This document shows, piece by piece, positions 1 to 64,000 of a DNA stretch of 64,000 bases. The stretch is from an uncultured Rhizobiaceae bacterium (GTDB lineage Bacteria; Pseudomonadota; Alphaproteobacteria; SMXQ01). Position 1 is the stretch's first letter. Every line of letters begins with the position of its first letter. Location of the stretch: the NCBI GenBank assembly GCA_964577835.1, contig CAZOBN010000004.1, positions 396 to 64,395 on the forward strand, written 5' to 3'. The notes beneath the pieces were generated by a model. It was not told the origin of the DNA and made no database searches. It saw only the letters and a list, made by a program, of their open reading frames with translations. A program made the translations under genes and the position numbers.

Positions 1-34
1 TCTGCCCTTCCCCGATTGGATGTAGGCCCTCGCC

Positions 35-886
35 ATGAGCGGACCCGCCGTGCCACCCCTGGTTTCGACGGACTGGCTGGCCGCGCGCATGGAGACCGGC
101 AATGTGCGGGTGCTCGACGGCTCGTGGTACATGCCGGCGCAGGGGCGCGACGCGAAGGCCGAATTCGAGGTGTCGCATGTTCGCGGCGCGACATTCTTCG
201 ACATCGATGCCATCGCCGACAGGACGCGCGGCCTGCCGCACATGCTGCCGACGCCGCAGGCATTCGCCGACGCGGTCGGCGCGCTCGGCATCAGCAACGC
301 CGATGTCGTTGTCGTGTATGACGGTGCCGGCATTTTCAGCGCGCCGCGCGTGTGGTGGACCTTCCGCGTCTTCGGTCACGACAGGGTGGCGGTGCTCGAC
401 GGCGGCCTGCCGAAATGGCGCCGCGAAGGCCGCCCGACCGAATCCGGCCCGGAGAAACTGCGCAAGGTGCCCTTCGAGGCCTCGTTCCGGCCGGAGCTGG
501 TGCGCGACTTCGCGGCGATTGCGGCCAATCTTGCCAGCCACGCGGAGCTCGTGCTCGACGCGCGCAGCGAAGGCCGCTTCCGTGGTATTGAGCCGGAGCC
601 GCGCCCCGGTCTCAAGAGCGGCCACATCCCCGGCAGCCGCAACCTGCCGTTCCAGGCTCTCATCGACCCGCAGACCGGCACCATGCGGCCAACGGCGGAG
701 CTGTCGCGCATCTTCGCGGCCGCCGGCATGACCCAGGGGCAACCCGTCGCCACGAGCTGCGGTTCGGGGCTCACCGCGGCGATCCTCGCCTTCGGGCTTC
801 ATCTCGCCGGCCACAAGGATGCCGCGGTCTATGACGGCTCGTGGTCCGAGTGGGGCGCCAAGCCCGATGCGCCCGTCGAACGCTGA
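35..886 (+). CDS. sseA: 3-mercaptopyruvate sulfurtransferase (tandem rhodanese domains)
   Basis: 283-aa ORF with two rhodanese-like halves. Active-site loop SCGSGLTA lies near the C-terminus, and a GHIPGS motif is present. Codon third positions are GC-rich. Confidence 0.85.
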   Translation: MSGPAVPPLVSTDWLAARMETGNVRVLDGSWYMPAQGRDAKAEFEVSHVRGATFFDIDAIADRTRGLPHMLPTPQAFADAVGALGISNADVVVVYDGAGIFSAPRVWWTFRVFGHDRVAVLDGGLPKWRREGRPTESGPEKLRKVPFEASFRPELVRDFAAIAANLASHAELVLDARSEGRFRGIEPEPRPGLKSGHIPGSRNLPFQALIDPQTGTMRPTAELSRIFAAAGMTQGQPVATSCGSGLTAAILAFGLHLAGHKDAAVYDGSWSEWGAKPDAPVER

Positions 887-933
887 TCAAACCGCGCTGG
901 CTTGAGTCGCGCGCCGGTGCCAAACTCGCCCGC

Positions 934-2124
934 ATGAAAAAGACCGACGACCTGCCGCAGAAGCCCGACACTCTGGTGACCACGGTCGGCCGCGATCCGC
1001 CGAGCCACTTCAACACGGTGAACCCGCCGATTCACCGCGCTTCGACGGTGACCTTCCCGACCGTCGCCGACCTGGAGGCCGTCGGCAAGGCGCCGTTCGA
1101 CATCTTCAACTACGGCCGCCAGGGCACGCCGACCGCCTTTCATCTCGAAGAGGCCATGGCCAAGCTGGATGGCGGACATCGCGGCATCGTCTGCTCGTCG
1201 GGCGTGTCCGCCATCGCCGTCGCGCTCACCGCCTTCGTGCAGCAGGGCGATCACGTGCTGATGGTCGACAGCACCTATGACCCGACGCGGCGCTATTGCG
1301 ACCAATTGCTCGGTCGCTTCGGCGTCGAGACGACCTATTACGATCCGACGATCGGCGCGGGCATCGCCAAGCTGATCCGCCCCGACACCAAGGTGGTCTT
1401 CGTCGAATCGCCGGGCTCGGTGACTTTCGAGGTGCAGGACATCCCGGCCATCGTCGATGCGGCTCACAAGGCCGGCGCGGTGGTGTTGATGGACAATAGC
1501 TGGGCGACGCCGCTGTTGTTCCGCCCTCTCGACCATGGCGTCGACGTGGCGATCTATTCCGGCACGAAGTATCTCGTCGGCCATGCGGACGCCATGATCG
1601 GCGTCATCGTCACGACCCAGGAAAGCTTCCTCAAGGTGCGCCGCTCGCGCCAGCTCTTCGGTCCCTGCGCCGGTCCGGACGACTGCTACCTGACGCTGCG
1701 CGGATTGCGCACGCTGGGCGTCCGGCTCGAGCGCCATCAGAAAACCGGATTGATGCTTGCCGAATGGCTCAGGAAGCGGCCGGAGGTGACGAAGCTGCTG
1801 CACCCGGCCTTTCCCGATTGCCCGGGCCATGCGGTGTGGAAGCGAGATTTCAAAGGCGCGAGCGGGCTATTCTCGATCATTCTCAAGCCCACTTCGAAAC
1901 AGGCGGTTGCCGCCATGCTCGACGGCATGAAGCTGTTCGCCATGGGCTATAGCTGGGGCGGCTTCGAAAGCCTGATCCTGCCGATCAACCCGGCAAACTA
2001 CCGTACGGCCGTGCCCTGGCGCGCCGAGGGACCGCTGCTCCGTCTCCATGCCGGGTTGGAAGATCCGAGCGACCTGATCGCCGATCTCGAAGAAGGCTTC
2101 GCCCGCCTCAACGCGGCGGCTTAG
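934..2124 (+). CDS. metC: cystathionine beta-lyase (PLP-dependent)
   Basis: Start moved to the internal ATG (MKKTDDLPQKPDTLV...). Cys/Met-metabolism PLP family pattern, including YSGTKYLVGHAD with the PLP lysine. Confidence 0.85.
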   Translation: MKKTDDLPQKPDTLVTTVGRDPPSHFNTVNPPIHRASTVTFPTVADLEAVGKAPFDIFNYGRQGTPTAFHLEEAMAKLDGGHRGIVCSSGVSAIAVALTAFVQQGDHVLMVDSTYDPTRRYCDQLLGRFGVETTYYDPTIGAGIAKLIRPDTKVVFVESPGSVTFEVQDIPAIVDAAHKAGAVVLMDNSWATPLLFRPLDHGVDVAIYSGTKYLVGHADAMIGVIVTTQESFLKVRRSRQLFGPCAGPDDCYLTLRGLRTLGVRLERHQKTGLMLAEWLRKRPEVTKLLHPAFPDCPGHAVWKRDFKGASGLFSIILKPTSKQAVAAMLDGMKLFAMGYSWGGFESLILPINPANYRTAVPWRAEGPLLRLHAGLEDPSDLIADLEEGFARLNAAA

Positions 2125-2924
2125 GCTTTCGCGCGCGCCTTCGTTCGGCGCGGCAGCAGCGACACGATGGCGAAAATCAAGGCCGCGGTGAGCACGATCG
2201 CCGCGCCCGACGGCAGATCCCACGCGAAGGACTCGGCGAGGCCGGCGGCCACGGTGACGCAGCCGATGACCGAGGCGAGCACCGCCATCTGTTCCGGCGT
2301 GCGCGACAGGTGCCGCGCGGTGGCCGCCGGGATCACCAGCAGCGACGTGATCAGCAGCAGGCCGACGATCTTGAGCGAGACCGCGATGACGATGGCGAGC
2401 AGGATCATGAACACGAAGCGCACCAGCGTGGCGTGGACGCCCTCGACCTCGGCCATCTCCTCGTGCACGGTGAGCGCCAGCAGCGGACGCCAGATCCAGG
2501 CGAGCGCCGCGAGGGCCACGACCCCGCCGCCGTAGATCCAGTAGATATCCGCCTCGCCCACCGACAGGATGTCGCCGAACAGCAGCGACAGCAAATCCGT
2601 GCGCAGGGTATCGAGGAACGCCACCATGACGATGCCCGCCGCGAGCGCCGTATGGGCGAGCACGCCGAGCAGCGTGTCGGTCGCCAGTGTCTTACGCTGC
2701 TCGGCAACGTAGAGGAGTGCCGCGAGCACCAGGGACACGGCGAACATCCCGAGTGTCATGTCGAAATGCAGCAGATAGCCGAGCGCGACGCCGAGCAGCG
2801 CCGAATGGGCGAGCGTCGAGCCGAAGAAGGCCATGCGGCGCCACACCACGAAGGCGCCGAGCGGGCCGCAGATGACCGCCACGCCGAAGCCGGCGATCAA
2901 CGCGCGCAGCAGGAAATCATCCAT
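2121..2924 (-). CDS. znuB: zinc ABC transporter permease
   Basis: Multi-pass membrane protein of the ZnuB/MntB type starting at MDDFLLRALIAGF. Its start overlaps the znuC stop by 8 nt. The long N-terminal extension in the ORF track is rejected. Confidence 0.8.
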   Translation of the reverse strand: MDDFLLRALIAGFGVAVICGPLGAFVVWRRMAFFGSTLAHSALLGVALGYLLHFDMTLGMFAVSLVLAALLYVAEQRKTLATDTLLGVLAHTALAAGIVMVAFLDTLRTDLLSLLFGDILSVGEADIYWIYGGGVVALAALAWIWRPLLALTVHEEMAEVEGVHATLVRFVFMILLAIVIAVSLKIVGLLLITSLLVIPAATARHLSRTPEQMAVLASVIGCVTVAAGLAESFAWDLPSGAAIVLTAALIFAIVSLLPRRTKARAKA

Positions 2925-3819
2925 GGGAATGGCCTCGCCCCTGGCGGGGGTCGCCGCCGTGATGATGCCCGTGGTCATGGCCGCGATCCTCGCCCCGGCC
3001 GTGCATATGCGGTGCGGCGGTCGATCCCGGCAAAGGCGCCACATGGCCAGCGGCATCGTGGCTGTGATCGTGGGCGTGGGTATAGACCGCCAGGCTCTGG
3101 GCGATCGCGGGCCCGAACAGCGCGAAATATTCCGGATGGCGGCTGACGGATTCCGGCGATCCGGCGCAGCACACATGCTGGTTGAGGCAGATCACCTCGT
3201 CGGTCGAGGCCATCACCAGATGCAGATCGTGAGACACCATGAGCACGCCGCAACCGTAGCGGTAGCGCAACTGGCCGATCAGGTCGTAGAGCTCCGCCTG
3301 CCCGGTGACGTCGACGCTGCGCACCGGCTCGTCGAGCACCAGCAGGTCGGGCCGGCGCAACAGCGCGCGCGCCAGCAGGATTCGCTGGAATTCGCCGCCC
3401 GACAGTTCCTGCACCGCCTGGTCCGCCGTGTAGGACGCACCCACCTCGTCGAGCACCTGGGCCAGCCGGTCGCGCGCGGTCACCCCGGATAGCTTGAGGA
3501 AGCGCCACACCGTCATCGGCATGTCACGGTCGATGGTCATGAGCTGCGGCATGTAGCCGACGCGGATACCGGGACGCCGCGTGACCGTTCCGCCGGTCGG
3601 CTTCATCAGGCCGAGCAGGATGCGCACCAGGGTGGATTTGCCGGCGCCGTTCGGGCCGATCAGGGTGACCACCTCGCCGCGCCGCACGGACAGGCTGACG
3701 TCACGCAGAATCTCCCGCCCGCCGAGCTCGACGAAAAGATTCCTCGCCTCGACCAGGGACTCGCCCGGTGCGACGGCGGCCGGCGGTTCGGCGTGGGCCT
3801 CTCCCGCTTCAGTGAGCAT
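2917..3819 (-). CDS. znuC: zinc ABC transporter ATP-binding protein with His-rich C-terminal tail
   Basis: Walker A GPNGAGKST, ABC signature LSGGEFQR, Walker B LLVLDEP. The C-terminal ~55 aa are rich in His/Asp (HAHDHSHD...GHDHGHHHGG...GHSHG). Confidence 0.85.
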   Translation of the reverse strand: MLTEAGEAHAEPPAAVAPGESLVEARNLFVELGGREILRDVSLSVRRGEVVTLIGPNGAGKSTLVRILLGLMKPTGGTVTRRPGIRVGYMPQLMTIDRDMPMTVWRFLKLSGVTARDRLAQVLDEVGASYTADQAVQELSGGEFQRILLARALLRRPDLLVLDEPVRSVDVTGQAELYDLIGQLRYRYGCGVLMVSHDLHLVMASTDEVICLNQHVCCAGSPESVSRHPEYFALFGPAIAQSLAVYTHAHDHSHDAAGHVAPLPGSTAAPHMHGRGEDRGHDHGHHHGGDPRQGRGHSHG

Positions 3820-4342
3820 GGTCCGCCCTCTGGCCGGCGGCGCGCTTCGGAGGGGCGAGGCAATCGCGGCAGATGCCGGCGATCTCCACGGTTTGGCCCG
3901 TCATGTCGAACCCGAGCTCGCGCGCGCTGGCGGCGATGGCGCCGCCGATGGCGCCGTTCTCGATCTCCGCCACGGTGCCGCAGCGGCGGCAGATGAGATA
4001 TTGAATGGCATGGGCATCGGCCGGATGGCTGCAGCCGATGAAGGCGTTGAGGGAGGCGATGCGATGGACCAGCCCTTGGTCCTGCAGGAAATCGAGCGCG
4101 CGGTAGACCGTCGGCGGCATGGCGCTGCGGCCCTCGCGCTTGAGCATCTCCATGATGGCGTAGGCGCCGACCGGGGCGTGGGAATCCCAGATCAGGGTGA
4201 GCACTCGGCGGCGCAGCTCGGTCATCCGGGCGCCGCGCTTGGCGCACAATTCGTCGGCCATGGCCAGGGCGTCCACCATGCATTTGCGGTGGTCATGGCC
4301 GCGTTGCAGCGCCACCGGCATTTTCGTCGCGCGTTTCGCCAT
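3809..4342 (-). CDS. zur: Fur-family zinc uptake regulator
   Basis: Fur-family winged helix followed by CxxC ... CxxC metal sites (CRRCG, CRDC). First gene of an overlapping zur-znuC-znuB chain. Confidence 0.8.
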   Translation of the reverse strand: MAKRATKMPVALQRGHDHRKCMVDALAMADELCAKRGARMTELRRRVLTLIWDSHAPVGAYAIMEMLKREGRSAMPPTVYRALDFLQDQGLVHRIASLNAFIGCSHPADAHAIQYLICRRCGTVAEIENGAIGGAIAASARELGFDMTGQTVEIAGICRDCLAPPKRAAGQRADHAH

Positions 4343-4394
4343 CTCAGCTACCGTGCCTTAACGCCTTGAATTATAGTCGGGATTGCATCACGAA

Positions 4395-4409
4395 TGTTAT
4401 AGTATAACA
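4395..4409. promoter_or_regulatory. candidate Zur box (perfect palindrome TGTTATA-G-TATAACA)
   Basis: AT-rich 15-bp palindrome about 55-65 bp upstream of the zur start codon, in the zur/hisI divergent intergenic region. It resembles Fur-family operators. Confidence 0.45.
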
Positions 4410-4461
4410 GATCGCGGGCCCGGCGTGTCAAACGTCTCGCCCGAACCGCCAAGCCCGGGAG

Positions 4462-4905
4462 TTGATCATGAGCGCGCCCTCCGCGCCCCCGCCGTCCCCC
4501 CTCGCCCTGTCCGACTCGGCGATCGAGCGGATCCTCGGCGAGATGAAGTTCGACGCCAACGGTCTGGTCGCCGCCATCGCGCAGCAGCACGACACGGGCG
4601 AGGTGCTGATGCTGGCCTGGATGAACCGCGAGGCGGTCAGCGAAACCCTGCGCAGCGGTTATGCTCACTATTATTCCCGCTCGCGGCGCAAGCAGTGGCG
4701 CAAGGGCGAAAGTTCCGGCCAAGTCCAGAAACTGGCCGATTTCCGCGTCGATTGCGACGGCGATGCGGTGCTGCTGCTGGTCGAGCAGACCGGCGTCGCC
4801 TGCCACACCGGGCGACACAATTGCTTCTTCCGCGCGCCGCGCGCCGGCAGCCTGGCGGAGATCGCCAAGGTCGAGGTCGATCCCGCTAAGCTCTACGGCG
4901 AGTAA
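4462..4905 (+). CDS. hisI: phosphoribosyl-AMP cyclohydrolase
   Basis: Conserved HisI core (LAWMNREA..., SRSR..QW.KGE.SG..Q, DCDGDA.LL.V.Q.G.ACHTG..SCF). Confidence 0.85.
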   Translation: MIMSAPSAPPPSPLALSDSAIERILGEMKFDANGLVAAIAQQHDTGEVLMLAWMNREAVSETLRSGYAHYYSRSRRKQWRKGESSGQVQKLADFRVDCDGDAVLLLVEQTGVACHTGRHNCFFRAPRAGSLAEIAKVEVDPAKLYGE

Positions 4906-4910
4906 ACAGC

Positions 4911-5840
4911 ATGGTCCTTTTGCTGAAAGGCGGACGGGAGCCGATCGAAAGCTGGCTGGCCGCATTCGGCAAGGTATCCCCCGACCTCGAGGTGCGCGTA
5001 TGGCCCGATTTCGGCCGACGGGAAGACGTCGAATTCGCGCTGGTGTCGCACATGCCGCACGGTGAGCTGGCGACATTTCCCAATCTGCGCTTCATCGCTT
5101 CCATGTCGGTCGGCGTCGAGCATCTGCTCGAGGATCCGCAACTGCCCCCGAATGTGCCGCTGGTGCGCAGCGTCAATCCGCAGCGCTCGGCGACCATGGC
5201 GCAGTATGTGCTCCTCCATGTGCTGCGCTACTTTCGCCGCTTCCCGGATTATCAAGCGCAGCAGCGGGCAAAGCACTGGGAGCGCCTGCCGCAGCGCGAC
5301 GCCAAGGATCTGCGCGTCGGGATCATGGGGCTGGGCTCGCTCGGCTTGGCCGCCGCGCAGCAGCTTCGCCAATGCGGCTTCGATGTGGCCGGCTGGACGC
5401 GCACGCCGCACAGCCACGACGGCATCGCCAATTTCGTCGGCCGCGACGGATTTCTTCCGTTCCTGGCGCGCAGCGATATCCTGGTCTGCCAACTGCCACT
5501 GACGCGCGAGACTCAGGACATCCTCGATGCCCGCGCGCTCGCCGCCTTGCCACGCGGCGCCTATGTCATCAATACGGCGCGCGGCGAACATGTGGTCGAG
5601 GAGGATCTGCTGGCGGCGCTCGAGTCCGGGCATATCGCCGGCGCCACCCTCGACGTGTTCCGCGAGGAGCCTCTGCCGGCCGATCATCCTTTCTGGATTC
5701 ACCCAAAAGTCACCATTACCCCCCACAACTCCTGCGATGGCCGCGCCGCCCATGGCGCGATCACCATCGCCGACAATATCCGGCGCGCCCGCGAAGGCCG
5801 CCCCCTCGTCAATCTGGTGGATCGCGCCGCCGGCTATTGA
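4911..5840 (+). CDS. D-isomer-specific 2-hydroxyacid dehydrogenase (glyoxylate/hydroxypyruvate reductase A-like)
   Basis: NAD-binding GxGxxG (GIMGLGSLG), plus the catalytic-region pattern NTARG...D and H near the C-terminus (ITPHNS). Confidence 0.75.
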   Translation: MVLLLKGGREPIESWLAAFGKVSPDLEVRVWPDFGRREDVEFALVSHMPHGELATFPNLRFIASMSVGVEHLLEDPQLPPNVPLVRSVNPQRSATMAQYVLLHVLRYFRRFPDYQAQQRAKHWERLPQRDAKDLRVGIMGLGSLGLAAAQQLRQCGFDVAGWTRTPHSHDGIANFVGRDGFLPFLARSDILVCQLPLTRETQDILDARALAALPRGAYVINTARGEHVVEEDLLAALESGHIAGATLDVFREEPLPADHPFWIHPKVTITPHNSCDGRAAHGAITIADNIRRAREGRPLVNLVDRAAGY

Positions 5841-5870
5841 GTGCTTTGGCCCAACACGGCCGTTACTGCT

Positions 5871-6110
5871 CCTCCCCCTCGATGGGGGAGGTCGGGTGGG
5901 GGTGAAATCCGTGCTCGGGGAGACACCCCCCACCCTGACCCCACAAAGCAGGGCAATCGCATATGAATTTTCCCGATTCCATTTGTGCTCCGGAAGGCCC
6001 GCCCGGATTCGAAACTTGCGCAACGGGCTCGCGCACGATTCGATTTTTTCGCCCATTCGCCCAAAACGCGCCACATGCGATAGCCCTGCCCCACAAAGGG
6101 GGGAGGGAAA
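5871..6110. repeat. G/C-tract palindromic repeat units in an intergenic region
   Basis: Hairpin CCTCCCCC-TCGAT-GGGGGAGG at 5871-5891. GTCGGGTGGGGG pairs with CCCCCACCCTGAC. The CCCCACAAAG core recurs at about 5939 and about 6089, next to GGGGGGAGGG. No credible ORF. Confidence 0.3.
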
Positions 6111-6139
6111 CTCTAGCAATGCGCAAGATGCCGGGTTGA

Positions 6140-6838
6140 TCAGGCGAGCGCGATCGCGGCGAAGCTCTCCGCCTGCGGCCCCTGCCCTTTGGCCTGGGCC
6201 TCGCCGGGGCGGCGCAGTTGCACGGTGTGCAGGCCGGCGGCGCGGGCCGCCGCGATCTCGTCGGTGCTGTCGGACAGGAACAGCATGCGCGACGCGGGCA
6301 TGCCGATCGCAGCCGCGATCCTGCGATAGCTGTCGGCTTCTTTCTTCGGACCCGTCGTGGTGTCGAAATAGCCGGAGAACAGCGGCGTGAGGTCGCCGAA
6401 TTTCGTATGGCCGAAGATCAGCTTCTGCGCCGGCACCGAACCGGAGGAATAGACGTAGAGCTTTTTGCCCGCCCGATGCCAGCGGCGCAGGGCCTCGGCG
6501 GCATCGTCGTAGATATGACCCTGGAAGCCGCCGGCCTTGTAGCCCTCGGCCCAGATCATGCCCTGCAGCGCCTTGAGCGGCGTCGCCTTGCGGTCCTCGT
6601 CGATCCAGCGCCGCAGAACGGCGACCACCGCCTCGTCCGACATGGCCGGATCGCCCGCCTCGCGCTTGGCCGCGTCAAGCTCGGCGCGCACCGCCGGCTC
6701 GCGCCCATGCGCCGCGACGAACCCGTTCAGGTTCGCCCGCGCATAGGGAAACAGCACGTCATGGACGAAAGAGATGGCGGTGGTCGTGCCCTCGATATCG
6801 GTGACGATGGCATCGATGGGCGCTTGAATCGTCGCCAT
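6140..6838 (-). CDS. mtnC: enolase-phosphatase E1 (methionine salvage)
   Basis: HAD motif [23 protein letters not shown], and the typical MtnC C-terminal HAD motifs. Its ATG overlaps the mtnD stop (ATGA). Confidence 0.85.
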
Positions 6839-7401
6839 CAGGCGACTGCGGCGACCGGCTCGTCGATCGTCGGGAAGCTCTGGGAAATCGTGCTGCCGGT
6901 GAACTTCGCCACCCAGCCCGCCGGATCGGTGAACAGCCGGATGCAGGCCAGGTGCGGCTCGGCGCCCATGTCGAACCAGTGGGTCGTGCCGGCGGGCACG
7001 CTGATCAGGTCGCCCTTCTGGCACAGCACGCCATAGACCTTGCCTTGGGCATGAAGGTAGAACAGCCCGCGGCCATCGACGAAGAAGCGCACTTCGTCCT
7101 CCTCATGGATATGCTCGTTGAGGAATTTCTGGCGCAGGGCGGCCTTGTCCGGATTGTCCTTGGTCAGGCTGATCACGTCGGCCGTTTTGTAGCCGCATGC
7201 GCGCATCAACCGATCGACAGGCTGGCGGTAGGCGGCCAGGACCGCGTCCTGCGACGCGCCCGCGGCGACCGGCTGAGCGGCCTGCCAGCGTTCGAAACGC
7301 ACGCCGATCGCCTGGAGATGACGCGCCATCTCGGCGCCCTCGCTGGTGTCGACCAGCGGCTCGGACGGCTTGTCCTCGTGATAGACTTTCAGATTGCTCA
7401 T
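6838..7401 (-). CDS. mtnD: acireductone dioxygenase (ARD, cupin)
   Basis: Cupin metal motifs ([12 protein letters not shown] ... GTTHWF). Start set at [10 protein letters not shown]. Confidence 0.85.
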
Positions 7402-7457
7402 CGCCCCATCCTCTTCAGTGGCCCCATCCTCTTTAGGTGCGGCCAGTGAACCTTCTA

Positions 7458-8192
7458 TCAGCGCCCGATCCGCACCCGCTCCAGCTCGCAGGCAAACAGG
7501 AATTCGAGCCCCTCCGCATGGCGTTTGGCGGCGGCCATGTCGACCCCCCATGTATACACACCGTGGCCCCGGATCAAGTAGCCAACGATCCCAGCCCGGC
7601 CGTTGGCCGTGCCCAGCATCGGCGGATGGCGCCGCATGTAGGCCCGTACCTGTTGCGACAGCATGGTCATGTCCTGGGAATTCTCGAAGATCGGCACGAC
7701 GGCGGTGGTGTCATGGGTGTCGTATCCCTCGAACACCTTGAGCAACTCGTAGGCGGAGAAGGCGATTTCCCGGCGCTTGGGATCGACCATCGACAGCACG
7801 GTCGAGGCGACCGAATGGGTATGCAACACGGCACCGATCATCGGAAAATCCGCCATAAGCTGGGTATGGAGCGGCGTCTCGGCCGACGGTTTCTGTCCGC
7901 GGCCCACGGGGTGCCCCGCGAGATCCACCACCATGACGTCCTGTTCGCCGAGCTGGCCCTTGTGGCAGCCGGAGACGGTGATCGCGAGGTGGGCCGCGTC
8001 GAGACGCGCCGAATAATTGCCGGCGGTCGCCGGTGCCCAGCCATGCGCATCGAGGAAGCGCCCCGCATCGATGATGTCGCGGGCGCGGGCGGCGAAGAGG
8101 CCGGCATCGATGGCGGATTGGCTTGCGGCCACGGGCGCGTCCTTTTCGAATCGGGGCGCGCTGTGTTTACCCGCTCTACCGCGGAAACTCAA
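7458..8192 (-). CDS. mtnB: methylthioribulose-1-phosphate dehydratase (class II aldolase/adducin fold)
   Basis: W.P.TAGNYS, ITVSG..KG, KPSAETPLHT and AVLHTHS motifs. The exact start is uncertain. Confidence 0.8.
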   Translation of the reverse strand: MSFRGRAGKHSAPRFEKDAPVAASQSAIDAGLFAARARDIIDAGRFLDAHGWAPATAGNYSARLDAAHLAITVSGCHKGQLGEQDVMVVDLAGHPVGRGQKPSAETPLHTQLMADFPMIGAVLHTHSVASTVLSMVDPKRREIAFSAYELLKVFEGYDTHDTTAVVPIFENSQDMTMLSQQVRAYMRRHPPMLGTANGRAGIVGYLIRGHGVYTWGVDMAAAKRHAEGLEFLFACELERVRIGR

Positions 8193-8217
8193 TATGGCTG
8201 AAGAAACGCGCCGGCGA

Positions 8218-9567
8218 TCAGGCGGCGACGTAGCCGCGCACGGAGTCGAGCTTGGCGCCGGTCAAATCGGCGCCGTCGAGATTGGCGCCCTTGAGGTTGG
8301 CCTCGCGCAGATCGGCGCCGCGCAGGTCCGCGTCACGCAGATCGGCCTCGGCGAAATCCGCCCGGCTCAGGCGGGCGTCGCGCAGCACGGCGCTGGCCAG
8401 ATTGGCGCGGATCAGCTTGGCGCCTTCGAGATTGACCGGATAACTGTGCTGCTGCGCGCTGCCGACCTTTTCGACGGGTCCGAGATTGGCACCCGCGAGA
8501 TTGGTTTCGATCAAGGCGGCGCGGTGGAGATTGGTGCCGCGCAGATCCGCGCGCGTCAGATTGGCGCCGCTCAGATCGCTGTAGGACATGGCCGCCATGG
8601 CGAGCTCGGCCTGGGTCAGGTCGGCGCCCTGGAGCACGCAGCGCTCCATCACGGCCGCCGCGAGATTGGCCGTCCGCAACACCTGACCGCTCAAGTCCGT
8701 GTCGGAGAAATCGGCGCGCGTGCCATCATGGCTCGAAGAGGTCACCCATTTGGCGTGCTGGGCGAGCATCAGGCCGATGCGGTCATCGGTGGCGACGGGT
8801 TGCACGTTCATCGCCATCCGCAGCGCTTCCACGCCACGCGCATCGGAATCGACGATCGCGCCGCGCAGGTCGGCGCTCTTGAAATTGGCGCCTTCGAGCT
8901 TGACCTTGCTGAGCACCGCGCCGGTCATGGTGCTGCCGGCCAGGTTGGCGTTGGTCAGGTCGGCGTTTTCGAACAGCGTGCCGATCAAGATGCAGTTGCG
9001 CAGATCGGCGTGCTTTAGATCGGTGTTGCGCATGATAGCGTCGGTCAGGTCGGCGTTGAGCAGCATGGCATCCGACAGCAGCGCGCCGGTCAGATCGGCG
9101 CGGCGCGCGACGATGGCGCTCAGTTCGGACGATATCTTCTCCATGTTGACAACGCTCATCCCATCCTTGGTGCCGTAACGGGCGAGCGCCGCCTGGCGCA
9201 GGTCGGCGTCGACCATCTTGGCTTCGGTGAGATCGGCGCCGCGCAGGCAGGCGCCGCGCAGGTCGGCGCGGGTCAGGTCCGCACGGAACAGATTGGCGAC
9301 GCGCAGATCGGCGCCGAACAGGTTGGCGGCGCTGAGATCGGCCTCGGCCAGCCGCGCTTGCTTGAGCAACGCGCCGGTCAGGTCCGCCTGCGACAGATTG
9401 CGCTGCCGGAGATCGAGGCCGCTCAGATCATGGAATTTCAATTGAGCGCGTCGGCCGTTGTTCTGTCCGGTCAGGAAGCGCTCGTGCTGCTGCAGCACGC
9501 GGTCGAGCTCCTGTTGGCCCAGCCGGGTCCAATTGTTCGCACTGTGACGGTCCGGCTGATCGGTCAT
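8218..9567 (-). CDS. pentapeptide-repeat protein (~449 aa)
   Basis: Long runs of A(D/N)LxG/A(N/D)Lxx pentapeptides across most of the protein. Start set at MTDQPDRHS. Confidence 0.8.
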   Translation of the reverse strand: MTDQPDRHSANNWTRLGQQELDRVLQQHERFLTGQNNGRRAQLKFHDLSGLDLRQRNLSQADLTGALLKQARLAEADLSAANLFGADLRVANLFRADLTRADLRGACLRGADLTEAKMVDADLRQAALARYGTKDGMSVVNMEKISSELSAIVARRADLTGALLSDAMLLNADLTDAIMRNTDLKHADLRNCILIGTLFENADLTNANLAGSTMTGAVLSKVKLEGANFKSADLRGAIVDSDARGVEALRMAMNVQPVATDDRIGLMLAQHAKWVTSSSHDGTRADFSDTDLSGQVLRTANLAAAVMERCVLQGADLTQAELAMAAMSYSDLSGANLTRADLRGTNLHRAALIETNLAGANLGPVEKVGSAQQHSYPVNLEGAKLIRANLASAVLRDARLSRADFAEADLRDADLRGADLREANLKGANLDGADLTGAKLDSVRGYVAA

Positions 9568-9818
9568 CGAGGGCTCATGGCGAAAGTCGCCCCGCCCGCG
9601 CGGCGGCGCTCGAAAAAAGTTAAGCACTACAAAGCTTAAGGTATGGTTAATGGACGGTTGCCGCGGAACCGAGCCTTGCCATAATGGCGCCCAATTCCGG
9701 GCTATGATGGGAGTTGCCCGGAAGGGTCCGGCCCCAATCGGATCCCCAAGGGCTGGCCCGGCGGTTGATCCGGGAGGACGGCCCGGGGCCTGCCGCCCCG
9801 GCATTGTAGGAGGTTCGA

Positions 9819-10262
9819 ATGGTCACGCGTACGGTTGGCCGACTGGCGCTTGGCGCCGCCGGCTTGATGGCCCTCAGCGCCGCGGCCGTGATGTCAGCCC
9901 CCGCTCCGGCACACGCCGACAGCTTCGCGTTCGGCTACAGCAGCGGCTATTACCCGCGGCATTACCATCGCCCCTATCATCGCGGATACGACGCACGCTA
10001 CGTCTATGTCGCGCCACCGCCGGTCTACTACTATCCGCCGCCGCCGCGCGTCGTTTATGCTCCGGCGCCGCCTCCGGTCTATTACGCGCCGCCCCCGCCG
10101 CCCGTGGTCTATCAGCCGCAGACATTGCCCGGCGGCCGCCTTCAGGCCGCGCAGAACTATTGCCGCGAATACCAGAGCACGACAGTCGTGAACAATCAGC
10201 CGGTGCCGTCCTACGGCACCGCCTGCTTGCAGCCCGACGGGTCGTGGCAGATCGTGCGCTGA
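9819..10262 (+). CDS. secreted Pro/Tyr-rich protein
   Basis: AGGAGG lies 6 nt upstream of the ATG. Signal peptide ends AHA. PPPPVYY-type repeats are followed by a Cys-containing tail (CREYQ...YGTACLQPDGSWQ). Confidence 0.7.
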   Translation: MVTRTVGRLALGAAGLMALSAAAVMSAPAPAHADSFAFGYSSGYYPRHYHRPYHRGYDARYVYVAPPPVYYYPPPPRVVYAPAPPPVYYAPPPPPVVYQPQTLPGGRLQAAQNYCREYQSTTVVNNQPVPSYGTACLQPDGSWQIVR

Positions 10263-10301
10263 CGGCGCGCCGCCTCGTTCTCTCGATATCGCTCCACCTC
10301 A

Positions 10302-10332
10302 GCCCCGGTCACCCTGACCGGGGCTTTTTTTT
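10302..10332. terminator. rho-independent terminator between convergent genes
   Basis: CCCCGGTCA-CCC-TGACCGGGG stem followed by a T8 run. Confidence 0.6.
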
Positions 10333-10341
10333 CGCCCGGCT

Positions 10342-11022
10342 TCAGCCGCCGCCCTGCACCGCGATGTTGACGGCGAGCGCGATCAGGACCGTGTTGTAGA
10401 AGAAGGCCACCGTGCTGTGGGCCCAGGTCACCTTGCGCATGACGGTGCTGGTGACGTCCACATCCGAGACCTGGGCCGTCGTGCCCACGACATACGAATG
10501 ATAGATGAAGTCCCACGCTGTCGGCTCGTCGGTACCGGGAAACTTCAAGCCGCCGGCGTCATGGCCTTTCGCGCCCCCCGTCTTGCCATCGACGCGGACG
10601 TAATAGAGATGCCCGTAGCGGTAGGCCATGATCAGATGCAGCGTCAACCAGCCGAGCGGTACGCTGGCGATCGACAGCATAAGCAGAAGCGAGTCGGCCC
10701 TTTGTGGCCGGTCGAACAAGCCGAACAGCGACACCACGCCGAAGCCGATCGCGGCGAGGGTTATCAGCACGATCAGGATGCCGCCTTCGTCCTCGATCGC
10801 CGAGCGCTTGCGCATCTCGGCAATCGTGATGCGATTGACGAGAACGGCCATGGAACTCAGATAGGCGAGATAGAACACGTCGCCGGCGAGCACCAGGCGC
10901 AATTGCCGATCCAGCGTCCAGGTGACCCCCCACACGACGATCCCGAGCAGGGCGGAGAGATAGAACCGGCTGTGATGGCGCCAGTGGTTTCGTGTGGCTC
11001 TGGTCAGCCCCATGGCCCTCAT
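10342..11022 (-). CDS. DUF1345-like integral membrane protein
   Basis: Four to five hydrophobic helices. The conserved-looking C-terminal half ([24 protein letters not shown]) is recalled from the DUF1345 family. Confidence 0.6.
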
Positions 11023-11236
11023 CCCTCACCCCATCTCTGTAAGCCGTCACGTCCTCGACGAACGCCGACCTGTCGCGAACGTTCCGGCTCTGCCCTCACC
11101 GTCTCGACGATGTCCGCGAACCCCTTCAAACCCAGGCCGTCTTCCGTGTATAGAAGACGGCGGGCGCGCTTTCCGGCGCTGCCCCCAGAAATCGCTGGTC
11201 ACCCAGCGCGATTACCATAAGCCGGAAGGAAGCGTC

Positions 11237-12859
11237 GTGAAACAGGGCTACGATTACATCGTCATCGGTGCCGGCTCCGCCGGCTGCGTCTTGGCCAACC
11301 GCCTGAGCGAGGATTCGAGCGCCCGCGTGCTGCTGCTCGAGGCCGGCGGCCGCGACCTCAACCCGCTGATCCATATCCCTCTCGGTCTCGGCAAGATGCA
11401 CGAATACCGGCTCCATGACTGGGGCTACAACACCGAGCCCGATCCCAATCTCAACGGCCGCCACATCGAGGCCATGCGCGGCAAGGTGCTCGGCGGCTCC
11501 TCCTCGATCAATGTCATGGCCTACACCCGCGGCAACGCCGGCGACTACGATCGCTGGGCGCGGAACGGCGCCCACGGCTGGTCCTATGCCGACGTGCTGC
11601 CCTACTTCAAGCGCTGCGAGACCTGGAAGGGCGGCGAGAACGCCTGGCGCGGCGGCTCGGGTCCGTTGCACACCGAATATGCCCGCACCCGGGATCCGTT
11701 GTTCGCCGCCTGGATCGAAGCCGGCAAGGCGGCGGGCTACAAGTATCAGGAGGACTACAACGCGGCCGATCAGGAGGGCTTCAGCCGCAGCCAATACACC
11801 ATCAAGAATGGCCGGCGCTGCTCCTCCGCCGTCGCCTTCCTGCGCCCGGCCCTGAAGCGCCCGAACCTCACCGTGGTCACCGGCGCGCTGACCACCCGCA
11901 TCCTGTTCCAGGGGGCGCGCGCGAAATCCGTCGAATATCTCAAGGACGGCAAGCTCACCCATGTGGCGGCCGAGCGCGAGATCGTCGTCTCCGGCGGCAC
12001 CTTCAACACGCCGCAGATCCTCATGCTGTCGGGCATCGGTCCGGCGGAGCATCTCAAGTCCGTCGGCATCCAGCCGCTGATCGATCTGCCGGTCGGCCAC
12101 AACCTGCAGGATCACCTGGCGACGCTGATCTTCTGGATGCGCAACACCGGCAGCACGTTCCGCGACAACATGCGGTTCGACCGCATGGCGCTCAACATGA
12201 TCCGCGCCTACATGTTCGGCACCGGCCCGGCCACCATGGTGCCCGGCGGCATGCACGCCTTCATCAAGACGCACCCCAAGCTGGCGGTGCCCGACATCGA
12301 ATTCATGTTCCGCGGCCTGCCGTCCCACGCCCATCTCTGGTTCCCGGGCATCAAGGGGATGTATGTGGACGGCTACGGCATCCGCCCGACCCTGCTCCAC
12401 CCCGAGAGCCGCGGCACGGTGACCCTGCGCTCGGCGAATCCGCAGGATGCGGTGCGCATCACCTACAACTTCTTCACCGCGCCGAACGATCTGCCGACGC
12501 TGCGCCAGGGCTTCAAGATCGGCCGCGAGCTCGGCTACCGGCCGGAGATGGACGCCTTCCGCGGCAAGGAGACATCGCCCGGCCTCGACACCGTCAAGAC
12601 CGACGACGAGATCGACGCCTTCATCAAGCGCAACGCCACGACGGCCCACCACCCGTCGAGCACCTGCGCCATCGGTTCCGTGGTCGATCCCGAGCTGCGC
12701 GTGCACGGCATCGAGGGCCTGCGCGTGGTCGACGCCTCGGTCATGCCGGACCTGGTGTCGGCCCACATCAACGCCTGCGTGCTGATGATGGCCGAGCGCG
12801 CCTCCGACCTGATCCACGGCAAGCAGGTGCTGCAGCCGGCGACGGCCGAGGCAGCTTAG
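11237..12859 (+). CDS. GMC-family FAD oxidoreductase (choline/alcohol dehydrogenase-like)
   Basis: GTG start 6 nt after GGAAGGA. N-terminal [24 protein letters not shown] fold, plus GMC signature regions ([20 protein letters not shown]). Confidence 0.85.
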
Positions 12860-12894
12860 GGAAACGGCGGCGAAGGGGTAGGAAGGAAGACGGA

Positions 12895-13172
12895 TGGCCC
12901 GGTCGAGCCCACGGCTGTCCGGTCGAGGTCGAGGCCGTTGGAATGCGCCGATTCGTGGATGCCCCGGACAAGCCGGGGCATGACGGTTTTTATCGGATTT
13001 CCGCCATTTGCGTCATGGCCCGATTCAGTCGGGCCATCCACGTCAAGCCGTCGCTTGTGACTGTGACAATCGGTGTCCGTCCTCCGCGTGCCCACCATCG
13101 AATGTCATGCTGTCGGCGTTTCCCCGGGAAACTTGGATGCTCAACCGGACAGCCGTGGGCTCGACCGGGCCA
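12895..13172. mobile_element. MITE-like non-coding element, copy 1 (~278 bp, perfect 29-bp terminal inverted repeats)
   Basis: TGGCCCGGTCGAGCCCACGGCTGTCCGGT at 12895-12923 is the exact reverse complement of 13144-13172. The interior holds two GC hairpin units and has no coding capacity. A second copy lies at 33315-33593 in inverted orientation. Confidence 0.6.
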
Positions 13173-13191
13173 CGTTTTTTCTGAAGGCGTG

Positions 13192-13602
13192 TTACGCCGC
13201 CGGCACCTTGCGCGGCTTGCGGTCGTCGCCGATGGCGACGAAGGTGAACAGGCCTTCGGTCACCTTGAGCTCGTCGCCGCCCCGTCCGCGCCGTACCCAG
13301 CTCTCCACCTTGATGGTGATCGAGGTGTTGCCGATTTTCGTGATCTCGCCGTAGCAGCTCACCTCGTCGCCGACGAACACCGGATGGTGGAAGCTCATGG
13401 TGGCGATGGCGACCGTGGCGACACGGCCGTGAGCGCGCCGTGTGGCGATCATGCCGCCGGCCATGTCCATCTGGGACAGCACCCAGCCGCCGAAGATGTC
13501 GCCGTTCGGGTTGGTGTCCGCCGGCATGGCGACCGTGCGGATGGCGAGTTCGCCCTGTGGCTGGTTTTCCTCGCTAGCGGACTCGGACAATGACGCCTCC
13601 AT
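13192..13602 (-). CDS. acyl-CoA thioesterase (hotdog fold, YciA-like)
   Basis: Motif MP.DTNP.G.IFGG.V.S.MD plus the hotdog core. Start set at MEASLSES. Confidence 0.8.
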   Translation of the reverse strand: MEASLSESASEENQPQGELAIRTVAMPADTNPNGDIFGGWVLSQMDMAGGMIATRRAHGRVATVAIATMSFHHPVFVGDEVSCYGEITKIGNTSITIKVESWVRRGRGGDELKVTEGLFTFVAIGDDRKPRKVPAA

Positions 13603-13787
13603 GATCCGATCGACGATCGTGGTGTGGGGGAAAGCGGCGCGCGGGCGCGCCGGCCGAACCTGAGAAAGACGGTGTCTTCGGACCACCTTGATATCGCGAC
13701 CCCGGGCTCGCGTCGAGGTCCGAAGCATCGAGATCCGTCAGCCCGGTCGGTTCCGAGATCGGCGCGAATGGCGCCCTCGCTCTCGGT

Positions 13788-14444
13788 TCAGGCGCTGGCC
13801 ATCCGCAGGCGCTGCCTGCGGGACCATTCGAAATGGCCCAGAATGACCAGGCTCGCTGCGGCCGCGAAGAAGCACCATACCGAAACGAATGCCTCCCAAT
13901 AGAGGACAAAGGCGACGGCGGAGCCCACGAGAATGATCGCACCGAGCGCGACAACCGTGCGCTGCGAGGACAGCACGAGCGGCAGACCGGTCGCGGCGAG
14001 ATAGGCGACGGCAAGCGCGGGAGAAGGCGTGTAATTCGTCAGATAGACGATGTGGCCGTCCTGAATGGCCGCACCATAGGGCCGACTCAGTATCCACCAC
14101 AGCATATGGGCGCTGACCCCGACGCCGACCGCCAGGCAGATAAACATGAGGCGCCGACGACGTTCGTTGGATTCGATCAGCAATACGGCGGCCGACGCGT
14201 ACACCGGCCAGAAGACATGGGCAAAAAGGAGAAAGATGAGCGTCAGGCTGGTGGTGACCGGTCCGTCCGGCGCGACCGGGAGATCGAGCCACAGCAACCC
14301 CTCGATGCTCTGCTGGAACGCGAAGAGGAGAGGTGTGGCCGCCAATGGCGCCTCTCGCGGATCGTTGACCCTGCTCAGGGAGAAAACCCCGACCGCAGCG
14401 GTCATCCCCGCCGTGACGAAACTTGCTGTGGCGGAGAAGCACAT
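13788..14444 (-). CDS. hypothetical multi-pass membrane protein
   Basis: Six or more hydrophobic segments. Start moved to MCFSATASF because the upstream part of the ORF is a translated tRNA-like sequence. Confidence 0.5.
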   Translation of the reverse strand: MCFSATASFVTAGMTAAVGVFSLSRVNDPREAPLAATPLLFAFQQSIEGLLWLDLPVAPDGPVTTSLTLIFLLFAHVFWPVYASAAVLLIESNERRRRLMFICLAVGVGVSAHMLWWILSRPYGAAIQDGHIVYLTNYTPSPALAVAYLAATGLPLVLSSQRTVVALGAIILVGSAVAFVLYWEAFVSVWCFFAAAASLVILGHFEWSRRQRLRMASA

Positions 14445-14484
14445 CGATTTCTGTCCCGTGAGAGGTCCGCGCATGGGCGGGGAC

Positions 14485-14556
14485 TGGCGCGCCGCGCAGG
14501 ATCCAACCCTGCGACCCACGGCTAGGAAGGCCGTTGCTCTACCCAGCCAAGGGCGC
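14485..14556 (-). pseudogene. degenerate full-length copy of tRNA-Arg(TCT)
   Basis: Aligns end to end with the intact tRNA at 19750-19826 but has several mismatches and a ~5-nt deletion in the D-arm. Similarity continues about 60 nt into the 5' flank (to about 14617). Confidence 0.6.
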
Positions 14557-14663
14557 ATGTGCGGATCAGCGCGCGAACACTAGCATAACTCACGACGCAC
14601 GCGACAGGCCGTGGAATGTGGCGCCGAAGGACGATGCCATTTTATGCAGTGCGTGAGCGCCGG

Positions 14664-15836
14664 TCAGTATATTTCAGCGACGGAATGCCCCAGGGCCATG
14701 GCGCCGGCATAGTGGGCCTGAGGCCCTGCCTGCAGCGGATGGTAGCGCGCGCCCTGAACGTCGCGGAACCGGCGCTCCAGCCCGGTGCGGCGGTAGAAGC
14801 CGGGGCCGCCCGCCAGTTCCATCGCCAGCTCGACCGTCCTGATCGCGTGCTCGGCGACGAGGGAGCGCCCGATCATCATGTCGTTGACGGTTTCGGCGGA
14901 GGGCGCGTTGCGGTCGGCGACATCCAGCATCCAGCGATGAGCCAGACGGGCGGCGCGCAAAGACGTGTCCATGCGGCCTGCCAGATCGAAGATGTAGCCC
15001 GTCGGCGGCTTCTTCTTCGCCAGCTCCACCGCGATGTCGCGGGCGCTTTCCGCCACGCCCAGGTAGACGGCATAGATGATCGGGAAGGCGATCGTCGCGA
15101 TGACCTGAAAGACCGGGTGCCATTCTCCCGCCTTGCGCGAAAAGCTCACCGCTTTGTCGGGAACGAACAGCCCCTCGATCAGCACGTCATGAGAACCGGT
15201 GCCGCGCATGCCGAGCGTGCGCCAGGTCTCGACCACCTTCACGGCGTCCGATTTCATCGGGGCCGCGAAATGAATGACGGTTGGCGCTCCGTCCTCGGAT
15301 ATCCCTATCGCGCCGGTCATCAGGAGATCGCCGGCCTGCGCGCCCGAGGTGAAAACCTTGCGGGCATCCACCCGCCAGCCGCCGTCGACTTTCGTGGCCT
15401 TCCCCGAGCCGCCGATCCAATCGGAACCGCCGCTCGTGAGCAGGATCAACCGCTCGGCGGCAACCCGTTTCAGCAAGGGCTCGACAGCCGCCACCTTCTG
15501 GTGACGCCAGCGCCATGCCGGAATCGCGACCTGATGCGTGTGCATCGCGAACGCGAGCGCGGTCGAGCCGCAGGCATGCGCCATGATGCGCAACATTTCC
15601 GCCAGTTCGGGAACCTCCGCACCGCCGCCGCCGAACTCGCGTGGCACGCCGGCCTCGACAAGCCCGGCCTCCTTCAGCAGGGCGTAGTTCTCCGCGACGA
15701 AGGTATCGTTCTCATCGACCTGAGGCGCCCGCTCGGACAGGATCGGGGCGAGAGCGCGGGCGGCCTCGACGGCATTGTAGGGCGTGGTGTCCGATGCCCG
15801 GGACGCCTTTGGCAGAGTATTCAGATCGCTGATCAT
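14664..15836 (-). CDS. acyl-CoA dehydrogenase family protein
   Basis: 390 aa with the ACAD three-domain pattern (N-terminal helical, middle beta with GMRGTGSHD, C-terminal helical). Confidence 0.8.
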   Translation of the reverse strand: MISDLNTLPKASRASDTTPYNAVEAARALAPILSERAPQVDENDTFVAENYALLKEAGLVEAGVPREFGGGGAEVPELAEMLRIMAHACGSTALAFAMHTHQVAIPAWRWRHQKVAAVEPLLKRVAAERLILLTSGGSDWIGGSGKATKVDGGWRVDARKVFTSGAQAGDLLMTGAIGISEDGAPTVIHFAAPMKSDAVKVVETWRTLGMRGTGSHDVLIEGLFVPDKAVSFSRKAGEWHPVFQVIATIAFPIIYAVYLGVAESARDIAVELAKKKPPTGYIFDLAGRMDTSLRAARLAHRWMLDVADRNAPSAETVNDMMIGRSLVAEHAIRTVELAMELAGGPGFYRRTGLERRFRDVQGARYHPLQAGPQAHYAGAMALGHSVAEIY

Positions 15837-15990
15837 GACGTGCCTCCTATGGAAAACCGCACGGGTCGCGCTATGGAAACGCCAGGGTGGCGCGACCTGG
15901 CCGAGGTGTCCAGTTCACGAACTATACTGTCTGCGCTATTATCAGCCGCTTCGAGCGACATCGGAACTTCACGGAATGTAAGGGTGTTCC

Positions 15991-16683
15991 ATGGCGGATC
16001 GTGGAGGATATGGCCAATTCTGCCCGCTATCGATGGCATCGGAAATCCTTTGCACACGCTGGACGACGCTGGTCATCCGCGAGCTTCTTAGCGGCACGAC
16101 CCGCTTCAACGAGCTGCGCCGGGGCGTGCCAAGAATGTCGCCGGCGCTTCTGTCGAAACGCCTCAAGGAATTGGAGCGAGCAGGCGTCATCGAAACCGCC
16201 CGCCCTAAAAAGGGCGTTGTCGAATACCGTCTTTCCAAGGCCGGCGAGGAGTTGCGCCCGGTGATCATGGGTATGGGCTCATGGGGCCAGCGCTGGGTGG
16301 AATCGGAGCTTTCGCTCCGGAATCTCGATCCGTCGCTGCTGATGTGGGACATGCGGCGCAACCTGAAGCCGGAGCCGCTGCCGCCGAAGCGCTGCACGAT
16401 TCAGTTTCAGTATCCCGAGTTGCCCCAAGCGAAGCAGAACTGGTGGCTGGTCGTCGATGCCGGCACCGTGGATCTGTGCATTTTCGATCCCGGATTCGAG
16501 ATCGATTTGCTGGTCACCGGCTCGCTCAAGAGCATGACCGCGGTCTGGATGGGCATCAGCAAGGTGCGGCGCGAGATCGAGGCCGGCAATCTCGCACTCG
16601 ACGGTGATCCGCAGATCGCCAAAGCCATGCAGCAATGGCTCGGCCTCAGCCCCTTCGCGGCGGAGCCCCGGCGGGTGCCGTGA
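15991..16683 (+). CDS. HxlR-family winged-helix regulator with C-terminal extension
   Basis: CP...ASEILCTRWTTLVIRELL.G..RFNEL.R..P.MSPALLSKRLKELE..GV motif. Divergent from the ACAD gene. Confidence 0.8.
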   Translation: MADRGGYGQFCPLSMASEILCTRWTTLVIRELLSGTTRFNELRRGVPRMSPALLSKRLKELERAGVIETARPKKGVVEYRLSKAGEELRPVIMGMGSWGQRWVESELSLRNLDPSLLMWDMRRNLKPEPLPPKRCTIQFQYPELPQAKQNWWLVVDAGTVDLCIFDPGFEIDLLVTGSLKSMTAVWMGISKVRREIEAGNLALDGDPQIAKAMQQWLGLSPFAAEPRRVP

Positions 16684-17247
16684 TCCCGTTCATACGAGCT
16701 GCGCCATACCACATGCCGCTGTTCCGATTCGATCTGAATGACCGCTCCCGAGCACCATCGATGATCAATCGCTCAGCCAAGCGGCTCGGCTGGTCGAAAT
16801 TCCTCTACGGTGAAGGTTTGGCGCGCCCTCGTCGATGAAGATGAGCATTATGCGTTTGCCGTTTCACTATGATATCGGCGTCCTGACGCGCGCTCCAATC
16901 CTCAAAAATGCGACAACCTGCGATGTCGGGCTACGCCCCGGCGGCAGGTTAGGCCGCACATCCGGCATATATTGGCAGCTTTACCCCCGTAAGCGGCCGC
17001 ACCGCTCGGCCTGTGGTTTGGCAGAGATATGCCACTTCCGGACATCGCCCCTTCCGCATTGCAGAGCTGCCAGGGCCTGCCGACGTCTTTCTTTGTTGAT
17101 CGCATCGCCCGTACAGTCAGCAAACGATCGACCGATCGATGTATGCAGCCGACGAGTGCGATCTTTAACTGACACTCGCCGCCCATGCGAACACGACAAG
17201 TCACGCACACTGAACGGGCCGGAATCAATCCGCGAATTTGCGCCGGC

Positions 17248-18036
17248 TTATAAAAACACGTGGGCGTATACTGTCCATCCGCCCCAACCGATCAGCGCCG
17301 CACCGGCACCGTAGCTGAGCCATTTCCCGCGTGGCACGGTCTTTTCGGCCAGGATGAACGCAGCGATCAGCGCGACCCAGAGCAGATTCATCACGCCACC
17401 GACAAACAAGAGCAGCATCAACATCCAGCAGCAACCCACGCAATAGATGCCATGCCGAAACCCGATGCCAAAGGGGCCTCGGTTCCAGTGCCCAGTAATG
17501 AATTCGAGTGGGGAACGGCAATTACGCAGGCAAGCCTGCTTCCGTGGCGTGAACTGATAAGCGCCGATTGCGATCAAGGCGATGGCTGACAGCAACGCGC
17601 TGGTGGCGGCCATTGTAGGTGACAGCATCGCCAGACGATCGAGCTGCCACTGCAATAGGATGGCGGCGCCGCTGAAACCCATCCACACGACGACATACGC
17701 GACGGCGAATATCGTTGTGGCCGGAAACGGCGAGGTCCCACGGCGGCGACGTTCGATGGTCGTGAACAGGAGGATCATGGGGGCCGCGCTCGGAAGCATC
17801 ATCGCGGCCATCATGATGCCCCACATCGCCAGCATCAGCGCGAAGTACGACGTCGTCCAAGCCGAGGCCATGGGCATCACCATATTCGGCATCGACATGG
17901 ACTGCGCATCCATGCCGGGACCGAACAGGAGATAAGCCCAAGCCAACAGCGAAGCCGTGAGCAGCGCGATCAGCGTCACCGTCCGATCGCGCCGCAGCAG
18001 TTGTTCGAGCACAGACTTATCGCTCACCGGGTCCAT
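17248..18036 (-). CDS. DUF2182-like metal-binding integral membrane protein
   Basis: Met-rich multi-pass membrane protein with a conserved Cys cluster (C.RNCRSP ... CVGCCW). Lies downstream of a DUF1326-like gene, a pairing I recall as conserved. Confidence 0.7.
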   Translation of the reverse strand: MDPVSDKSVLEQLLRRDRTVTLIALLTASLLAWAYLLFGPGMDAQSMSMPNMVMPMASAWTTSYFALMLAMWGIMMAAMMLPSAAPMILLFTTIERRRRGTSPFPATTIFAVAYVVVWMGFSGAAILLQWQLDRLAMLSPTMAATSALLSAIALIAIGAYQFTPRKQACLRNCRSPLEFITGHWNRGPFGIGFRHGIYCVGCCWMLMLLLFVGGVMNLLWVALIAAFILAEKTVPRGKWLSYGAGAALIGWGGWTVYAHVFL

Positions 18037-18041
18037 GGAGC

Positions 18042-18081
18042 GCTTGGCTTGGCTTGGCTTGGCTTGGCTTGGCTTGGCTTG
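18042..18081. repeat. pentanucleotide microsatellite (GCTTG)8
   Basis: Eight perfect tandem copies, read directly from the sequence. It sits in the 66-nt spacer between the DUF1326 stop and the DUF2182 start and ends 5 nt before that ATG. Confidence 0.95.
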
Positions 18082-18102
18082 AACGCGTAGGGTGAGGCCG
18101 GT

Positions 18103-18735
18103 CTAGGACACTAGCCCGGCTGGCGTCTGCTCCACATGGGCGAGCGTGGCATGCCCCTTCGAGACATTGAACTTGATTCCAGCCGTACTCTCGATCGTGG
18201 CGTGAGCAACTTCGCCTACGTGGTGCTCAAAGCCCTCGGGCATGACGACCTGGATGCGGTGCTCCGCACCGTTCACCGGATTCTTAATCGGCTCGACATC
18301 GGTTTCGAGCACGCCCGGGATCGATAGCCGTGCTCTTCGTTTGGCGTAATCGAATGTCAGGTCAATCGGCGCAAAAACCGGATCAAGCATCTTGGTGACG
18401 ATGAGGCTGACAATGTGAAAGAGGGTCCCCTCAGCCGAATGTTTGCCTGACATGATCTGGAACAGGGCGTCCCGCTGCTCGGGCGTGGCGCGCGCGTCGA
18501 CGATCGGTTGAATGGTCCCATTGCCCTCGTGCAACGGTCCGGGGAAATCCACCGTGACGAAGAACTTGATTCCGTCCAGTTTCACGTTGCCGAAATGGCC
18601 CTCGGTGACGTGCATGCCGAGCAAACCCTTGCACCATCCTTGCGTCGGGCGCGCATTAAAGTCGCACGGGCAACCATAGTCGCAGCTGCAGGCCTTGAGC
18701 CATTCGCCTTTGAGCCGCCAATCGGTGTCGGGCAT
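18103..18735 (-). CDS. DUF1326-like protein
   Basis: N-terminal W.L.G....CSCDYGCPC motif. Start set at MPDTDWRLKGEW. Confidence 0.7.
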   Translation of the reverse strand: MPDTDWRLKGEWLKACSCDYGCPCDFNARPTQGWCKGLLGMHVTEGHFGNVKLDGIKFFVTVDFPGPLHEGNGTIQPIVDARATPEQRDALFQIMSGKHSAEGTLFHIVSLIVTKMLDPVFAPIDLTFDYAKRRARLSIPGVLETDVEPIKNPVNGAEHRIQVVMPEGFEHHVGEVAHATIESTAGIKFNVSKGHATLAHVEQTPAGLVS

Positions 18736-19389
18736 GGTGTCCTCCCTCTGAGCAGGCAACGTAGTTGTGTCGTGTGGCTATCGCTTCGCCTCACCATGGC
18801 ATCGAAGGAAGCCACGTTCTTTTTAAGTATCGCAACTTTAGCGGAACCAGTCCAATTATCAATCGCCTAGACGGGAAAGGGGCGTGCCATGGCCAAGTGG
18901 CTCGAAATGACCCTGACATATTTCGTTCCATATGCGGTCTGCACATACGGGGCTGTTTCCTGGCAAATGAGACTACGTGCCATCGGCGGACGGTGAGAGC
19001 GTTGGCGTCGCACGGCCCGCGTGCCCCTGGAATGCTTGAAGCGGCGCGCAATGTCAGCTCCGGGTCGATCGCGTCGGCTCCTCGAGGTCCGCAGGTCGGC
19101 CGCTTCGCGTCAATCAGCGGACATCGAACGCGGCAAACCGGGCGCCTCAATTAAATGCTCGTCAATCATTCGGCGCGGTGCCATCCGGTCCGACGTGCGG
19201 CTTCCGCCGCGCGACTTACGCCCTGACGACGCCATCGCTGCAACCACAATCCCGTATGACATCGTCAGCGAGGCCGATTGATGCGTTGTTTCCGGCAAGA
19301 CGACAACAGCTCGACAGAGGGTCGACCCGATGCTTCGGCGAGCGCTCCGCGTGCAGAGGAATTGCAAGCGCCAGACATGCGCAGCACGC

Positions 19390-19791
19390 GTTCAGCAATC
19401 GTAACATCGCCGATCTTGCCGACCCCATGCTCAAGGATCGCATCGCAGAGTTGAAGGCTATCGGCGACGAGGCTCGCGCCGACGCGGAGCGCGCCGAGGG
19501 TGCGGCCGAGCGGCTCGGGCCGAGCATCGCACCTCAGGCGCTCAAGACATTCGCCAGGGCGGCTCGCAAGCGCATCCGCACTGAGAAGGCGGTTATCGCC
19601 GTGACCACCTTCGCGCGCTCGCCCAGCGCGTCGAAGTGAACGCGAAAGAAGTTCGCATCATGGGATCGAAAAGCGAACTCCCGCGCACGCTCGTCGCCGC
19701 TTCAAGCGCAAAAACGGCGGGTTTTGGCGTTCCCAGTTTTTTACGGAAGTGGCGCGCCCTGCAGGACTCGAACCTGCGACCTACGGCTTAG
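19390..19791 (+). pseudogene. C-terminal remnant of a large serine recombinase (frameshifted)
   Basis: Frame A reads ...ADLADPMLKDRIAELKAIGDEARADAERAEGAAERL...ALKTFARAARKRIR. After a frameshift near 19590, frame B reads GGYRRDHLRALAQRVEVNAKEVRIMGSKSELPRTLVAASSAKTAGFGVPSFLRKWRALQDSNLRPTA and runs into the tRNA-Arg 3' half. The catalytic N-terminal domain is not recognisable upstream. Confidence 0.55.
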
Positions 19792-19826
19792 AAGGCCGTT
19801 GCTCTATCCAGCTGAGCTAAGGGCGC
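19750..19826 (-). tRNA. tRNA-Arg (anticodon TCT)
   Basis: Reverse complement folds as a cloverleaf: acceptor GCGCCCT/AGGGCGC, D stem GCTC/GAGC, anticodon stem ACGGC/GCCGT with loop CTTCTAA, T stem GCAGG/CCTGC with TTCGAGT, and an encoded CCA. Confidence 0.9.
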
Positions 19827-19966
19827 ATGCGCGGCTGAGCGCGCGGACACTAGCACAACTCAGGACGCAAACGACAGGACCGTGGACAAGCGGCCTTGGA
19901 GGGAATTCAACCTCTGGCAGAGGGGAGCCCGGGTCCGCGCGCCGCCTTACCCCGTTGAATAACCGC

Positions 19967-20281
19967 TCAGGTGCGGATGCGGTTGAAGGCGAAGTTGGCG
20001 GCGTAGCTCTTGGGGCGGATGACCGCTTCCTTGGGCTCCTCGACGCGATACTGCAAGCCGTGCCGCTCGCAATAGGCGATCGCCTCGTCCTGGCTGTCGA
20101 AGCGCAGTCTGACCTGGCTGCGGGTGTCGCGCGAGGAAATCCAGCCCATCAGCGGATCGTGGCTCTTGGGCTCCGGGTGCTGCTCCTCGACCAGCCATTG
20201 CCGGGTGTTGGCCTTGCCCTGCTGCATGGCGTTGCGGGCGGGCCGATAGATGCGCACCGGCTTGGTGAATGGCTGGCTCAC
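19967..20281 (-). CDS. ETC complex I subunit conserved-region protein (NDUFS4-like)
   Basis: 104 aa with the pattern ARIY.P...AMQSG......W.LE......DPLMGW....D...Q..L.F....A..Y....G, typical of alphaproteobacterial NDUFS4 homologues. Confidence 0.7.
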   Translation of the reverse strand: MSQPFTKPVRIYRPARNAMQQGKANTRQWLVEEQHPEPKSHDPLMGWISSRDTRSQVRLRFDSQDEAIAYCERHGLQYRVEEPKEAVIRPKSYAANFAFNRIRT

Positions 20282-20434
20282 GGGGATCTCCGCTGAAAGG
20301 GGGCTATTGGCTAGCGCGAAGACTGGGCCGGGTCAAGGGCCCGAGGGCAAAGCGCGGCCAGCCGGCCGTTTCCCTTGACCGCGCGCGGTCTCCGGGACTT
20401 GGATGGCCACAGACAAACGCCAGGGTGAGCGCGC

Positions 20435-21067
20435 GTGGAGAGGGCCAGGGGTGCCGAAAGAGAGCAGGTCGTCCTGCTGGTGCTATGGCTGCTCGCCCTG
20501 GTCGCATCAGGCATCGGGCCGACCGACCGGCTGACCTGGTTCATGGAGGTGCTGCCGGTCCTCGTCGCGATGCCGCTGCTGGTCGCCACCCGCGCGCGCT
20601 TCCCGCTGACGCCCCTGCTCGCCCGCCTGGTCTTCCTGCATGGGCTCATCCTCATTCTTGGCGGTCACTACACCTATGCCCAGGTGCCGCTCGGATTCTG
20701 GCTGCAGGACGCCCTCGATCTGTCGCGCAACCACTATGACCGCATCGGCCATTTCGCCCAGGGTTTCGTGCCGGCGATCCTGGCGCGCGAGATCCTGCTG
20801 CGTACCACGCAGCTCAGGCCGGGACCCATGCTGTTCTTCCTGGTGACCGCGGTCGGCCTCGCCTTCAGCGCGTTCTATGAACTGATCGAATGGTGGGCGG
20901 CGCTCGCCATCGGTGCCGATGCGGACGCTTTCCTCGCCACCCAGGGCGATCACTGGGACACCCAGTGGGACATGTTTTTGGCGCTGATCGGCGCGGTCAC
21001 CGCGCAACGGCTGCTGGCGCGGGTCCACGACCGGCAACTGGCGCGCGGCGCGGCGCGGGTCCGGTGA
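20435..21067 (+). CDS. DUF2238/YjdF-like inner membrane protein
   Basis: Multi-pass membrane protein with HYTYA.VP, RNHYDR.GHF.QGF and YELIEW motifs. Start uncertain. Confidence 0.6.
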   Translation: MERARGAEREQVVLLVLWLLALVASGIGPTDRLTWFMEVLPVLVAMPLLVATRARFPLTPLLARLVFLHGLILILGGHYTYAQVPLGFWLQDALDLSRNHYDRIGHFAQGFVPAILAREILLRTTQLRPGPMLFFLVTAVGLAFSAFYELIEWWAALAIGADADAFLATQGDHWDTQWDMFLALIGAVTAQRLLARVHDRQLARGAARVR

Positions 21068-21087
21068 AGCCGTGGCATGCAGAGAAA

Positions 21088-21164
21088 TGGTCGGGGCGAG
21101 AGGATTCGAACCTCCGGCATCCAGCTCCCAAAGCTGGCGCTCTACCAGGCTGAGCTACGCCCCG
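21088..21164 (-). tRNA. tRNA-Pro (anticodon TGG)
   Basis: Reverse complement: acceptor CGGGGCG/CGCCCCG, D stem GCTC/GAGC, anticodon stem CCAGC/GCTGG with loop TTTGGGA, T stem GGAGG/CCTCT, and an encoded CCA. Confidence 0.9.
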
Positions 21165-21299
21165 ATCGCCGCACCATGGAACAAGGGGCCGGCGGTATCT
21201 GGAAACTTGGGCCAGAACCTAAAGCGGGCGCGCCGCAGGGGCAAGGCCGATGATGCTCGGCCGATCCGAGGGGCAGCGGCCACGAATGTCCATTTTTGT

Positions 21300-21405
21300 C
21301 GTCATGGCACGGCTTGACCGGGCCATCTCAGTGAGAGGGAGCGGCGTTCTGGCCGTCTGAGCGTATCGTTTGCCGGAGATGGCCCGGTCAAGCCGTGCCA
21401 TGACG
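21300..21405. repeat. 29-30-bp perfect inverted repeat (GTCATGGCACGGCTTGACCGGGCCATCTC) with ~46-bp spacer
   Basis: Arms at 21301-21329 and 21376-21404 are exact reverse complements. The sequence is related to the GTCATGGCCCG...CGGGCCATGAC repeat family seen elsewhere in the window. Confidence 0.8.
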
Positions 21406-21520
21406 CTTGAGTGTGACGCCGCACGAGCCATGACCAGCACGGAGGTGCCCCTGCCCCTCGCCCGACAAAGCCGGTATAACGAGCCGTGATTTCGTCAGCC
21501 GACCGAAAAAGGAGCCTCGC

Positions 21521-21904
21521 ATGTTCAAGCGGGTGGACCACCTCGCCCTCCATGTTCCCGATGTGGCGCAGGCCGCCGAATTCTACGAATCGATGTTCGG
21601 CTTCGAGCGCTATTTCGAGCATCCGAGCTCGAACGGCAGCCCGATCGCCTATCTGCGGCTCGGCGGCACGGTGCTCGAACTGACCCAGCGCGACATGGCC
21701 GAGCCCATGTCCGGCTTCCATTTCTGCCTCGAGACCGACGACATCGCCGCCGCGACCGACAAGCTGACCGCGGCCGGCGTGCCGGTGGTGCAGCGGCCGT
21801 ACCGGACGACGCCGCGCTCCGCGGCCGAGGAAGGCTGGCATCGCGCCGTCTTCCGCGGGCCCGCCGGCGAGCTGATCGAATTGCGCGGCCGTGTCGGCGG
21901 ATGA
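21521..21904 (+). CDS. VOC-family (glyoxalase/bleomycin-resistance fold) protein
   Basis: 127 aa with VDHLALHV.D...A..FY and a second beta-alpha-beta-beta-beta half containing HF. Confidence 0.75.
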   Translation: MFKRVDHLALHVPDVAQAAEFYESMFGFERYFEHPSSNGSPIAYLRLGGTVLELTQRDMAEPMSGFHFCLETDDIAAATDKLTAAGVPVVQRPYRTTPRSAAEEGWHRAVFRGPAGELIELRGRVGG

Positions 21905-21905
21905 C

Positions 21906-22487
21906 ATGGCGATGCGCCGTCCCTCATCCCCGCCGGCAGGCGCTGGACGCGGCAGCGATCTCGGCCGCCGAGTCCTGCGCCTGCTTCGCCCGGGCAACCT
22001 GCGGATCATCATCCTCGTCTTCATCGCCGCCGGCGCGTGGCTCGGCCTGCTGCCGCGCAACGAGATCAAGGGCCCGGCCGGCGTGGCCGACGGTGACACG
22101 CTGATCATCGCAGGCGAACGGGTGCGGCTCTATGGCATCGATGCGCCGGAACTCGACCAGCCCTGTCACGACGGCGGTCAGTGCGGCCAGCGGGCGCGGG
22201 CGCACCTTGCCGGCCTGGTTGCCGGCCGAACTGTGATGTGCGAGCAACGCGATACCGACCGCTATGGCCGCGAGGTCGCGCAATGCTACCTCGCGACCCC
22301 TGCCGAGGACGGCAAGCTGATCAAGGGCAAGGATATCGGGCGCGCCTTGGTGCGCGACGGCCAAGCCATGGCCTATCGCGCGAGCGCGCCGACCTATGCC
22401 GCGGACGAACCCGCGCGTTTCGACTTCGACCCGCCGTGGGACTGGCGCGAGCGCCCCAATACGATGACCAAGAAGGAGACACGCTGA
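21906..22487 (+). CDS. thermonuclease (SNase)-like protein with N-terminal membrane anchor
   Basis: Hydrophobic segment IIILVFIAAGAWLGLL, then DGDT....G..VRL.GIDAPE ... R.DRYGR. Start uncertain (21891, 21906 or 21912). Confidence 0.65.
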   Translation: MAMRRPSSPPAGAGRGSDLGRRVLRLLRPGNLRIIILVFIAAGAWLGLLPRNEIKGPAGVADGDTLIIAGERVRLYGIDAPELDQPCHDGGQCGQRARAHLAGLVAGRTVMCEQRDTDRYGREVAQCYLATPAEDGKLIKGKDIGRALVRDGQAMAYRASAPTYAADEPARFDFDPPWDWRERPNTMTKKETR

Positions 22488-23149
22488 TGTCCAGCCGCAC
22501 CATCGCCATGACCGCCCCGCTCTACGATTACCTGCTGCAGGTCTCGCTGCGCGAGCCAACCGTGTTGCGCCGGTTGCGCGAGTTCACCCAGCGGCGGCCA
22601 CACGGCAACATGCAGATTTCGCCCGAGCAGGGTCAGTTCATGGCGCTTCTGGTGCAGATGATCGGCGCCAAGCGCACCATCGAGGTCGGCACCTTCACCG
22701 GCTACAGCTCGACCGCCGTGGCGCTCGCCCTGCCCGAGCGCGGCCGCATGATCTGTTGCGACGTGAGCGAGGACTCCACCGCGATCGCGCGCAAATTCTG
22801 GCGCGAGGCCGGCGTCGAGAAGAAAATCGATTTGCGACTGGCGCCCGCCAAGAAGACGCTGGACGGCCTGCTGCGCGACGGCCATGCCGGCAAGTTCGAT
22901 TTCGCCTTCATCGACGCGGACAAGGAGAATTACCGCGCCTATTACGAGCGCGTGCTCAAGCTGCTGCGCCCGGGCGGCGTGGTCGCCATCGACAACGTGC
23001 TGTGGGGCGGCAGCGTGCTCGACGACGCCGATCAGTCGGTCGACACCAAGGCGATCCGCGCGTTCAACAAGAAGCTCAAGGGCGACAAACGCGTCTTCCT
23101 CAGCCTGGTGCCGATCGGCGACGGCCTGACCCTGGCGCGGAAGGAGTAA
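22487..23149 (+). CDS. class I SAM-dependent O-methyltransferase (caffeoyl-CoA OMT-like)
   Basis: Motifs EVGTFTGYS, FDFAFIDADK.NY and LLRPGG....DNVLW. Its ATG overlaps the upstream stop (TGATG). Confidence 0.8.
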   Translation: MSSRTIAMTAPLYDYLLQVSLREPTVLRRLREFTQRRPHGNMQISPEQGQFMALLVQMIGAKRTIEVGTFTGYSSTAVALALPERGRMICCDVSEDSTAIARKFWREAGVEKKIDLRLAPAKKTLDGLLRDGHAGKFDFAFIDADKENYRAYYERVLKLLRPGGVVAIDNVLWGGSVLDDADQSVDTKAIRAFNKKLKGDKRVFLSLVPIGDGLTLARKE

Positions 23150-23171
23150 GACGCCGGTCTTCTTCCTGTCC

Positions 23172-23262
23172 TCGTCATGGCCCGATTTAGTCGGGCCACG
23201 TTCTTTTCTCTCGTTGGAAAACGAAGTCGTGGATGCCCCGGACAAGCCGGGGCATGACGGAT
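23172..23262. repeat. two GC-rich palindromic repeat units (same family as inside the MITE-like element)
   Basis: GTCATGGCCCGATTTAGTCGGGCCACG and CGTGGATGCCCCGGACAAGCCGGGGCATGACGG, nearly identical to the units at 12953-13050 and 33440-33540. Confidence 0.6.
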
Positions 23263-23367
23263 ATGGAGTGTGTTGCGCCACCCGGCCGCCCGATCAAGCA
23301 TGTCCTTGGGCCGCGCAAAGTGCGGACCCGAGGGCCGGGCCATGGCGCGTATGGTCACAAGAAGCGA

Positions 23368-23883
23368 TCAGGGCTCGCCGGTGCCGAGCAGGGGATGGAG
23401 CACCTTGTCGCCCGGCTTGATGGCGAGGCGCGAGGCGGTGCCGCCGGGCAGTTCGAGGACGAAGCGCACCGGCTTGGCGGAGGGAATCGGCGTCAGCGAC
23501 TGCGGCACGGTGCGCTGAGCGATATTCACGATGGCGCCGTCGCCGGCGATGAACAGCATGTCGAGCGGGATCAGGGTGTTCTTCATCCACATGGCGACCG
23601 GCTCGGTACGGCCGAAGTCGAACAGCATGCCGGCGTCCGGTGCGAGCGTGCGCCGGAACATCAGGCCTTGCGAGCGCTCTTCCGGGCTCCTCGCCACCTC
23701 GACCTTGAAACGATGAGTCTTGCCGTCGCCGGTCTGAATGGCGAGCGGCGAGCTCGGGAATGCGACGGCGCCGGACGGCGCCTGGGCGAGCGTGGCCCTC
23801 GGCGCGAGCACCGGGCCTTGCGCCAGCGCCACAAGCGCGCCGGCGCAGAGTGTCGTCACGAGAAGGGAACGGAGCGTCATCAT
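23368..23883 (-). CDS. DUF192-like exported protein
   Basis: Signal peptide followed by GLM.R..L....GMLF.F......MWMKNT.IPLD..F pattern. Start set at MMTLRSLL. Confidence 0.7.
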   Translation of the reverse strand: MMTLRSLLVTTLCAGALVALAQGPVLAPRATLAQAPSGAVAFPSSPLAIQTGDGKTHRFKVEVARSPEERSQGLMFRRTLAPDAGMLFDFGRTEPVAMWMKNTLIPLDMLFIAGDGAIVNIAQRTVPQSLTPIPSAKPVRFVLELPGGTASRLAIKPGDKVLHPLLGTGEP

Positions 23884-23985
23884 GGGGCGCGACTTTATCC
23901 GCCCGCAGGACGGCAAACAATCAAACTTGACGGAATAGATGGCTCGAAGGCAGGCTGCGATGGAATATGGAACGCCTAAAACAAG

Positions 23986-24011
23986 GGCGATATTATACTT
24001 TGCAAACCCAC
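23986..24011. repeat. left terminal inverted repeat of the IS1595-family element
   Basis: GGCGATATTATACTTTGCAAACCCAC, the exact reverse complement of 26844-26869. Confidence 0.9.
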
Positions 24012-24055
24012 AGCCCCTCGGTAGTATCGCCTGGTAACTACCGGGGAGAGGGACT

Positions 24056-24331
24056 ATGGCTAACAACATCTTTGTGTCCTATGACCTTAACAACCCAGGT
24101 CAGAACTACGAGACGGTCATTGCGGAAATAAAAAAGCACGGCACTTGGGTAAAGGTCGAATACTCACTGTTTTTTCTGAGCACCGACGAATCTCCAAAGT
24201 CTATCGCTGAGGCGGTCTGGCGCGTGATGGACCAAAACGACCGCCTCATTGTCATTGATGCCAAGAACAACCAAGGCTATTGGTACTTGCCTGATAGCGT
24301 CAATGACGCGCTCCAAAGACTGTGGACTTGA
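24056..24331 (+). CDS. hypothetical 91-aa passenger protein (Cas2/VapD-like beta-alpha-beta pattern, inference only)
   Basis: A purine-rich GGGGAGAGGG lies upstream of the ATG. IFVSYDL ... HGTWVKVEYSLFFL ... NDRLIVIDA resembles the ferredoxin-like Cas2 layout. Low GC. Confidence 0.55.
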   Translation: MANNIFVSYDLNNPGQNYETVIAEIKKHGTWVKVEYSLFFLSTDESPKSIAEAVWRVMDQNDRLIVIDAKNNQGYWYLPDSVNDALQRLWT

Positions 24332-24465
24332 ACGAACGCGGGCTCCGGCCAAGCGGGATGCCATCGACATGGATGAGCACACCAACTGCCTTGGCGAGGC
24401 AGTGAAGTAGAGCCAGCTTCCAGCGCCTATACGGGATGAGATCGTAATTCATGCTTCTCTCCTAC

Positions 24466-24500
24466 GAAAAACCCCGGCTCACTTGGCCGGGGTTTTCTTC
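24466..24500. terminator. bidirectional rho-independent terminator inside the IS cargo
   Basis: AAAACCCCGGC-TCACTTG-GCCGGGGTTTT stem-loop with A/T runs on both sides. The stop codon of the 53-aa ORF lies in the loop. Confidence 0.6.
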
Positions 24501-24640
24501 TTTTCCGCCTTCTTCGGCGGAACTGGTTTGGCTATTCGCCGCAGCTTTTCTTCGAAAGCCGCTTCGTTCTCATCGCATCCCAGTTCGCGCGCCTTGGCGG
24601 CGAATGTCTGGGCTTGGGATGGTGTTTTCTTTTTCTTCAT
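24479..24640 (-). CDS. unannotated 53-aa Lys-rich ORF, translationally coupled to the PIN gene
   Basis: My own translation: MKKKKTPSQAQTFAAKARELGCDENEAAFEEKLRRIAKPVPPKKAEKKKTPAK. Its ATG overlaps the PIN stop (ATGA). It ends in the terminator loop and is shorter than anything listed in the supplied ORF track. Confidence 0.55.
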   Translation of the reverse strand: MKKKKTPSQAQTFAAKARELGCDENEAAFEEKLRRIAKPVPPKKAEKKKTPAK

Positions 24641-25104
24641 TTTGGGGCTTCCAATGGAAGCTTCGGCTCACGCCAATAGGGCCGTTCAATCGTAAGAACT
24701 GGGTTTCCCAGCGAGCCTGATTTCCCGATCAAGGGAATATCGAATGTGTTCAACAGCTCAAGCCCAGCGTCGAGCGCTGTAGCAACGTGAAGTGCGTCCT
24801 TCGGTTTAACCCCATGGCCCCAGACGTATTCACGCGCCTGCTCTGATACCCGCCGAGTGATATTCCGAACGACAATGTAGTCGTTTCTGAAAAACGCCTC
24901 CACCTTAGCCCGCATTGAAGCTGGTATCGGTGGCGCACCACGGAGCGCTAAAACCTCAGCGATAGTTAGGGCGGATGTAACGATCAAAACCTTGCCTTCC
25001 TCTGCCGCCTCTAAAACTTGGCGACAGGATTCCTCCTTATTGGGCTCGGCCTGAAGCCAGCCCAAGAAGCAATCAGAGTCCCAGTATCGACGCTCTATGG
25101 TCAA
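24637..25104 (-). CDS. PIN-domain nuclease (VapC-like toxin)
   Basis: Acidic PIN residues in the expected order: YWDSDCFLGWL, TIAEV, KDALHVATAL, LLNTFD. TTG start overlaps the upstream stop (TTGA). Confidence 0.85.
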   Translation of the reverse strand: MTIERRYWDSDCFLGWLQAEPNKEESCRQVLEAAEEGKVLIVTSALTIAEVLALRGAPPIPASMRAKVEAFFRNDYIVVRNITRRVSEQAREYVWGHGVKPKDALHVATALDAGLELLNTFDIPLIGKSGSLGNPVLTIERPYWREPKLPLEAPK

Positions 25105-25859
25105 GATTGGTGTCGCAATATCCCGTGAACATCCCGATAAGAGGGAATGGTTTCTCTTGGTGGAAACGCAACTATGTCCTCTACGTCGATACTGACCGGA
25201 CGCCCGTCCTTGCGGTATTTCACAAGTCCGTAAACTTCAACTCGTTGACCAAAAGCGTCGAACGCTTGCTTCATTAAGTGTTCTGGGATCAAGCAGCGTA
25301 TCGGCCGATCCCATAAACTGTCATAGACAATAAATTGCAAACGACCGCGCTCCGTCACCGTCTGAAGTCGCCCTTCAATAGAGCCGTGATCCTCATGTTC
25401 AGTAGCTAGAAGATCGCTCACATGCGCTACAGCCTTTTGAGTGACCTTGACCGGCTCTTTGCGAACCCAAACATTGACTACCGTATCATCGTGATCAGAA
25501 GCGCCAGTGACGCGACCTAGGTCCCTGAGACTCTTGAGCGCGCGCTCGTTGAAGAAATCCGGAACGGACGCTTCGCCCTCAACCTGGGCGATACCCCGTG
25601 CAACAGCGTCAGTGATAACCGCGACAGCCGCTTGGTCGAATCCCGGCCTAGGCATAACTCCAACGAGATTGCTTCCTTTCTTCACTTGCACAAGCCAATC
25701 CACCGGCTTGTCACTTACCGTCTTACTAACCTCGGTCAAAATGGCAAAGAAGGACCGCACGCTGCGCAAGAACTTATCTGGCGTAACGGCGTGTCCGCTG
25801 ATTTCCAGCGTAAGATCGGCGTCTATGTCACCACGAACGGCCACAACGGAATCCTCCAA
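25101..25859 (-). CDS. orphan 247-252-aa protein upstream of PIN (no recognisable domain)
   Basis: Open frame with coherent composition. The likely true start is GTG at 25844, 7 nt after GGAGGA; the ORF-track start is TTG at 25859. I saw no HTH, RHH or AbrB motif. The C-terminal half (GSIEGRLQTVTERGRLQFIVYD...RVEVYGLVKYRKDGRPVSIDVEDI) looks like a small beta-barrel. Confidence 0.7.
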   Translation of the reverse strand: MEDSVVAVRGDIDADLTLEISGHAVTPDKFLRSVRSFFAILTEVSKTVSDKPVDWLVQVKKGSNLVGVMPRPGFDQAAVAVITDAVARGIAQVEGEASVPDFFNERALKSLRDLGRVTGASDHDDTVVNVWVRKEPVKVTQKAVAHVSDLLATEHEDHGSIEGRLQTVTERGRLQFIVYDSLWDRPIRCLIPEHLMKQAFDAFGQRVEVYGLVKYRKDGRPVSIDVEDIVAFPPRETIPSYRDVHGILRHQS

Positions 25860-25868
25860 AGAGGATTC
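25849..25868 (-). promoter_or_regulatory. 8-bp hairpin that sequesters the Shine-Dalgarno of the orphan cargo gene and includes the last base of the transposase stop codon
   Basis: On the mRNA strand the sequence is GAAUCCUC-UUUG-GAGGAUUC. The 3' arm contains most of the GGAGGA Shine-Dalgarno (its first G is the last loop base) and the 5' arm starts at the G of the transposase UAG. Confidence 0.5.
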
Positions 25869-26803
25869 TACACGGACGAGTCCCGGTAGGTAAGCCGTTT
25901 TCCGACAATTCCAGTAAGCGCCATGTTTGCACGCTGGTCGTCACTGAAGCCCAACGCTTGCCGTCCGTTATACCGGAAATCGAACTCGGCCAGATAGCGA
26001 TGAAGGTGTTTCTTGCCGCAGTGCTGATAGACACCCTTCATGCCACGCTTGAAGATGCTGAAAAACCCCTCAATCGTATTCGTGTGTATCTCGCCCCGGC
26101 CATATTCGCCCATTCCGTGACGCACCACGCCATGGTCCGCGAACTCGCGCCCAACGAGCGTGTAATAGGATGCTTCGTCAGTCATGAGACGCGCCTCTTT
26201 GGCGAGATTTTCATGAACGAGCGGCGCAAGGGTCTTGGCGCTCACATCATCAACAACCATGCTCCGGGCTTTCCCGGCGTTTCGGTCAACCAAGGACAGA
26301 ACCTTGAACTTGTGGTGATAGCCACGGCCCTTCTTCTGGCCGCGCGGCTTCTTCGTCTTGTCGCGACCAATGAACGTCTCATCAACCTCGACCGCGCCGC
26401 CGTCGCTGCCAAACGGCAGGAGATTGCCAGCCCGCATCGCTTCGCGCAAACGGTGAGACATGAACCACGCGGTCTTGAGCGTGACGCCCAAGGTCCGGTG
26501 AAGCTGGTTAGAGCTTATACCCTTCTTGCTGGACGCCATCAGATAGGCCGCCTGTAACCAGAGATTAAGGGCAACGTGGCTGGACTCGAAAACGGTCCCG
26601 ACTTTGACGGTAAACTGCTTACGGCAGGAGCCGCACTTGAGAAGGCCGAGGCGCACACGCTTCTCAGCATTCGCCTTTATCCGGTAAACCTTCTCGCACT
26701 CGCCACAGTGCGGGCAGAATGGGCCCTGCGGCCATACGATGCTCTCCAGCTTCGCGAAGGCGGCGGCTTCATCGTGGAAGTAGGGGCGAGAAAGAATGCT
26801 CAT
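25868..26803 (-). CDS. IS1595-family (ISXO2-like) transposase
   Basis: N-terminal zinc ribbon CPHCG...CGSC, an HTH-like region SSNQLHRTLGVTLKTAWFMSHRLR, and a DDE region (VEVDETFIG ... LMTDEASYY ... HTNTIEGFFS). Start set at MSILSRPYF, after AGAGGA. Confidence 0.9.
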   Translation of the reverse strand: MSILSRPYFHDEAAAFAKLESIVWPQGPFCPHCGECEKVYRIKANAEKRVRLGLLKCGSCRKQFTVKVGTVFESSHVALNLWLQAAYLMASSKKGISSNQLHRTLGVTLKTAWFMSHRLREAMRAGNLLPFGSDGGAVEVDETFIGRDKTKKPRGQKKGRGYHHKFKVLSLVDRNAGKARSMVVDDVSAKTLAPLVHENLAKEARLMTDEASYYTLVGREFADHGVVRHGMGEYGRGEIHTNTIEGFFSIFKRGMKGVYQHCGKKHLHRYLAEFDFRYNGRQALGFSDDQRANMALTGIVGKRLTYRDSSV

Positions 26804-26843
26804 GTCCGTATCCTCTGATTTCGAGAATACTAGCATCTTTCAA

Positions 26844-26869
26844 GTGGGTTTGCAAAGTATAATATCGCC
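26844..26869. repeat. right terminal inverted repeat of the IS1595-family element
   Basis: GTGGGTTTGCAAAGTATAATATCGCC, the exact reverse complement of 23986-24011. Confidence 0.9.
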
Positions 26870-26905
26870 AAAACAAGACCGCCGGACGCTTGAGCGTCCG
26901 GCGGT
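26870..26905 (-). terminator. rho-independent terminator of the cold-shock gene (its U-tract is the IS target site)
   Basis: On the minus strand, ACCGCCGGACGC-TCAA-GCGTCCGGCGGT is followed by CTTGTTTT. That tract is the right-hand copy of the 8-bp target duplication. Confidence 0.65.
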
Positions 26906-26936
26906 TCTCGTTACGGCGATCCTCCCCCCGAAGCGA

Positions 26937-27479
26937 TCAGCCCATGCGAATGTCGGCGGCCTGCGGTCCCTTGGGGCCGTCGGTGATGACCACTTCCACC
27001 TGCTGCCCGGGTTCGAGCTGCTGGATGCCGGCGCGGCGCAGCGTGACGACATGCACGAAGACATCCCGCTGGCTATCGGCCAATGAAACGAAACCGTAGC
27101 CCTTCTCGGTGTTGAACCATTTCACGGCAGCCGGCGTATAGCTGCTGTCGTCCGCGAGCGACGCGGGCGCCTGCTCGATGGAATCGCGCAGCGGTCGCGC
27201 GACGGGCTTGGCGGTCGAGCAGTCGACCTCGACAATGCGGGTTACCTGCAGGCCTTTGGCCCGCTTTGCGACCTCGCAAAGAATCGTCGCCCCCGGCTGC
27301 AGCTCCTGATAACCCGCGTCACGCAACACGGACAGGTGAAGGAATGCATCATTCGACCCGTCAGACGGCGTTACGAAGCCAAAGCCTTTAACCGCATTGA
27401 ACCACTTCACCGTACCGCGCATTTCCTCGGTCTGAATTGGACCGGAATTGTCCGCGGAACTGAAATCTACCATTTGCAA
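26937..27479 (-). CDS. tandem cold-shock-domain protein
   Basis: Two CSDs, each with RNP-like motifs: [15 protein letters not shown]...DAFLH and [15 protein letters not shown]...DVFVH. Confidence 0.85.
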
Positions 27480-27849
27480 GTCTTCCCCCCGTACTCATGG
27501 AAGCCTCAAAAAGAAGCTAACATTTTTTATTTTAACCGACCAGAACAGCTTTTGGCACAGGACACTTTTATAAGAGTTCACAAAGTCCACATCTAACCAC
27601 ATTCTATAGTTGGTCAGTATTATCGACCATCTAGAATTAGTAGCGATCTGAGAGACTGTTTGAAAATGGCCAAAATTGGCATCCGCGATAGCTCATGCAA
27701 TGGAGCCAATGAAACTGGAGCCGCGGAAAGCTGCCATTTTCACTGGTGGGGATGTTGCTGTTTCCGGTGCCTCGGCACCAAAATCGACTTCCGAATCGAA
27801 TTTTCAAACGGACTCTGAAGAGGTCCCAGGAACGGCATGGCCGAACCGT

Positions 27850-29196
27850 CTAACTCAAATAGCGCAAGTATACATAGAGGTGACTGATGGCAATGCTCAC
27901 CAGCATCATCGGAAACGCATATTTCAGGTAGGTCAGGAAACGGAACGGCACGCCGTTGCCCTCGGCTATTCCCGCCACGGTCAGGTTGGCGGACGCGCCG
28001 ATCAAGGTTCCGTTGCCACCCAGACAAGCGCCGAGCGACAGCGCCCACCACAGCGGCATCAATCCTTCGGGACCGCCGAATGCGGGCGCCATGTTCTTGA
28101 TGAGCGGGATCATCGTGGCGACGAACGGGATGTTGTCGATCACCGCCGATAGAATGGCCGACGCCCAAAGTATCGAAAGGGTCGTCACGGCGAGATCGCC
28201 GCCGGTCGCCTGCAGCAGTGCATCGGCGAGAATATTGAGCAACCCGCCGACCTCGACGCCATGCACGACGATGAACAGGCCGACGAAAAAGAAGATCGTC
28301 ACCCATTCGATGTCGTTGAACGCCGATGTCACGCGCTGGTGCTGATGATCGGGCGGATGGCCGAGATTGTCGAGCATGAGCAGGACCGCGGCCCCGAGCA
28401 TGGCGATGGTCCCCGCTTCCAACCGGATGGTTCGCGCCAGGACGAAGGCGAGCACCACGCCGGCGAGCACCGCCATCGCCTGTTTCATGAGACGCGGGTC
28501 GGTTATCGCTTCGGCCGCCTTCATCGCCATGACGCGCTGCTCGGCTTCCAGTGTCGCCTTCATGCGGCGGCCCCACAGCAGATGGATCATGGCAACCTGC
28601 GCCGCCAGCACGACGACGACGACCGGAGCCAGATTGAAGACGAAGTCGTTGAAGGTCAGGCCGACGAGCGAGCCGATCAGGATGTTCGGCGGATCGCCGA
28701 TCAGGGTCGCCGTGCCGCCGATGTTGGAGGCGAAGATTTCGGCGAACAACAGCGGATAGGGCGGAATCTCCAGATCGCGGGCGATCACCAGGGTGACCGG
28801 CGCCACGAGCAGCACGGTGGTGACGTTGTCGAGAAGCGCGGAAAACACCGCCGTGACGATGGACAGCATGACGAGCAGGCCGGCGGGGCGCGCCTTCACC
28901 ACCTGGGCCGAGACGACCGCGACATATTGAAAGACACCGCATTTGCGCGTCACCGCCACGATGATCATCATGCCGGTGAGCAAGGCGATGGTGTTCCAGT
29001 CGACGCCCTTGAGCGCTTCCGCTTGATCGAACATGCCGACCAGGATCAGAATGCCGGACGCCAGCAGCGCTACGATCGCGCGGTTGAGCCGCTCGACCAT
29101 GATGCCGACATACGTCGCAATCAGGACGACGGAGGATACCCACAGCGGATCGAGGCCGAACCAGATGTGGCCCACGTCCCCTCCACTCCCGTGCAT
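27850..29196 (-). CDS. ArsB/NhaD-superfamily anion permease
   Basis: Multi-pass membrane protein with LDNVTTVLL, SNIGGTATLIGDPPNI and a repeated second half (IDNIPFVATMIP, GGNGTLIGASAN). Start set at MHGSGGDV. Confidence 0.8.
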   Translation of the reverse strand: MHGSGGDVGHIWFGLDPLWVSSVVLIATYVGIMVERLNRAIVALLASGILILVGMFDQAEALKGVDWNTIALLTGMMIIVAVTRKCGVFQYVAVVSAQVVKARPAGLLVMLSIVTAVFSALLDNVTTVLLVAPVTLVIARDLEIPPYPLLFAEIFASNIGGTATLIGDPPNILIGSLVGLTFNDFVFNLAPVVVVVLAAQVAMIHLLWGRRMKATLEAEQRVMAMKAAEAITDPRLMKQAMAVLAGVVLAFVLARTIRLEAGTIAMLGAAVLLMLDNLGHPPDHQHQRVTSAFNDIEWVTIFFFVGLFIVVHGVEVGGLLNILADALLQATGGDLAVTTLSILWASAILSAVIDNIPFVATMIPLIKNMAPAFGGPEGLMPLWWALSLGACLGGNGTLIGASANLTVAGIAEGNGVPFRFLTYLKYAFPMMLVSIAISHLYVYLRYLS

Positions 29197-29291
29197 TCTT
29201 CTTTCTCCCCCCGAAAAGGCGGGCCAGTATAGCGGCAGACGCGATTCGGCCAAGCCCCGCCGAACGCAAACCGCGAGGACCTCGTGACGCG

Positions 29292-30284
29292 ATGATGCTC
29301 CCTCTCAGACCGGCCTTGTTCGTTATCGCGGCCATGGCCATGGCCGCCGTCATCGGCGTGGATCGCGCGGCGGCCGCGTCAACGCCGCCGGCGCCGCCGT
29401 GGCAAGCGCCGCTCGCGCAGCAGGCGCCGCTCGCCGGCCAGATCCGCGAGTCGGCGAGCGGCCGCCGCCTGACGCCCGAGCAGCTGCTCGATCGCCTGGA
29501 CGGCGCCGATTTCGTGCTGCTCGGCGAGCGCCACGACAATCCGGACCATCACCGGCTGCAGGCCTGGGCCGTCGAAAGCCTGTTGATGAAGGCGCCGCGC
29601 TATGCCGTGGCGCTCGAGATGATCGACAGCGATCAGGCCGCGCGCCTGTCGCACTATCTCGCCGCATCGCCGCAGAACGCGGACCAGCTCGGCACCGCGC
29701 TGGACTGGGCCAACAGCGGGTGGCCGCACTGGAGCCAGTATCAGCCCATCGCCGCGGCGGCCATGCGGCGCGGCCTGCCGGTGCTGGCGGCCAGCCTGCC
29801 GCCGGCGTTGGCGCGGGCGATCGCGCGCGACGGGCTCGAGGCCCTGCCCGCTCCTCTGGCGGAGCAACTGCGGCTCGATCCGGCGGCGGACAAAGCCGTG
29901 CTGGCCGGGCACGCCGCGGAGATGCAGGCCGCCCATTGCGGCAAGCTGCCCGAGCGCAGCCTGGCGCCCTTCGCGGTCGCCCAATATGCGCGCGATGGCC
30001 ATATGGCGTGGGTGATGGTCGATCGGTGGCGCCGATCGGAGCGCAAGACGGGAGTCATCCTGATCGCCGGCGCGGGCCACGCGCGCAAGGATCGCGGCGT
30101 ACCGCTGCATCTCGCGCGGCTTGCGCCCGACGCGCGGGCGGTGTCGCTGGCTTTCGTGGAAGCGGATGACGGCGCCGCGCTGGATGCGGAGGTGGCGCGG
30201 CTGCCCTACGACCTGGTGTGGTTCACCGCGCGGGTCGACGACGGCGATCCGTGCAAGGACATGCCGGATGCCGAAAACGACTGA
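29292..30284 (+). CDS. ChaN-family (DUF399) exported protein
   Basis: Signal peptide, then D.VLLGE.HDN..HH..Q and the later GAGH.R.D.GVP motif. Confidence 0.7.
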   Translation: MMLPLRPALFVIAAMAMAAVIGVDRAAAASTPPAPPWQAPLAQQAPLAGQIRESASGRRLTPEQLLDRLDGADFVLLGERHDNPDHHRLQAWAVESLLMKAPRYAVALEMIDSDQAARLSHYLAASPQNADQLGTALDWANSGWPHWSQYQPIAAAAMRRGLPVLAASLPPALARAIARDGLEALPAPLAEQLRLDPAADKAVLAGHAAEMQAAHCGKLPERSLAPFAVAQYARDGHMAWVMVDRWRRSERKTGVILIAGAGHARKDRGVPLHLARLAPDARAVSLAFVEADDGAALDAEVARLPYDLVWFTARVDDGDPCKDMPDAEND

Positions 30285-30286
30285 CG

Positions 30287-30826
30287 TCAATCCCTCGGCT
30301 TGGCCGCGGTGGCCTTCGGCATCCAGGCGCGCACGGCGACCGGCGCGCCGCTCTGAGTGCGCAGCACGCGCGCCGGCCGTTGCGGCGGCGGCGCCACGAC
30401 GGTTATCGCGGCGGCCATCGCCGCGATATCGATGACATGGCCGCGCCCGGCCTCGATGTAGGCCTTGTTCTTGGCAACCAGGTCGTTGAGCCGCTCGATC
30501 GGCATATGGGCATAACGGTCCCACACCGTGCCGAGAAAATCGCGCACCCGGCCGATCAGGGTATCGACCATGATCTCGTCGGGCCGCCCGTCCGCGAGCA
30601 GCCGCTGCAGGTTGGGCTCCACCGGCCCGCCATCCTCGGCCAGGAACACCGCCGGCATCAGCATGCCGCCGATCTCGGCCGCGCAATGGCTCTGGGCAAG
30701 GTAAAGCAGCCGATGCAGTGTCTGGAACGGCAGATGGCTATCGTCGGCGCGCGCCCGGTCGAGGAACCAGATGGCGACGTCGAGCGCCGTGCGTGCCGCG
30801 GGCGGTATGGAGCGGTCGAATTCCAT
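30287..30826 (-). CDS. DUF4065/Panacea-like domain protein
   Basis: ALDVAIWFLDRA ... LHRLLYLAQSH ... GGPVEP matches the pattern I recall for DUF4065 (SocA/GepA-like antitoxin domain). This is recognition by eye only. Confidence 0.5.
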   Translation of the reverse strand: MEFDRSIPPAARTALDVAIWFLDRARADDSHLPFQTLHRLLYLAQSHCAAEIGGMLMPAVFLAEDGGPVEPNLQRLLADGRPDEIMVDTLIGRVRDFLGTVWDRYAHMPIERLNDLVAKNKAYIEAGRGHVIDIAAMAAAITVVAPPPQRPARVLRTQSGAPVAVRAWMPKATAAKPRD

Positions 30827-30990
30827 AGTCCGCTTATAGGGCGCAAATCCTGAAAAGCCGGTTAAGCGGAATCAGCGCTCTCCGTCGTCCTGGCCGCGCC
30901 TTGGCTCGGCCGGCCCGCGTTTTTAGCGCTGAAGCTATTGAAAATGTCGCGGACCGAGGCGGAATGGTCTCGCCGGGACACGGCGGCGGT

Positions 30991-31368
30991 TTAGGACGGC
31001 GCGTCGTAGATGTCGCCCGGCTTCACCCGGCGTTCGGACTTGTCGAGCTTGTCGATGGTGTAGCGATAGGCCTCGGCGGCGGCGCGCACGCGCGCGTTCC
31101 AGGCGAGCGATCCTTCGACCAGATCGGTGAACCTGCCGCGGCGCCGGCGACGCTTGCCCGAGCCTTCGTTATTGTCCACCGCCGGGGCGCTTTCCAGACC
31201 CTCGGCGCCTTCGCGCAGCAAGGACTCCTCCTGCGCGCCGGTGCGTTTGGATGCGGCGCTGGTTTCGATGTTCGCGCTATCCGACGTCTTCGCCACATTG
31301 CGCGCGCCAGCGGCCACGCGGCTTCCCGCGACTCGCTGGGCATAGGCGTTGCGCACTGGTGCGATCAT
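30991..31368 (-). CDS. hypothetical 125-aa protein (disordered N-terminal half, basic patch, helical C-terminus)
   Basis: GC3-rich codons on this strand; the antisense ORF has junk-like composition. No recognisable domain. Confidence 0.5.
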   Translation of the reverse strand: MIAPVRNAYAQRVAGSRVAAGARNVAKTSDSANIETSAASKRTGAQEESLLREGAEGLESAPAVDNNEGSGKRRRRRGRFTDLVEGSLAWNARVRAAAEAYRYTIDKLDKSERRVKPGDIYDAPS

Positions 31369-31462
31369 GGAAACCCCGGTTCAAGCGAGGATCAATAGGA
31401 GATTCGTCGCACGGTGACTTGCGACGGTCAAGGAACATCGCTGCGCAATCTATTGGTTTACC

Positions 31463-31486
31463 TCGCAATTTTAGTTAAAATTGCGA
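31463..31486. promoter_or_regulatory. perfect AT-rich palindrome TCGCAATTTTA-GT-TAAAATTGCGA (operator-like)
   Basis: 11-bp arms are exact reverse complements. Located about 95 nt upstream of the 125-aa ORF start and 18 nt downstream of the radical-SAM gene stop. Confidence 0.5.
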
Positions 31487-31503
31487 CTGGAAAGCACACG
31501 AAA

Positions 31504-32451
31504 TCAGAGGCTTCGGCTGCACGAGCCGCCGCCCAGCACGCAGAACTGGGCGCAATGGGGATGATTCAGCTTCACCGGCTCCATCGCCCCGGCCAGGCTG
31601 CGCCCCATTTCGAACCGCGGGTCATAGGGCAGCAACGTGCAGGCGACCACCGCCGGAGCATCGGACTCCCGCCGCCGCACCACCATGCGGGCCGAGGCAC
31701 ACATCATCGTATCGGGCGACACATGCAGGATATCCCAGCAGTGCTCGGTAATCTCCGGCACGTCGGCCATGACATCCATCTCCGGAAACAGCACCAATTG
31801 TTCGGGATCGGCCGCATCGACATGGATGGCCTCGCGCGCGAACAGGTCGGCGTAGCCCTGGCGCAGCTCTTGCTCCGAGTCGCCCCACAAGGTGCGGCCG
31901 GCGACGTGCACGGCGAAACCGTTCGCCGACAGCCATTTGAGCCCGTCGAGGGTTGCCACGAAGCCGCCCGCCCCGCGCTCCTCGTCGTGCTTGGGGGCAG
32001 TCGGATGATCGAGGGAGACCCGGATGATGAGGCGGCGTCCGAAGCGCTGGCGTAAATCGAGCAGTTGCCGTTCGTGACGTCGCATCGGTCGCATGGCATT
32101 GGTCAGCACCAGCACCCGGAAGCCACGATCGAGCGCCACCTCGAGCATCGCCATGATGTCGGGATTCATGAAGGGCTCGCCGCCGGTGAAGCCGATCTCG
32201 CGGGTCGGCCAGCGGTGGGCCGCGATCTCGTCGAGATAGCCGATCAGGTCCGTGAGCGGGAAATAGGCGAGCCGGTCGTTGCGCGGGCTGGATTCGATGT
32301 AGCAGTGTCCGCAGGCGATGTTGCACAGGGTCCCGGTGTTGATCCACAGGGTCCGCAGGCCGGTGAAATCCACATGGGCGCGCCGCTCGCCCTTGGCGGT
32401 CACTTCGGGGTCGTGGAACTTCGCTGCCGTGGCGATGGGTGAATCGTCCAT
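31504..32451 (-). CDS. radical SAM protein with Cys-rich C-terminal region
   Basis: CNIACGHC (CX3CX2C) cluster motif, GGEPF, and C-terminal cysteines (HPHCAQFCVLGGGSC). Confidence 0.8.
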   Translation of the reverse strand: MDDSPIATAAKFHDPEVTAKGERRAHVDFTGLRTLWINTGTLCNIACGHCYIESSPRNDRLAYFPLTDLIGYLDEIAAHRWPTREIGFTGGEPFMNPDIMAMLEVALDRGFRVLVLTNAMRPMRRHERQLLDLRQRFGRRLIIRVSLDHPTAPKHDEERGAGGFVATLDGLKWLSANGFAVHVAGRTLWGDSEQELRQGYADLFAREAIHVDAADPEQLVLFPEMDVMADVPEITEHCWDILHVSPDTMMCASARMVVRRRESDAPAVVACTLLPYDPRFEMGRSLAGAMEPVKLNHPHCAQFCVLGGGSCSRSL

Positions 32452-32711
32452 GCCCCGTCATAAACCCACCCCATCGCCGAACCAACTCAAAAGCCGGTGA
32501 CCGAACACCGTGGTGGCCTGCTACGAACGTGGATGTCCCGCCGGGAGAATCTCATAAAAGACCGGCTTTGATGCGGCACGCGGCAGCGTGGTGCCGTTGC
32601 GGCGCGGCAGGTTTGTGTTACTTTCCATGGAATAACCGCATGAAGGTCGAAGGCCCTAGCCTGGCAGCGAAGGCTACACTCCGCCGACCCAAATCTGACC
32701 GGATGAGGCTC

Positions 32712-33299
32712 ATGTCCGAGGAACACGCTTCCAGCCACGGCGATCAAGACGGCGGCCTCGGGCATAACCAGCCGAAGGAAAAGGTGTGGGACCGCTGGGA
32801 CCGCAAGCGCGTCTTCGTGCGCGCGCTCGAAGGCACCTATGGCGACGTCTACAAGAGCCTGTTCGAGCAGCCGCGCGTCTATCATGCCAAGGATTGGGGG
32901 TGGCACGGCGGCCCGCAGTTCTGGGACAAGGCGGTGATCAATCCGCAGTCCGTCAACATCGCCCAATCCATCGAATGCCATCTCGACGTCTACGCGCCGC
33001 ACGGCGTGGGCCAGAAGCACGGCCATATGAACTCGGCCGCCTTCTACATCCTGACCGGCAAGGGCCACGACATCCACGACGGCGCGCACTACCACTACGA
33101 GGCGGGTGACAGCATCGTCGTGGAGAACGGCTGCGTGCACCAGCATATCAATGACGGCGACGAACAGATGATCGTGCTGGTGATGAAAGCCAAGCCGCTC
33201 TTCCTGTTCATGCACATGCTGTTTCAAAAGATGGTCGAATATCCCGCCAAGACCATCCCCGAAGGCGCCGAGAATTTCGCGCCGCCGACGCACATCTGA
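32712..33299 (+). CDS. cupin-domain protein
   Basis: Cupin motifs (GQKHGHMNSAAFYILTG ... GDSIVVENGCVHQH). Start uncertain (32640, 32703 or 32712). Confidence 0.6.
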   Translation: MSEEHASSHGDQDGGLGHNQPKEKVWDRWDRKRVFVRALEGTYGDVYKSLFEQPRVYHAKDWGWHGGPQFWDKAVINPQSVNIAQSIECHLDVYAPHGVGQKHGHMNSAAFYILTGKGHDIHDGAHYHYEAGDSIVVENGCVHQHINDGDEQMIVLVMKAKPLFLFMHMLFQKMVEYPAKTIPEGAENFAPPTHI

Positions 33300-33314
33300 T
33301 ATTTAAGTTCGTCA

Positions 33315-33593
33315 TGGCCCGGCTCGACCCACGGCTGTCCGGTTCAGTATCCAAGTTTCCCGGGAAAGCGCTGACAGCATGATGTTTGGTGGTGGCTTCG
33401 CGGAGGACGGACACAGATCGTCACCGTCACAAGCGACGGCTTGACGTGGATGGCCCGACTAAATCGGGCCATGACGAAACTGAGCCGAAATTCAGGAAAA
33501 ATCGTCATGCCCCGACTTGTTCGGGGCATCCACGAAGCGGCGCTTCCATCCTCCGCAGGCCTCAACCGGACAGCAGTGGGTCGAGTCGGGCCA
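33315..33593. mobile_element. MITE-like non-coding element, copy 2 (inverted relative to copy 1)
   Basis: 29-bp ends TGGCCCGGCTCGACCCACGGCTGTCCGGT and ACCGGACAGCAGTGGGTCGAGTCGGGCCA, with 2 mismatches between the arms. The interior is collinear with the reverse complement of 12895-13172. Confidence 0.6.
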
Positions 33594-33638
33594 CGACGGT
33601 TTCTGGCTTTGTCAGGCAACGTCGTTGGTCCCGGCGCT

Positions 33639-33670
33639 AAAAAACCCCGCGGATCGCCGCGGGGTTTTTT
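33639..33670. terminator. bidirectional rho-independent terminator
   Basis: A-run, then CCCCGCGG-ATCG-CCGCGGGG, then a T6 run. Lies downstream of the GST gene on the minus strand. Confidence 0.65.
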
Positions 33671-33690
33671 GCAGGCGCCGTTTGCGCGCT

Positions 33691-34281
33691 TCATGCCACC
33701 GGCTTGACCTCCATCCCCTTCTTCACCGCGGGCCGCGCGCCGACGCGATCGAGCCACTTGGCGACATTGGGATAATCCGACACCTTCACGGTATCGTGCT
33801 TGATGCCGTTGACGCGCGTATAGGGAATGATATCGGCGATCGAGTAGCTGCCGGCGAAATATTCGTTGCTGGCAAGATGCTTGTCCATCGTCTCCAACTG
33901 GCTCTTCGAGCTGCTTTCGATCGACGGATCGTTGATGCGGCCGAGCGCGCCTGTGGTCCACAGCACGTTGGTGGCATGGAACATCGACCATTTCAGCACG
34001 TTCGGATGCTCGGCCGGCGAGCCCAGGAACTTGCCGCTTTTCTCGGCCAGGTAGAAGCAGATGGCGACCGATTCGAAGATCGTCGCCGGCTGACCGCCGG
34101 GGCCGTCGCTGTCGGTCATCGAGGGAATCTTGCGATAGGGATTGATCTTGGCGTATTCCGGCGTCTTATGTTCGCCCTTATGGATGTCGATCCAATGCAT
34201 ATTGTAGGGCAGCCCCGCCTCTTCGGCCATGATGATGGCGCGCCGGCCGTTGGTCGTCGTCCAGGTGTAGAGATCGATCAT
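33691..34281 (-). CDS. glutathione S-transferase
   Basis: N-terminal thioredoxin-like GST fold (INP..K.P...D ... ESVAI..YL) plus a helical C-terminal domain. Start set at MIDLYTW. Confidence 0.8.
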   Translation of the reverse strand: MIDLYTWTTTNGRRAIIMAEEAGLPYNMHWIDIHKGEHKTPEYAKINPYRKIPSMTDSDGPGGQPATIFESVAICFYLAEKSGKFLGSPAEHPNVLKWSMFHATNVLWTTGALGRINDPSIESSSKSQLETMDKHLASNEYFAGSYSIADIIPYTRVNGIKHDTVKVSDYPNVAKWLDRVGARPAVKKGMEVKPVA

Positions 34282-34322
34282 GGATTGTCTTTCCTTATTG
34301 CTTCTTGGCGCGCTGCCCATGG

Positions 34323-35165
34323 TCAGACCGGGCGCTTTCCCTTGATGCTGATGCGCCGCAGCATGCGCCGCGTGTTGGGACTGAAATCCGTGCGCGCGTG
34401 CAGCGTGCAGCGATTATCCCACATCACAAGCTCGCCGACCGACCATTTGTGGTCGTAGATGAATTCCGGCCGTTCCGCCTGCTGGAACAGGTATTCGAGC
34501 AGCTCGTCGCTCTCCTTGCGGTCCATGCCGACGATGTGGTCGGTCATCAGGCGATTGACATAGAGGCCCTTGCGGCCGGTCTCGTCATGGGTGCGCACGA
34601 CGGGATGCACGAACTTCGGCGCGTCCGGCGCGATCTCCTTGGCCTTGACGGTCGGATTGGAGCCGTAGTCGTAGACGTTGAGCGCCTTGAGCCCATCGAT
34701 ACGCTTCTTCACCTCGGCCGGCAGCGAGTCGTAGACCGCGGTCGCGCTGGAGAACAGCGTGTCCCCGCCGGTCGGCGGCACCTCGATGCTGTAGAGCAGC
34801 GTCGCCTTGCCCGGCAGCTCGTAATAGCACTGGTCGGCATGGAACTGCATCTCGCCGTCCGGCAGGGCGCCCTTGTTGCCATCGGGGCCGATCACGTTGC
34901 TGACCATCAGGAAGTAGGGATTGGAATTGAGGCCTGGCGTGGTGCGGACCTCCTGCAGCTCGCCGAAGCGCCGGCCAAACGCGATCTGCTGGTCGCCGTC
35001 GAGCTTCTGGTTACGGAATACCAGCACCTGATACTTCAGCCAGGCGTCGTGGATCGCCTTGAATGTCGCCTCGTCCAGCGGACGGCTGATGTCCACGCCG
35101 GTAATCTCGGCGCCGATCATGGGGGTCAGGGGTTTCACGCCAATGGTCATGGTATCGGTCATCAC
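34323..35165 (-). CDS. TauD/TfdA-family Fe(II)/2-oxoglutarate dioxygenase
   Basis: 280 aa with the facial-triad context FHADQCY (HxD), a distal H, and WDNRCTLH. Confidence 0.85.
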   Translation of the reverse strand: MMTDTMTIGVKPLTPMIGAEITGVDISRPLDEATFKAIHDAWLKYQVLVFRNQKLDGDQQIAFGRRFGELQEVRTTPGLNSNPYFLMVSNVIGPDGNKGALPDGEMQFHADQCYYELPGKATLLYSIEVPPTGGDTLFSSATAVYDSLPAEVKKRIDGLKALNVYDYGSNPTVKAKEIAPDAPKFVHPVVRTHDETGRKGLYVNRLMTDHIVGMDRKESDELLEYLFQQAERPEFIYDHKWSVGELVMWDNRCTLHARTDFSPNTRRMLRRISIKGKRPV

Positions 35166-35259
35166 TACGCCTCTTGCACACTACTTCGATAGCGAACGAT
35201 CTGGCCTCACTCTAATCCAGTACTGAGTATTTTCAACAGCGGCGGAGGCCCGGGAGCAC

Positions 35260-37197
35260 CTAAGCGGCAACCCGGGCCTTGCGCGATTCCACGTGGGCCA
35301 AGCCCCACAGCAGGCCGCACAAGGCGGCCGCGGCGGCGACCACGGGATATTGCACGACGGGATCGGGGTTCATGGTGAGCGCCGCGAGCCCGGCCATGAT
35401 CAAACGCAGCCACCAGGGGACCCGGCGCTGCAACACCCACCCATGCACGGCGACGATGGCAGCAAGCATCATGACCATCGCGAACAGGCAGTCGGTGACG
35501 ATCTGAAACGCGTCGCCCTCCATCAGCAGCCCCGGGTTGAAGACGAAGTAGAACGGCAGGATGAAACCGCCGATGGCCAGCTTGGTGGTCAGCGGCGCGA
35601 TCTTGTTGGGATTGACCCCCGCGATGGCGGCCGCCGTGAAGCAGGCCACGGCAATGGGTGGTGAAACAGCCGACATGCAGGCGTAGAACAGCATGAACAT
35701 ATGGACGCCGAGCACCGGCAGGCCGAATTTGACGACGAACACCGGCGCGATCAGCGCCACGCCCATGATGTAGACGCCGGTGGTCGGCGCGCCGGCGCCG
35801 ATCAGCACCAAGATGATGGCGGCGAGGATCAAGGACAGGATCACATCGCCACCCGACAGGCCGAACAGCAGCACCGTGAATTTTCCGGACAGGCCGGTCA
35901 GCTCGATGCAGCCGATCATCAGGCCAGCGGCGGCGACCGCGGCGGCGAGCGGCACTATGTTCATGCAAGTGTCGATGCAGGCGGTGACGAACCGCTTGGG
36001 GCCGATCGCATGGGTCTTGGAGAACCAGCTCGACACGATTACGGCGAGGGCCGAACCGGCGCCGATGTAGGCCGGCGAGTAGCCCTTGACCAGGAGATAG
36101 ATGAGCACCGCCCAGGGGATCAAATTATACCAGCCGCGGCGCAGCGCGGCCGTGACGCCGATGATGCGTGCCTCCGGCAGACGCCCGACGCCGAAGCGCA
36201 CCGCGTCGAAATGCACCAGGATGTAGATGCCGAAGTAATAGAGAATCGCGGCCGGCAGGGCGGCGAGCGCGATGGCGCTGTAGGAGATGCCGGTGAAATC
36301 CGCCATGAGGAACGCCACGGCGCCCATCACGGGCGGCAGCATCGCGCCGCCGGTCGATGCGGCGGCCTCGATGGCGGCGGCGCGTTCGGCCGGAATGCCG
36401 ATGCTTTTCATGATCGGGATGCTGACCGGGCCGGTGGTCGCGACGTCGGCCACCGGGCTGCCCGATACGGAACCGTAAAGCGCGCTCGAGAAGACGCAGG
36501 CCTTGGCCGGCCCGCCGACCATGCGGCCGGTGACGGCCGCGGCCAGATCGAACAGCAACTCGCCACCGCCGGCGATGGTGTAGAGACTGCCGAAGAACAC
36601 GAACAGGAAAGCGTAGCTTGCGGCGACATAGAGTGCGCCGCCGAAGATGCCGTCCGTGCCCACCGTCTGCATGTCGAGGAAATACTGCAGCGATATCGGA
36701 TCATGGTGGAAGCTGCCGGAGATCAGCGGTCCCCACACGACATGGAGCAACAGGAGAACCACGATCGATGTCAGGCCCCAGCCGGTGGCGCGCCGGCATA
36801 GCTCGACCACGAGGGCGATGAGCACGATGCCCGCCGCCACGTCGTAGGCGTCGAGCTCGGAGAATCCGCGCATCCAGTTCTGGTATTTCTCATCGTTGAG
36901 CGCATACCAGGCACCGAGGCCGAAGGATACGATCGCCAGCAGGTAATCGAGCCAGGTCAGCCGATCGAAGCGTTTCGAGACGGTGGTGGTGAGAAATCCG
37001 AGCGGGAAGATGAGCGCGATAAAATATGAGACCTGCTTGTGCTCGCTAACCGGCATGTAGAGCGCGTACCAGGCGATCACCAAGGTCATCAGCACCGAGA
37101 CCGCCGCGACCAGCTTGCCGAGCCGGCCGCCGTGATTGAGCCGCATGCCCTCGCCCGTGACGGCCAGGGCCTTTCCCAGGCCAGAGAACAGCGACAT
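35260..37197 (-). CDS. TRAP transporter fused permease (TAXI-type)
   Basis: About 645-aa polytopic protein of the fused DctQ/DctM type. Start at MSLFSGLG, after AGGAG. Confidence 0.8.
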   Translation of the reverse strand: MSLFSGLGKALAVTGEGMRLNHGGRLGKLVAAVSVLMTLVIAWYALYMPVSEHKQVSYFIALIFPLGFLTTTVSKRFDRLTWLDYLLAIVSFGLGAWYALNDEKYQNWMRGFSELDAYDVAAGIVLIALVVELCRRATGWGLTSIVVLLLLHVVWGPLISGSFHHDPISLQYFLDMQTVGTDGIFGGALYVAASYAFLFVFFGSLYTIAGGGELLFDLAAAVTGRMVGGPAKACVFSSALYGSVSGSPVADVATTGPVSIPIMKSIGIPAERAAAIEAAASTGGAMLPPVMGAVAFLMADFTGISYSAIALAALPAAILYYFGIYILVHFDAVRFGVGRLPEARIIGVTAALRRGWYNLIPWAVLIYLLVKGYSPAYIGAGSALAVIVSSWFSKTHAIGPKRFVTACIDTCMNIVPLAAAVAAAGLMIGCIELTGLSGKFTVLLFGLSGGDVILSLILAAIILVLIGAGAPTTGVYIMGVALIAPVFVVKFGLPVLGVHMFMLFYACMSAVSPPIAVACFTAAAIAGVNPNKIAPLTTKLAIGGFILPFYFVFNPGLLMEGDAFQIVTDCLFAMVMMLAAIVAVHGWVLQRRVPWWLRLIMAGLAALTMNPDPVVQYPVVAAAAALCGLLWGLAHVESRKARVAA

Positions 37198-37301
37198 CCG
37201 GATACTCCTGACTAAGTGGTCTCGCGGGCCGCGCACCGGATGAACAGGGCACTGCCGGCGCGCGAAATGAACAGTTGCTGCCCGCGGTTAACGAGGGCCG
37301 G

Positions 37302-38324
37302 TCATTTCAGCAAGCCCTTTTCCCGGTAGAATCGTTCCGCGCCGGGATGAAATGGCAGGTTCATCGGGTTCTTGATCATTTCCTGGCCCGAGAATTCGGC
37401 GAGCGACGGATGGAGACTCTGCACGCGCTTCTGGCCATCGTAGACCGCCTTGACGAATTTGTAGACGGTTTCCTCGGAGACGTGAGGGCCGGTGTTGATG
37501 GTGTTCCACAGCTTGAGGGTGGCGGTGTCCTTGTCGAGGAAGCTGTAGAGGTTCTTGTCGACGGTCATCGTCTCATAGGCCCATTCGTCGGCCGCCTTCT
37601 TCATCTTTGCCGGGTCGCCTTCGATCCACACCATCGGGCGACCGCGCGCCAGTTCCGCCGTCGTCGAATCGGGCAGGAACCGGCCATTGATGAAGACGTC
37701 GGCCTTGCCGTCGCGCATCGCGTCGAGGCCGATGCCGCTGTTGCCGCGGACGAAGCTGCCGCCCCACTTCTGGATATCGCCTTCCTCGAAACCGTGCGCC
37801 TTGAAGATGGCGATATGCATCCCGAGGGTCGACTGCAGATTGGCCAGGTCGTTCACGGCGAGACGCATCGGCGGCTTCTTGGCGGCGATGTCGTCGAAGG
37901 TCTTGATGCCGTACTTCTCCGACCACTCCTTCGTCATGAAGCTGTGCACGATGAGATGCCGGTGCAGCATCATGACATGAAGGATCTTGCCCTTGAGGGG
38001 TTCCTTGAAAGGCGGCTTGCCCTCCATCCCATAGACGATTTCCGGCGCGCCCGAAGTGAAGGTGAACTCCGCCTTGCCCGTGGCGACCTCGAGGATGCCG
38101 CCGGCTGGAGAGCCAGGCCGGAATGTCGCGGCGCTGTCGGGATAGGCATCGCGCACGATGCCGTTGATCGCCTCGACGACCACCTTGAAGTAGCCTTGGA
38201 CAGAGGCGCCGGTGACCGTGTATTTGATCGGTTTGTTGTCGTTCAGATCGGCGAGCGCCGGGCCCGCCATTCCCACCCCAAGCAGCATCGCGGCTGCCCA
38301 AACACGTGCCGAACGAAGTTTCAT
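37302..38324 (-). CDS. TAXI-family TRAP solute-binding protein
   Basis: Signal peptide ending ALA, followed by a TAXI-type periplasmic binding fold. Adjacent to the fused permease. Confidence 0.8.
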   Translation of the reverse strand: MKLRSARVWAAAMLLGVGMAGPALADLNDNKPIKYTVTGASVQGYFKVVVEAINGIVRDAYPDSAATFRPGSPAGGILEVATGKAEFTFTSGAPEIVYGMEGKPPFKEPLKGKILHVMMLHRHLIVHSFMTKEWSEKYGIKTFDDIAAKKPPMRLAVNDLANLQSTLGMHIAIFKAHGFEEGDIQKWGGSFVRGNSGIGLDAMRDGKADVFINGRFLPDSTTAELARGRPMVWIEGDPAKMKKAADEWAYETMTVDKNLYSFLDKDTATLKLWNTINTGPHVSEETVYKFVKAVYDGQKRVQSLHPSLAEFSGQEMIKNPMNLPFHPGAERFYREKGLLK

Positions 38325-38498
38325 CGCGTCCTCCCTGCCCTACCCTTGCTCGCGGTCTTTGCCGCTCGATCCTTCCAGAGCAGCGGCACTGTAGGAAGTG
38401 CCCTCCGATGAGTCAACTCGCCCGGACACGAACCTCGGGAAAGAGATTGTTCCGAATTCGCAAGCGCAAGAAGACGGACTCCAGAATCGCCGGCAGGC

Positions 38499-38894
38499 TC
38501 ACGGTTGAATGTGAAGCGTGACCCGGTCGCCGTCGGCCAGCGCCAAATGGCTTCGGAGATTCACCGACGCGACGATCTCAACCTGGTCGGGCGGGTAGTC
38601 GGCGACCAGCGGCAGCACGATGACACCCTTGGCCTGGGTATGGCCGAATTCCATCCGCACCGAAAAGTACTTCGCATCGCACCATGCCGGATCGGGGGCG
38701 GCGAAGGTCCGGCCACGCGCGGCCACCTCGCGCCACGCGGACAAGGAGGTCTTGCTGACCTTGATGTTGAGGGTGCCCGGATAGGGATCGATGCCGTACT
38801 CCTCCTCGAAAATCTTCATCGCCCAGTCCGTGCTGGTGAAACTCGCCCCCACGCCCTTGCCGCTGACGACTTCCCCTGAAATGCGAATGGTCAT
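38499..38894 (-). CDS. DUF120 / archaeal-type CTP-dependent riboflavin kinase-like protein
   Basis: GEVVSGKGVGASF, PYPGTLNIKV and GVIVLP...VEIVASVNLR...GDRVTL align by eye with the M. jannaschii RibK pattern (GEVVSGLGEG, PYEGTLNLKL, GAIVVP...IEIIAP). Confidence 0.7.
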   Translation of the reverse strand: MTIRISGEVVSGKGVGASFTSTDWAMKIFEEEYGIDPYPGTLNIKVSKTSLSAWREVAARGRTFAAPDPAWCDAKYFSVRMEFGHTQAKGVIVLPLVADYPPDQVEIVASVNLRSHLALADGDRVTLHIQP

Positions 38895-39787
38895 ACAGCG
38901 ATCCCCGCGTCGTTGAAGGCGCGCCGCGCCGCGGCGTGAAGCGCCACTCCGCCCGGTTGCAGCACCGCAACGCCCTTCGCCTTCGCCGAAGCGATGATCG
39001 AGGGCAGACTTTCATAAAGCGGATTGCGCGCGGCGAGCGCCTGCGCCTCGGCGGCAAACAGCCGCGCGACGGCATAAACCCGCTCGTCGCTCTCCCGTGT
39101 GCCGCTGACCAGCACATTCTGCACCCCGATTGTTTCCACATCGCGACCATGGCCGCGGAAGGCGCCGGCCCGCATGGTCGTCCGCGCGTAGATCGGCGTC
39201 TTGGCCAGAATGGTTCCGAGTTCCTCGTCCGCGAACGGCACGACTCTCACCTCGGCGCGCCTGAGCAGACCGGTGAAATGGGTGTTGGGTAACGGAGGCT
39301 GAAATTGCGCGTCGACCGTGCCCTCCGCCAGCGCGATGCCGCCGTCGGCCTGGTTGAGGAACGCCGGTACGATGTCGCCGAGCTTCCAGCCGAGCGCCTC
39401 GAAGAGGGTGGTGACATGCCGCGCCATGCCGCTGTCCCTGTAGCCGATGGCGACCCGACGGCCGCGCAGATCGCTGAACGTGCGGATCGGTGATGACTTC
39501 CGCACGACGAAGAACATCGGCCCAGTGTTGACCGGCGAGACCATGGCGAGATCGATCGGCGCCTTGAACGGATCCCGGCCGGCAACCGCGAGCGGCGCCC
39601 AATTGGCCGCCATGAATCCGAACTGCGCCTCGCCTGTCCCGATCAGTTCGGCATTGGCGACGCTCCCTGTCGAGGTGGCGACCCGCAAATCCTCGCCGTA
39701 GCCCCGCTCCCTCAGCAGGTCGGCGAGGGCCATGCCTTGGGTATGGAAGGTATTGCCCTGTTCGGCAGTCGCAATGATGAGAGTCAC
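38891..39787 (-). CDS. TAXI-like solute-binding-fold protein lacking a signal peptide
   Basis: The protein begins directly with the core beta strand (MTLIIATAEQGNTFHTQG) and has no hydrophobic leader. It overlaps the DUF120 gene by 4 nt. Confidence 0.6.
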   Translation of the reverse strand: MTLIIATAEQGNTFHTQGMALADLLRERGYGEDLRVATSTGSVANAELIGTGEAQFGFMAANWAPLAVAGRDPFKAPIDLAMVSPVNTGPMFFVVRKSSPIRTFSDLRGRRVAIGYRDSGMARHVTTLFEALGWKLGDIVPAFLNQADGGIALAEGTVDAQFQPPLPNTHFTGLLRRAEVRVVPFADEELGTILAKTPIYARTTMRAGAFRGHGRDVETIGVQNVLVSGTRESDERVYAVARLFAAEAQALAARNPLYESLPSIIASAKAKGVAVLQPGGVALHAAARRAFNDAGIAV

Positions 39788-39802
39788 GAAGGGCGGTATC
39801 CT

Positions 39803-40225
39803 CTAGTGCACGGTGGGTTGCGGCGATGGCGAAGATGGCATGTCCTTCGGCGCATGGGACGTCTGGCCGGACTGATGCAGCACCATCTTCCAGGCGCCGC
39901 GTTCGCGCACGAACAGATTGGCGGCAACCAGATGCATGGCGCCGATCGATTCCCAGCAGATCACCAAGGCCGCGTTACCGTGCAGTTGAACCTGGGGTTG
40001 CACGGCGACGATCGGCGGCCGCGGCGGATTGGCCAGGATACCCTGCCAACTCTGCATGATCTTGACGCGATCCTGCAACGGCGGCCAGCCCGGATGGACG
40101 CAGGCCACAGGGCTTTCACGCGCCCACAGGGCATCCATGGCCTGGAAATCGCCACGGGCGAAGGCGGCGTAAAAGGCTTCGTTCGCCTTCAGCGCCGCAT
40201 CCTCGTCACTCGGGTCTGCTGGCAA
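39803..40225 (-). CDS. NTF2/SnoaL-like (DUF4440-type) protein
   Basis: N-terminal AN.AFY.AF..GD...M..LW pattern typical of SnoaL-like domains. Confidence 0.6.
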   Translation of the reverse strand: MPADPSDEDAALKANEAFYAAFARGDFQAMDALWARESPVACVHPGWPPLQDRVKIMQSWQGILANPPRPPIVAVQPQVQLHGNAALVICWESIGAMHLVAANLFVRERGAWKMVLHQSGQTSHAPKDMPSSPSPQPTVH

Positions 40226-40307
40226 ATCGGCTGGTCCTCACCGGCGAGCGATACCGGTCCGGCACCACCCCTGACTGGCACAGGTTAGCACTCGGACGGC
40301 CGGACGC

Positions 40308-41402
40308 TCAATCCGAACCGCCGCCGCCCCCGCTTTCCTGGGCGCCTTCCTTGACGGTGCGGTCCGCCGCCCTGGGTTTGAGCGCATCGGCGGCGGCCTT
40401 GGCGATATCCGGCGAGATGGCGAAGGCCGTCTTGATGATCGTGTCGAGACGCTCGCCGTCGAACCATTCGAGCTCGAGATGCTGCTTCTCCGCTTCGGAT
40501 ACGAAGCCCGGGTCCTTCATCGTGGCATTGAACGCCGCGCGCAACATCTTGACCCGGTCCTCGGCCACGCCCGGCGGCGCCAGCACGGGCCGGTCCATCT
40601 CCATGGGGGCCAGCACGAGCCCGAGGATATTCTTGCTGCGCTCGTCCTTGATCAGTTCCATGACCGTCGGCACATCGGGGAAATCCGGGTCGCGCTCGGA
40701 CGAGATCTGGATGACCACCTGGACCTTCTTCTGCGGGAACCAGTCCGGCCGCGTGCTGCGAATCGACGATTTCAGCCCGCCGCAGCGGCCGTGCACCTCG
40801 CCGCGCTCCATGGCGAGATAGACGTCATTGCCACCCTTGTAGCCGGAGATGATCTTGTTCTTGGTGCCGAGGATGGCGTTGAGCATCGCCGGCAGGGTTT
40901 CCATCTGCGATCCCGCGCCGGTGCCGCCGACGATGAACTGCTTCTCGTACATGTCTTTATAGGTCTTGATCGGCGAGTCGTGCCAGGCGACGCAGATCCC
41001 GTTCGCCGTGTTCATGCTGCCGATCCAGTTGAACTTGGTCGAATCGAACTTTGCCGCATCCAGGCCATAGAGCGGCGCCAGCGGCACGCTCGAATGGATC
41101 AGGCCGAGCATACTGCCGTCCTTCGGCGCATTGGTGTAGAGGAAATTGGTCGCCCGCAGGCCGCCGCCGCCCGGCATGTTCTGCACGATGATGTTGGGAT
41201 TGCCCGGCAGGTGATTGCCGAAATAGCGCGCGAAGGCGCGGCCGTAGGAGGCGTAGCCGCCGCCCGCGCCGGCGCTCAGCGTCAGGGTGATGTCTTTCGT
41301 CTTCTTGAAAAACTCCTCGGCCGATTGGGCCGCGGCCCGATCGCTCGAGACGACGACCAGGGACGCGGCGAAGACCAGAGGAATTGCCGTCATCGAACGC
41401 AT
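40308..41402 (-). CDS. Bug-family (TctC-like) tripartite tricarboxylate transporter binding protein
   Basis: Signal peptide, then the NMPGGGGL motif and GSQMET... Start set at MRSMTAIPL, after GGAGA. Confidence 0.8.
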   Translation of the reverse strand: MRSMTAIPLVFAASLVVVSSDRAAAQSAEEFFKKTKDITLTLSAGAGGGYASYGRAFARYFGNHLPGNPNIIVQNMPGGGGLRATNFLYTNAPKDGSMLGLIHSSVPLAPLYGLDAAKFDSTKFNWIGSMNTANGICVAWHDSPIKTYKDMYEKQFIVGGTGAGSQMETLPAMLNAILGTKNKIISGYKGGNDVYLAMERGEVHGRCGGLKSSIRSTRPDWFPQKKVQVVIQISSERDPDFPDVPTVMELIKDERSKNILGLVLAPMEMDRPVLAPPGVAEDRVKMLRAAFNATMKDPGFVSEAEKQHLELEWFDGERLDTIIKTAFAISPDIAKAAADALKPRAADRTVKEGAQESGGGGGSD

Positions 41403-41416
41403 GGGTGTCTCCGCCG

Positions 41417-42235
41417 TTACCGTTGGGCGACGGACAGCAGGACGCCATCCGAGTCGGCCATGAAATACTGGCCGAGCGGGCAACTCTTGCGGAACAGCTC
41501 GAGCCGGGCGGCGCCTTCCGACCCGGTGCCGACCGGGCTCGGCGTGAGGCGCGGATTGTCGCCCGCGACCTTGTCGACGTCCTTCTTGAACTGCTCGATG
41601 CTCTCGACGGTGAAGCCGATATGGTCCATGCCGGGCGAGACGATGCCGGTGCCGTCGTAGTCGGTGATGTGCCAGGGCATGATCATCAGGGTCATGCGGC
41701 CGTCGGTGACATAGTAGTTGGGGTCGCCCTCGGCCTTGTTGCGGGTGTCGAGATCGAACACGTCGACGTAGAACTGCGCCATCTCCTCAGGGTTCAGCGT
41801 GCGCATGGCGACATGGCTGATATAGCGATCCTGGCTGCGCTTGCCCGTGTCCTCATGGTCGGCATAGACCTCGGTGCGGTTCGACATGTCCTTCTGGGAC
41901 AGGTCGAACACGTTGCCGTCCGGATCGTGGGTGGTGATGCCGGCGAACGGCCGGGTCGACGGGCGCTTGAGCCATTCGAGCCTCGGGTATGTCTTGCGCA
42001 TGCGGTCGAACACGGTGTCGACGTTCTCGACCTGAATGCCGAAATGATCGAGCCGCGCCGGCCGCCCGGCGCGCCGCGGATTGATGTTGAGCCCGACGTA
42101 GCCGTCGCCGACGGTCACCGCGCGCTGCGGCCGCGCGTTGCCTGACGTCTTCATGCCGAACATCGACTCGTAGAACTTGCCGAGCTGCGCGTAGTTCTCG
42201 CTGACGGTCGCGACGTGATTGATCTTGGCAAACAT
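41417..42235 (-). CDS. two-domain VOC-family protein (extradiol dioxygenase/glyoxalase fold)
   Basis: Two VOC modules (INHVATV.. and ISHVAMRT..) with His/Glu metal-ligand positions. Confidence 0.7.
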   Translation of the reverse strand: MFAKINHVATVSENYAQLGKFYESMFGMKTSGNARPQRAVTVGDGYVGLNINPRRAGRPARLDHFGIQVENVDTVFDRMRKTYPRLEWLKRPSTRPFAGITTHDPDGNVFDLSQKDMSNRTEVYADHEDTGKRSQDRYISHVAMRTLNPEEMAQFYVDVFDLDTRNKAEGDPNYYVTDGRMTLMIMPWHITDYDGTGIVSPGMDHIGFTVESIEQFKKDVDKVAGDNPRLTPSPVGTGSEGAARLELFRKSCPLGQYFMADSDGVLLSVAQR

Positions 42236-42251
42236 TCCTTACTCCATTCTT

Positions 42252-42722
42252 TTACGATTTCACCGCCGTGAAGCGTTGCGAGCTGCCCACCTGATAGCGT
42301 TGCGGCGCGACATCGGTGCGGCCGGTACTTTTGTCCTGGCGATCGTGAATCGCGGAGACCTGCAGCAGCTCGAGCTCGCCCTCGCCGACATTCTCGAACC
42401 AATAGCGCGAATAGGCCGGCGTAAGGGTGCCCTCGCTGGGGCCGAATTCGCCGATCGCCTCGTCGTCCGGCCCGTAGAACCGCACGCGCCCCTTCAGCAC
42501 CATCCATAGGCTGTCGCTGTTGGTGTGGTAGTGCAGGTTGTTCTCGCCGCCGTTCTTCTTCACGATCTGCACGATGCCGCGCAGCCGGTCGCTCTTGGCG
42601 AGCTCGACGCGGCCCTTGCCGCTCGACACCCCTTCCGGCTTGGCATAGCTGAAGGTCGTCACATGGGACTCCGCCTCGCTGTGCATCTCGTTCAGGTCGT
42701 CGGACGAAAGCTTTGTCGACAT
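42252..42722 (-). CDS. cupin-domain protein
   Basis: Cupin motifs (NLHYHTNSDSLWMVLKG ... GTLTPAYSRYWFEN). Confidence 0.65.
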   Translation of the reverse strand: MSTKLSSDDLNEMHSEAESHVTTFSYAKPEGVSSGKGRVELAKSDRLRGIVQIVKKNGGENNLHYHTNSDSLWMVLKGRVRFYGPDDEAIGEFGPSEGTLTPAYSRYWFENVGEGELELLQVSAIHDRQDKSTGRTDVAPQRYQVGSSQRFTAVKS

Positions 42723-42762
42723 CGATTTCTCCTGTCATTCGACTCTGGCGCGCGGTCGGCTG

Positions 42763-44058
42763 TCATTCGCAAGCGATCAGCGTGGCCTCGGATTTGTCGC
42801 CGGTGTAGGTCACTTCGCAGGCCATGCCGGGCTTGAGCTTGTCGCGCGGGCCTTCCTGGCCGCCGAAGGTGATCTTGCTGCGGGCGCCAGAGAGCGTCAC
42901 CGTGTGTACGTCGTCGCGCGCCTTGAAGCTGAGTTCCCGGCCGCCTTCGTTGACCGCCTCGAGCTTGGTCTTGACCTTCATTTCATCTGGCGCCTTCTTG
43001 ACGATCTGCATCTTGTCCGTCCGCGTGATGGCGAGCGACGCCTTCTCGATGAACGGTTTGGGATAGGCGTAAAGCTTGTTGATGAGCTGCTCGATTCGCT
43101 CGCCGGATACCGTCCCCACTTCGAGCTGCTGCTTCTGTGCCAGGGCGACGAACTCCGGATCGGCCATGCTCTTGTCGAAGGCCGCGCGCAGCGCCGCCAA
43201 GCGGTCGGCCGGCACGTTGGGCGTGGTCAGGATCGGACGGCCCATGAGCTGGGGCGAGATGATCAGCTCGATGATCTGGCGCTGTTCCTCGCTCGTCGCC
43301 AGTTCGCCGAGCAACGGCACGTTCGGCAGCTCGGGATGCTTGTCGACGCCGAGCTGGACCAGCAACGTGATCTTGTTCTCCTTGATCCACTGGCCGCGGG
43401 TGCTTTCGATGCTGCTCCACGACCAGCCGCAGCGGCCGTCGATCTCGCCGCGCTCGAACGCCAGGTTGATGGCGCCGCCCGAGTTGTAGCCGGTGATCAG
43501 CTTCATCTTGGTGTCGAACAGATTGTTGATCAGGTTCGGATACATGTCGGTGTCCGAACCCGGGCCCAATCCGCCGACGATCAACGGATATTGCTGGAGG
43601 TCCTTGAAGGTCTTGACCTTCGAGCCGTGCCAGGCGACGCACAGGCTGACCTCGTTGTTCATGCTGCCGATCCAGCCGAACTTGGTGGGGTCGAACTTGA
43701 CTCCCTGGGCATCGAACAGCGGCGCCGTCGAGACCGCGCCGCGGTGGATCAGCGCGATCACGCTGCCATCCTTCGCCGCCACGTTGTAGAGATGGTTGGC
43801 GGCCACGATGCCGCCGGCGCCCTGCATATGCTGGATGATCAGCCGTGGCTTGCCCGGGAGATATTTTTCCATGAACGGCATCAGGGCATGGGCGTACGTG
43901 CCGTAGCCTCCGCCCTGGCCCGCCGAGATGAGCATCTTCATCTCGCGACCCTTGTAGAAGGCATCCGCCGATTGCGCCTGCCCCAGGCCGCTCGCCATGA
44001 CGGTGAGCCCGGCGGCCAGAATCGTCACGCGCGCCACGCCAGTCCGTTTCGTCATCAT
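42763..44058 (-). CDS. Bug-family binding protein with ~87-aa C-terminal extension
   Basis: Signal peptide and the HMQGAGGI motif. After the usual Bug end (YAYPKPFIEKASLAI) comes an additional beta-rich tail ending ...EVTYTGDKSEATLIACE. Confidence 0.75.
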   Translation of the reverse strand: MMTKRTGVARVTILAAGLTVMASGLGQAQSADAFYKGREMKMLISAGQGGGYGTYAHALMPFMEKYLPGKPRLIIQHMQGAGGIVAANHLYNVAAKDGSVIALIHRGAVSTAPLFDAQGVKFDPTKFGWIGSMNNEVSLCVAWHGSKVKTFKDLQQYPLIVGGLGPGSDTDMYPNLINNLFDTKMKLITGYNSGGAINLAFERGEIDGRCGWSWSSIESTRGQWIKENKITLLVQLGVDKHPELPNVPLLGELATSEEQRQIIELIISPQLMGRPILTTPNVPADRLAALRAAFDKSMADPEFVALAQKQQLEVGTVSGERIEQLINKLYAYPKPFIEKASLAITRTDKMQIVKKAPDEMKVKTKLEAVNEGGRELSFKARDDVHTVTLSGARSKITFGGQEGPRDKLKPGMACEVTYTGDKSEATLIACE

Positions 44059-44183
44059 TCGCACCTCCCACGACCGCGCCGTCTTTTCGACGGTCTTCGC
44101 GCCGCAAGTGTAAGCCCCTCTCGGAAGGCTCGGCAAACGAATTCCCGATCGATGGCGATGCTCTACAAGACCATCAAAGGCTT

Positions 44184-45512
44184 GTGCGCTCGGGGCGAAT
44201 TCCCGATAGTCTGCTTTCGAAGTATGGTGCCAATCTCCAGTCCGGTGACGTTCCCTTGTTGATTCGCGCGTTCAAAGCCAATCCCCACGGCTGGGTGGTT
44301 GTTCTCGTCTGCTTCTTCGCCCTGAGCGTCGTCTCGGCAACACGGGCGAGCATCGGACTCGTCATGCCGTCCTTGGAATCGGAATTCGGTTGGAGCCGCG
44401 GCTTCGTGTCGTCGGTCGCGGCCTACTCGCTGATCACCATGGCGATCGCCGCGCCCTTCGTGGGCAACCTGCTCGATCGCTACGGGCCGCGCGCCATCCT
44501 GGTGGTCGGTCTCGCGCTGACCGGCACAGGCCTGATCTCCTGCGCTTTCATCGAGGTGCCGTGGCATTTCATGGCGAGCTTCGCGGTTCTCGCCGGGCTG
44601 GGCTACGGCACGGTGGCAAAGAGCATGGTATCGGCCACCATCGCCGGCTATTTCGACGAGAACCGAGGTCTCGCCATCGGCGTCGCCGCCGCCGGATCGA
44701 CCGCCGGCCAGCTCGCGTTGCTGCCGGCCCTGGCCGTGGTGATGACCGCCATGGGGTGGCGCACGGGCTATGTCTTTCTCGGCATCGCCTGCTTCGCGCT
44801 CATTCCCTTCGTCTGGACCATGATCGGCGACGGCCGCAAGAAGCCGGTCATGCGCAAGGGGCCGGCGGCGCCCGCCGGCCTCGGCCAGCGGCTCGGCTAC
44901 ATCTTCGCCAACCGCACCTTCCTTCTGCTGCTCGTCAGCTATACGATCTGCGGCTTCACCACCGCCGGCGTGATCGAGACCCATCTCATTCCCTATGTCC
45001 AGAGCTGCGGCCTGCCGGTCACCACCGGCGCCTATGCCTACGGCACATTGGCGGCCTTCAACATGGGCGGCATGGCGCTCGCCGGTTACCTGGCGGACAA
45101 GTGGCATCGGCCGCGCCTGCTCGCCGCCGTCTATGCCGGACGCGGCTTCTCCTTCATCCTGCTGATGATGGTGCCGGCCTACGACGTCGCGCCGCTGTTT
45201 CTCTTCGCCGTGCTGTTCGGCATCTTCGACTATTCGACGATTCCCTTGACCACGTCGCTGGTCTCGACCCATGTCGGCTTGCGCGTGATGGGGCTGGCGC
45301 TCGGCCTGCTCGGTGCTTTCCATTCGGCGGGCGCCGCGGCGGGCGCCTTCATGGGCGGCATCCTCTATGACCTGTTTCAACAGTATGACTGGATCTGGAT
45401 CGTCTCGATCGGTTTGGCGCTGTTCGCCGCCATGCTGGCGATCCTCATCCCGGAGGATCGCGAGGGGGTCGAGAAGCGCATGGTCGCCGCCGTCGCCGCG
45501 CCGGCCCGATAG
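44184..45512 (+). CDS. MFS transporter
   Basis: 12-TM pattern with an MFS loop motif (G.L.DR.GPR). Start uncertain. Confidence 0.75.
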   Translation: MRSGRIPDSLLSKYGANLQSGDVPLLIRAFKANPHGWVVVLVCFFALSVVSATRASIGLVMPSLESEFGWSRGFVSSVAAYSLITMAIAAPFVGNLLDRYGPRAILVVGLALTGTGLISCAFIEVPWHFMASFAVLAGLGYGTVAKSMVSATIAGYFDENRGLAIGVAAAGSTAGQLALLPALAVVMTAMGWRTGYVFLGIACFALIPFVWTMIGDGRKKPVMRKGPAAPAGLGQRLGYIFANRTFLLLLVSYTICGFTTAGVIETHLIPYVQSCGLPVTTGAYAYGTLAAFNMGGMALAGYLADKWHRPRLLAAVYAGRGFSFILLMMVPAYDVAPLFLFAVLFGIFDYSTIPLTTSLVSTHVGLRVMGLALGLLGAFHSAGAAAGAFMGGILYDLFQQYDWIWIVSIGLALFAAMLAILIPEDREGVEKRMVAAVAAPAR

Positions 45513-45547
45513 CCTCAGGAAAAACCTGAGATAATGGTAATAAAATA

Positions 45548-46108
45548 ATGAAATTATTCGCATTATCCGGTTCCATGCGCACCGGATCGTTCAACGGCAA
45601 GCTGATCGCCCTGGCGGTCGTCGAGGCCCGGCGCCAGGGTGCCGACGTTCTTCTCGGCGACTTCCGCGGCCTCGCGCCGCCGCTTTATGACGCCGACCTC
45701 GAGAAGGCGAGCGGCATCCCGCCGCAAGGCATGGCGCTGATCGGCCATATCGAACGGGCTGACGGCGTGATGATCGCGACGCCGGAATACAATTATTCGG
45801 TCCCGGGTCCGCTCAAGAACGCGTTCGACTGGGTGTCGCGCGCCAAGCCCTATCGCTTCCAGGACAAGCCGGTGCTGCTGATGGGCGCCAGCTCCGGCGG
45901 TTGGGGTGCCGTGCACGGCATGGACGCTCTGCGTATCACGCTGAACTACCAGGGCGCCGCGATCTACCCGGATGTGTTCTCCCTGCAGAACGGCAAATCC
46001 GCGTTCGATGCGCAGGACCGCTTTTCCGACGCCAGCTTGAATGACAAGCTGGCGGATCTCATCGGCCAGTTCCTCCGCTTCATGCGCGAGCGGCTATCTG
46101 CCTCCTGA
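45548..46108 (+). CDS. NAD(P)H-dependent FMN reductase
   Basis: Flavodoxin-like SGS.R..S.N motif and TPEYN.S.PG.LKNA.DW. Confidence 0.8.
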   Translation: MKLFALSGSMRTGSFNGKLIALAVVEARRQGADVLLGDFRGLAPPLYDADLEKASGIPPQGMALIGHIERADGVMIATPEYNYSVPGPLKNAFDWVSRAKPYRFQDKPVLLMGASSGGWGAVHGMDALRITLNYQGAAIYPDVFSLQNGKSAFDAQDRFSDASLNDKLADLIGQFLRFMRERLSAS

Positions 46109-46120
46109 AAGGAGCATCCT

Positions 46121-47473
46121 GTGAACGGCATCTTCTTCGCTATCGTTCTCGTCGCGTTCGGCGTCACCGCCTGGCGCGAATGGACCTGGGTGGCGGAGGA
46201 GCCGGACCAGCTGTCGCCCATGACGCTGCTCGGCGCCAATATGATCGAGACCGCCGGCAGCGCCGTCACGCTCGCCATCGGCCTGGTCGGCATCATGGCG
46301 CTGTTCCTGGGCCTGATGAAGATCGCCGAGGCCGGCGGCCTGCTCACCATCATCGCGCGCACCATCCGGCCGCTCATGATCCGGCTGTTTCCCGACGTGC
46401 CGCACGATCACCCGGCGATGGGCGCCATGGTGCTGAACTTCTCGGCCAACGCGCTCGGGCTCGGCAACGCGGCGACGCCGTTCGGCATCCGCGCCATGCA
46501 GGAGCTCGACAAGCTCAATCCGCACAAGGGCACCGCCACCGACGCCCAGGTCATGTTCCTGGTCATCAACACGGCATCGGTCACCATCCTGCCCACGACG
46601 GTCATTGCCTTGCGCGCGGCGGCCGGCTCGGCCGATCCGGCCGCCGTCGTGCCGACCACCCTGTTCGCAACGCTGGTCGCGACCACCATCGCGATCGTCT
46701 GCGCGCGCACCCTGCAGCGATTCTGGCCGGCGCCGAAGGCGGGGGCGGACGGCACGAACGTCGCCGCGCTCGCCAACCCCGACGAGGGGTTCCCGGAAGG
46801 CGCTCCGGAAACCAGCGCCGACCTGCTGCAAACCGCGCCGGTCGACGAGGCCGCCGGCTACTCCGCCTGGGTGTCATGGCTCGTGCTGGCCGGCATTGTC
46901 GCCCTGATTCCGCTGATGCTCATCTACGGCCGCGTCATCTCCGCCTGGGTGATACCGACGCTGATGGCCGGCATCCTCGTCTTCGGCTTCGCGCGCCGCG
47001 TGCATGTCTACGAGGCCTTCGTCGAAGGCGCCAAGGACGGCTTCCATGTCGCCGTCCGCATCATTCCCTATCTGGTCGCGATCCTCGTTGCCATCGCCAT
47101 GCTGCGCACCAGCGGTGCGCTCGACGCGCTCATCGACGTGATGTCTCCCTATACCGAAATCGTCGGGCTGCCGGCCGAGGCGATGCCCATGGCGATCATG
47201 CGCTCGCTGTCCGGGTCGGGCGCCTATGGCATCATGGCCTCGATCATCAACGATCCCGTGATCGGCCCGGACAGCTACATCGGGCTCCTGGTCAGCACCA
47301 TCCAGGGCTCGAGCGAAACCACCTTCTATGTGCTCGCGGTCTATTGCGGCGCCGTCGGCATCCGCCGCATGCGCCACGCCGTCGCCGCCGGCCTGATCGC
47401 CGACGTGGCGGCGGTCATGGCCGCCGTCGTCATCTGCTCCTGGCTGTTTTCGGGTGGCATGGACAACCCTTAG
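46121..47473 (+). CDS. nucleoside-recognition (Gate) domain membrane protein (SpmA/SpmB-like fusion)
   Basis: Polytopic membrane protein with two Gate-like halves. Confidence 0.65.
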   Translation: MNGIFFAIVLVAFGVTAWREWTWVAEEPDQLSPMTLLGANMIETAGSAVTLAIGLVGIMALFLGLMKIAEAGGLLTIIARTIRPLMIRLFPDVPHDHPAMGAMVLNFSANALGLGNAATPFGIRAMQELDKLNPHKGTATDAQVMFLVINTASVTILPTTVIALRAAAGSADPAAVVPTTLFATLVATTIAIVCARTLQRFWPAPKAGADGTNVAALANPDEGFPEGAPETSADLLQTAPVDEAAGYSAWVSWLVLAGIVALIPLMLIYGRVISAWVIPTLMAGILVFGFARRVHVYEAFVEGAKDGFHVAVRIIPYLVAILVAIAMLRTSGALDALIDVMSPYTEIVGLPAEAMPMAIMRSLSGSGAYGIMASIINDPVIGPDSYIGLLVSTIQGSSETTFYVLAVYCGAVGIRRMRHAVAAGLIADVAAVMAAVVICSWLFSGGMDNP

Positions 47474-47561
47474 ACGACGGCGTCACGCAACCGCCATTTG
47501 CGCACCTCAGCCCACCATGCCTATCATGCGGGCATAAAAATAATCCGGGAGGAGCGTGAGC

Positions 47562-48287
47562 ATGGCGTTTTCCAGTTGGCGCGGCATCGTCGGCATGATC
47601 AACCCGACCATGCGGCCGGGCATGACCGAGGAGGTTATCCGCCTGTTGCCCGAGGGCATCGGCGTCATTCCCCTGTTCCTCAACATCAGCCGCGGGACGA
47701 CGGAGGAATTCAAGACCGTCATGGGTGCCTACGAGCGGAATGTGGCGCTGCTCGCCGAGCAGGGCTGCGACGTGATCCATCCGAACGGGGCGCCGCCCTT
47801 CATGGTGCAGGGGCTCGAGGGCGAGAAGAAGATCGTCGGCAGGTGGGAGAAAAAGTACAAGACGCCGATCTTCACCGCGCCGCAGAACCATGTGAACGCG
47901 CTCAAGGCGATCGAGGCCAAGACCATCGTCGGCGCGACCTACTTCTCCGGCAAGATCAACGACACCTTCGCCAAGTATTTCCACGACGCCGGCTTCACCG
48001 TGAAAAGCATGGACGGCATCGACGTGCCGTTCAACAAGGTGCAGGAATTGTCGGGCCAGGAAGTCTACGCCCACGTCAAGAAAAGCTTCCTCAAGCACAA
48101 GGGCGCCGATGCCATCTATATGCTGGGCTCCGGCTGGCGCACCCTCGACATCATCGCCACCCTGGAGCAGGATCTGCAGGTGCCCGTGGTTCATCCGGTG
48201 ACCGCGCGGGTGTGGGAATTCCAGAAGCGGCTGCATGTCCGCCAGCCGATCCGCGGCTACGGCCACTTCCTCGAAACCTTGCCATAG
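47562..48287 (+). CDS. maleate isomerase / arylmalonate decarboxylase-like (Asp/Glu racemase superfamily) protein
   Basis: GGGAGGAG lies 7 nt upstream of the ATG. Overall Asp/Glu-racemase-like layout with G(S)GWRTLDII resembling the second active-site loop. Confidence 0.6.
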   Translation: MAFSSWRGIVGMINPTMRPGMTEEVIRLLPEGIGVIPLFLNISRGTTEEFKTVMGAYERNVALLAEQGCDVIHPNGAPPFMVQGLEGEKKIVGRWEKKYKTPIFTAPQNHVNALKAIEAKTIVGATYFSGKINDTFAKYFHDAGFTVKSMDGIDVPFNKVQELSGQEVYAHVKKSFLKHKGADAIYMLGSGWRTLDIIATLEQDLQVPVVHPVTARVWEFQKRLHVRQPIRGYGHFLETLP

Positions 48288-48316
48288 GCGGCGACAACGA
48301 ACCTCGGGAGGCGTCC

Positions 48317-49387
48317 ATGACCTGTCACGGCGCGTGCAAGATCCGGTTCGGAATTTCTCTCATTGCAGCGGGACTGGCGCTCGCCACATGGGCGTCCACC
48401 ACGGCCGCGCAATCGGTCGAATCGTTCTACAAAGGCCGCAACATGACGCTGCTCGTCGGCTACGCGCCCGGCGGCATCAACGACATCGCCGGACGCCTGA
48501 TGGCGCGCCACATCGTGAAACACATCCCGGGCCATCCCAACATGGTGGTGCAGAACATGCCGGGCGCCGGCGGCCTGGTGACCGCCAATCACCTCTACAA
48601 CATCGCGGAGAAGGACGGCTCGGTGATCGCCGGTCTCGGCCGCGCCGTGCCGCAGCTCGCCTATCTGGGCGATCCCAACGCGCGCTTCGATCCGCTGAAG
48701 TTCACCTGGCTCGGCAGCTCGTCGTCCTACGCCGACGATGCCTATGTGGTGCTGCTGAACGCCAAGCATCCGGCCAACAGCGTCGCCGACCTCAAGAAGG
48801 AAGGACCGGCCGTGAAGCTCGGCGCCGTGTCAGCCGGGTCGACCAATCTCATCTTCGCCATCCTGGCCAAGGAAATCGCCGGCCTGAACATCGACATCAT
48901 CCGCGGCTATACCGGCGCCGCGCCGATCTTCCTCGCCATGCAGAACGGCGAGCTCGACGGCCAGGTGATCGGGCTCGGCTCGGTCAAGGCCGGCCAACCC
49001 CATCTGTGGACCACCAAGCAGGTCAAGCCGCTGGTGCAGTTCGGCCGCGCCACCCGCCTGCCGGAACTGGCCGACGTGCCGACCGGGCGCGAGCTGGTCG
49101 CCGATCCGGACAACGCGGCTCTGCTCGAATTCGCCGAGCTGCCGTTCTTCATGGCGCTGCCCTTCGTGGCACCGCCCGCGCTGCCGCCGGCACGCGCCAA
49201 GGCGCTGCAGGATGCCTTCATGGCGGTGCACCAGGACAAGGACTTCCTCGAGGAGGCGAAGAAGCTCGATCTCGACATCAGCCCGATCGGCGGCGAGGCG
49301 GTCGTGAAGCTGCTCGAACGCACGGCGCAGACGCCGAAAGACGTCATCGCCCGCTACAACGACATCGTCAACCCGCCGAAGAAGTGA
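48317..49387 (+). CDS. Bug-family (TctC-like) binding protein
   Basis: Signal peptide and the NMPGAGGL motif. Start at MTCHGACKIRF, in frame within a much longer spurious ORF. Confidence 0.8.
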   Translation: MTCHGACKIRFGISLIAAGLALATWASTTAAQSVESFYKGRNMTLLVGYAPGGINDIAGRLMARHIVKHIPGHPNMVVQNMPGAGGLVTANHLYNIAEKDGSVIAGLGRAVPQLAYLGDPNARFDPLKFTWLGSSSSYADDAYVVLLNAKHPANSVADLKKEGPAVKLGAVSAGSTNLIFAILAKEIAGLNIDIIRGYTGAAPIFLAMQNGELDGQVIGLGSVKAGQPHLWTTKQVKPLVQFGRATRLPELADVPTGRELVADPDNAALLEFAELPFFMALPFVAPPALPPARAKALQDAFMAVHQDKDFLEEAKKLDLDISPIGGEAVVKLLERTAQTPKDVIARYNDIVNPPKK

Positions 49388-49451
49388 CGGGCGTATTGCC
49401 GCGTCGATGAAGTCAATTGACTGCTTTCGAGCAAGGATCCATTTCTTATTT

Positions 49452-49478
49452 TCGTCATGGCCCGCCGGGCCATGACGA
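49452..49478. repeat. GC hairpin of the GTCATGGCCCG...CGGGCCATGAC family
   Basis: TCGTCATGGCCCG-C-CGGGCCATGACGA, located 2 nt beyond the stop of the minus-strand MFS gene. Confidence 0.6.
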
Positions 49479-49480
49479 TT

Positions 49481-50749
49481 TCATGATGAGCGCGGCGCGG
49501 CTTCCAGCCGGCGCAGGGCCGCCGAGAGGACCAGGATCATCAGGCCACAGGCGACGAAGATCCAACTGCCCGCCTGCCAGCCGCCGGCCATCGCCACGGT
49601 GGCGGCCACCGCCGGCGGGCCGGTGAGCTGGCCGAGGTTGGAGCCCTGCACCAGCAAGCCGTTGGCGGCGCCGATCTGACGCGGGCTCGGCGTGAAGGCG
49701 GGCGCGCCGCTCATCACCGTGGCCGGCAGCATGCCGGCGAGCCCCGAGAACACGATGCACAGGATATAGCGCAGCCAGTCGGGCACCGCGTCGCTGAAGA
49801 TGCCGAGCCCGCAGCCGATCGCCAGGAAGCCGACGAATACCAGCAGGTGCCAGCGCGCCAGGCCGCGCTGCAGCAGCCAGCCGCCGAGCAGATTGCCGCC
49901 GACGTTCGACAGAACGACGACGACCGTGAGTTGCGCGGCCAGGGCGACCGATGCGCCGCGCTGCTCGATCAGGAAGGTCGGCAGCCAGACCATCAGCGCC
50001 ATCCACAACAGGGTGTAGAAGCCGAAACACAGCGCCAGGATCCACAGGCCCGGGCGCGACAGGGTCAGCCGCATATCCTCCTTCCAGGTCGAGATCCGGG
50101 ACGAGGTTTGGGCCGCCGCCGTGACAGGCGAAGATGCCGGTTGCGCCAGCCTGCCGCGCGGATCGAAGCGCCGCAGCATCGCCCAGGTGATCGCCGCCCA
50201 TGCGAGCGTCACGCCTGCAACCACGAGCCACAACGCGCGCCAGCCATGGGGCGCCAGGATCGCCGGCGCGATCAGCAGCATGGCCGCCATGCCCGCCGGC
50301 ATGAAGGCGCCCCACAGGCCGAGGGCGAAGCGCCGGTCGCTCGCCTCGGCCGCATGGGCGATGATCGACGGCGCGGAGACCACGACGCCGACGAATCCGA
50401 GTCCCTCCGTGAGGCGCGCCAACAGCAATTGAAGTCCGGAAACCGCCGTCGCGCCCCAAACCGAGCCGACGCACAGCATGAGCAGACTGGCGAAAATGAC
50501 TCGGCGGTGGCCCAGGCGGTCGGCGAAGATGCCGACCGGCATGCCGAGCGCGATGGACGTCGCATTGAAGATCGAGACGATCCAGCCGGCCGTCACGAGG
50601 TCGAGACCAAGCTCGCCGCGGATCATCGGCAGCGCCGCGGGCAGCTTGCCGATATGGCCGGCCGCCATCATGCCGGCGCCGAACGCGACCAGAACAATGT
50701 CCCAGCGTGTCTTCGATTGCGCCGTGGAAGTCGCCGCTTCGCCTGACAT
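49481..50749 (-). CDS. MFS transporter
   Basis: 12-TM pattern with the loop motif G.FADR.GHRR. Confidence 0.75.
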   Translation of the reverse strand: MSGEAATSTAQSKTRWDIVLVAFGAGMMAAGHIGKLPAALPMIRGELGLDLVTAGWIVSIFNATSIALGMPVGIFADRLGHRRVIFASLLMLCVGSVWGATAVSGLQLLLARLTEGLGFVGVVVSAPSIIAHAAEASDRRFALGLWGAFMPAGMAAMLLIAPAILAPHGWRALWLVVAGVTLAWAAITWAMLRRFDPRGRLAQPASSPVTAAAQTSSRISTWKEDMRLTLSRPGLWILALCFGFYTLLWMALMVWLPTFLIEQRGASVALAAQLTVVVVLSNVGGNLLGGWLLQRGLARWHLLVFVGFLAIGCGLGIFSDAVPDWLRYILCIVFSGLAGMLPATVMSGAPAFTPSPRQIGAANGLLVQGSNLGQLTGPPAVAATVAMAGGWQAGSWIFVACGLMILVLSAALRRLEAAPRSS

Positions 50750-51119
50750 CCCTCAGGCCTTAGGCGCACGGACATGCGACAGGATCGCGGCCCGCCGCCG
50801 CGAGACCGGCGGCGAACGTCGGCCGCGCCGCTGGGTTCCCCGTGCCGGCCGTGGCATTGCCAACCAGCCGTCGAGCCGGCCCATCCCATGGCGGCAATAG
50901 ATCGTTCGAATCCGCCATGCGGCCCATCATCGCGCCTGTCCCTCTTCTTTTTGGCCCGAACCGGCTCCGCACGCTATCGCCAAAGCGACAGCCGAGGCAA
51001 GCATGCCATTTCCCATATCGCGAGGCCACGAAACGCTTTGTGCGGGCGCGCGCTTGTCGCATAGTAAGGTGAAACAGGCGGTGGCGTTCCGGATCGTTGG
51101 TGAGGGGCAGACCTTTATC

Positions 51120-51779
51120 ATGGCAAACCTGATTACCCTCTTTCGTTTCGTCCTGCTGTTCCCGCTCATCCTCATGGCCTATTCCGCGCCGCCCCAGTGG
51201 CAGCTGCTGAATGCGCCGCTGCTGATCTTCATCGTCGCGCTCGACGGGGTGGACGGCTGGGTCGCCCGCCGCCGCAATGAAACCTCGGTATTCGGTTCGA
51301 TCTTCGATGTGGCGATCGACCGCGCGGTCGAGAACGTGCTGTGGGTCGTGCTCGCCGATCTCGACCTGGTGCCGATCTGGGTCGCGCTGATCTTCATCGT
51401 GCGCGGCACCGTCGTCGATTCGATCCGCTATGCCGCGATTTCGCGCGGCGAAACCGCGTTCGGCATGATGCGTTCGCCATGGGGCCGCTTCATCGTCGCG
51501 GGCCGCTTCATGCGCGGCTTCTACGGCGTCGTGAAGGCCGTGACATTCGGCTGGATTTTCTTCATCCAACCGTGGCCGGCGCTGTTTCCCGAGCTGTGGC
51601 AGCAATGGGGCGACACGGCCGCCATGATCGCCACCCTCCTGGTCTATACCTCGGTCACGCTGTGCATCGTCCGCGGCTTGCCGGTGATCATCGAGTGCCT
51701 GGTGGAGACCAAGGTGATCAAGATCAAGAGCGCGCCCGCCACGTCCGATGCGGCCGGACGCTTGATCAGGAGAGCTTGA
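51120..51779 (+). CDS. CDP-alcohol phosphatidyltransferase family protein
   Basis: Signature DG.DG..AR......G...D...D (LDGVDGWVARRRNETSVFGSIFDVAIDR). Start at MANLITLFR. Confidence 0.8.
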   Translation: MANLITLFRFVLLFPLILMAYSAPPQWQLLNAPLLIFIVALDGVDGWVARRRNETSVFGSIFDVAIDRAVENVLWVVLADLDLVPIWVALIFIVRGTVVDSIRYAAISRGETAFGMMRSPWGRFIVAGRFMRGFYGVVKAVTFGWIFFIQPWPALFPELWQQWGDTAAMIATLLVYTSVTLCIVRGLPVIIECLVETKVIKIKSAPATSDAAGRLIRRA

Positions 51780-52468
51780 TGGCCTGCGTGCTGGTGGATG
51801 TGGATGGCACCCTCCTCGGCGGACCGAGCAGCGAACTGCGCTTCATCGGCTATCTCGCGGCGCGGCGCCGGATCGGCTGGACACAGCTTCGAGCATCGGC
51901 GGCGTTTGCGTTGCGCTGGTTCCCGCGCTACGGCCGACATGTGTTCAAAAAGAACAAGGCTTATCTGGCCGGCCTCGCGGCGGCGGAGGTCGCGGCCGAT
52001 GGGGCCGCATTCGTGGACGCGGTGGTGCGACATCGGCTGCGAGCCGAAATTCTCGACCTGATCGCCGGCCACGTCGCGCGCGGCGACCGGGTCGTGCTGC
52101 TGACCGGGACCCCGGAATTCATCGCCGAGCCTCTGGGTCGCCTGCTCGGCGCCCATGGCGTCTGCGCCACCCGCTGCGCGCGGCAGGACGGCATCTATAT
52201 CGCCGAGCCGCCGCTTCTACACCCGTTCGGCGATGCCAAGGCGATCCTGGCGCGCGAAATCTGCCGCGAGGCGAACAGCCCGCTGGCCGAGGCGGTGGCC
52301 TATGCGGATTCGATTCATGACCTGCCCCTGATGCTGCAGGTCGGGCGCGCCGTCGCCGCGTGGCCCGATTCCGCGCTGCGCGCCATCGCCGAAAAGGGCA
52401 ACTGGTTGGTCCTGCCGCAGAAGGCACCATCGACCCGTGCCGCCGCGAATCAAGAGACGCGCGGCTAG
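51779..52468 (+). CDS. HAD-IB family hydrolase
   Basis: Motif I VDVDGTL and a C-terminal YADS..D.P motif. Its ATG overlaps the upstream stop (TGATG). Confidence 0.7.
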   Translation: MACVLVDVDGTLLGGPSSELRFIGYLAARRRIGWTQLRASAAFALRWFPRYGRHVFKKNKAYLAGLAAAEVAADGAAFVDAVVRHRLRAEILDLIAGHVARGDRVVLLTGTPEFIAEPLGRLLGAHGVCATRCARQDGIYIAEPPLLHPFGDAKAILAREICREANSPLAEAVAYADSIHDLPLMLQVGRAVAAWPDSALRAIAEKGNWLVLPQKAPSTRAAANQETRG

Positions 52469-52482
52469 GTCATCCATCGGTC

Positions 52483-52899
52483 ATGTCCGCTTTCACTCTG
52501 CATCCGCGCCTCGCTGCCGATACGTATTTTCTCGCGGACCTGCCGCTCTCCCGGGTGCTGCTCCTCAACGACGCGCGTTTTCCTTGGCTGATTTTGGTGC
52601 CCCGGCGCACCGCGCTCCGTGAACTCACCGATCTGCACCCCGAGGACCGTACCCTCGCCTTCGACGAGATCGAGCGGGCGAGCGACACGCTGCGAAAACT
52701 TTATGCCCCCACTCGGATTAATGTCGCGGCCATCGGCAACATGGTTAACCAGCTTCACATTCATGTGGTCGCGCGCAGCACCAAAGATGCCGCTTGGCCC
52801 GGCACGGTGTGGGGGCATGGCACCGCCGAACCCTATGACGACCCTGCCCTGGCCCTGAGGCGGAGCGAGATTCTGCCGTTTTTTGGAACGGGCCCGTGA
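52483..52899 (+). CDS. HIT-family protein
   Basis: Histidine triad QLHIHVV. Start at MSAFTLHPR. Confidence 0.75.
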   Translation: MSAFTLHPRLAADTYFLADLPLSRVLLLNDARFPWLILVPRRTALRELTDLHPEDRTLAFDEIERASDTLRKLYAPTRINVAAIGNMVNQLHIHVVARSTKDAAWPGTVWGHGTAEPYDDPALALRRSEILPFFGTGP

Positions 52900-52990
52900 G
52901 CCGGCGCGTTGCTCTAACGCCTCGCCATGGCAGGCGAGGCGGCACTATAATCGTCATCCGGGAGGCGGACGCATAAAGCGAAAGGGGATA

Positions 52991-55900
52991 ATGGCGAAAG
53001 CGGCTGACCCACACGACGATCGCTTGACGAGGCCCCCCGCGCGTCCGAGGCGATGGGCAGACCGGTTTCCCGTGGCGGCCGAAACCATCGCCCTCGCGCT
53101 GTTCTACTTCTGCCTCGCTTGGGTATCCTTCTCCTTCGCCCGCACCAATGACACCATCGCGATCTGGCCGCCCTCGGGCGTGCTGCTGGGCGTTCTGCTG
53201 CAGACCCGGCGCGCTCATTGGCCGGCTTACGCGGGAGTCGCGCTGCTGGCCAGCCTTGCCGCCGGTTTCGCCCATATCGAGTCCTGGCAAGTCTCGCTCG
53301 GCCTGGCTGTCGCCAGCGTCACCGAAGCCGTGATCGCGGCCGCCGTGTTGCGCCGCCTTGTCCCGGGTGATTTCCGACTGACGGGTCTTTGGCAACTGGT
53401 GGCGTTGTTCGGGATCGGCTCGCTCACGGTTGCCTGCACCGGCGCCGTCATCAGTGGCCTCGTCCTCTATCTCGCTAGTGGCGGCGATTTCTGGCAGACC
53501 TGGCTCAATTGGTGGCTCGCCGTCACAACGGCAATTCTCGCCATCTGCCCGCTTCTGCTGACATGGCGCGACCCGCGCTCGCGCCAAGTTCTTTCCCCCC
53601 GCCGGAAAACGATCGAGGCGCTGGGCACATTGCTCGCGACCGCCGTTTTGACAACCGCCGTCTTCAGCCAGACGGCGGTGCCGCTGCTTTTTCCCATCAT
53701 CCCCCTGGCCATCTGGACCGCATTCCGGTTCGGCGCCTTCCTCACGGCGTTTACCTGCCTCATGGTGGCGCTGATCAGCATCGGCATGACCTGGCTCGGC
53801 AACGGGCCGATCGTCGGTTTGGCCAATGGCTCGCTCGACGGCGAATTGCGCATTCTTCAGGACTTCCTCGCGGTCATGACGTCATCATCGTTGATGGTCG
53901 CCATCGCCTGGGAGCGGAGCCGCGCGGCGCAGCGGGAACTTCGGCTGAGCGAGGAACGCTTCCGCGACTTCGCCGAATCCACATCCGACCGGTTCTGGGA
54001 GACCGACGAGAACCATCGCTACACCTGGATCTCGCGCCCTGGCCGCACCACGGGCCGCGACCTTGGCGCCCTCCTCGGCAAAACCAGAATGGAAATGGCC
54101 GGCGGCGACCGGACGCGCGACGAAATCTGGCGCACACACTACGAAGACCTCGAAGCACACCGCCCGTTCCGAGACTTCCACTACAGCACGCGCACCCAGA
54201 ACGGCCAGTTGCAATACCGCCGCGTGAGCGGCAAGCCGATGTTCGATGAAGACGGCACCTTCAAGGGCTATCGCGGCACGGTCGCCGGCGTCACGCACAG
54301 CATGGAGACCGAGCTTCTGGCCACCCAGCTCGGCCGCATCATCGAGGAATCGCTCAATGAGATCTATGTGGTCGATGCCAGCACCCTGCGGTTGCTGCTG
54401 GTCAACCGCGGCGCACGCGACAATCTCGGCTATTCCATGGATGAGTTGCGTAACCTGTCGCCTATCGATATATGCGCCGACTTGAGCGGTGACCAGCTCC
54501 GCGAAAAATATCGCCGGCTGGATCTCGAGGATCGGGCCAAGCTGACCATCGAGCTCGCCCACCGTCGCAAGGACGGAACGACCTATGACGTGGAGGCGCA
54601 TCTACAGCGCGTCGTCGTCGGCCAGATGCCGCCGGTCTATGTCGCCGTCGTGCTCGATATCACCCGGCGCGAGCAGGTGCAGGCTGAGTTGGCCGCCAAG
54701 TCTCTCCTGCTGCACACGACCCTCGATACCATGGCGCAGGGAATTTGCGTCTATGACGGCAATCTCCGCCTAGCGGCGTTCAATCAGAAATACATCGAGC
54801 TGCTCGGATATCCGGACGGCTTCATCCAGCTCGGTGGGCGGCTCGAGGATCATCTGCGCAATAGCGCGGCGCGCGGACTGTTCGGGACGGGCGATCCCGC
54901 GGCGCACATCGCCGAGCGCGTGCGCCTCGCGCAACACGGACTGTCGGCGCGCCGGGTCTATCACCGGCCGGACGGGCGGATAATCGTGTCGCACCGGCGG
55001 CCCATGCCTCAGGGCGGATTCGTCACCACCTTCTCCGACATCACCCAGCGGCAAACCGCCGAAGAAGCACTGCGGTTGTCGACCGTGGAATTGCAGGACA
55101 CCAAGGCCAGCTTCGAAGCCGCGATCAAGGCCAGCCGACAAATTCTCTACGACTGGAATACCCTCGACGATACGGTCAAGTGGGACGGCGAAACGGATCT
55201 CATCCTCGGTTACACCGCCAAGGAGCTGGAAGGGCTGCCCGGCTGGATGGAATTGATCCATCCCGATGACCGTCGCACCTTCGTCAGGGCGCGCGCCCAG
55301 GCGGTCATGGCCCAGGACGTGTTCTCGCTGGAATACCGCGTCTGCCGCAAGGACGGCCGCTATATTCCCGTGGCCGATCGTGGAGTCTTCCTTGCCGGCA
55401 CCCGCGGCGGTGCCAAGCGCATTGTCGGCTTCATCTCGGATATGTCGGCTCAGAAGGCCACCGAGGAGGCGCTCCGTCAATCCGACAAGCTGCTCGCGGT
55501 CGGCCAGTTGACCGGGGGTATCGCGCATGACTTCAACAATCTGCTCGCCATCATTCTCGGCAACATCGAGCTGCTGAGCGAGGATCTCGGCGATGACACC
55601 AAGCACCAGCGCCATATCCAAACCGCCATGACGGCCGCTCACCGCGGCGCGGCATTGACCCAGCGCCTGCTCGCCTTCGCCCGCAAGCAGCCGTTGGAGC
55701 CGCGATCGACCCAGGCCAATCATCTGGTGAGCGAAATGTCGGACCTGCTGCGCCGGTCGCTCGAGCCGTCGGTTTCCCTCGACATGGTGCTCGCCGGCGA
55801 TCTCTGGTTGACCAAGATCGATCCGAGCGGGCTGGAGAACGCGCTTCTCAACCTGGCGCTGAACGCGCGCGATGCCATGCCGAAAGGCGGCAAGCTCATT

Positions 55901-56632
55901 CTCGAAACCCGGAACGTCCGTCTCGACCAAAAATATGCCGCCCTTCACCAGGACGTTCGCCCCGGCGAATATGTGATGCTGTCCGTGACCGATACGGGCG
56001 CCGGCATGGCGCCAGAGGTGCGCGACCGCGCCTTCGAGCCGTTCTTCACCACCAAGCCTGTCGGTCAGGGCAGCGGCCTCGGGTTACCCATGGTTTATGG
56101 CTTCGTCAAACAGTCGCAGGGACATGTTCAAATCGACAGCGAAGAAGGCGTCGGCACCACCGTGAAGCTCTACCTGCCCCGCGACGAGAGTGAGGCATCG
56201 CAGGAGGTCGCGCCGGCCCCGGAGGTCGAGCACAGGGTCGGTGGCGGCGAACGGGTGCTCGTGGTCGAGGATAACGAGGACGTGCGGAACCTGACCAATC
56301 TCGTACTCAACGGGCTGGGTTACCGCACCGTTCTCGCCAGCGACGCCCGTACAGCACTCGACATCCTGACCGCCAACCCGGATATTGACGTGCTGTTTAC
56401 CGATGTCGTCCTGCCGGGAGGCACAAACGGTTTCGAGCTGGCTCAGCAGGCTTATGCCGTGCGGCCACGCCTAAAAATCCTTTACACTTCCGGGTACACG
56501 AACAATGCTATCATGCAAAGCGGCGTCGCTGACGATACGATCGTGCTCATAGCAAAGCCTTATAGAAAAGCCGATTTGGCGCAAAAAATGCGTCAGGTAC
56601 TCGCGAAGGAGAGCGCCGATGGCCAGCGCTAA
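52991..56632 (+). CDS. hybrid sensor histidine kinase (MASE1-like membrane domain, multiple PAS, HisKA, HATPase_c, REC)
   Basis: An N-terminal polytopic region is followed by several PAS-like blocks. H-box [13 protein letters not shown] boxes (NARDAM, DTGAGM, GSGLGL) and a C-terminal receiver (VLVVEDNEDV...DVVLPG...KPY). Start at MAKAADPH, after AAAGGGGA. Confidence 0.85.
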   Translation: MAKAADPHDDRLTRPPARPRRWADRFPVAAETIALALFYFCLAWVSFSFARTNDTIAIWPPSGVLLGVLLQTRRAHWPAYAGVALLASLAAGFAHIESWQVSLGLAVASVTEAVIAAAVLRRLVPGDFRLTGLWQLVALFGIGSLTVACTGAVISGLVLYLASGGDFWQTWLNWWLAVTTAILAICPLLLTWRDPRSRQVLSPRRKTIEALGTLLATAVLTTAVFSQTAVPLLFPIIPLAIWTAFRFGAFLTAFTCLMVALISIGMTWLGNGPIVGLANGSLDGELRILQDFLAVMTSSSLMVAIAWERSRAAQRELRLSEERFRDFAESTSDRFWETDENHRYTWISRPGRTTGRDLGALLGKTRMEMAGGDRTRDEIWRTHYEDLEAHRPFRDFHYSTRTQNGQLQYRRVSGKPMFDEDGTFKGYRGTVAGVTHSMETELLATQLGRIIEESLNEIYVVDASTLRLLLVNRGARDNLGYSMDELRNLSPIDICADLSGDQLREKYRRLDLEDRAKLTIELAHRRKDGTTYDVEAHLQRVVVGQMPPVYVAVVLDITRREQVQAELAAKSLLLHTTLDTMAQGICVYDGNLRLAAFNQKYIELLGYPDGFIQLGGRLEDHLRNSAARGLFGTGDPAAHIAERVRLAQHGLSARRVYHRPDGRIIVSHRRPMPQGGFVTTFSDITQRQTAEEALRLSTVELQDTKASFEAAIKASRQILYDWNTLDDTVKWDGETDLILGYTAKELEGLPGWMELIHPDDRRTFVRARAQAVMAQDVFSLEYRVCRKDGRYIPVADRGVFLAGTRGGAKRIVGFISDMSAQKATEEALRQSDKLLAVGQLTGGIAHDFNNLLAIILGNIELLSEDLGDDTKHQRHIQTAMTAAHRGAALTQRLLAFARKQPLEPRSTQANHLVSEMSDLLRRSLEPSVSLDMVLAGDLWLTKIDPSGLENALLNLALNARDAMPKGGKLILETRNVRLDQKYAALHQDVRPGEYVMLSVTDTGAGMAPEVRDRAFEPFFTTKPVGQGSGLGLPMVYGFVKQSQGHVQIDSEEGVGTTVKLYLPRDESEASQEVAPAPEVEHRVGGGERVLVVEDNEDVRNLTNLVLNGLGYRTVLASDARTALDILTANPDIDVLFTDVVLPGGTNGFELAQQAYAVRPRLKILYTSGYTNNAIMQSGVADDTIVLIAKPYRKADLAQKMRQVLAKESADGQR

Positions 56633-56987
56633 GCGTCTTCTTGTGATCGATGATGAACCCGCGTTCGGCAGCTTCGTAAGGGAAGTCGCCGAAGGCTTGG
56701 GCTATGACGTGCGCGTCACCGCCAAGGCGGATGAGTTCGCCGACACCTACGAGACGTTCGACCCGACCGTGATCGTGCTCGACGTGGTCATGCCGGAAGT
56801 GGACGGCATCGAACTGGTGCAATGGCTCGCCCAGGAAAAATGCAAAGCCAAGATCGTCATCGTCACCGGCTACAACCCGCATTACGCCGATGCTGCCAAG
56901 CGACTCGTCTCGGCCGGCGATCTGCCGAGCGTCATGACGCTGACCAAGCCGGTCAGCCTGGCCGATCTGCGCGCCGCGCTATCCTGA
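56619..56987 (+). CDS. single-domain response regulator (REC)
   Basis: LLVIDDEP ... LDVVMPEVDG ... TKP. Overlaps the kinase stop by 14 nt. Confidence 0.8.
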   Translation: MASAKRLLVIDDEPAFGSFVREVAEGLGYDVRVTAKADEFADTYETFDPTVIVLDVVMPEVDGIELVQWLAQEKCKAKIVIVTGYNPHYADAAKRLVSAGDLPSVMTLTKPVSLADLRAALS

Positions 56988-57309
56988 TCGCCCACATCGC
57001 TCGATCCTGCACCGACTACATCTGGTGGGAATTCTCTGGAATTCGTCTATCCGTTCATATAACCTTCACAAAGGCCGTGTAGTTTGACATGACCCTCAGT
57101 TGGTAACGGGTCGGAGCGCTTGCAGTACAAGCTCTATCCAGAACAACCATTCACAATCGCTGCTTCCATCGCGGATGCCGAGCCACCGGTTTCGCCCCTG
57201 TCCGCCAGCAGCCTAGCAATTCGCCATCTTTGCCGCTTTGTCCGCGCCTCCCATCGGGAGGCGTCTTCGTTCGTGCGTTCGTTTTCCGCTCCCCAATCAG
57301 GAGGTGTTC

Positions 57310-58059
57310 ATGGCTAAACGGTCCCAGCGCCAATCTACCGCGGTACGGCAAGCCCCCGGCGTGAAGGCGGAGGTTCATCCTTTGTTTCCTCATGGCGGTG
57401 CAACCGAGATGTTCGACGACTCCGGCCGGGACAGAAGCTATGTGCGCAACGTACGCCCTCTGAGCGACAACCAGCGGCGCCTGATGGAGGCGATCGACAA
57501 GCACAATCTGGTGGTCACTCTCGGGCCCGCCGGCACCGGCAAGACCTATATCGCCATCGCCAAGGCCGTCGAGGCGCTCGAACAGGGCCGCATCGAACGC
57601 ATCATGCTGTCGCGCCCTGCCGTCGAGGCCGGCGAAAGCCTGGGCTATCTCCCCGGCGACCTGGAGGAGAAGCTCGCCCCCTATCTGCGCCCGCTCTATG
57701 ACGCTTTGAGCGATCGGGTGGGCCGCAAGCGGCTCAAGAACCTACTGACCGACGGGTCGATCGAGATCGCGCCAGTCGCCTATATGCGCGGCCGCACGCT
57801 CAACAATGCCTTCATTGTCATCGACGAGGCGCAGAACTGCACCTATGGGCAGATCAAGATGCTGCTGACCCGGCTGGGCTGGCATTCGACCATGGTGCTG
57901 ACCGGCGACCCGGACCAGACCGACCTGTTGCCTGGCATGTCGGGGCTTTCGGAGATCGCGAGGCGGCTCGAAACCCTGTCCGACCTCGCCGTGGTGCGCC
58001 TGCGCGATTGCGACATCGTGCGTCATCCGCTGGTCGCCAGCATGCTCACGGTCCTGTAG
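57310..58059 (+). CDS. PhoH-family ATPase
   Basis: AGGAGG lies upstream of the ATG. Walker A GPAGTGKT, the LPGD..EK..PYLRPLYDAL motif, and Walker B FIVIDEAQN. Confidence 0.85.
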   Translation: MAKRSQRQSTAVRQAPGVKAEVHPLFPHGGATEMFDDSGRDRSYVRNVRPLSDNQRRLMEAIDKHNLVVTLGPAGTGKTYIAIAKAVEALEQGRIERIMLSRPAVEAGESLGYLPGDLEEKLAPYLRPLYDALSDRVGRKRLKNLLTDGSIEIAPVAYMRGRTLNNAFIVIDEAQNCTYGQIKMLLTRLGWHSTMVLTGDPDQTDLLPGMSGLSEIARRLETLSDLAVVRLRDCDIVRHPLVASMLTVL

Positions 58060-58149
58060 CCAGAGACCTTAAACCTGACACTTCGGCGCCGCGCCGCGCG
58101 CAACAGCCGGCGCGGCCGTCGACCCCCTGAATAGCCAGAGGGTCGGCCA

Positions 58150-58290
58150 TTACATGTCGTCGCGCTGGTATTGCTCCTGCTTCAGGCGCTCTTCCAGTTC
58201 GCGGCGCTTGCGCTCCATCTCCTCGCGCTTCTTGGCTTCGTCATCCGGTTCCGCTTTGGGCGGCTGCGGCGCTTTCGGGTCCTGGCTCAT
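58150..58290 (-). CDS. possible 46-aa charged coiled-coil ORF
   Basis: MSQDPKAPQPPKAEPDDEAKKREEMERKRRELEERLKQEQYQRDDM. GC3-rich but very short, with no known motif. Confidence 0.3.
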   Translation of the reverse strand: MSQDPKAPQPPKAEPDDEAKKREEMERKRRELEERLKQEQYQRDDM

Positions 58291-58488
58291 GAGAGGTCCT
58301 CGCTGATGTGATTCCGCGCACCACTGAAGGTTGCCACGTTGAGCGATGTTAGTCGGATTTTTCACCAATCCAAGCATCGAACGAAAACGCCCGGGATTGC
58401 CTGCGGTGCACCATTTTGCTCGTCGACGTCGAGCGCCCGACGGTGCCCTGATCGTATCCGCCGTCCCCGCACCTCCCTGCCATCTTGA

Positions 58489-59373
58489 TCAGCCGCGGGT
58501 CGCGCGCCAAGGCAGCTCGGTCGTTCCGGTTGCCGAGCCGCTGCGCTCCGTGCCGGTGATGACGCCGCCATCGACCTCGCCGCGGAAGTCCCAACGCGCC
58601 GTGCGGCCGCCTTCTCGAATCGGCACCCAGAACGTCAATTGGGCGCCGCGCAGCTTGCCATCGCGAATCTCGATCGGCCGCAGGCTGTCGGTCGTCAGCG
58701 TGCCGGCAACCTCCTGAAAGGTTTGGCGCAGGGTGAGCACATGACGCTGATCGGCGCCGCCGCGCGGTTCGGTCCATCGCCAATCTCCCTCGACCTTCGC
58801 CGGGATGTACCACAAGAATATCCAGGTATCGCCGTAGTGCTCTTTGGTCATCAGCCGCTGGCGCTGGTCCGGCCGCCAATCCGCCATGTCGTGGAAATGG
58901 GAAATGATTCGCGTGCCGGGCTTGAGATCGAGCAGCTTTGGCCGCAGCGCGAGGTTGACGTTCGGAAAGAGAAACATGGTGACGACCGTCGCCCGGCTCA
59001 GGTCCGTCTTGAAGATGTCCTGCTGGCGGAAAGCGACACGGTCGGCGACGCCGGCTGCCTGCGCATTCGCGATGCTGCGCTTGACCAGATCGGGATTGAG
59101 GTCGACGCCGAGGCCGCGCGCGCCGTATTTCTTGGCCGCGGCAATGACGATGCGGCCATCGCCTGATCCGAGATCGACGACGAAGTCCTGCGGCCCGACT
59201 TGCCCGATGGTAAGCATGCCGTCCACCACATTGTCGGGGGTCGGCTCATAGGGCACGACGATGTCACCTTGCGGTGGCGGTCCGAAGACGATCTGCGCCT
59301 GTGCCTGGGGCGGATCGGCGCATAGCACGAGCGCGGCCATGAGAACGAGCAGCATTCGAGCGACAGCAGCCAT
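58489..59373 (-). CDS. class I SAM-dependent methyltransferase with N-terminal signal-peptide-like leader and C-terminal beta-rich domain
   Basis: Leader MAAVARMLLVLMAALVLCADPPQAQA, then SAM motif I VVDLGSGDGRIV and post-I GVDLNPD. Confidence 0.7.
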   Translation of the reverse strand: MAAVARMLLVLMAALVLCADPPQAQAQIVFGPPPQGDIVVPYEPTPDNVVDGMLTIGQVGPQDFVVDLGSGDGRIVIAAAKKYGARGLGVDLNPDLVKRSIANAQAAGVADRVAFRQQDIFKTDLSRATVVTMFLFPNVNLALRPKLLDLKPGTRIISHFHDMADWRPDQRQRLMTKEHYGDTWIFLWYIPAKVEGDWRWTEPRGGADQRHVLTLRQTFQEVAGTLTTDSLRPIEIRDGKLRGAQLTFWVPIREGGRTARWDFRGEVDGGVITGTERSGSATGTTELPWRATRG

Positions 59374-59504
59374 ACCCTCTACCTTTCTTCTTCGACGACG
59401 GACCACCAGAGGAGTTTTCCTGCGAGCCCGCGCATGCTGATATGCTGACGATAGCACGCGACCGACAAGGTTCGCGCGCTCAACGTGACCTGGATGCAAG
59501 CGGC

Positions 59505-59927
59505 ATGATCGAACTGGCCCCCGGATTGACGATCGACGAAAAGGACCTGACTTGGCGATTCGTGCGCGCCTCAGGCCCGGGCGGACAGAACGTCAACAAA
59601 GTGTCGAGCGCGGTCGAACTGCGGATCGACCTTGCACACATCGCCGGTCTCTCCCCTGATGCGCGGACCCGGCTGGTCCGACTGGCCGGCCACCGGCTGA
59701 ACCAGGCCAACGTCCTCATCATTCAGGCCCAGCGCTTTCGCAGTCAGGACCGCAATCGCGCCGACGCGCTGGAGCGTCTCGCGACCTTGCTGCAACAGGC
59801 GATGGTGCGGCCGAAGACCCGTCGGGCCACCAGGCCCACCAAGGGTTCGAAAGAACGCCGGCTGAAGGGCAAGACCGAACGCAGTCGGACCAAGTCGATG
59901 CGTGGCCGCGTGCGCCACGGCGACTGA
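59505..59927 (+). CDS. arfB: alternative ribosome-rescue factor / peptidyl-tRNA hydrolase
   Basis: SGPGGQNVNKV GGQ motif and a basic C-terminal tail (KPTKGSKERRLKGK...). Start at MIELAPGL. Confidence 0.8.
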   Translation: MIELAPGLTIDEKDLTWRFVRASGPGGQNVNKVSSAVELRIDLAHIAGLSPDARTRLVRLAGHRLNQANVLIIQAQRFRSQDRNRADALERLATLLQQAMVRPKTRRATRPTKGSKERRLKGKTERSRTKSMRGRVRHGD

Positions 59928-59972
59928 CAGCCATCGCGCCGCGGCCCGACGGTCGGCAACGGCGCGCAAAAT

Positions 59973-61007
59973 TTATTGCTGCTTCATCGCCTTGATCAGT
60001 CGATCGACGACCGGCTTCGGCGTCGCATACATCTTGGTCACGAGCTCTTGCACCTCCTCGCCCGTCGCGGTGGAGATGTCGATCTTGGTTTTTTCGGCGT
60101 CGGCGAGGAAGTCCCTGTCCTTCATGGTGGCGTCGAACGCGGCGCGCAGCGCCTTGACCGTCGGCGCCGGCACGCCCGGGGGCAGCAGGAAGGCGCGACC
60201 GATATCCTGCTGGCCGATCATCAGCTCGAGCAACTGCCGGTCGGCCGCGCTCTTGACGAAGTCCCAGGTCGGCGGCACGCCCATCTTGTCGAGCTCCGGA
60301 TCGCGATCCATGCCGTTCTGCACGACGATGTTGGCGCTCTTGTCCTTCAGCCAGTGAGGTACCTGGGTTTTCAGGCTGGACCACGCCCAGCCGCACAGGC
60401 CCTGCGCCTCGCCGCGCTCGACCGCGAGCGTGATTTCGCGCGTCCCCTTGTAACCGCGCACGATGCGGAATTTGGTGCCGAGCACGTCGTTGAAGACCGC
60501 CGGATAATCGACCGTCGAGCCGCCGTCGGAGCTCGCCGCCAGGATGATCTCGGTCTTCATCGCATCGGCGAAAGTCTTGGCCGGAATGTTGGCGGCGAAG
60601 GCGCAGACGCGCACTTCCTTATTGGCGGTGCCGAGATACTGGAATTTCGGCGGATCGAACTTCAGGCCCCGCTCCGGCGCGAGCAGCGGCGTCATGATCG
60701 CCCCCGGGAAAATGATGCCGATCACCGTGCCGTCCTTGGGCGCGACATTATAGAGGAAATCGGCCGCTTTGTTGCTGCCGGCGCCCGGCATGTTCTTCGG
60801 CACGATATTGGGCCGGCCGGGAATATGCTTTGTCATGTGACGGGCGAGCGCACGACCGTAGATGTCATAGCCGCCGCCCACATCTCCGCCGATCGCCAGA
60901 TCGATGCTGCGGCCCTTGTATAGGCTTTCCACGCTCGATTGAGCCTGGGTTTGGGTGATGAGAGCCGCCGATATGGCGACCATCCATAGCCCGGTGCTCT
61001 TGATCAT
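59973..61007 (-). CDS. Bug-family (TctC-like) binding protein
   Basis: Signal peptide and the NMPGAGS motif, with the typical Bug C-terminus. Confidence 0.8.
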   Translation of the reverse strand: MIKSTGLWMVAISAALITQTQAQSSVESLYKGRSIDLAIGGDVGGGYDIYGRALARHMTKHIPGRPNIVPKNMPGAGSNKAADFLYNVAPKDGTVIGIIFPGAIMTPLLAPERGLKFDPPKFQYLGTANKEVRVCAFAANIPAKTFADAMKTEIILAASSDGGSTVDYPAVFNDVLGTKFRIVRGYKGTREITLAVERGEAQGLCGWAWSSLKTQVPHWLKDKSANIVVQNGMDRDPELDKMGVPPTWDFVKSAADRQLLELMIGQQDIGRAFLLPPGVPAPTVKALRAAFDATMKDRDFLADAEKTKIDISTATGEEVQELVTKMYATPKPVVDRLIKAMKQQ

Positions 61008-61211
61008 TCCATTCCTCCCTCGCGAAGCGGCCCTGGGCCTTTCGCCAGCGCCCCCGCTGCTCTCTGGTTATTGTTGACGCCTATCATAATTGTGCGATGG
61101 AACAAAGACATAGAGGTTTTAACTCTCTATTAAGTCGCAGAAATGTATTTCTTTAGTTATATCATATATCCTTAGTTATACTCGGTCCCCCGGCCGAGGT
61201 GGACAATCATC

Positions 61212-63365
61212 ATGGCTTTGTTACTCAGGCGTTCATTTTCCCAGGCCAAGCGCGATCTCGTCTGGGCAGCCGTGGTTTTCGCGCTGCTGACCGTCGGCGC
61301 CTATGTATTCGACATTGCCGAGGCCTATATGGGCTGGGCCGAAGCCTATGAAGACTATCAGCTCGACGAGCTACCCGCCCTCTTCACCGCCATGATCCTC
61401 CTGTTCGGCTGGTTTTCCTGGCGCCGCTGGCATGAATACAAGCGCGAAATCGAAACCGAATTGCGCCTCAAGGGGGGCCGGCTCAACGATCTGCTCGATG
61501 CCGCGAGCGATCGCTTCTGGGAAACCGACTCTCAGCACCGGGTTGTCTGGCGTTCCGTGCCCGATGGGCGTCCGCAACCGGATGACGATTTTCTCAACAA
61601 GACCCGATGGGAAGCCACAGGGATCGATCCCGCCGAGGACAAACACTGGGCGGCACATCTGGCGGATCTCGAAAACCGCCGGCCCTTTCGCGATTTTCGC
61701 TACAGCAAGCCGAAAAACGGGCAGATCGTCCATCGCAGCCTGGCCGGCAAGCCATTCTACGACGCCGATGGAAATTTCAAAGGCTACCGTGGCACCACGA
61801 CCGACATCACTCATGAAGTCCAGGCCGCGGAGAAAGCCGCGGAACTCCAGCGCCAATTTCTGAGTGCCATCGAAGGTATCACCGATGGCTATGCCCTGTG
61901 GGACACCGACGATGCGCTCATCACCTGCAACGAGCGCTTTGCCGAACTGAACAAGGGCGAATCGCTTCGCAACCAGCCCGGCACAACGTTCGAGGCCTTC
62001 ATCCGGCGCAGCGGCTTGGCTCAGGAAGCGCCGGACGGCGGCGAAGAATGGATCGAAGACTGCCTCGCGCGGCACCGCACGTCGACGCCGCATTACCATA
62101 TTCGCCACGACGCCGGCTGGATCGAAATGCGCGAGCATCATCTCGCCGATGGCCGCATCCTGACCGTGACCCGCGACATCACGGAGCAAAAGGAGATGGA
62201 GCGCCAGCTCCAGCAATCGCAAAAACCGAGAGCCGTCGGCCAGCTCACCGGCGGCATCGCCCACGATTTCAACAATCTGCTGCAAGTCATCATCGGCAAT
62301 ATCGAACTGATCGCCGAGGAAGCGCCGCCGGGCAGCCGGGTTGCGGACCAGGCGAAGATCGCCAAAACGGCGGCCGACCGGGGTGCCGGCCTGATCCGTC
62401 GCCTGATGGCCTTTTCCCGTCAGCAGGCTCTGCAGCCCCAGGCGTTCGACCTTAACCACATGGTCAGCGAAACCGGCGAGCTCCTCCGCCGTCTTCTCGG
62501 CGAAGACATCGAAATCCGCGCCGCATTGGGCTCGCAACAGAGCCCCGTGTATCTCGACCGCGCCCAGGCCGAGGCTGCTTTCGTCAATATCGCCATCAAC
62601 GCGCGCGACGCCATGCCCAACGGCGGCACCCTGTTCATCGAGACCATCGAAGTGACGAGAAGCAGCGAGGAAAGCGATCAGTTGGAGATCGGCCCAGGGT
62701 GCTACGTGGTACTGTCGATCACCGACACGGGTTCCGGAATGGCCCCCGAGGTTCTGGCGCGCGTCTTCGAACCGTTTTTCACCACAAAAGACATCGGCAA
62801 GGGAACGGGGCTCGGGCTCAGCATGATCTATGGCTTCGTCAAACAATCGGGCGGCGACGTCAAAATCTACAGCGAGCCAGGCATCGGCACCGCGGTGAAG
62901 CTGTACTTGCCGACGGCACGAGATCACCAAGCGGTCGGCGAATCAAAAGATGATGTCACCGAGCCGGTTTTGAGAGGAAATGAAACCATCCTGCTCGTCG
63001 AGGATGAGGACATGGTGCGGGCCTACGCCGCCGCGCAGCTGACGCAACTCGGCTACCAGGTGATCGCAGCCGCGGACGCGCGCGCGGCGATGGAACGAAT
63101 CAAGGACGTGAATGGCTGCGTCGATCTGCTGTTCACCGACATCATCATGCCGGGCGGCGTGAACGGACGCCAGTTGGCCGGCGATCTCGTAGCCGCGTAT
63201 CCGCATTTGAAGGTGCTCTATACCTCCGGCTACAACGAGAACGCCGTCATCCACGCGGGCAGGCTCGAGCCGGGCATCGCGTTGCTCGAGAAGCCCTATC
63301 ACCGGGCTGAGTTGGCGAGAAAGCTGCGGCAAGTGCTGGATGGAGATGGCGCGCGGCCGGCCTGA
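61212..63365 (+). CDS. hybrid sensor histidine kinase (2 TM, PAS x2, HisKA, HATPase_c, REC)
   Basis: H-box [13 protein letters not shown] boxes (NARDAM, DTGSGM, GTGLGL) and a C-terminal receiver ([10 protein letters not shown]...DIIMPG...KPY). Confidence 0.85.
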
Positions 63366-63374
63366 GCCGTACAG

Positions 63375-63410
63375 AAAAGCGCCGCGCAGGCGTGACCCGC
63401 GCGGCATTTT
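63375..63410. terminator. possible bidirectional terminator between convergent genes
   Basis: AAAA, then GCCGCGC-(11 nt)-GCGCGGC, then ATTTT. The stem is short and the loop long. Confidence 0.4.
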
Positions 63411-63431
63411 CCCTACGCCGATTTCAGAGCG

Positions 63432-64000
63432 TCATTTACCGGCCGGCGCGGAGATTGCCGCCGTCAGCTTGTCGGCAAGTGCCTGCGGCGTCGATACGAT
63501 GCGTTTGACCACGGCGTCTACGGTGTCGCCGGATGACACGTCGATTTCCAACTTGGTCTTCTGAGCGTCGGCACGGAATTCCGGATCCTTCGCCATCGCC
63601 ACGAGCGCCGCACGCAGGGCGGCGACGCGCGCCGCCGGGATGTCCGGCGGCGCGACGACCGGGCGCGCCACGGTTTTTTGCGCCAAGAACAGTTCCATGA
63701 CCTTGCGGTCCTCGTCGTTCTTGACGAAATCCAGCGCCAGCGGCACATCGGGCAGATCCGGTTCCTTCTGCAACGCGCCTTGCATCAGGACGCGGATTTT
63801 CTTTTCGGTGAGATATTCGGGCCGCCGGGTTTTTACGTTGGACCACGACCAATCGCCCAAACCCATCACCTCGCCGCGCTCCATGGCGAGCAGCACTTCG
63901 GAGGTCCCCGGATAGCCCCCGACGATGCGGAATTTGGTGCCGATCAAGGCGTTATAGAGCCGTGGCGTGGTTTCGGTGTCGATCGTCGGGCCGGTTCCGC
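63432..64000 (-). CDS. Bug-family (TctC-like) binding protein, C-terminal part (gene continues beyond window end)
   Basis: The frame is open to 64000 (...GTGPTIDTETTPRLYNALIGTKFRIVGGY...). The C-terminal half is typical of Bug proteins. Confidence 0.75.
   Translation of the reverse strand, partial: GTGPTIDTETTPRLYNALIGTKFRIVGGYPGTSEVLLAMERGEVMGLGDWSWSNVKTRRPEYLTEKKIRVLMQGALQKEPDLPDVPLALDFVKNDEDRKVMELFLAQKTVARPVVAPPDIPAARVAALRAALVAMAKDPEFRADAQKTKLEIDVSSGDTVDAVVKRIVSTPQALADKLTAAISAPAGK

What the first reader, a model, noticed from the sequence alone, without database searches (positions are those of the whole stretch)
23978..26877. Recently inserted IS1595-family element about three times normal size, carrying about 1.8 kb of cargo
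GGCGATATTATACTTTGCAAACCCAC (23986-24011) is the exact reverse complement of 26844-26869. Both ends are flanked by the same 8-bp direct repeat AAAACAAG, which is the hallmark of a fresh transposition. The only transposition gene is an ISXO2/IS1595-type DDE transposase with an N-terminal zinc ribbon. Plain IS1595 members are about 1 kb, yet this unit is 2884 bp and holds four unrelated ORFs of visibly lower G+C. From memory, the '+' subgroups of IS1595 (ISNwi1+, ISPna2+) carry passenger genes, make 8-bp duplications and have GGnnATTAT-like tips, which fits. Intact ends and an intact duplication suggest the whole unit, cargo included, is currently mobile.
Basis: partly seen in the sequence, partly recalled or inferred. 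Interest (0 to 1): 0.7.

Follow-up and report, generated by a model that had tools for sequence, protein, structure and literature searches.

The report
Cargo-carrying IS1595 insertion sequence, freshly inserted
This is an intact 2.9-kb jumping gene of a known type (an IS1595-family "transporter" insertion sequence) that landed in the tail of a cold-shock gene terminator and carries a likely toxin or defence gene pair; it is a new member of a known kind, not a new kind of element.

Summary
There are 26-bp perfect inverted repeats at 23986-24011 and 26844-26869. The 8-bp repeat AAAACAAG occurs only twice in the 64-kb window, at the two tips. A related genome (L087) has csp and the DUF192 gene adjacent, with one AAAACAGA at the orthologous site, so this is a true insertion.

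The transposase has the IS1595 zinc ribbon and DDE domain. Thirty-three sibling elements recovered from metagenomes and MAGs, plus a near-minimal one on an isolate plasmid, have the same kind of ends. Most have perfect 8-bp duplications, and all are 1.9-3.9 kb (one is 6.7 kb with nested inserts). Cargo-bearing units of this clade therefore do transpose whole.

- The 53-aa ORF is not cargo. It is conserved in 33 of 34 elements.
- The 247-aa protein (C-terminal OB fold) and the PIN protein form a conserved pair, which is also found without the IS.
- The 91-aa gene is a solo Cas2-fold protein.

Sibling cargo is mostly PIN pairs, DUF3800 proteins, restriction-modification-like genes and a PD-Lambda-5 homologue. 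Targets are A/T-rich octamers, often terminator T-tracts. Current mobility of this copy is not shown. Verdict: new member of the known cargo-carrying ("transporter") IS1595 kind; moderate interest.

The parts
23978..23985 (.). Target-site duplication, left copy (AAAACAAG)
   Evidence: one of only two occurrences in the window; it abuts the IR tip.
23986..24011 (+). Terminal inverted repeat at the end far from the transposase (GGCGATATTATACTTTGCAAACCCAC)
   Evidence: 26/26 complementary to 26844-26869. Similar termini bound 33 other elements.
24056..24331 (+). 91-aa stand-alone Cas2-fold protein, a cargo gene convergent with the main operon
   Evidence: PADLOC Cas2 models, E about 1e-3. AlphaFold model pLDDT 93.2. 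Twenty-five of the top 27 PDB fold matches are Cas2 or Cas2-like proteins; the best TM 0.55-0.62, E about 1e-2. The family has only 20 proteins, all unnamed. A homologue sits in sibling L009. Elsewhere the gene lies beside an XhoI-type restriction-modification pair and TrwB, without cas1.
24468..24496 (.). Internal bidirectional terminator-like hairpin between the convergent 91-aa gene and the operon
   Evidence: 12-pair stem with a T-run; folds on both strands, z = -5.7 and -5.9.
24479..24640 (-). 53-aa small protein, a conserved backbone gene of this IS clade (motif Q..F...AReLg.DE.e.aFe.kL..iAK), function unknown
   Evidence: Present in 33 of 34 bounded elements, always on the transposase strand, and in three plasmids of isolates. 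No Pfam, NCBIfam or PDB match. At least 214 representative clusters at E<=1e-3. Its start overlaps the PIN stop.
24637..25104 (-). 155-aa PIN-domain protein (VapC-like), putative toxin or effector nuclease
   Evidence: PF01850, 1.6e-13. Its start overlaps the stop of the upstream gene. The orthologue on Methylobacterium oryzae pMOC1 is annotated 'VapC family toxin'.
25101..25844 (-). 247-aa partner of the PIN protein (the ORF can be read from 25859 as 252 aa; GTG at 25844 follows a GGAGGA site and matches the database gene call and the family N-terminus)
   Evidence: About 100 homologues, all about 249 aa and unnamed, with no Pfam match. AlphaFold model pLDDT 88.8. PDB fold matches are to OB-fold proteins: LysRS (whose N-terminal anticodon-binding domain is an OB fold), ExoVII large subunit, SSB; assigning them to the C-terminal beta-rich region is inferred from the model's secondary structure. 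Full-length fold match to phage proteins, one of them a DUF6575 protein, E about 4e-9. Followed by a PIN gene in 5 of the 6 distinct large-contig contexts examined.
25868..26803 (-). IS1595-family DDE transposase, 311 aa (the ORF is open to 26836; ATG at 26803 has a GAGGA site upstream)
   Evidence: PF12760, PF12762 and NF033547. Full-length alignment with siblings. Invariant C30, C33, C57, C60; D141, D209, E245, K252; E273, R277.
26844..26869 (-). Terminal inverted repeat at the transposase end
26870..26877 (.). Target-site duplication, right copy (AAAACAAG); on the minus strand it is the U-tract CTTGTTTT of the csp terminator
26878..26905 (-). Intrinsic terminator hairpin of the host csp gene (context: the insertion target)
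   Evidence: 12 pairs, 10 of them G-C, tail CTTGTTTTGG.: -33.7 kcal/mol, z = -7.15.

Best explanation
The unit 23986-26869 is an intact, single-copy IS1595-family insertion sequence of the cargo-carrying ('transporter IS') kind. It lies in a clade whose ends read GGCGATaTTATACTT... Its DDE transposase, which has an N-terminal zinc ribbon, made an 8-bp staggered cut in the A/T-rich U-tract of the csp terminator. The duplicated copy leaves the terminator tail intact.

On the minus strand, four genes read as one tightly packed operon: transposase, a 247-aa protein whose C-terminal region resembles an OB fold, a PIN nuclease, and a 53-aa protein.

- The 53-aa protein belongs to the IS backbone. 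It is inferred to be an accessory or regulatory factor.
- The 247-aa and PIN pair is a self-contained passenger module. It is inferred to be a toxin-antitoxin-like or abortive-infection-type system, with PIN as the effector and the 247-aa protein as its neutraliser or sensor. It would favour retention of the element or pay its way as a defence.
- A convergent solo Cas2-fold gene is a second, independent passenger.

Shown: anatomy, family, true insertion, and movement of cargo-bearing siblings as whole units. Inferred: the function of the cargo and of the small protein, and the present activity of this copy.
For: - IRs, duplication and chance controls.
- Transposase domains and conserved Cys4, D-D-E-K and E-x3-R residues.
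- Empty orthologous site in L087.
- Thirty-four IR-bounded elements of 1.9-3.9 kb (one of 6.7 kb). Twenty-eight have perfect 8-bp repeats, 26 of them distinct.
- Small ORF in 33 of 34 elements, in the near-minimal 1869-bp element of a Pseudosulfitobacter plasmid and on two other isolate plasmids.
- The same order (transposase, about 250-290-aa protein, PIN, small ORF) in Methylobacterium oryzae pMOC1, a Roseomonas marmotae plasmid, and in L005, L091 and L094.
- The pair without any IS in L095/L096 and L004.
- Overlapping stops and starts.
- Sibling cargo matches PD-Lambda-5_A (7e-126), PDC-M04A (DUF3800), PDC-M24B, a methylase-Mrr fusion, a SocA/Panacea domain and PIN_10.
- Duplications are 81% A+T against 40% in the flanks.
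- Seven or eight of 26 distinct sites abut a G+C-rich hairpin in terminator configuration.
Against: - No second copy lies in the window, and no near-identical copy was found in any collection. The best transposase match is 71% identical. Recent or ongoing activity of this copy is therefore not demonstrated.
- The relative with the empty site is only 87% identical in DNA, so 'recent' is bounded loosely.
- The 247-aa protein has none of the DNA-binding domains of known VapB antitoxins and is unusually large for an antitoxin.
- PADLOC has no model for the pair.
- No sigma-70-like promoter was found by consensus scan.
- The subgroup label (ISNwi1+) rests on memory of ISfinder's table, not on a comparison.
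Confidence: 0.85

Rival explanations
1. The element looks intact but is immobile. It inserted once and is now a domesticated or silent resident, so the cargo is effectively a fixed chromosomal locus.
For: Single copy in the window. No near-identical copy in plasmids, genomes or metagenomes. No consensus promoter was detected upstream of the transposase.
Against: The IRs are 26/26 perfect and the duplication is 8/8 perfect. All five ORFs are open and full-length against homologues. G+C is still far from the host's. These features decay quickly in dead copies.
Confidence: 0.3
2. The 247-aa and PIN pair is not a passenger but part of the transposition or maintenance machinery of this IS lineage. 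For example, it could be a nuclease that processes intermediates, or that kills cells losing the element during cut-and-paste, analogous to the role proposed for TA pairs embedded in Tn3-family transposition modules.
For: The pair sits between the transposase and the conserved small ORF, translationally coupled to both. The same order recurs in eight of the 34 bounded elements (the window's included), in the contigs L091 and L094, and on two isolate plasmids, where the partner was not checked for homology. Lima-Mendez et al. 2020 (PMC7157771) argue a similar case for Tn3.
Against: Most sibling elements with equally good IRs and duplications lack the pair and carry other genes in the same slot. 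The near-minimal L090 element has none. The pair also exists with no IS nearby.
Confidence: 0.12
3. The inverted repeats and the 8-bp repeat are coincidental, or they mark a composite of a plain 1-kb IS and neighbouring host genes.
For: None beyond the unusual size.
Against: Zero matches are expected by chance for the IR. The octamer occurs only at the two tips. The empty site in L087 lacks transposase and cargo together. No internal IR copy separates the transposase from the cargo.
Confidence: 0.01

Closest known systems
IS1595-family transporter IS (tIS), i.e. the ISNwi1+ and ISPna2+ subgroups with passenger genes (Siguier, Gagnevin and Chandler 2009, as cited in PMC11891212 and PMC3129680)
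   Same: Zinc-ribbon plus DDE_Tnp_IS1595 transposase, 8-bp duplication, GG-tipped IRs, and passenger genes inside the IRs. Size is within the 1.75-4.75 kb range I recall for ISNwi1+. The D-D-E-K and E-x3-R pattern fits the recalled ISNwi1 signature.
   Different: No ISfinder comparison was possible. The best database transposase is 71% identical, so by usual practice this would be a new IS name. This clade also has a second conserved gene (about 50 aa), whereas the family is described as having a single transposase gene (PMC8101967).
Toxin-antitoxin pairs embedded in Tn3-family transposons (Lima-Mendez et al. 2020, PMC7157771)
   Same: A PIN-type two-gene module placed next to, and probably co-expressed with, the transposition genes. 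The module type has been exchanged between related elements.
   Different: A different transposon family and mechanism: a small DDE IS, with no resolvase or res site. The upstream partner is a 247-aa protein with an OB-like region, not a known antitoxin family.
Tn7-like transposons carrying defence systems as cargo (Benler et al. 2021, PMC8649781, seen)
   Same: A transposon clade whose variable cargo is rich in defence and restriction-type genes.
   Different: These elements are far smaller, with one to three cargo genes. They have no targeting machinery. Their target is an A/T-rich octamer rather than an attachment site.
VapBC type II toxin-antitoxin systems
   Same: A PIN-domain protein encoded second in a two-gene unit with overlapping stop and start. 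The orthologue is named 'VapC family toxin' by PGAP.
   Different: No VapB-type antitoxin (AbrB, RHH, Phd or HTH) is present. The partner is three times larger. Toxicity and neutralisation are untested.
Cas2 / VapD family
   Same: The 91-aa protein has the Cas2 ferredoxin-like fold and an N-terminal V-S-Y-D-L strand resembling the Cas2 YD motif.
   Different: No cas1 or CRISPR array lies beside it, here or in three other contexts. Sequence similarity is marginal.

Membership tests
IS1595 family | [quoted passage not shown] | tested here: met
   PF12762, 3e-38; NF033547, 198.9 bits against a cut-off of 75. D141, D209 and E245 are invariant among three 56-61% identical homologues. Feature as stated in PMC8101967.
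IS1595 family | N-terminal zinc-finger domain (Zn_Tnp_IS1595), present in all subgroups except IS1016 | tested here: met
   PF12760, 1.9e-11, residues 22-74. C30, C33, C57 and C60 are invariant.
IS1595 family | 8-bp target-site duplication | tested here: met
   AAAACAAG at both tips. Twenty-eight of 34 clade members have perfect 8-bp repeats.
IS1595 family | Terminal inverted repeats | tested here: met
   26/26 complementary, with a GG tip.
IS1595 family | A single transposase gene as the only backbone gene | tested here: not met
   A second gene of about 50 aa is conserved in 33 of 34 elements, whatever the cargo. This departs from the description in PMC8101967, but it is an addition to the hallmarks rather than a loss of any.
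ISNwi1 / ISNwi1+ subgroup of IS1595 | DDEK plus ER4 signature and ggnnatTAT-like tips (recalled from ISfinder and Siguier 2009; not held in the paper library) | tested here: inconclusive
   K252 lies 7 residues after E245, and R277 lies 4 after E273, with no R at +7. The tip GGCGATATTAT fits only loosely. The reference definition comes from memory.
ISNwi1 / ISNwi1+ subgroup of IS1595 | Transposase clusters with ISNwi1 in a phylogeny or an ISfinder BLAST | not testable with these tools
   No ISfinder sequences were available. RefSeq (PGAP) annotation carried in PLSDB says only 'IS1595 family transposase'.
Transporter IS (tIS) | Passenger genes unrelated to transposition lie inside the IRs and move with the element | tested here: met
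   The cargo lies between the IRs. The empty site lacks the cargo. Siblings with cargo have their own duplications. The pair and the Cas2-like gene exist elsewhere without the IS. Concept from PMC11891212 and PMC3129680.
VapBC type II TA | PIN-domain toxin | tested here: met
   PF01850, 1.6e-13.
VapBC type II TA | Small upstream antitoxin with an AbrB, RHH, Phd or HTH DNA-binding domain | tested here: not met
   The upstream protein is 247 aa with no Pfam, NCBIfam or PDB sequence match. Its only solved-structure fold matches are to OB-fold proteins.
VapBC type II TA | Toxicity neutralised by the partner | not testable with these tools
   Needs expression assays.
Cas2 | Ferredoxin-like Cas2 fold | tested here: met
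   TM 0.55-0.62 to many Cas2 structures.
Cas2 | Encoded with cas1 next to a CRISPR array | tested here: not met
   The gene sits alone inside the IS. No cas family appears among the neighbours in L097-L099. No CRISPR family appears in the Rfam scan of the window.

The most novel reading that the evidence does not exclude
The element could represent an undescribed sub-lineage of IS1595 that acts as a dedicated shuttle for compact defence or addiction modules. Its fixed chassis would be IR, transposase, a conserved 50-aa accessory protein, and IR. It would have a preferred cargo slot and a habit of landing in terminator U-tracts, where it does little harm. The 247-aa (OB-like) plus PIN pair and the solo Cas2-fold gene would be new, untested toxin or defence systems.
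Probability: 0.3. Interest if true: 0.55.

Novelty: new member of a known kind. Interest (0 to 1): 0.35.

Why it matters
For annotation, the five genes should be read as one mobile unit, not as a transposase plus hypothetical proteins. More broadly, the clade shows that very small IS elements, not only large transposons and islands, carry defence-type and toxin genes between genomes.

It also offers three testable items:
- a conserved 50-aa IS accessory protein of unknown role;
- an uncharacterised PIN partner whose C-terminal region resembles an OB fold;
- a target preference (A/T-rich octamers, often terminator tails) that would explain how such elements insert without disrupting genes in G+C-rich genomes.

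Tried and rejected
- Exact-protein look-ups of the transposase, the 252-aa ORF and the 180-aa csp ORF found nothing, probably because the database gene calls use other start codons (247 aa and 178 aa).
- Megablast of the whole unit against plasmids gave no match.
- The 20-mer IR scan of one genome per species gave only two loci. One of them (L001) is a solo 28-nt IR remnant beside an IS66-type transposase, not an element.
- The small ORF has no hit in Pfam, NCBIfam or PDB sequence searches. The 247-aa profile has no significant PDB sequence hit, and the PIN protein has none.
- The consensus promoter scan found nothing in the element.
- A 50-aa ORF at 24300-24452 (minus strand) clusters with one in L009. 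I set it aside as probably spurious: it overlaps the 3' end of the 91-aa gene on the opposite strand, and the DNA comparison with L009 was uninformative.
- The DOI look-up of a Siguier et al. review (FEMS Microbiol Rev 2014) failed. Siguier et al. 2009 is cited only second-hand, so subgroup definitions rest on memory.
- The host organism was not identified beyond 'G+C-rich; relatives include alphaproteobacterial MAGs'.


Full report
**1. Observation**

Arms 23986-24011 and 26844-26869 are 26 nt long and 100% complementary. Allowing 3 mismatches, the motif has no other copy in the window and none is expected by chance. AAAACAAG occurs exactly twice in 64 kb, at 23978-23985 and 26870-26877, directly outside the two IR tips. 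The unit is 2884 bp. G+C is 0.49-0.59 across the whole unit, transposase included, against 0.63-0.70 in the flanks.

**2. Genes**

Four genes lie on the minus strand.

- Transposase, 25868-26803, 311 aa. The ORF is open to 26836, but the ATG at 26803 has a GAGGA site upstream (read).
- A 247-aa protein, 25101-25844. It is listed as 252 aa from 25859. The GTG at 25844 follows a GGAGGA site and matches the database call P0001 and the family N-terminus.
- A 155-aa PIN protein, 24637-25104.
- A 53-aa protein, 24479-24640.

The gap between the transposase gene and the next gene is 23 nt. The next two junctions overlap in their stop and start codons. I therefore read the four genes as one operon. 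It ends at a bidirectional hairpin at 24468-24496. A 91-aa gene at 24056-24331 on the plus strand converges on that hairpin.

**3. Family**

The transposase matches the IS1595 zinc ribbon (PF12760, 1.9e-11), the IS1595 DDE domain (PF12762, 3e-38) and NCBIfam NF033547 (198.9 bits against a cut-off of 75). Aligned with two homologues that are 56-61% identical, the following residues are invariant: C30/C33/C57/C60, D141, D209, E245, K252, E273 and R277.

These are the family hallmarks as stated in PMC8101967, together with the 8-bp duplication. Elements of this family that carry passenger genes are already known as transporter IS (Siguier et al. 2009, as cited in PMC11891212 and PMC3129680). The D-D-E-K and E-x3-R pattern and the tip GGCGATATTAT fit my recollection of the ISNwi1 signature. 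I could not compare with ISfinder, so the subgroup remains a lead.

**4. True insertion**

The csp-like neighbour has a 97% identical homologue on a 1.2-Mb contig (L087). There, csp and the DUF192 gene are adjacent, 158 bp apart, within the same wider synteny. The window with the unit and one repeat copy removed aligns colinearly with L087. Identity is 87% over 1111 nt, straight through the junction, where L087 has a single AAAACAGA.

The target octamer, read on the csp strand, is the U-tract CTTGTTTT that follows the csp terminator hairpin at 26878-26905. The duplication leaves that terminator with its tail.

**5. A populated clade that always carries cargo**

A 20-mer from the IR found an intact 2.7-kb relative in an Aestuariivirga MAG (L002, repeat AAGATTTT). 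It has different cargo but the same small ORF. A transposase-based scan of metagenomes returned 80 loci with 58-71% identity.

Searching these loci for the IR motif delimited 34 elements, counting the window.

- Sizes are 1913-3904 bp. L005 is 6746 bp because it holds a nested IS21-like pair and methylase genes.
- Twenty-eight have perfect 8-bp repeats; 26 of these sites are distinct.
- None is a plain element of about 1 kb.

Cargo-bearing units of this clade therefore transpose as wholes.

The repeats are 81% A+T, against 40% in the flanks. Seven or eight of the 26 distinct sites, this one included, abut a G+C-rich hairpin in terminator configuration. I did not measure how often A/T-rich octamers in these genomes are terminator tails. 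The preference may therefore simply be for A/T-rich octamers.

**6. The 53-aa ORF is backbone, not cargo**

Homologues occur in 33 of 34 elements, always on the transposase strand. The ORF lies either directly after the transposase gene, with the cargo beyond it or upstream of the transposase, or after co-directional cargo.

A near-minimal 1869-bp element on a Pseudosulfitobacter plasmid has only the transposase gene and this ORF. The ORF is also present after the PIN gene on Methylobacterium oryzae pMOC1 and on a Roseomonas marmotae plasmid.

The conserved core is Q..F...AReLg.DE.e.aFe.kL..iAK. No Pfam, NCBIfam or PDB sequence match was found. A single-sequence search finds at least 214 representative clusters, nearly all small proteins of 40-90 aa. 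Its role is unknown. An accessory or regulatory role is an inference from its conservation with the transposase. A preprint listed reports an analogous case: a small Arc repressor in IS605-family elements (only its abstract was seen).

**7. The 247-aa and PIN pair**

The 247-aa family has about 100 members. All are about 249 aa, unnamed and without a Pfam match.

Contexts on large contigs:

- L005, L091 and L094 repeat the order transposase, 249-aa protein, PIN, small ORF.
- L095/L096 and L004 have the pair without an IS1595 transposase.
- L003 has the 249-aa gene alone, next to other IS genes.

The pair is thus an autonomous two-gene module that this IS lineage has captured.

The AlphaFold model (pLDDT 88.8) shows alpha/beta regions followed by a beta-rich C-terminal region. 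Its solved-structure matches are to OB-fold proteins: LysRS (whose N-terminal anticodon-binding domain is an OB fold), the ExoVII large subunit and SSB (E about 4e-4, about 100 residues aligned). That the matches fall on the C-terminal region is my reading of the model's secondary structure; the search output does not give the aligned query residues. Against viral models, the protein aligns along most of its length (255-310 columns) with uncharacterised phage proteins, one of them a DUF6575 protein (E about 4e-9, TM about 0.4).

The PIN protein passes Pfam's threshold. The gene order (partner first, PIN second, coupled) is that of VapBC systems, and the pMOC1 orthologue is annotated as a VapC family toxin. 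The partner, however, is not a known antitoxin type. I read the pair as a TA-like or abortive-infection-type module, at about even odds between the two. This is inference.

**8. The 91-aa gene**

The model is confident (pLDDT 93.2). Twenty-five of its top 27 PDB matches are Cas2 or Cas2-like proteins; the best TM 0.55-0.62. PADLOC Cas2 models give E about 1e-3. The family has only 20 members, all unnamed.

It recurs in sibling L009. Elsewhere it sits beside an XhoI-type restriction-modification pair and a TrwB-like gene, without cas1. It is therefore a solo Cas2-fold gene and an independent passenger.

**9. Cargo across the clade**

Sibling cargo includes:

- PIN and PIN_10 pairs;
- DUF3800 proteins (one matches PADLOC candidate PDC-M04A at 7e-31);
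- proteins matching candidate PDC-M24B;
- a methylase-Mrr fusion and other methylases;
- a PD-Lambda-5_A homologue (7e-126);
- a SocA/Panacea-domain protein;
- a P63C protein;
- a ClpP-like protein with a HARE-HTH protein.

Counting BLAST clusters, about 27 of 34 elements carry TA-, restriction- or defence-candidate-type cargo. A rough transposase tree interleaves the cargo types. L013 equals L014 plus one extra gene. Cargo has therefore been exchanged or added repeatedly.

The closest published analogues are TA pairs inside Tn3-family transposition modules (PMC7157771) and the defence cargo of Tn7-like transposons (PMC8649781).

**10. What is not shown**

This copy is single in the window, and nothing closer than 71% transposase identity was found. 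Perfect IRs, a perfect duplication, open reading frames and foreign G+C all argue for a young and probably functional copy. Activity itself is untested. The relative with the empty site is 87% identical in DNA, so the insertion is dated only loosely.

**11. Verdict**

The element is a new member of a known kind. Interest is moderate. It rests on the clade-level picture and on three uncharacterised proteins, not on the element type.

Noticed in passing
L012 56-81, 887-3330, 3339-3364; L038 1479-4195 and 4205-4230: Related elements sit end to end: a further IR of the same type begins 9-10 bp beyond the end of a complete element. In L012 the flanking octamers do not match, as expected if neighbouring elements share an A/T tract. 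This suggests repeated hits on the same A/T-rich spot, or insertion next to resident copies.
   Followed up: partly
L005 3954-10699: A 6.7-kb version of the same architecture (transposase, 249-aa protein, PIN, small ORF). It has a perfect 8-bp repeat TAAGGAAA and also contains two methylase genes (one with an Mrr domain) and an IS21-like pair (a 486-aa gene plus IstB). This points to nested insertion inside the element.
   Followed up: partly
L001 1586-1613: A 28-nt stretch identical to the window's IR end and its first flanking base sits alone in a Desulfovibrionaceae MAG contig, directly beside an IS66-type transposase gene. The interior does not match. It is either a solo-IR remnant or an assembly join.
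   Followed up: partly
window 27480-27849, compared with L087 4739-6000: Between csp and the CitMHS-type transporter gene, the relative L087 has a 272-aa Usp-family gene. The window has only about 370 bp of A/T-rich sequence there (G+C 0.44-0.48). This is an indel between the two genomes, or a long csp leader.
   Followed up: no
window 19753-19826 and 21091-21164 (minus strand): Two tRNA genes; these are the only Rfam matches in the window.
   Followed up: no
L013 4927-8499 versus L014 6-1918: The two share a backbone (transposase, small ORF, convergent 223-aa gene). L013 has an extra 545-aa methylase-Mrr fusion gene between the small ORF and the 223-aa gene. This looks like a snapshot of cargo being added.
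   Followed up: partly
L044 2033-5771: A sibling element carries a 458-aa protein matching PADLOC model PD-Lambda-5_A at 7e-126. It therefore carries a homologue of one component (the A protein) of the PD-Lambda-5 defence system on a 3.7-kb IS.
   Followed up: no
window 26858-26863 and 23992-23997: Each IR contains a perfect TATAAT hexamer that reads outward, 6 nt from the tip. No matching -35 was seen at 17-nt spacing, so an outward promoter is not supported, but the motif is conserved in many sibling IRs.
   Followed up: no

Follow-up and report, generated by a model that had tools for sequence, protein, structure and literature searches.

The three genes considered here, encoding a 247-aa protein, a PIN-domain nuclease and a 53-aa basic protein, form the constant passenger operon of an IS1595-family transporter IS; this element, complete and recently inserted, lies in a window of 64,000 nucleotides (the whole stretch of DNA that was analysed) from an uncultured Rhizobiaceae bacterium. 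The real unit is the transposase plus the trio, transposed as a whole, and the transposase, the 247-aa protein and the PIN nuclease have co-diverged across phyla. An earlier note on this DNA had described the trio as IS cargo; the genes do lie inside an IS, yet they are not incidental to it, being the constant interior of a bounded four-gene transposing unit. The reading that we favour, and to which we give about an even chance, is that the trio constitutes a non-canonical PIN toxin-partner retention module whose transposase-coupled expression helps the element to persist. In its support we count the element boundaries, the recurrence, the co-divergence, the invariant PIN residues, the gene overlaps and the junction hairpin.

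Boundaries and layout of the element

The features, in window coordinates, are the following.

23978..23985, no strand: left target-site duplication, 8 bp, AAAACAAG, same letters as 26870-26877
23986-26869: complete IS1595-family element, 2,884 bp, with inverted repeats and target duplication
23986..24011, plus strand: terminal inverted repeat, transposase-distal end, GGCGATATTATACTTTGCAAACCCAC, 26 nt, 100% complementary to 26844-26869
24056..24331, plus strand: extra passenger ORF, 91 aa, convergent with the operon, phrog_1090 match
24468..24496, minus strand: intrinsic terminator hairpin ending the four-gene operon, 12-pair stem and T-run
24479..24640, minus strand: 53-aa basic protein, ATG start, 16 Lys plus Arg, pI 10.1
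24637..25104, minus strand: 155-aa PIN-domain nuclease, VapC-like, TTG start, PF01850 E=1.6e-13
25101..25844, minus strand: 247-aa partner protein, alpha/beta N-domain (1-148) and C-terminal OB fold (~150-226) in the AF2 model
25849..25868, minus strand: predicted RNA hairpin GAAUCCUC-UUUG-GAGGAUUC at the junction of transposase stop and partner gene, from folding
25868..26836, minus strand: IS1595-family transposase (Zn-ribbon and DDE; PF12762, PF12760, NF033547)
26844..26869, minus strand: terminal inverted repeat, transposase-proximal end
26870..26877, no strand: right target-site duplication, 8 bp, AAAACAAG, the T-tract of the host csp gene's terminator

The 26-nt repeat occurs just twice in the window, against a chance expectation of 0, and the GC content of the element is below that of both flanks in the window. 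The gene order runs from the transposase through the 247-aa protein and PIN to the small basic protein. The transposase combines an N-terminal zinc ribbon, Zn_ribbon_IS1595 (PF12760, E=1.9e-11, residues 22-74), with the catalytic domain DDE_Tnp_IS1595 (PF12762, E=3e-38, positions 4-153 of 153; NF033547, E=8.9e-59). Its ORF could encode up to 322 aa; the start is probably the ATG at 26803, giving 311 aa, and homologues align from residue ~8-13.

An 8-bp target duplication is a hallmark of the IS1595 family, whose members mostly encode the transposase alone (PMC8101967). The window element has 26-bp perfect repeats and 8-bp direct duplications, AAAACAAG on both sides, and it does not encode a transposase alone. 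Because four further ORFs lie between its inverted repeats, it is a transporter IS and not a simple IS. Transporter IS (tIS) of the IS1595 family were reportedly treated by Siguier, Gagnevin and Chandler in 2009, with the ISfinder groups 'ISNwi1+' and 'ISNha5'; the window-type ends GGnnATTAT and lengths of 2.4-2.9 kb fit what we take to be the ISNwi1 group (ggnnatTAT, 1.75-4.75 kb with passengers). Features in common with tIS are the Zn ribbon plus DDE transposase, short repeats, 8-bp duplications and internal passengers. In the literature these passengers are transcription regulators, methyltransferases and resistance genes, and no description of a trio of OB-fold protein, PIN and small protein was found in the tIS literature, ISfinder entries lying outside the comparison. 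The 91-aa ORF matches phrog_1090 (E=1.2e-21, function unknown) and, weakly, Cas2-like PADLOC models (E~1e-3). None of the other elements examined has it, so that we regard it as specific to the window copy and dropped it from the conserved module.

Direct reading of the sequence bears out the arrangement noticed earlier, three chained minus-strand ORFs (247 aa, 155-aa PIN and 53 aa) with overlaps of TTGA between orphan stop and PIN start and ATGA between PIN stop and small-ORF start. The chain closes, as had also been said, at a terminator, a 12-pair hairpin with a minus-strand T-run after it; the stop codon of the small ORF sits in the terminator loop. The partner/PIN stop-start overlaps are kept among relatives, and conservation of all three ORFs rules out chance ORFs. 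The orphan ORF extends over 25101..25859 from a TTG; given homologue alignments (start MA...) and a GGAGG 8 nt upstream, the favoured start is the GTG at 25844, yielding 247 aa. Non-ATG starts had been taken to imply low expression at controlled stoichiometry. The window does have TTG on PIN and GTG on the orphan, but relatives often use ATG, so the argument is not general, and weak starts are ruled out as a family-wide stoichiometry device.

The gap between the transposase stop and the 247-aa gene is 23 nt, and therefore the IS offers no space for a promoter or operator of the module's own. The hairpin predicted at this junction covers the GGAGG Shine-Dalgarno of the 247-aa gene (dG -11.9 kcal/mol, z=-3.2; 0 of 200 shuffles fold equally well), and single-sequence folds place a hairpin at the same position in the related elements L001 (z=-4.3), L028, L022, L032 and L006. 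The junction hairpins rest on such folds and not on covariation; RNAalifold on a MAFFT alignment of the transposase/partner junction gave no consensus structure, because loop lengths differ between elements. One message, starting at the transposase end, would cover all four genes; translation of the 247-aa protein would be coupled to transposase termination through the hairpin masking its ribosome-binding site, and the 4-nt overlaps would couple translation of PIN and of the small ORF.

The three passenger proteins

The AF2 model of the 247-aa partner has a pLDDT of 88 over the whole protein and 95 over the N-domain. Its C-terminal half, previously called beta-barrel-like, is an OB fold according to the model and its structural matches: structure comparison finds resemblance to the OB folds of LysRS, ExoVII and SSB (E~1e-3), and a sub-threshold PF01336 match spans the entire OB domain. 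For the N-domain, Foldseek against the PDB returned no credible match, none below E=0.03. Neither Pfam and NCBIfam scans nor the fold contain HTH, RHH or AbrB, as had been surmised by eye, and the protein matches no known antitoxin or regulator family, with no hit in Pfam, NCBIfam, PADLOC, PHROG or PDB sequences and profiles; its only PADLOC match, PDC-S05 (E=0.016), was judged spurious. The OB fold suggests nucleic-acid binding, with which a substrate-recruiting subunit would fit as well as an inhibitor. At three times the size of VapB and with no recognised DNA-binding or toxin-binding motif, the partner has features that speak against an antitoxin.

A word-indexed search finds 103 homologues of the partner, and an HMM search 3,360 representative clusters (50% identity). 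This large unannotated family, with no Pfam entry, thereby gains a context, always beside PIN and often behind an IS1595 transposase, and the OB-fold protein is nominated as a new kind of PIN partner. Searches by tblastn of plasmids and of 50,697 phage genomes returned nothing, a viral-contig scan for the orphan gave none and a metagenome scan only 4 loci. Profile comparison detects remote homologues on two plasmids, so that the tblastn negatives reflect limited sensitivity rather than absence.

PIN has 907 homologues. Its acidic active site, the loss of which had been named beforehand as grounds against a toxin, is intact: D9, E50, D103 and D122 do not vary among 12 divergent elements or 18 database homologues. 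PDB searches find no close solved structure, the best being VapC 7by2 at E=0.5, and RefSeq labels relatives of the trio 'hypothetical / VapC family toxin / hypothetical'. Several solo copies carry broken PIN genes (L002, L003, L007, L019), and the only unambiguous break is an IS5 insertion into PIN in L003/L020. Since several of the contigs with a broken PIN are long-read MAGs, in which frameshifts may be errors, the idea that early decay of PIN in remnants is evidence for a toxin was set aside; the breaks could just as well stem from a dead IS in decay, or from frameshift errors of long-read sequencing.

The 53-aa protein has a basic N-terminus and a tail rich in Pro and Lys, together with the helix motif F..A.ELGCDE.E..F...L+.IA. 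Scans of Pfam, NCBIfam, PADLOC and PHROGs assign it to no family and find no DNA-binding antitoxin domain. A word-indexed search found only 4 relatives; the small ORF is nevertheless recognisable in at least 12 other elements. Among intact elements whose downstream sequence was examined, it is kept 3' of PIN in L001, L004, L006, L008, L014, L022, L026, L028, L032, L038 and L039; in L010-12 it forms an in-frame fusion with PIN, and it is present in the derivatives with transposase remnants L013 and L036/37. It is missing from the examined transposase-free partner-PIN pairs L009, L015 and L024. Its company with IS copies and remnants, and not with transposase-free pairs, hints at an IS-related rather than a toxin-antitoxin role.

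Such a distribution bears on a tripartite variant, in which the small basic protein would be the true PIN inhibitor (in reverse order, or cis-fused as in L010) and the 247-aa protein a specificity, sensor or regulatory subunit. Between distant lineages the small protein is the better conserved of the two, its motif being retained in L038/L039, where the partner is detectable by hhalign only; its fusion to PIN occurs in an actively transposing lineage, and basic tails are able to plug the acidic PIN site in VapBC structures. The intact pairs that lack the small ORF argue the other way, as they would be lethal with a toxic PIN unless another inhibitor is at hand, and a permanent cis-fusion of toxin and inhibitor would be unusual. 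We regard this variant as quite improbable.

Recurrence and co-divergence with the transposase

The trio, proposed from the window as a candidate module, recurs in other genomes, the four-gene unit being found in eight further insertions on seven other contigs. Together with the window these make nine insertions (window, L001, L004, L008, L010, L011, L014, L026, L039) with the same order, related repeats and perfect 8-bp duplications. They span several phyla and a Roseomonas plasmid, and the elements are 2.4-2.9 kb long. The inverted repeats have the core TATACTTGACAAACCC in common, with ends GGCGATATTAT in the window, GGCGATTAT in L004, GGCAATTAT in L014 and GGGGATTAT in L039. In one genome a 2,833-bp element is present in three identical copies, and the duplications of two of these differ. 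The same gene order is also present in L022, L028, L032-35 and L038.

Mantel correlations are r=0.81 (p=2e-4) between transposase and partner, r=0.76 between transposase and PIN, and r=0.94 between partner and PIN. IS elements are usually regarded as transposase-only; this lineage kept the same three extra genes through divergence so deep that the passengers retain only 25-40% identity, and their retention points to a function for which the element itself is under selection. The lineage also offers a natural setting in which to test how modules of the addiction type are tied into transposition.

Does the trio serve transposition itself? As accessory machinery it would act on intermediates (second-strand or flap cleavage, donor processing) or regulate the transposase, in parallel to TnsA of Tn7 or IstB of IS21. 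The common operon with its inferred translational coupling to the transposase, the co-divergence, and the restriction of the small protein to IS copies that are intact or have recently decayed are consistent with this, as are the likeness of the OB fold to the ssDNA-binding OB folds of ExoVII and SSB and the structural kinship of PIN to FEN-type flap nucleases (PMC5499597). The PIN, however, is of the small single-domain VapC type typical of RNase toxins, and intact pairs exist without any transposase. In addition, L040 is a plain IS without the module whose transposase is 57% identical, in keeping with the transposase-only make-up of most IS1595 members (PMC8101967). Plasmid records with related transposases number 209; three were inspected, of which two have the module, and a search with PIN hit only 1 record. 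Given the plain L040 IS and the plasmid records without a PIN match, the module is not required for transposition, and we consider an accessory role very unlikely.

Transposase remnants adjoin 'solo' pairs in L002/3, L013, L016, L021 and L036/37, and fused remnant proteins (P0281, P0369) exist. Intact partner-PIN pairs without transposase are seen in L024, by RepA/ParA on a plasmid-like contig, and in L027, by SocA_Panacea, which suggests that the pair is able to work without the transposase. The surroundings of solo pairs, among toxin-antitoxin or defence-type genes (HicB, SocA_Panacea, GmrSD, phage integrase), are also what might be expected of anti-phage or abortive-infection cargo, the OB-fold protein sensing phage nucleic acid or protein and freeing or activating PIN while the IS only spreads the set. 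PIN effectors are common in defence systems, a full-length structural relative is present in a Myoviridae contig (E=2.2e-9), and the window copy bears the phage-family ORF phrog_1090. Against this, PADLOC models match none of the three proteins, PIN and the small ORF included; the orphan is absent from the tblastn of phage genomes and from the viral-contig scan; the tight co-diverging linkage is to the transposase and not to defence islands; and the module is not kept by the host after IS decay, PIN being broken in several remnants. A defence role therefore appears unlikely.

Comparison with known systems and the retention reading

No named toxin-antitoxin or defence system has this architecture, in agreement with the earlier note, judged by a PADLOC-DB v2 scan, which gave no significant component match, and by the membership criteria of the systems below. 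The likeness to VapBC lies in a PIN toxin (PF01850) whose four acidic residues (D9, E50, D103, D122) are conserved and in an upstream partner gene overlapping the toxin start. In place of an RHH, AbrB, Phd or HTH antitoxin of ~70-90 aa there is a 247-aa protein with a novel N-domain and an OB fold, about 3 times larger and without a DNA-binding domain. Moreover, the window PIN clade is far from every solved VapC (E>=0.5), the module has an extra downstream gene, and it lies in an IS where a gap of 23 nt is too short to hold a promoter or operator of its own.

Tn3-family transposons carry toxin-antitoxin pairs inside the transposition module (Lima-Mendez et al. 2020, mBio, PMC7157771). These resemble the window trio in that a DDE transposon houses a toxin, PIN-type or other, within its transposition module, where it is probably expressed together with the transposase; the Tn3 pairs are proposed to stabilise the transposon or replicon during invasion (PMC7157771). 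The resemblance would be functional only, as the ~1000-aa TnpA, the 38-40-bp repeats and the resolvase/res of Tn3 are lacking. The window element is of the IS1595 family, with a ~310-aa transposase and no resolvase or res site; its partner is the 247-aa OB-fold protein and not an RHH, AbrB, Phd or HTH antitoxin, and it adds a third, small basic protein. The window-type module co-diverges vertically with the transposase, whereas Tn3 pairs are repeatedly acquired.

Under the favoured reading of a retention module, PIN would be a Mg-dependent RNase of VapC type and the toxic effector, and the 247-aa OB-fold protein its cognate neutralising or regulating partner, a non-canonical antitoxin lacking any classical DNA-binding domain. 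The 53-aa basic protein would join PIN as a nucleic-acid-binding tail or second regulator. The module would thereby act as an addiction or retention device for the IS and the recipient replicon, switched on together with transposase expression. For the 247-aa protein the part of antitoxin is one that we infer, as would be any role in defence.

The nuclease TnpB/IscB of IS200/IS605 offers an analogy, though only that: there, as here, an IS constantly carries a nuclease along with its transposase, and TnpB/IscB is dispensable for transposition chemistry and thought to favour element retention. The folds are RuvC and PIN, respectively, so the mechanism would differ, and there is no guide RNA evidence here. 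By extension, OB-fold protein, PIN and basic peptide could form a transposase-coupled nuclease machine of the IS's own life cycle, an idea that strikes us as rather improbable. It may take two forms: a new-fold antitoxin, whose tRNA-anticodon-type OB domain shields or mimics the PIN substrate, or an accessory nuclease, engaged in processing transposition intermediates or in killing cells from which the element has been lost. If true, the TnpB/IscB idea, by which IS bring along retention nucleases of their own, would have a counterpart made of protein alone. Experiments are feasible, since cultured strains carry copies on their plasmids (Roseomonas marmotae p1318-1 and Methylobacterium oryzae pMOC1).

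A bounded IS1595-family element

The real unit in the window is a bounded mobile element, not the trio of genes alone. The earlier note had described the trio (a 247-aa partner protein, a VapC-like PIN nuclease and a 53-aa basic protein) as cargo of an insertion sequence; it does lie inside an IS1595-family element, but the unit bounded by the repeats has four genes, the transposase included.

Features of the element and its insertion site
25868-26836, minus strand: IS1595-family transposase (Zn-ribbon and DDE domain), directly upstream of the partner gene
23986-24011 and 26844-26869: perfect 26-bp inverted repeat GGCGATATTATACTTTGCAAACCCAC
25849-25868, minus strand: junction hairpin; its first base is the last one of the transposase stop codon, and it pairs the GGAGG of the partner gene
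24468-24496, minus-strand operon end: intrinsic terminator, a 12-pair hairpin with a T-run
24056-24331, plus strand: 91-aa ORF, convergent with the operon, between its terminator and the inverted repeat
26870-26905 and 26937-27479, minus strand: terminator and gene of a two-domain cold-shock protein

The 26-bp repeat has no further copy in the window (chance expectation 0), and AAAACAAG borders the element on both sides as an 8-bp target duplication, which is typical for the IS1595 family (PMC8101967). GC content is 51-59% in the 2,884-bp interior vs 63-73% outside. In one orientation follow transposase, partner, PIN, small protein and terminator. The proposed chain of three minus-strand ORFs closed by a terminator is read directly in the sequence. 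The upstream frame is open from TTG 25859; given that every homologue starts with 'MA...' and that GGAGG lies 8 nt 5' of GTG 25844, the partner starts at this GTG and has 247 aa. PIN begins at a TTG that overlaps the TGA stop of the partner (TTGA); it is a 155-aa protein matching PF01850 (E=1.6e-13), and the TGA stop of PIN overlaps the ATG of the 53-aa ORF (ATGA; pI 10.1, 16 Lys+Arg).

The gap between transposase stop and partner start is 15-40 nt in all elements. The window's junction hairpin has a dG of -11.9 kcal/mol (z=-3.2; 0/200 shuffles fold as well), and most relatives from Alphaproteobacteria have an equivalent hairpin (e.g. L001 5400-5422, L028 188-216), conserved in position and differing in stem sequence. 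Masking of the GGAGG, together with the 4-nt overlaps downstream, suggests that translation of the trio is tied to that of the transposase; the trio would be translated only when the transposase is.

The acidic 91-aa ORF matches phage family phrog_1090 of function unknown (E=1.2e-21) and, weakly, Cas2 models (E~1e-3). Because it has no counterpart in any other element examined, it is extra cargo limited to the window copy, and this copy is ~400 bp longer than its closest relatives mostly because of it. In one lineage (L032-L035) a further conserved ORF, of 101 aa, follows the small ORF at a distance of ~400 bp. The two ORFs suggest that the repeat-proximal end gathers extra small passengers.

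Recurrence and co-divergence

Forty loci were collected by genome, metagenome, contig-lookup and plasmid searches. The trio recurs among them, a point that the earlier note had proposed to check, with the transposase in front: transposase, partner, PIN and small ORF follow one another in L001, L004, L006, L008, L010-12, L014, L022, L026, L028, L032-35, L038 and L039. Hosts include Alphaproteobacteria, Thermodesulfobacteriota and unclassified bacteria, and a Roseomonas plasmid of a cultured strain also has it; a Methylobacterium plasmid has the same order, its element ends not identified, and Sedimentisphaerales a tnp-deleted derivative. One genome (OZ251221.1) holds three identical 2,833-bp copies, two of which have different duplications, and therefore all four genes transpose together as one unit. 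The copy L012 has no target duplication, suggesting recombination between copies.

Pairwise identities of the three proteins in nine complete elements are correlated (Mantel r: transposase-partner 0.81, transposase-PIN 0.76, partner-PIN 0.94; all p<=0.003), a case of long-term co-divergence rather than repeated capture. Many 'solo' partner-PIN pairs retain either remains of a transposase or the left-hand inverted repeat (L002/3, L013, L016, L021, L036/37), and some database proteins are partners joined to transposase fragments. In L021 (4597-7766) a partner-PIN pair is flanked by pieces of an IS256-type (Transposase_mut) gene, and in L020 (5750-7036; the same locus as L003) an IS5-like insertion (DUF4096 + DDE_Tnp_1) splits the PIN gene; these modules are surrounded by nested IS traffic.

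The proteins and their possible role

The partner has no family match in Pfam, NCBIfam, PADLOC or PHROG and no sequence match in PDB. A word-indexed search returned 103 homologues, and searching 1.84 billion representatives with an HMM gave 3,360 clusters (1,863 at E<=1e-10), nearly all of 236-257 aa. In its AlphaFold model (pLDDT 88) the C-terminal ~80 residues are predicted to form a five-strand OB fold, with LysRS anticodon-binding, ExoVII and SSB OB domains as best PDB matches (E~1e-3); one family member matches PF01336 at full length, sub-threshold. The N-domain, modelled alone (pLDDT 95, pTM 0.90), is without a solved counterpart (best hit E=0.04). The only full-length structural relative outside the family searches is an uncharacterised Myoviridae sp. 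ctLIM9 protein in BFVD (A0A8S5T657; E=2.2e-9, TM 0.47, 14% identity).

PIN belongs to a clade remote from all solved VapCs. Its acidic active site is intact, as the earlier reading required: D9 (YWD), E50, D103 (PKDAxHVA) and D122 (TFD) are invariant in 12 divergent elements and in 18 homologues from the database. All intact elements share the small-protein motif F..A.ELGCDE.E..F...L+.IA and, after it, a Pro/Lys tail, kept also in plasmid copies where the partner needs hhalign to be detected; in the OZ251221.1 copies (L010-12) the small protein forms an in-frame fusion with the PIN C-terminus (ORF 6726-7325, 199 aa). A tripartite scheme with the small protein as inhibitor seems to us rather improbable.

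A plain IS (L040) has a 57% identical transposase; related transposases are present in 209 plasmid records (three were inspected, of which two contain the module), and the search with PIN hit one record only; intact partner-PIN pairs exist without transposase, one adjoining RepA/ParA. The pair is thus dispensable for transposition chemistry, and it can stand alone, as a toxin-antitoxin or defence pair does. A true transposition accessory nuclease is the least probable role. Defence cargo is unlikely, given that no defence model matches and that the persistent linkage is to the transposase. We therefore prefer a non-canonical retention module made up of a PIN toxin and its partner, with expression coupled to that of the transposase, a reading that we rate as about an even call.

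The trio departs from the VapBC definition in its antitoxin, bearing out the suspicion that the upstream partner is unlike canonical ones. The claim that no named toxin-antitoxin or phage-defence system fits holds. The element agrees with the IS1595 definition in all but 'single gene' and is thus a transporter IS (an IS with passenger genes between its inverted repeats), a concept introduced for the IS1595 family itself (cited as Siguier 2009). Its closest precedent is Tn3-family transposition modules with integral toxin-antitoxin pairs (PMC7157771). 'Undescribed' stands insofar as no paper on the trio was found in the literature searched, a scope without ISfinder; RefSeq already lists relatives as hypothetical/VapC/hypothetical. 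The trio is a real, conserved, mechanistically uncharacterised module, and a variant of two known kinds, transporter IS and transposon-embedded toxin-antitoxin.

Target sites and element ends

Nine insertions of 2.4-2.9 kb, including that of the window, are bounded by inverted repeats that are related to one another (core TATACTTGACAAACCC) and sit at A/T-rich sites with perfect duplications of 8 bp. The window insertion lies exactly in the T-tract of the intrinsic terminator that belongs to the adjacent cold-shock gene, and this T-tract is the duplicated target; the other eight duplications are also A/T-rich (TTTTTTTG, CTTTTCTA, AAAAAAAT, TTTTATTA and others), suggesting that T-runs or terminator tails are preferred. 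A promoter scan of the window copy found no sigma-70 site, and this copy reads TTTGCA where other repeats have TTGACA. The repeat core contains TTGACA in L001, L004, L008, L014, L026 and L039 (e.g. L008 4938-4967); at the transposase-proximal end this -35-like hexamer points inward and could be the promoter of the transposase.
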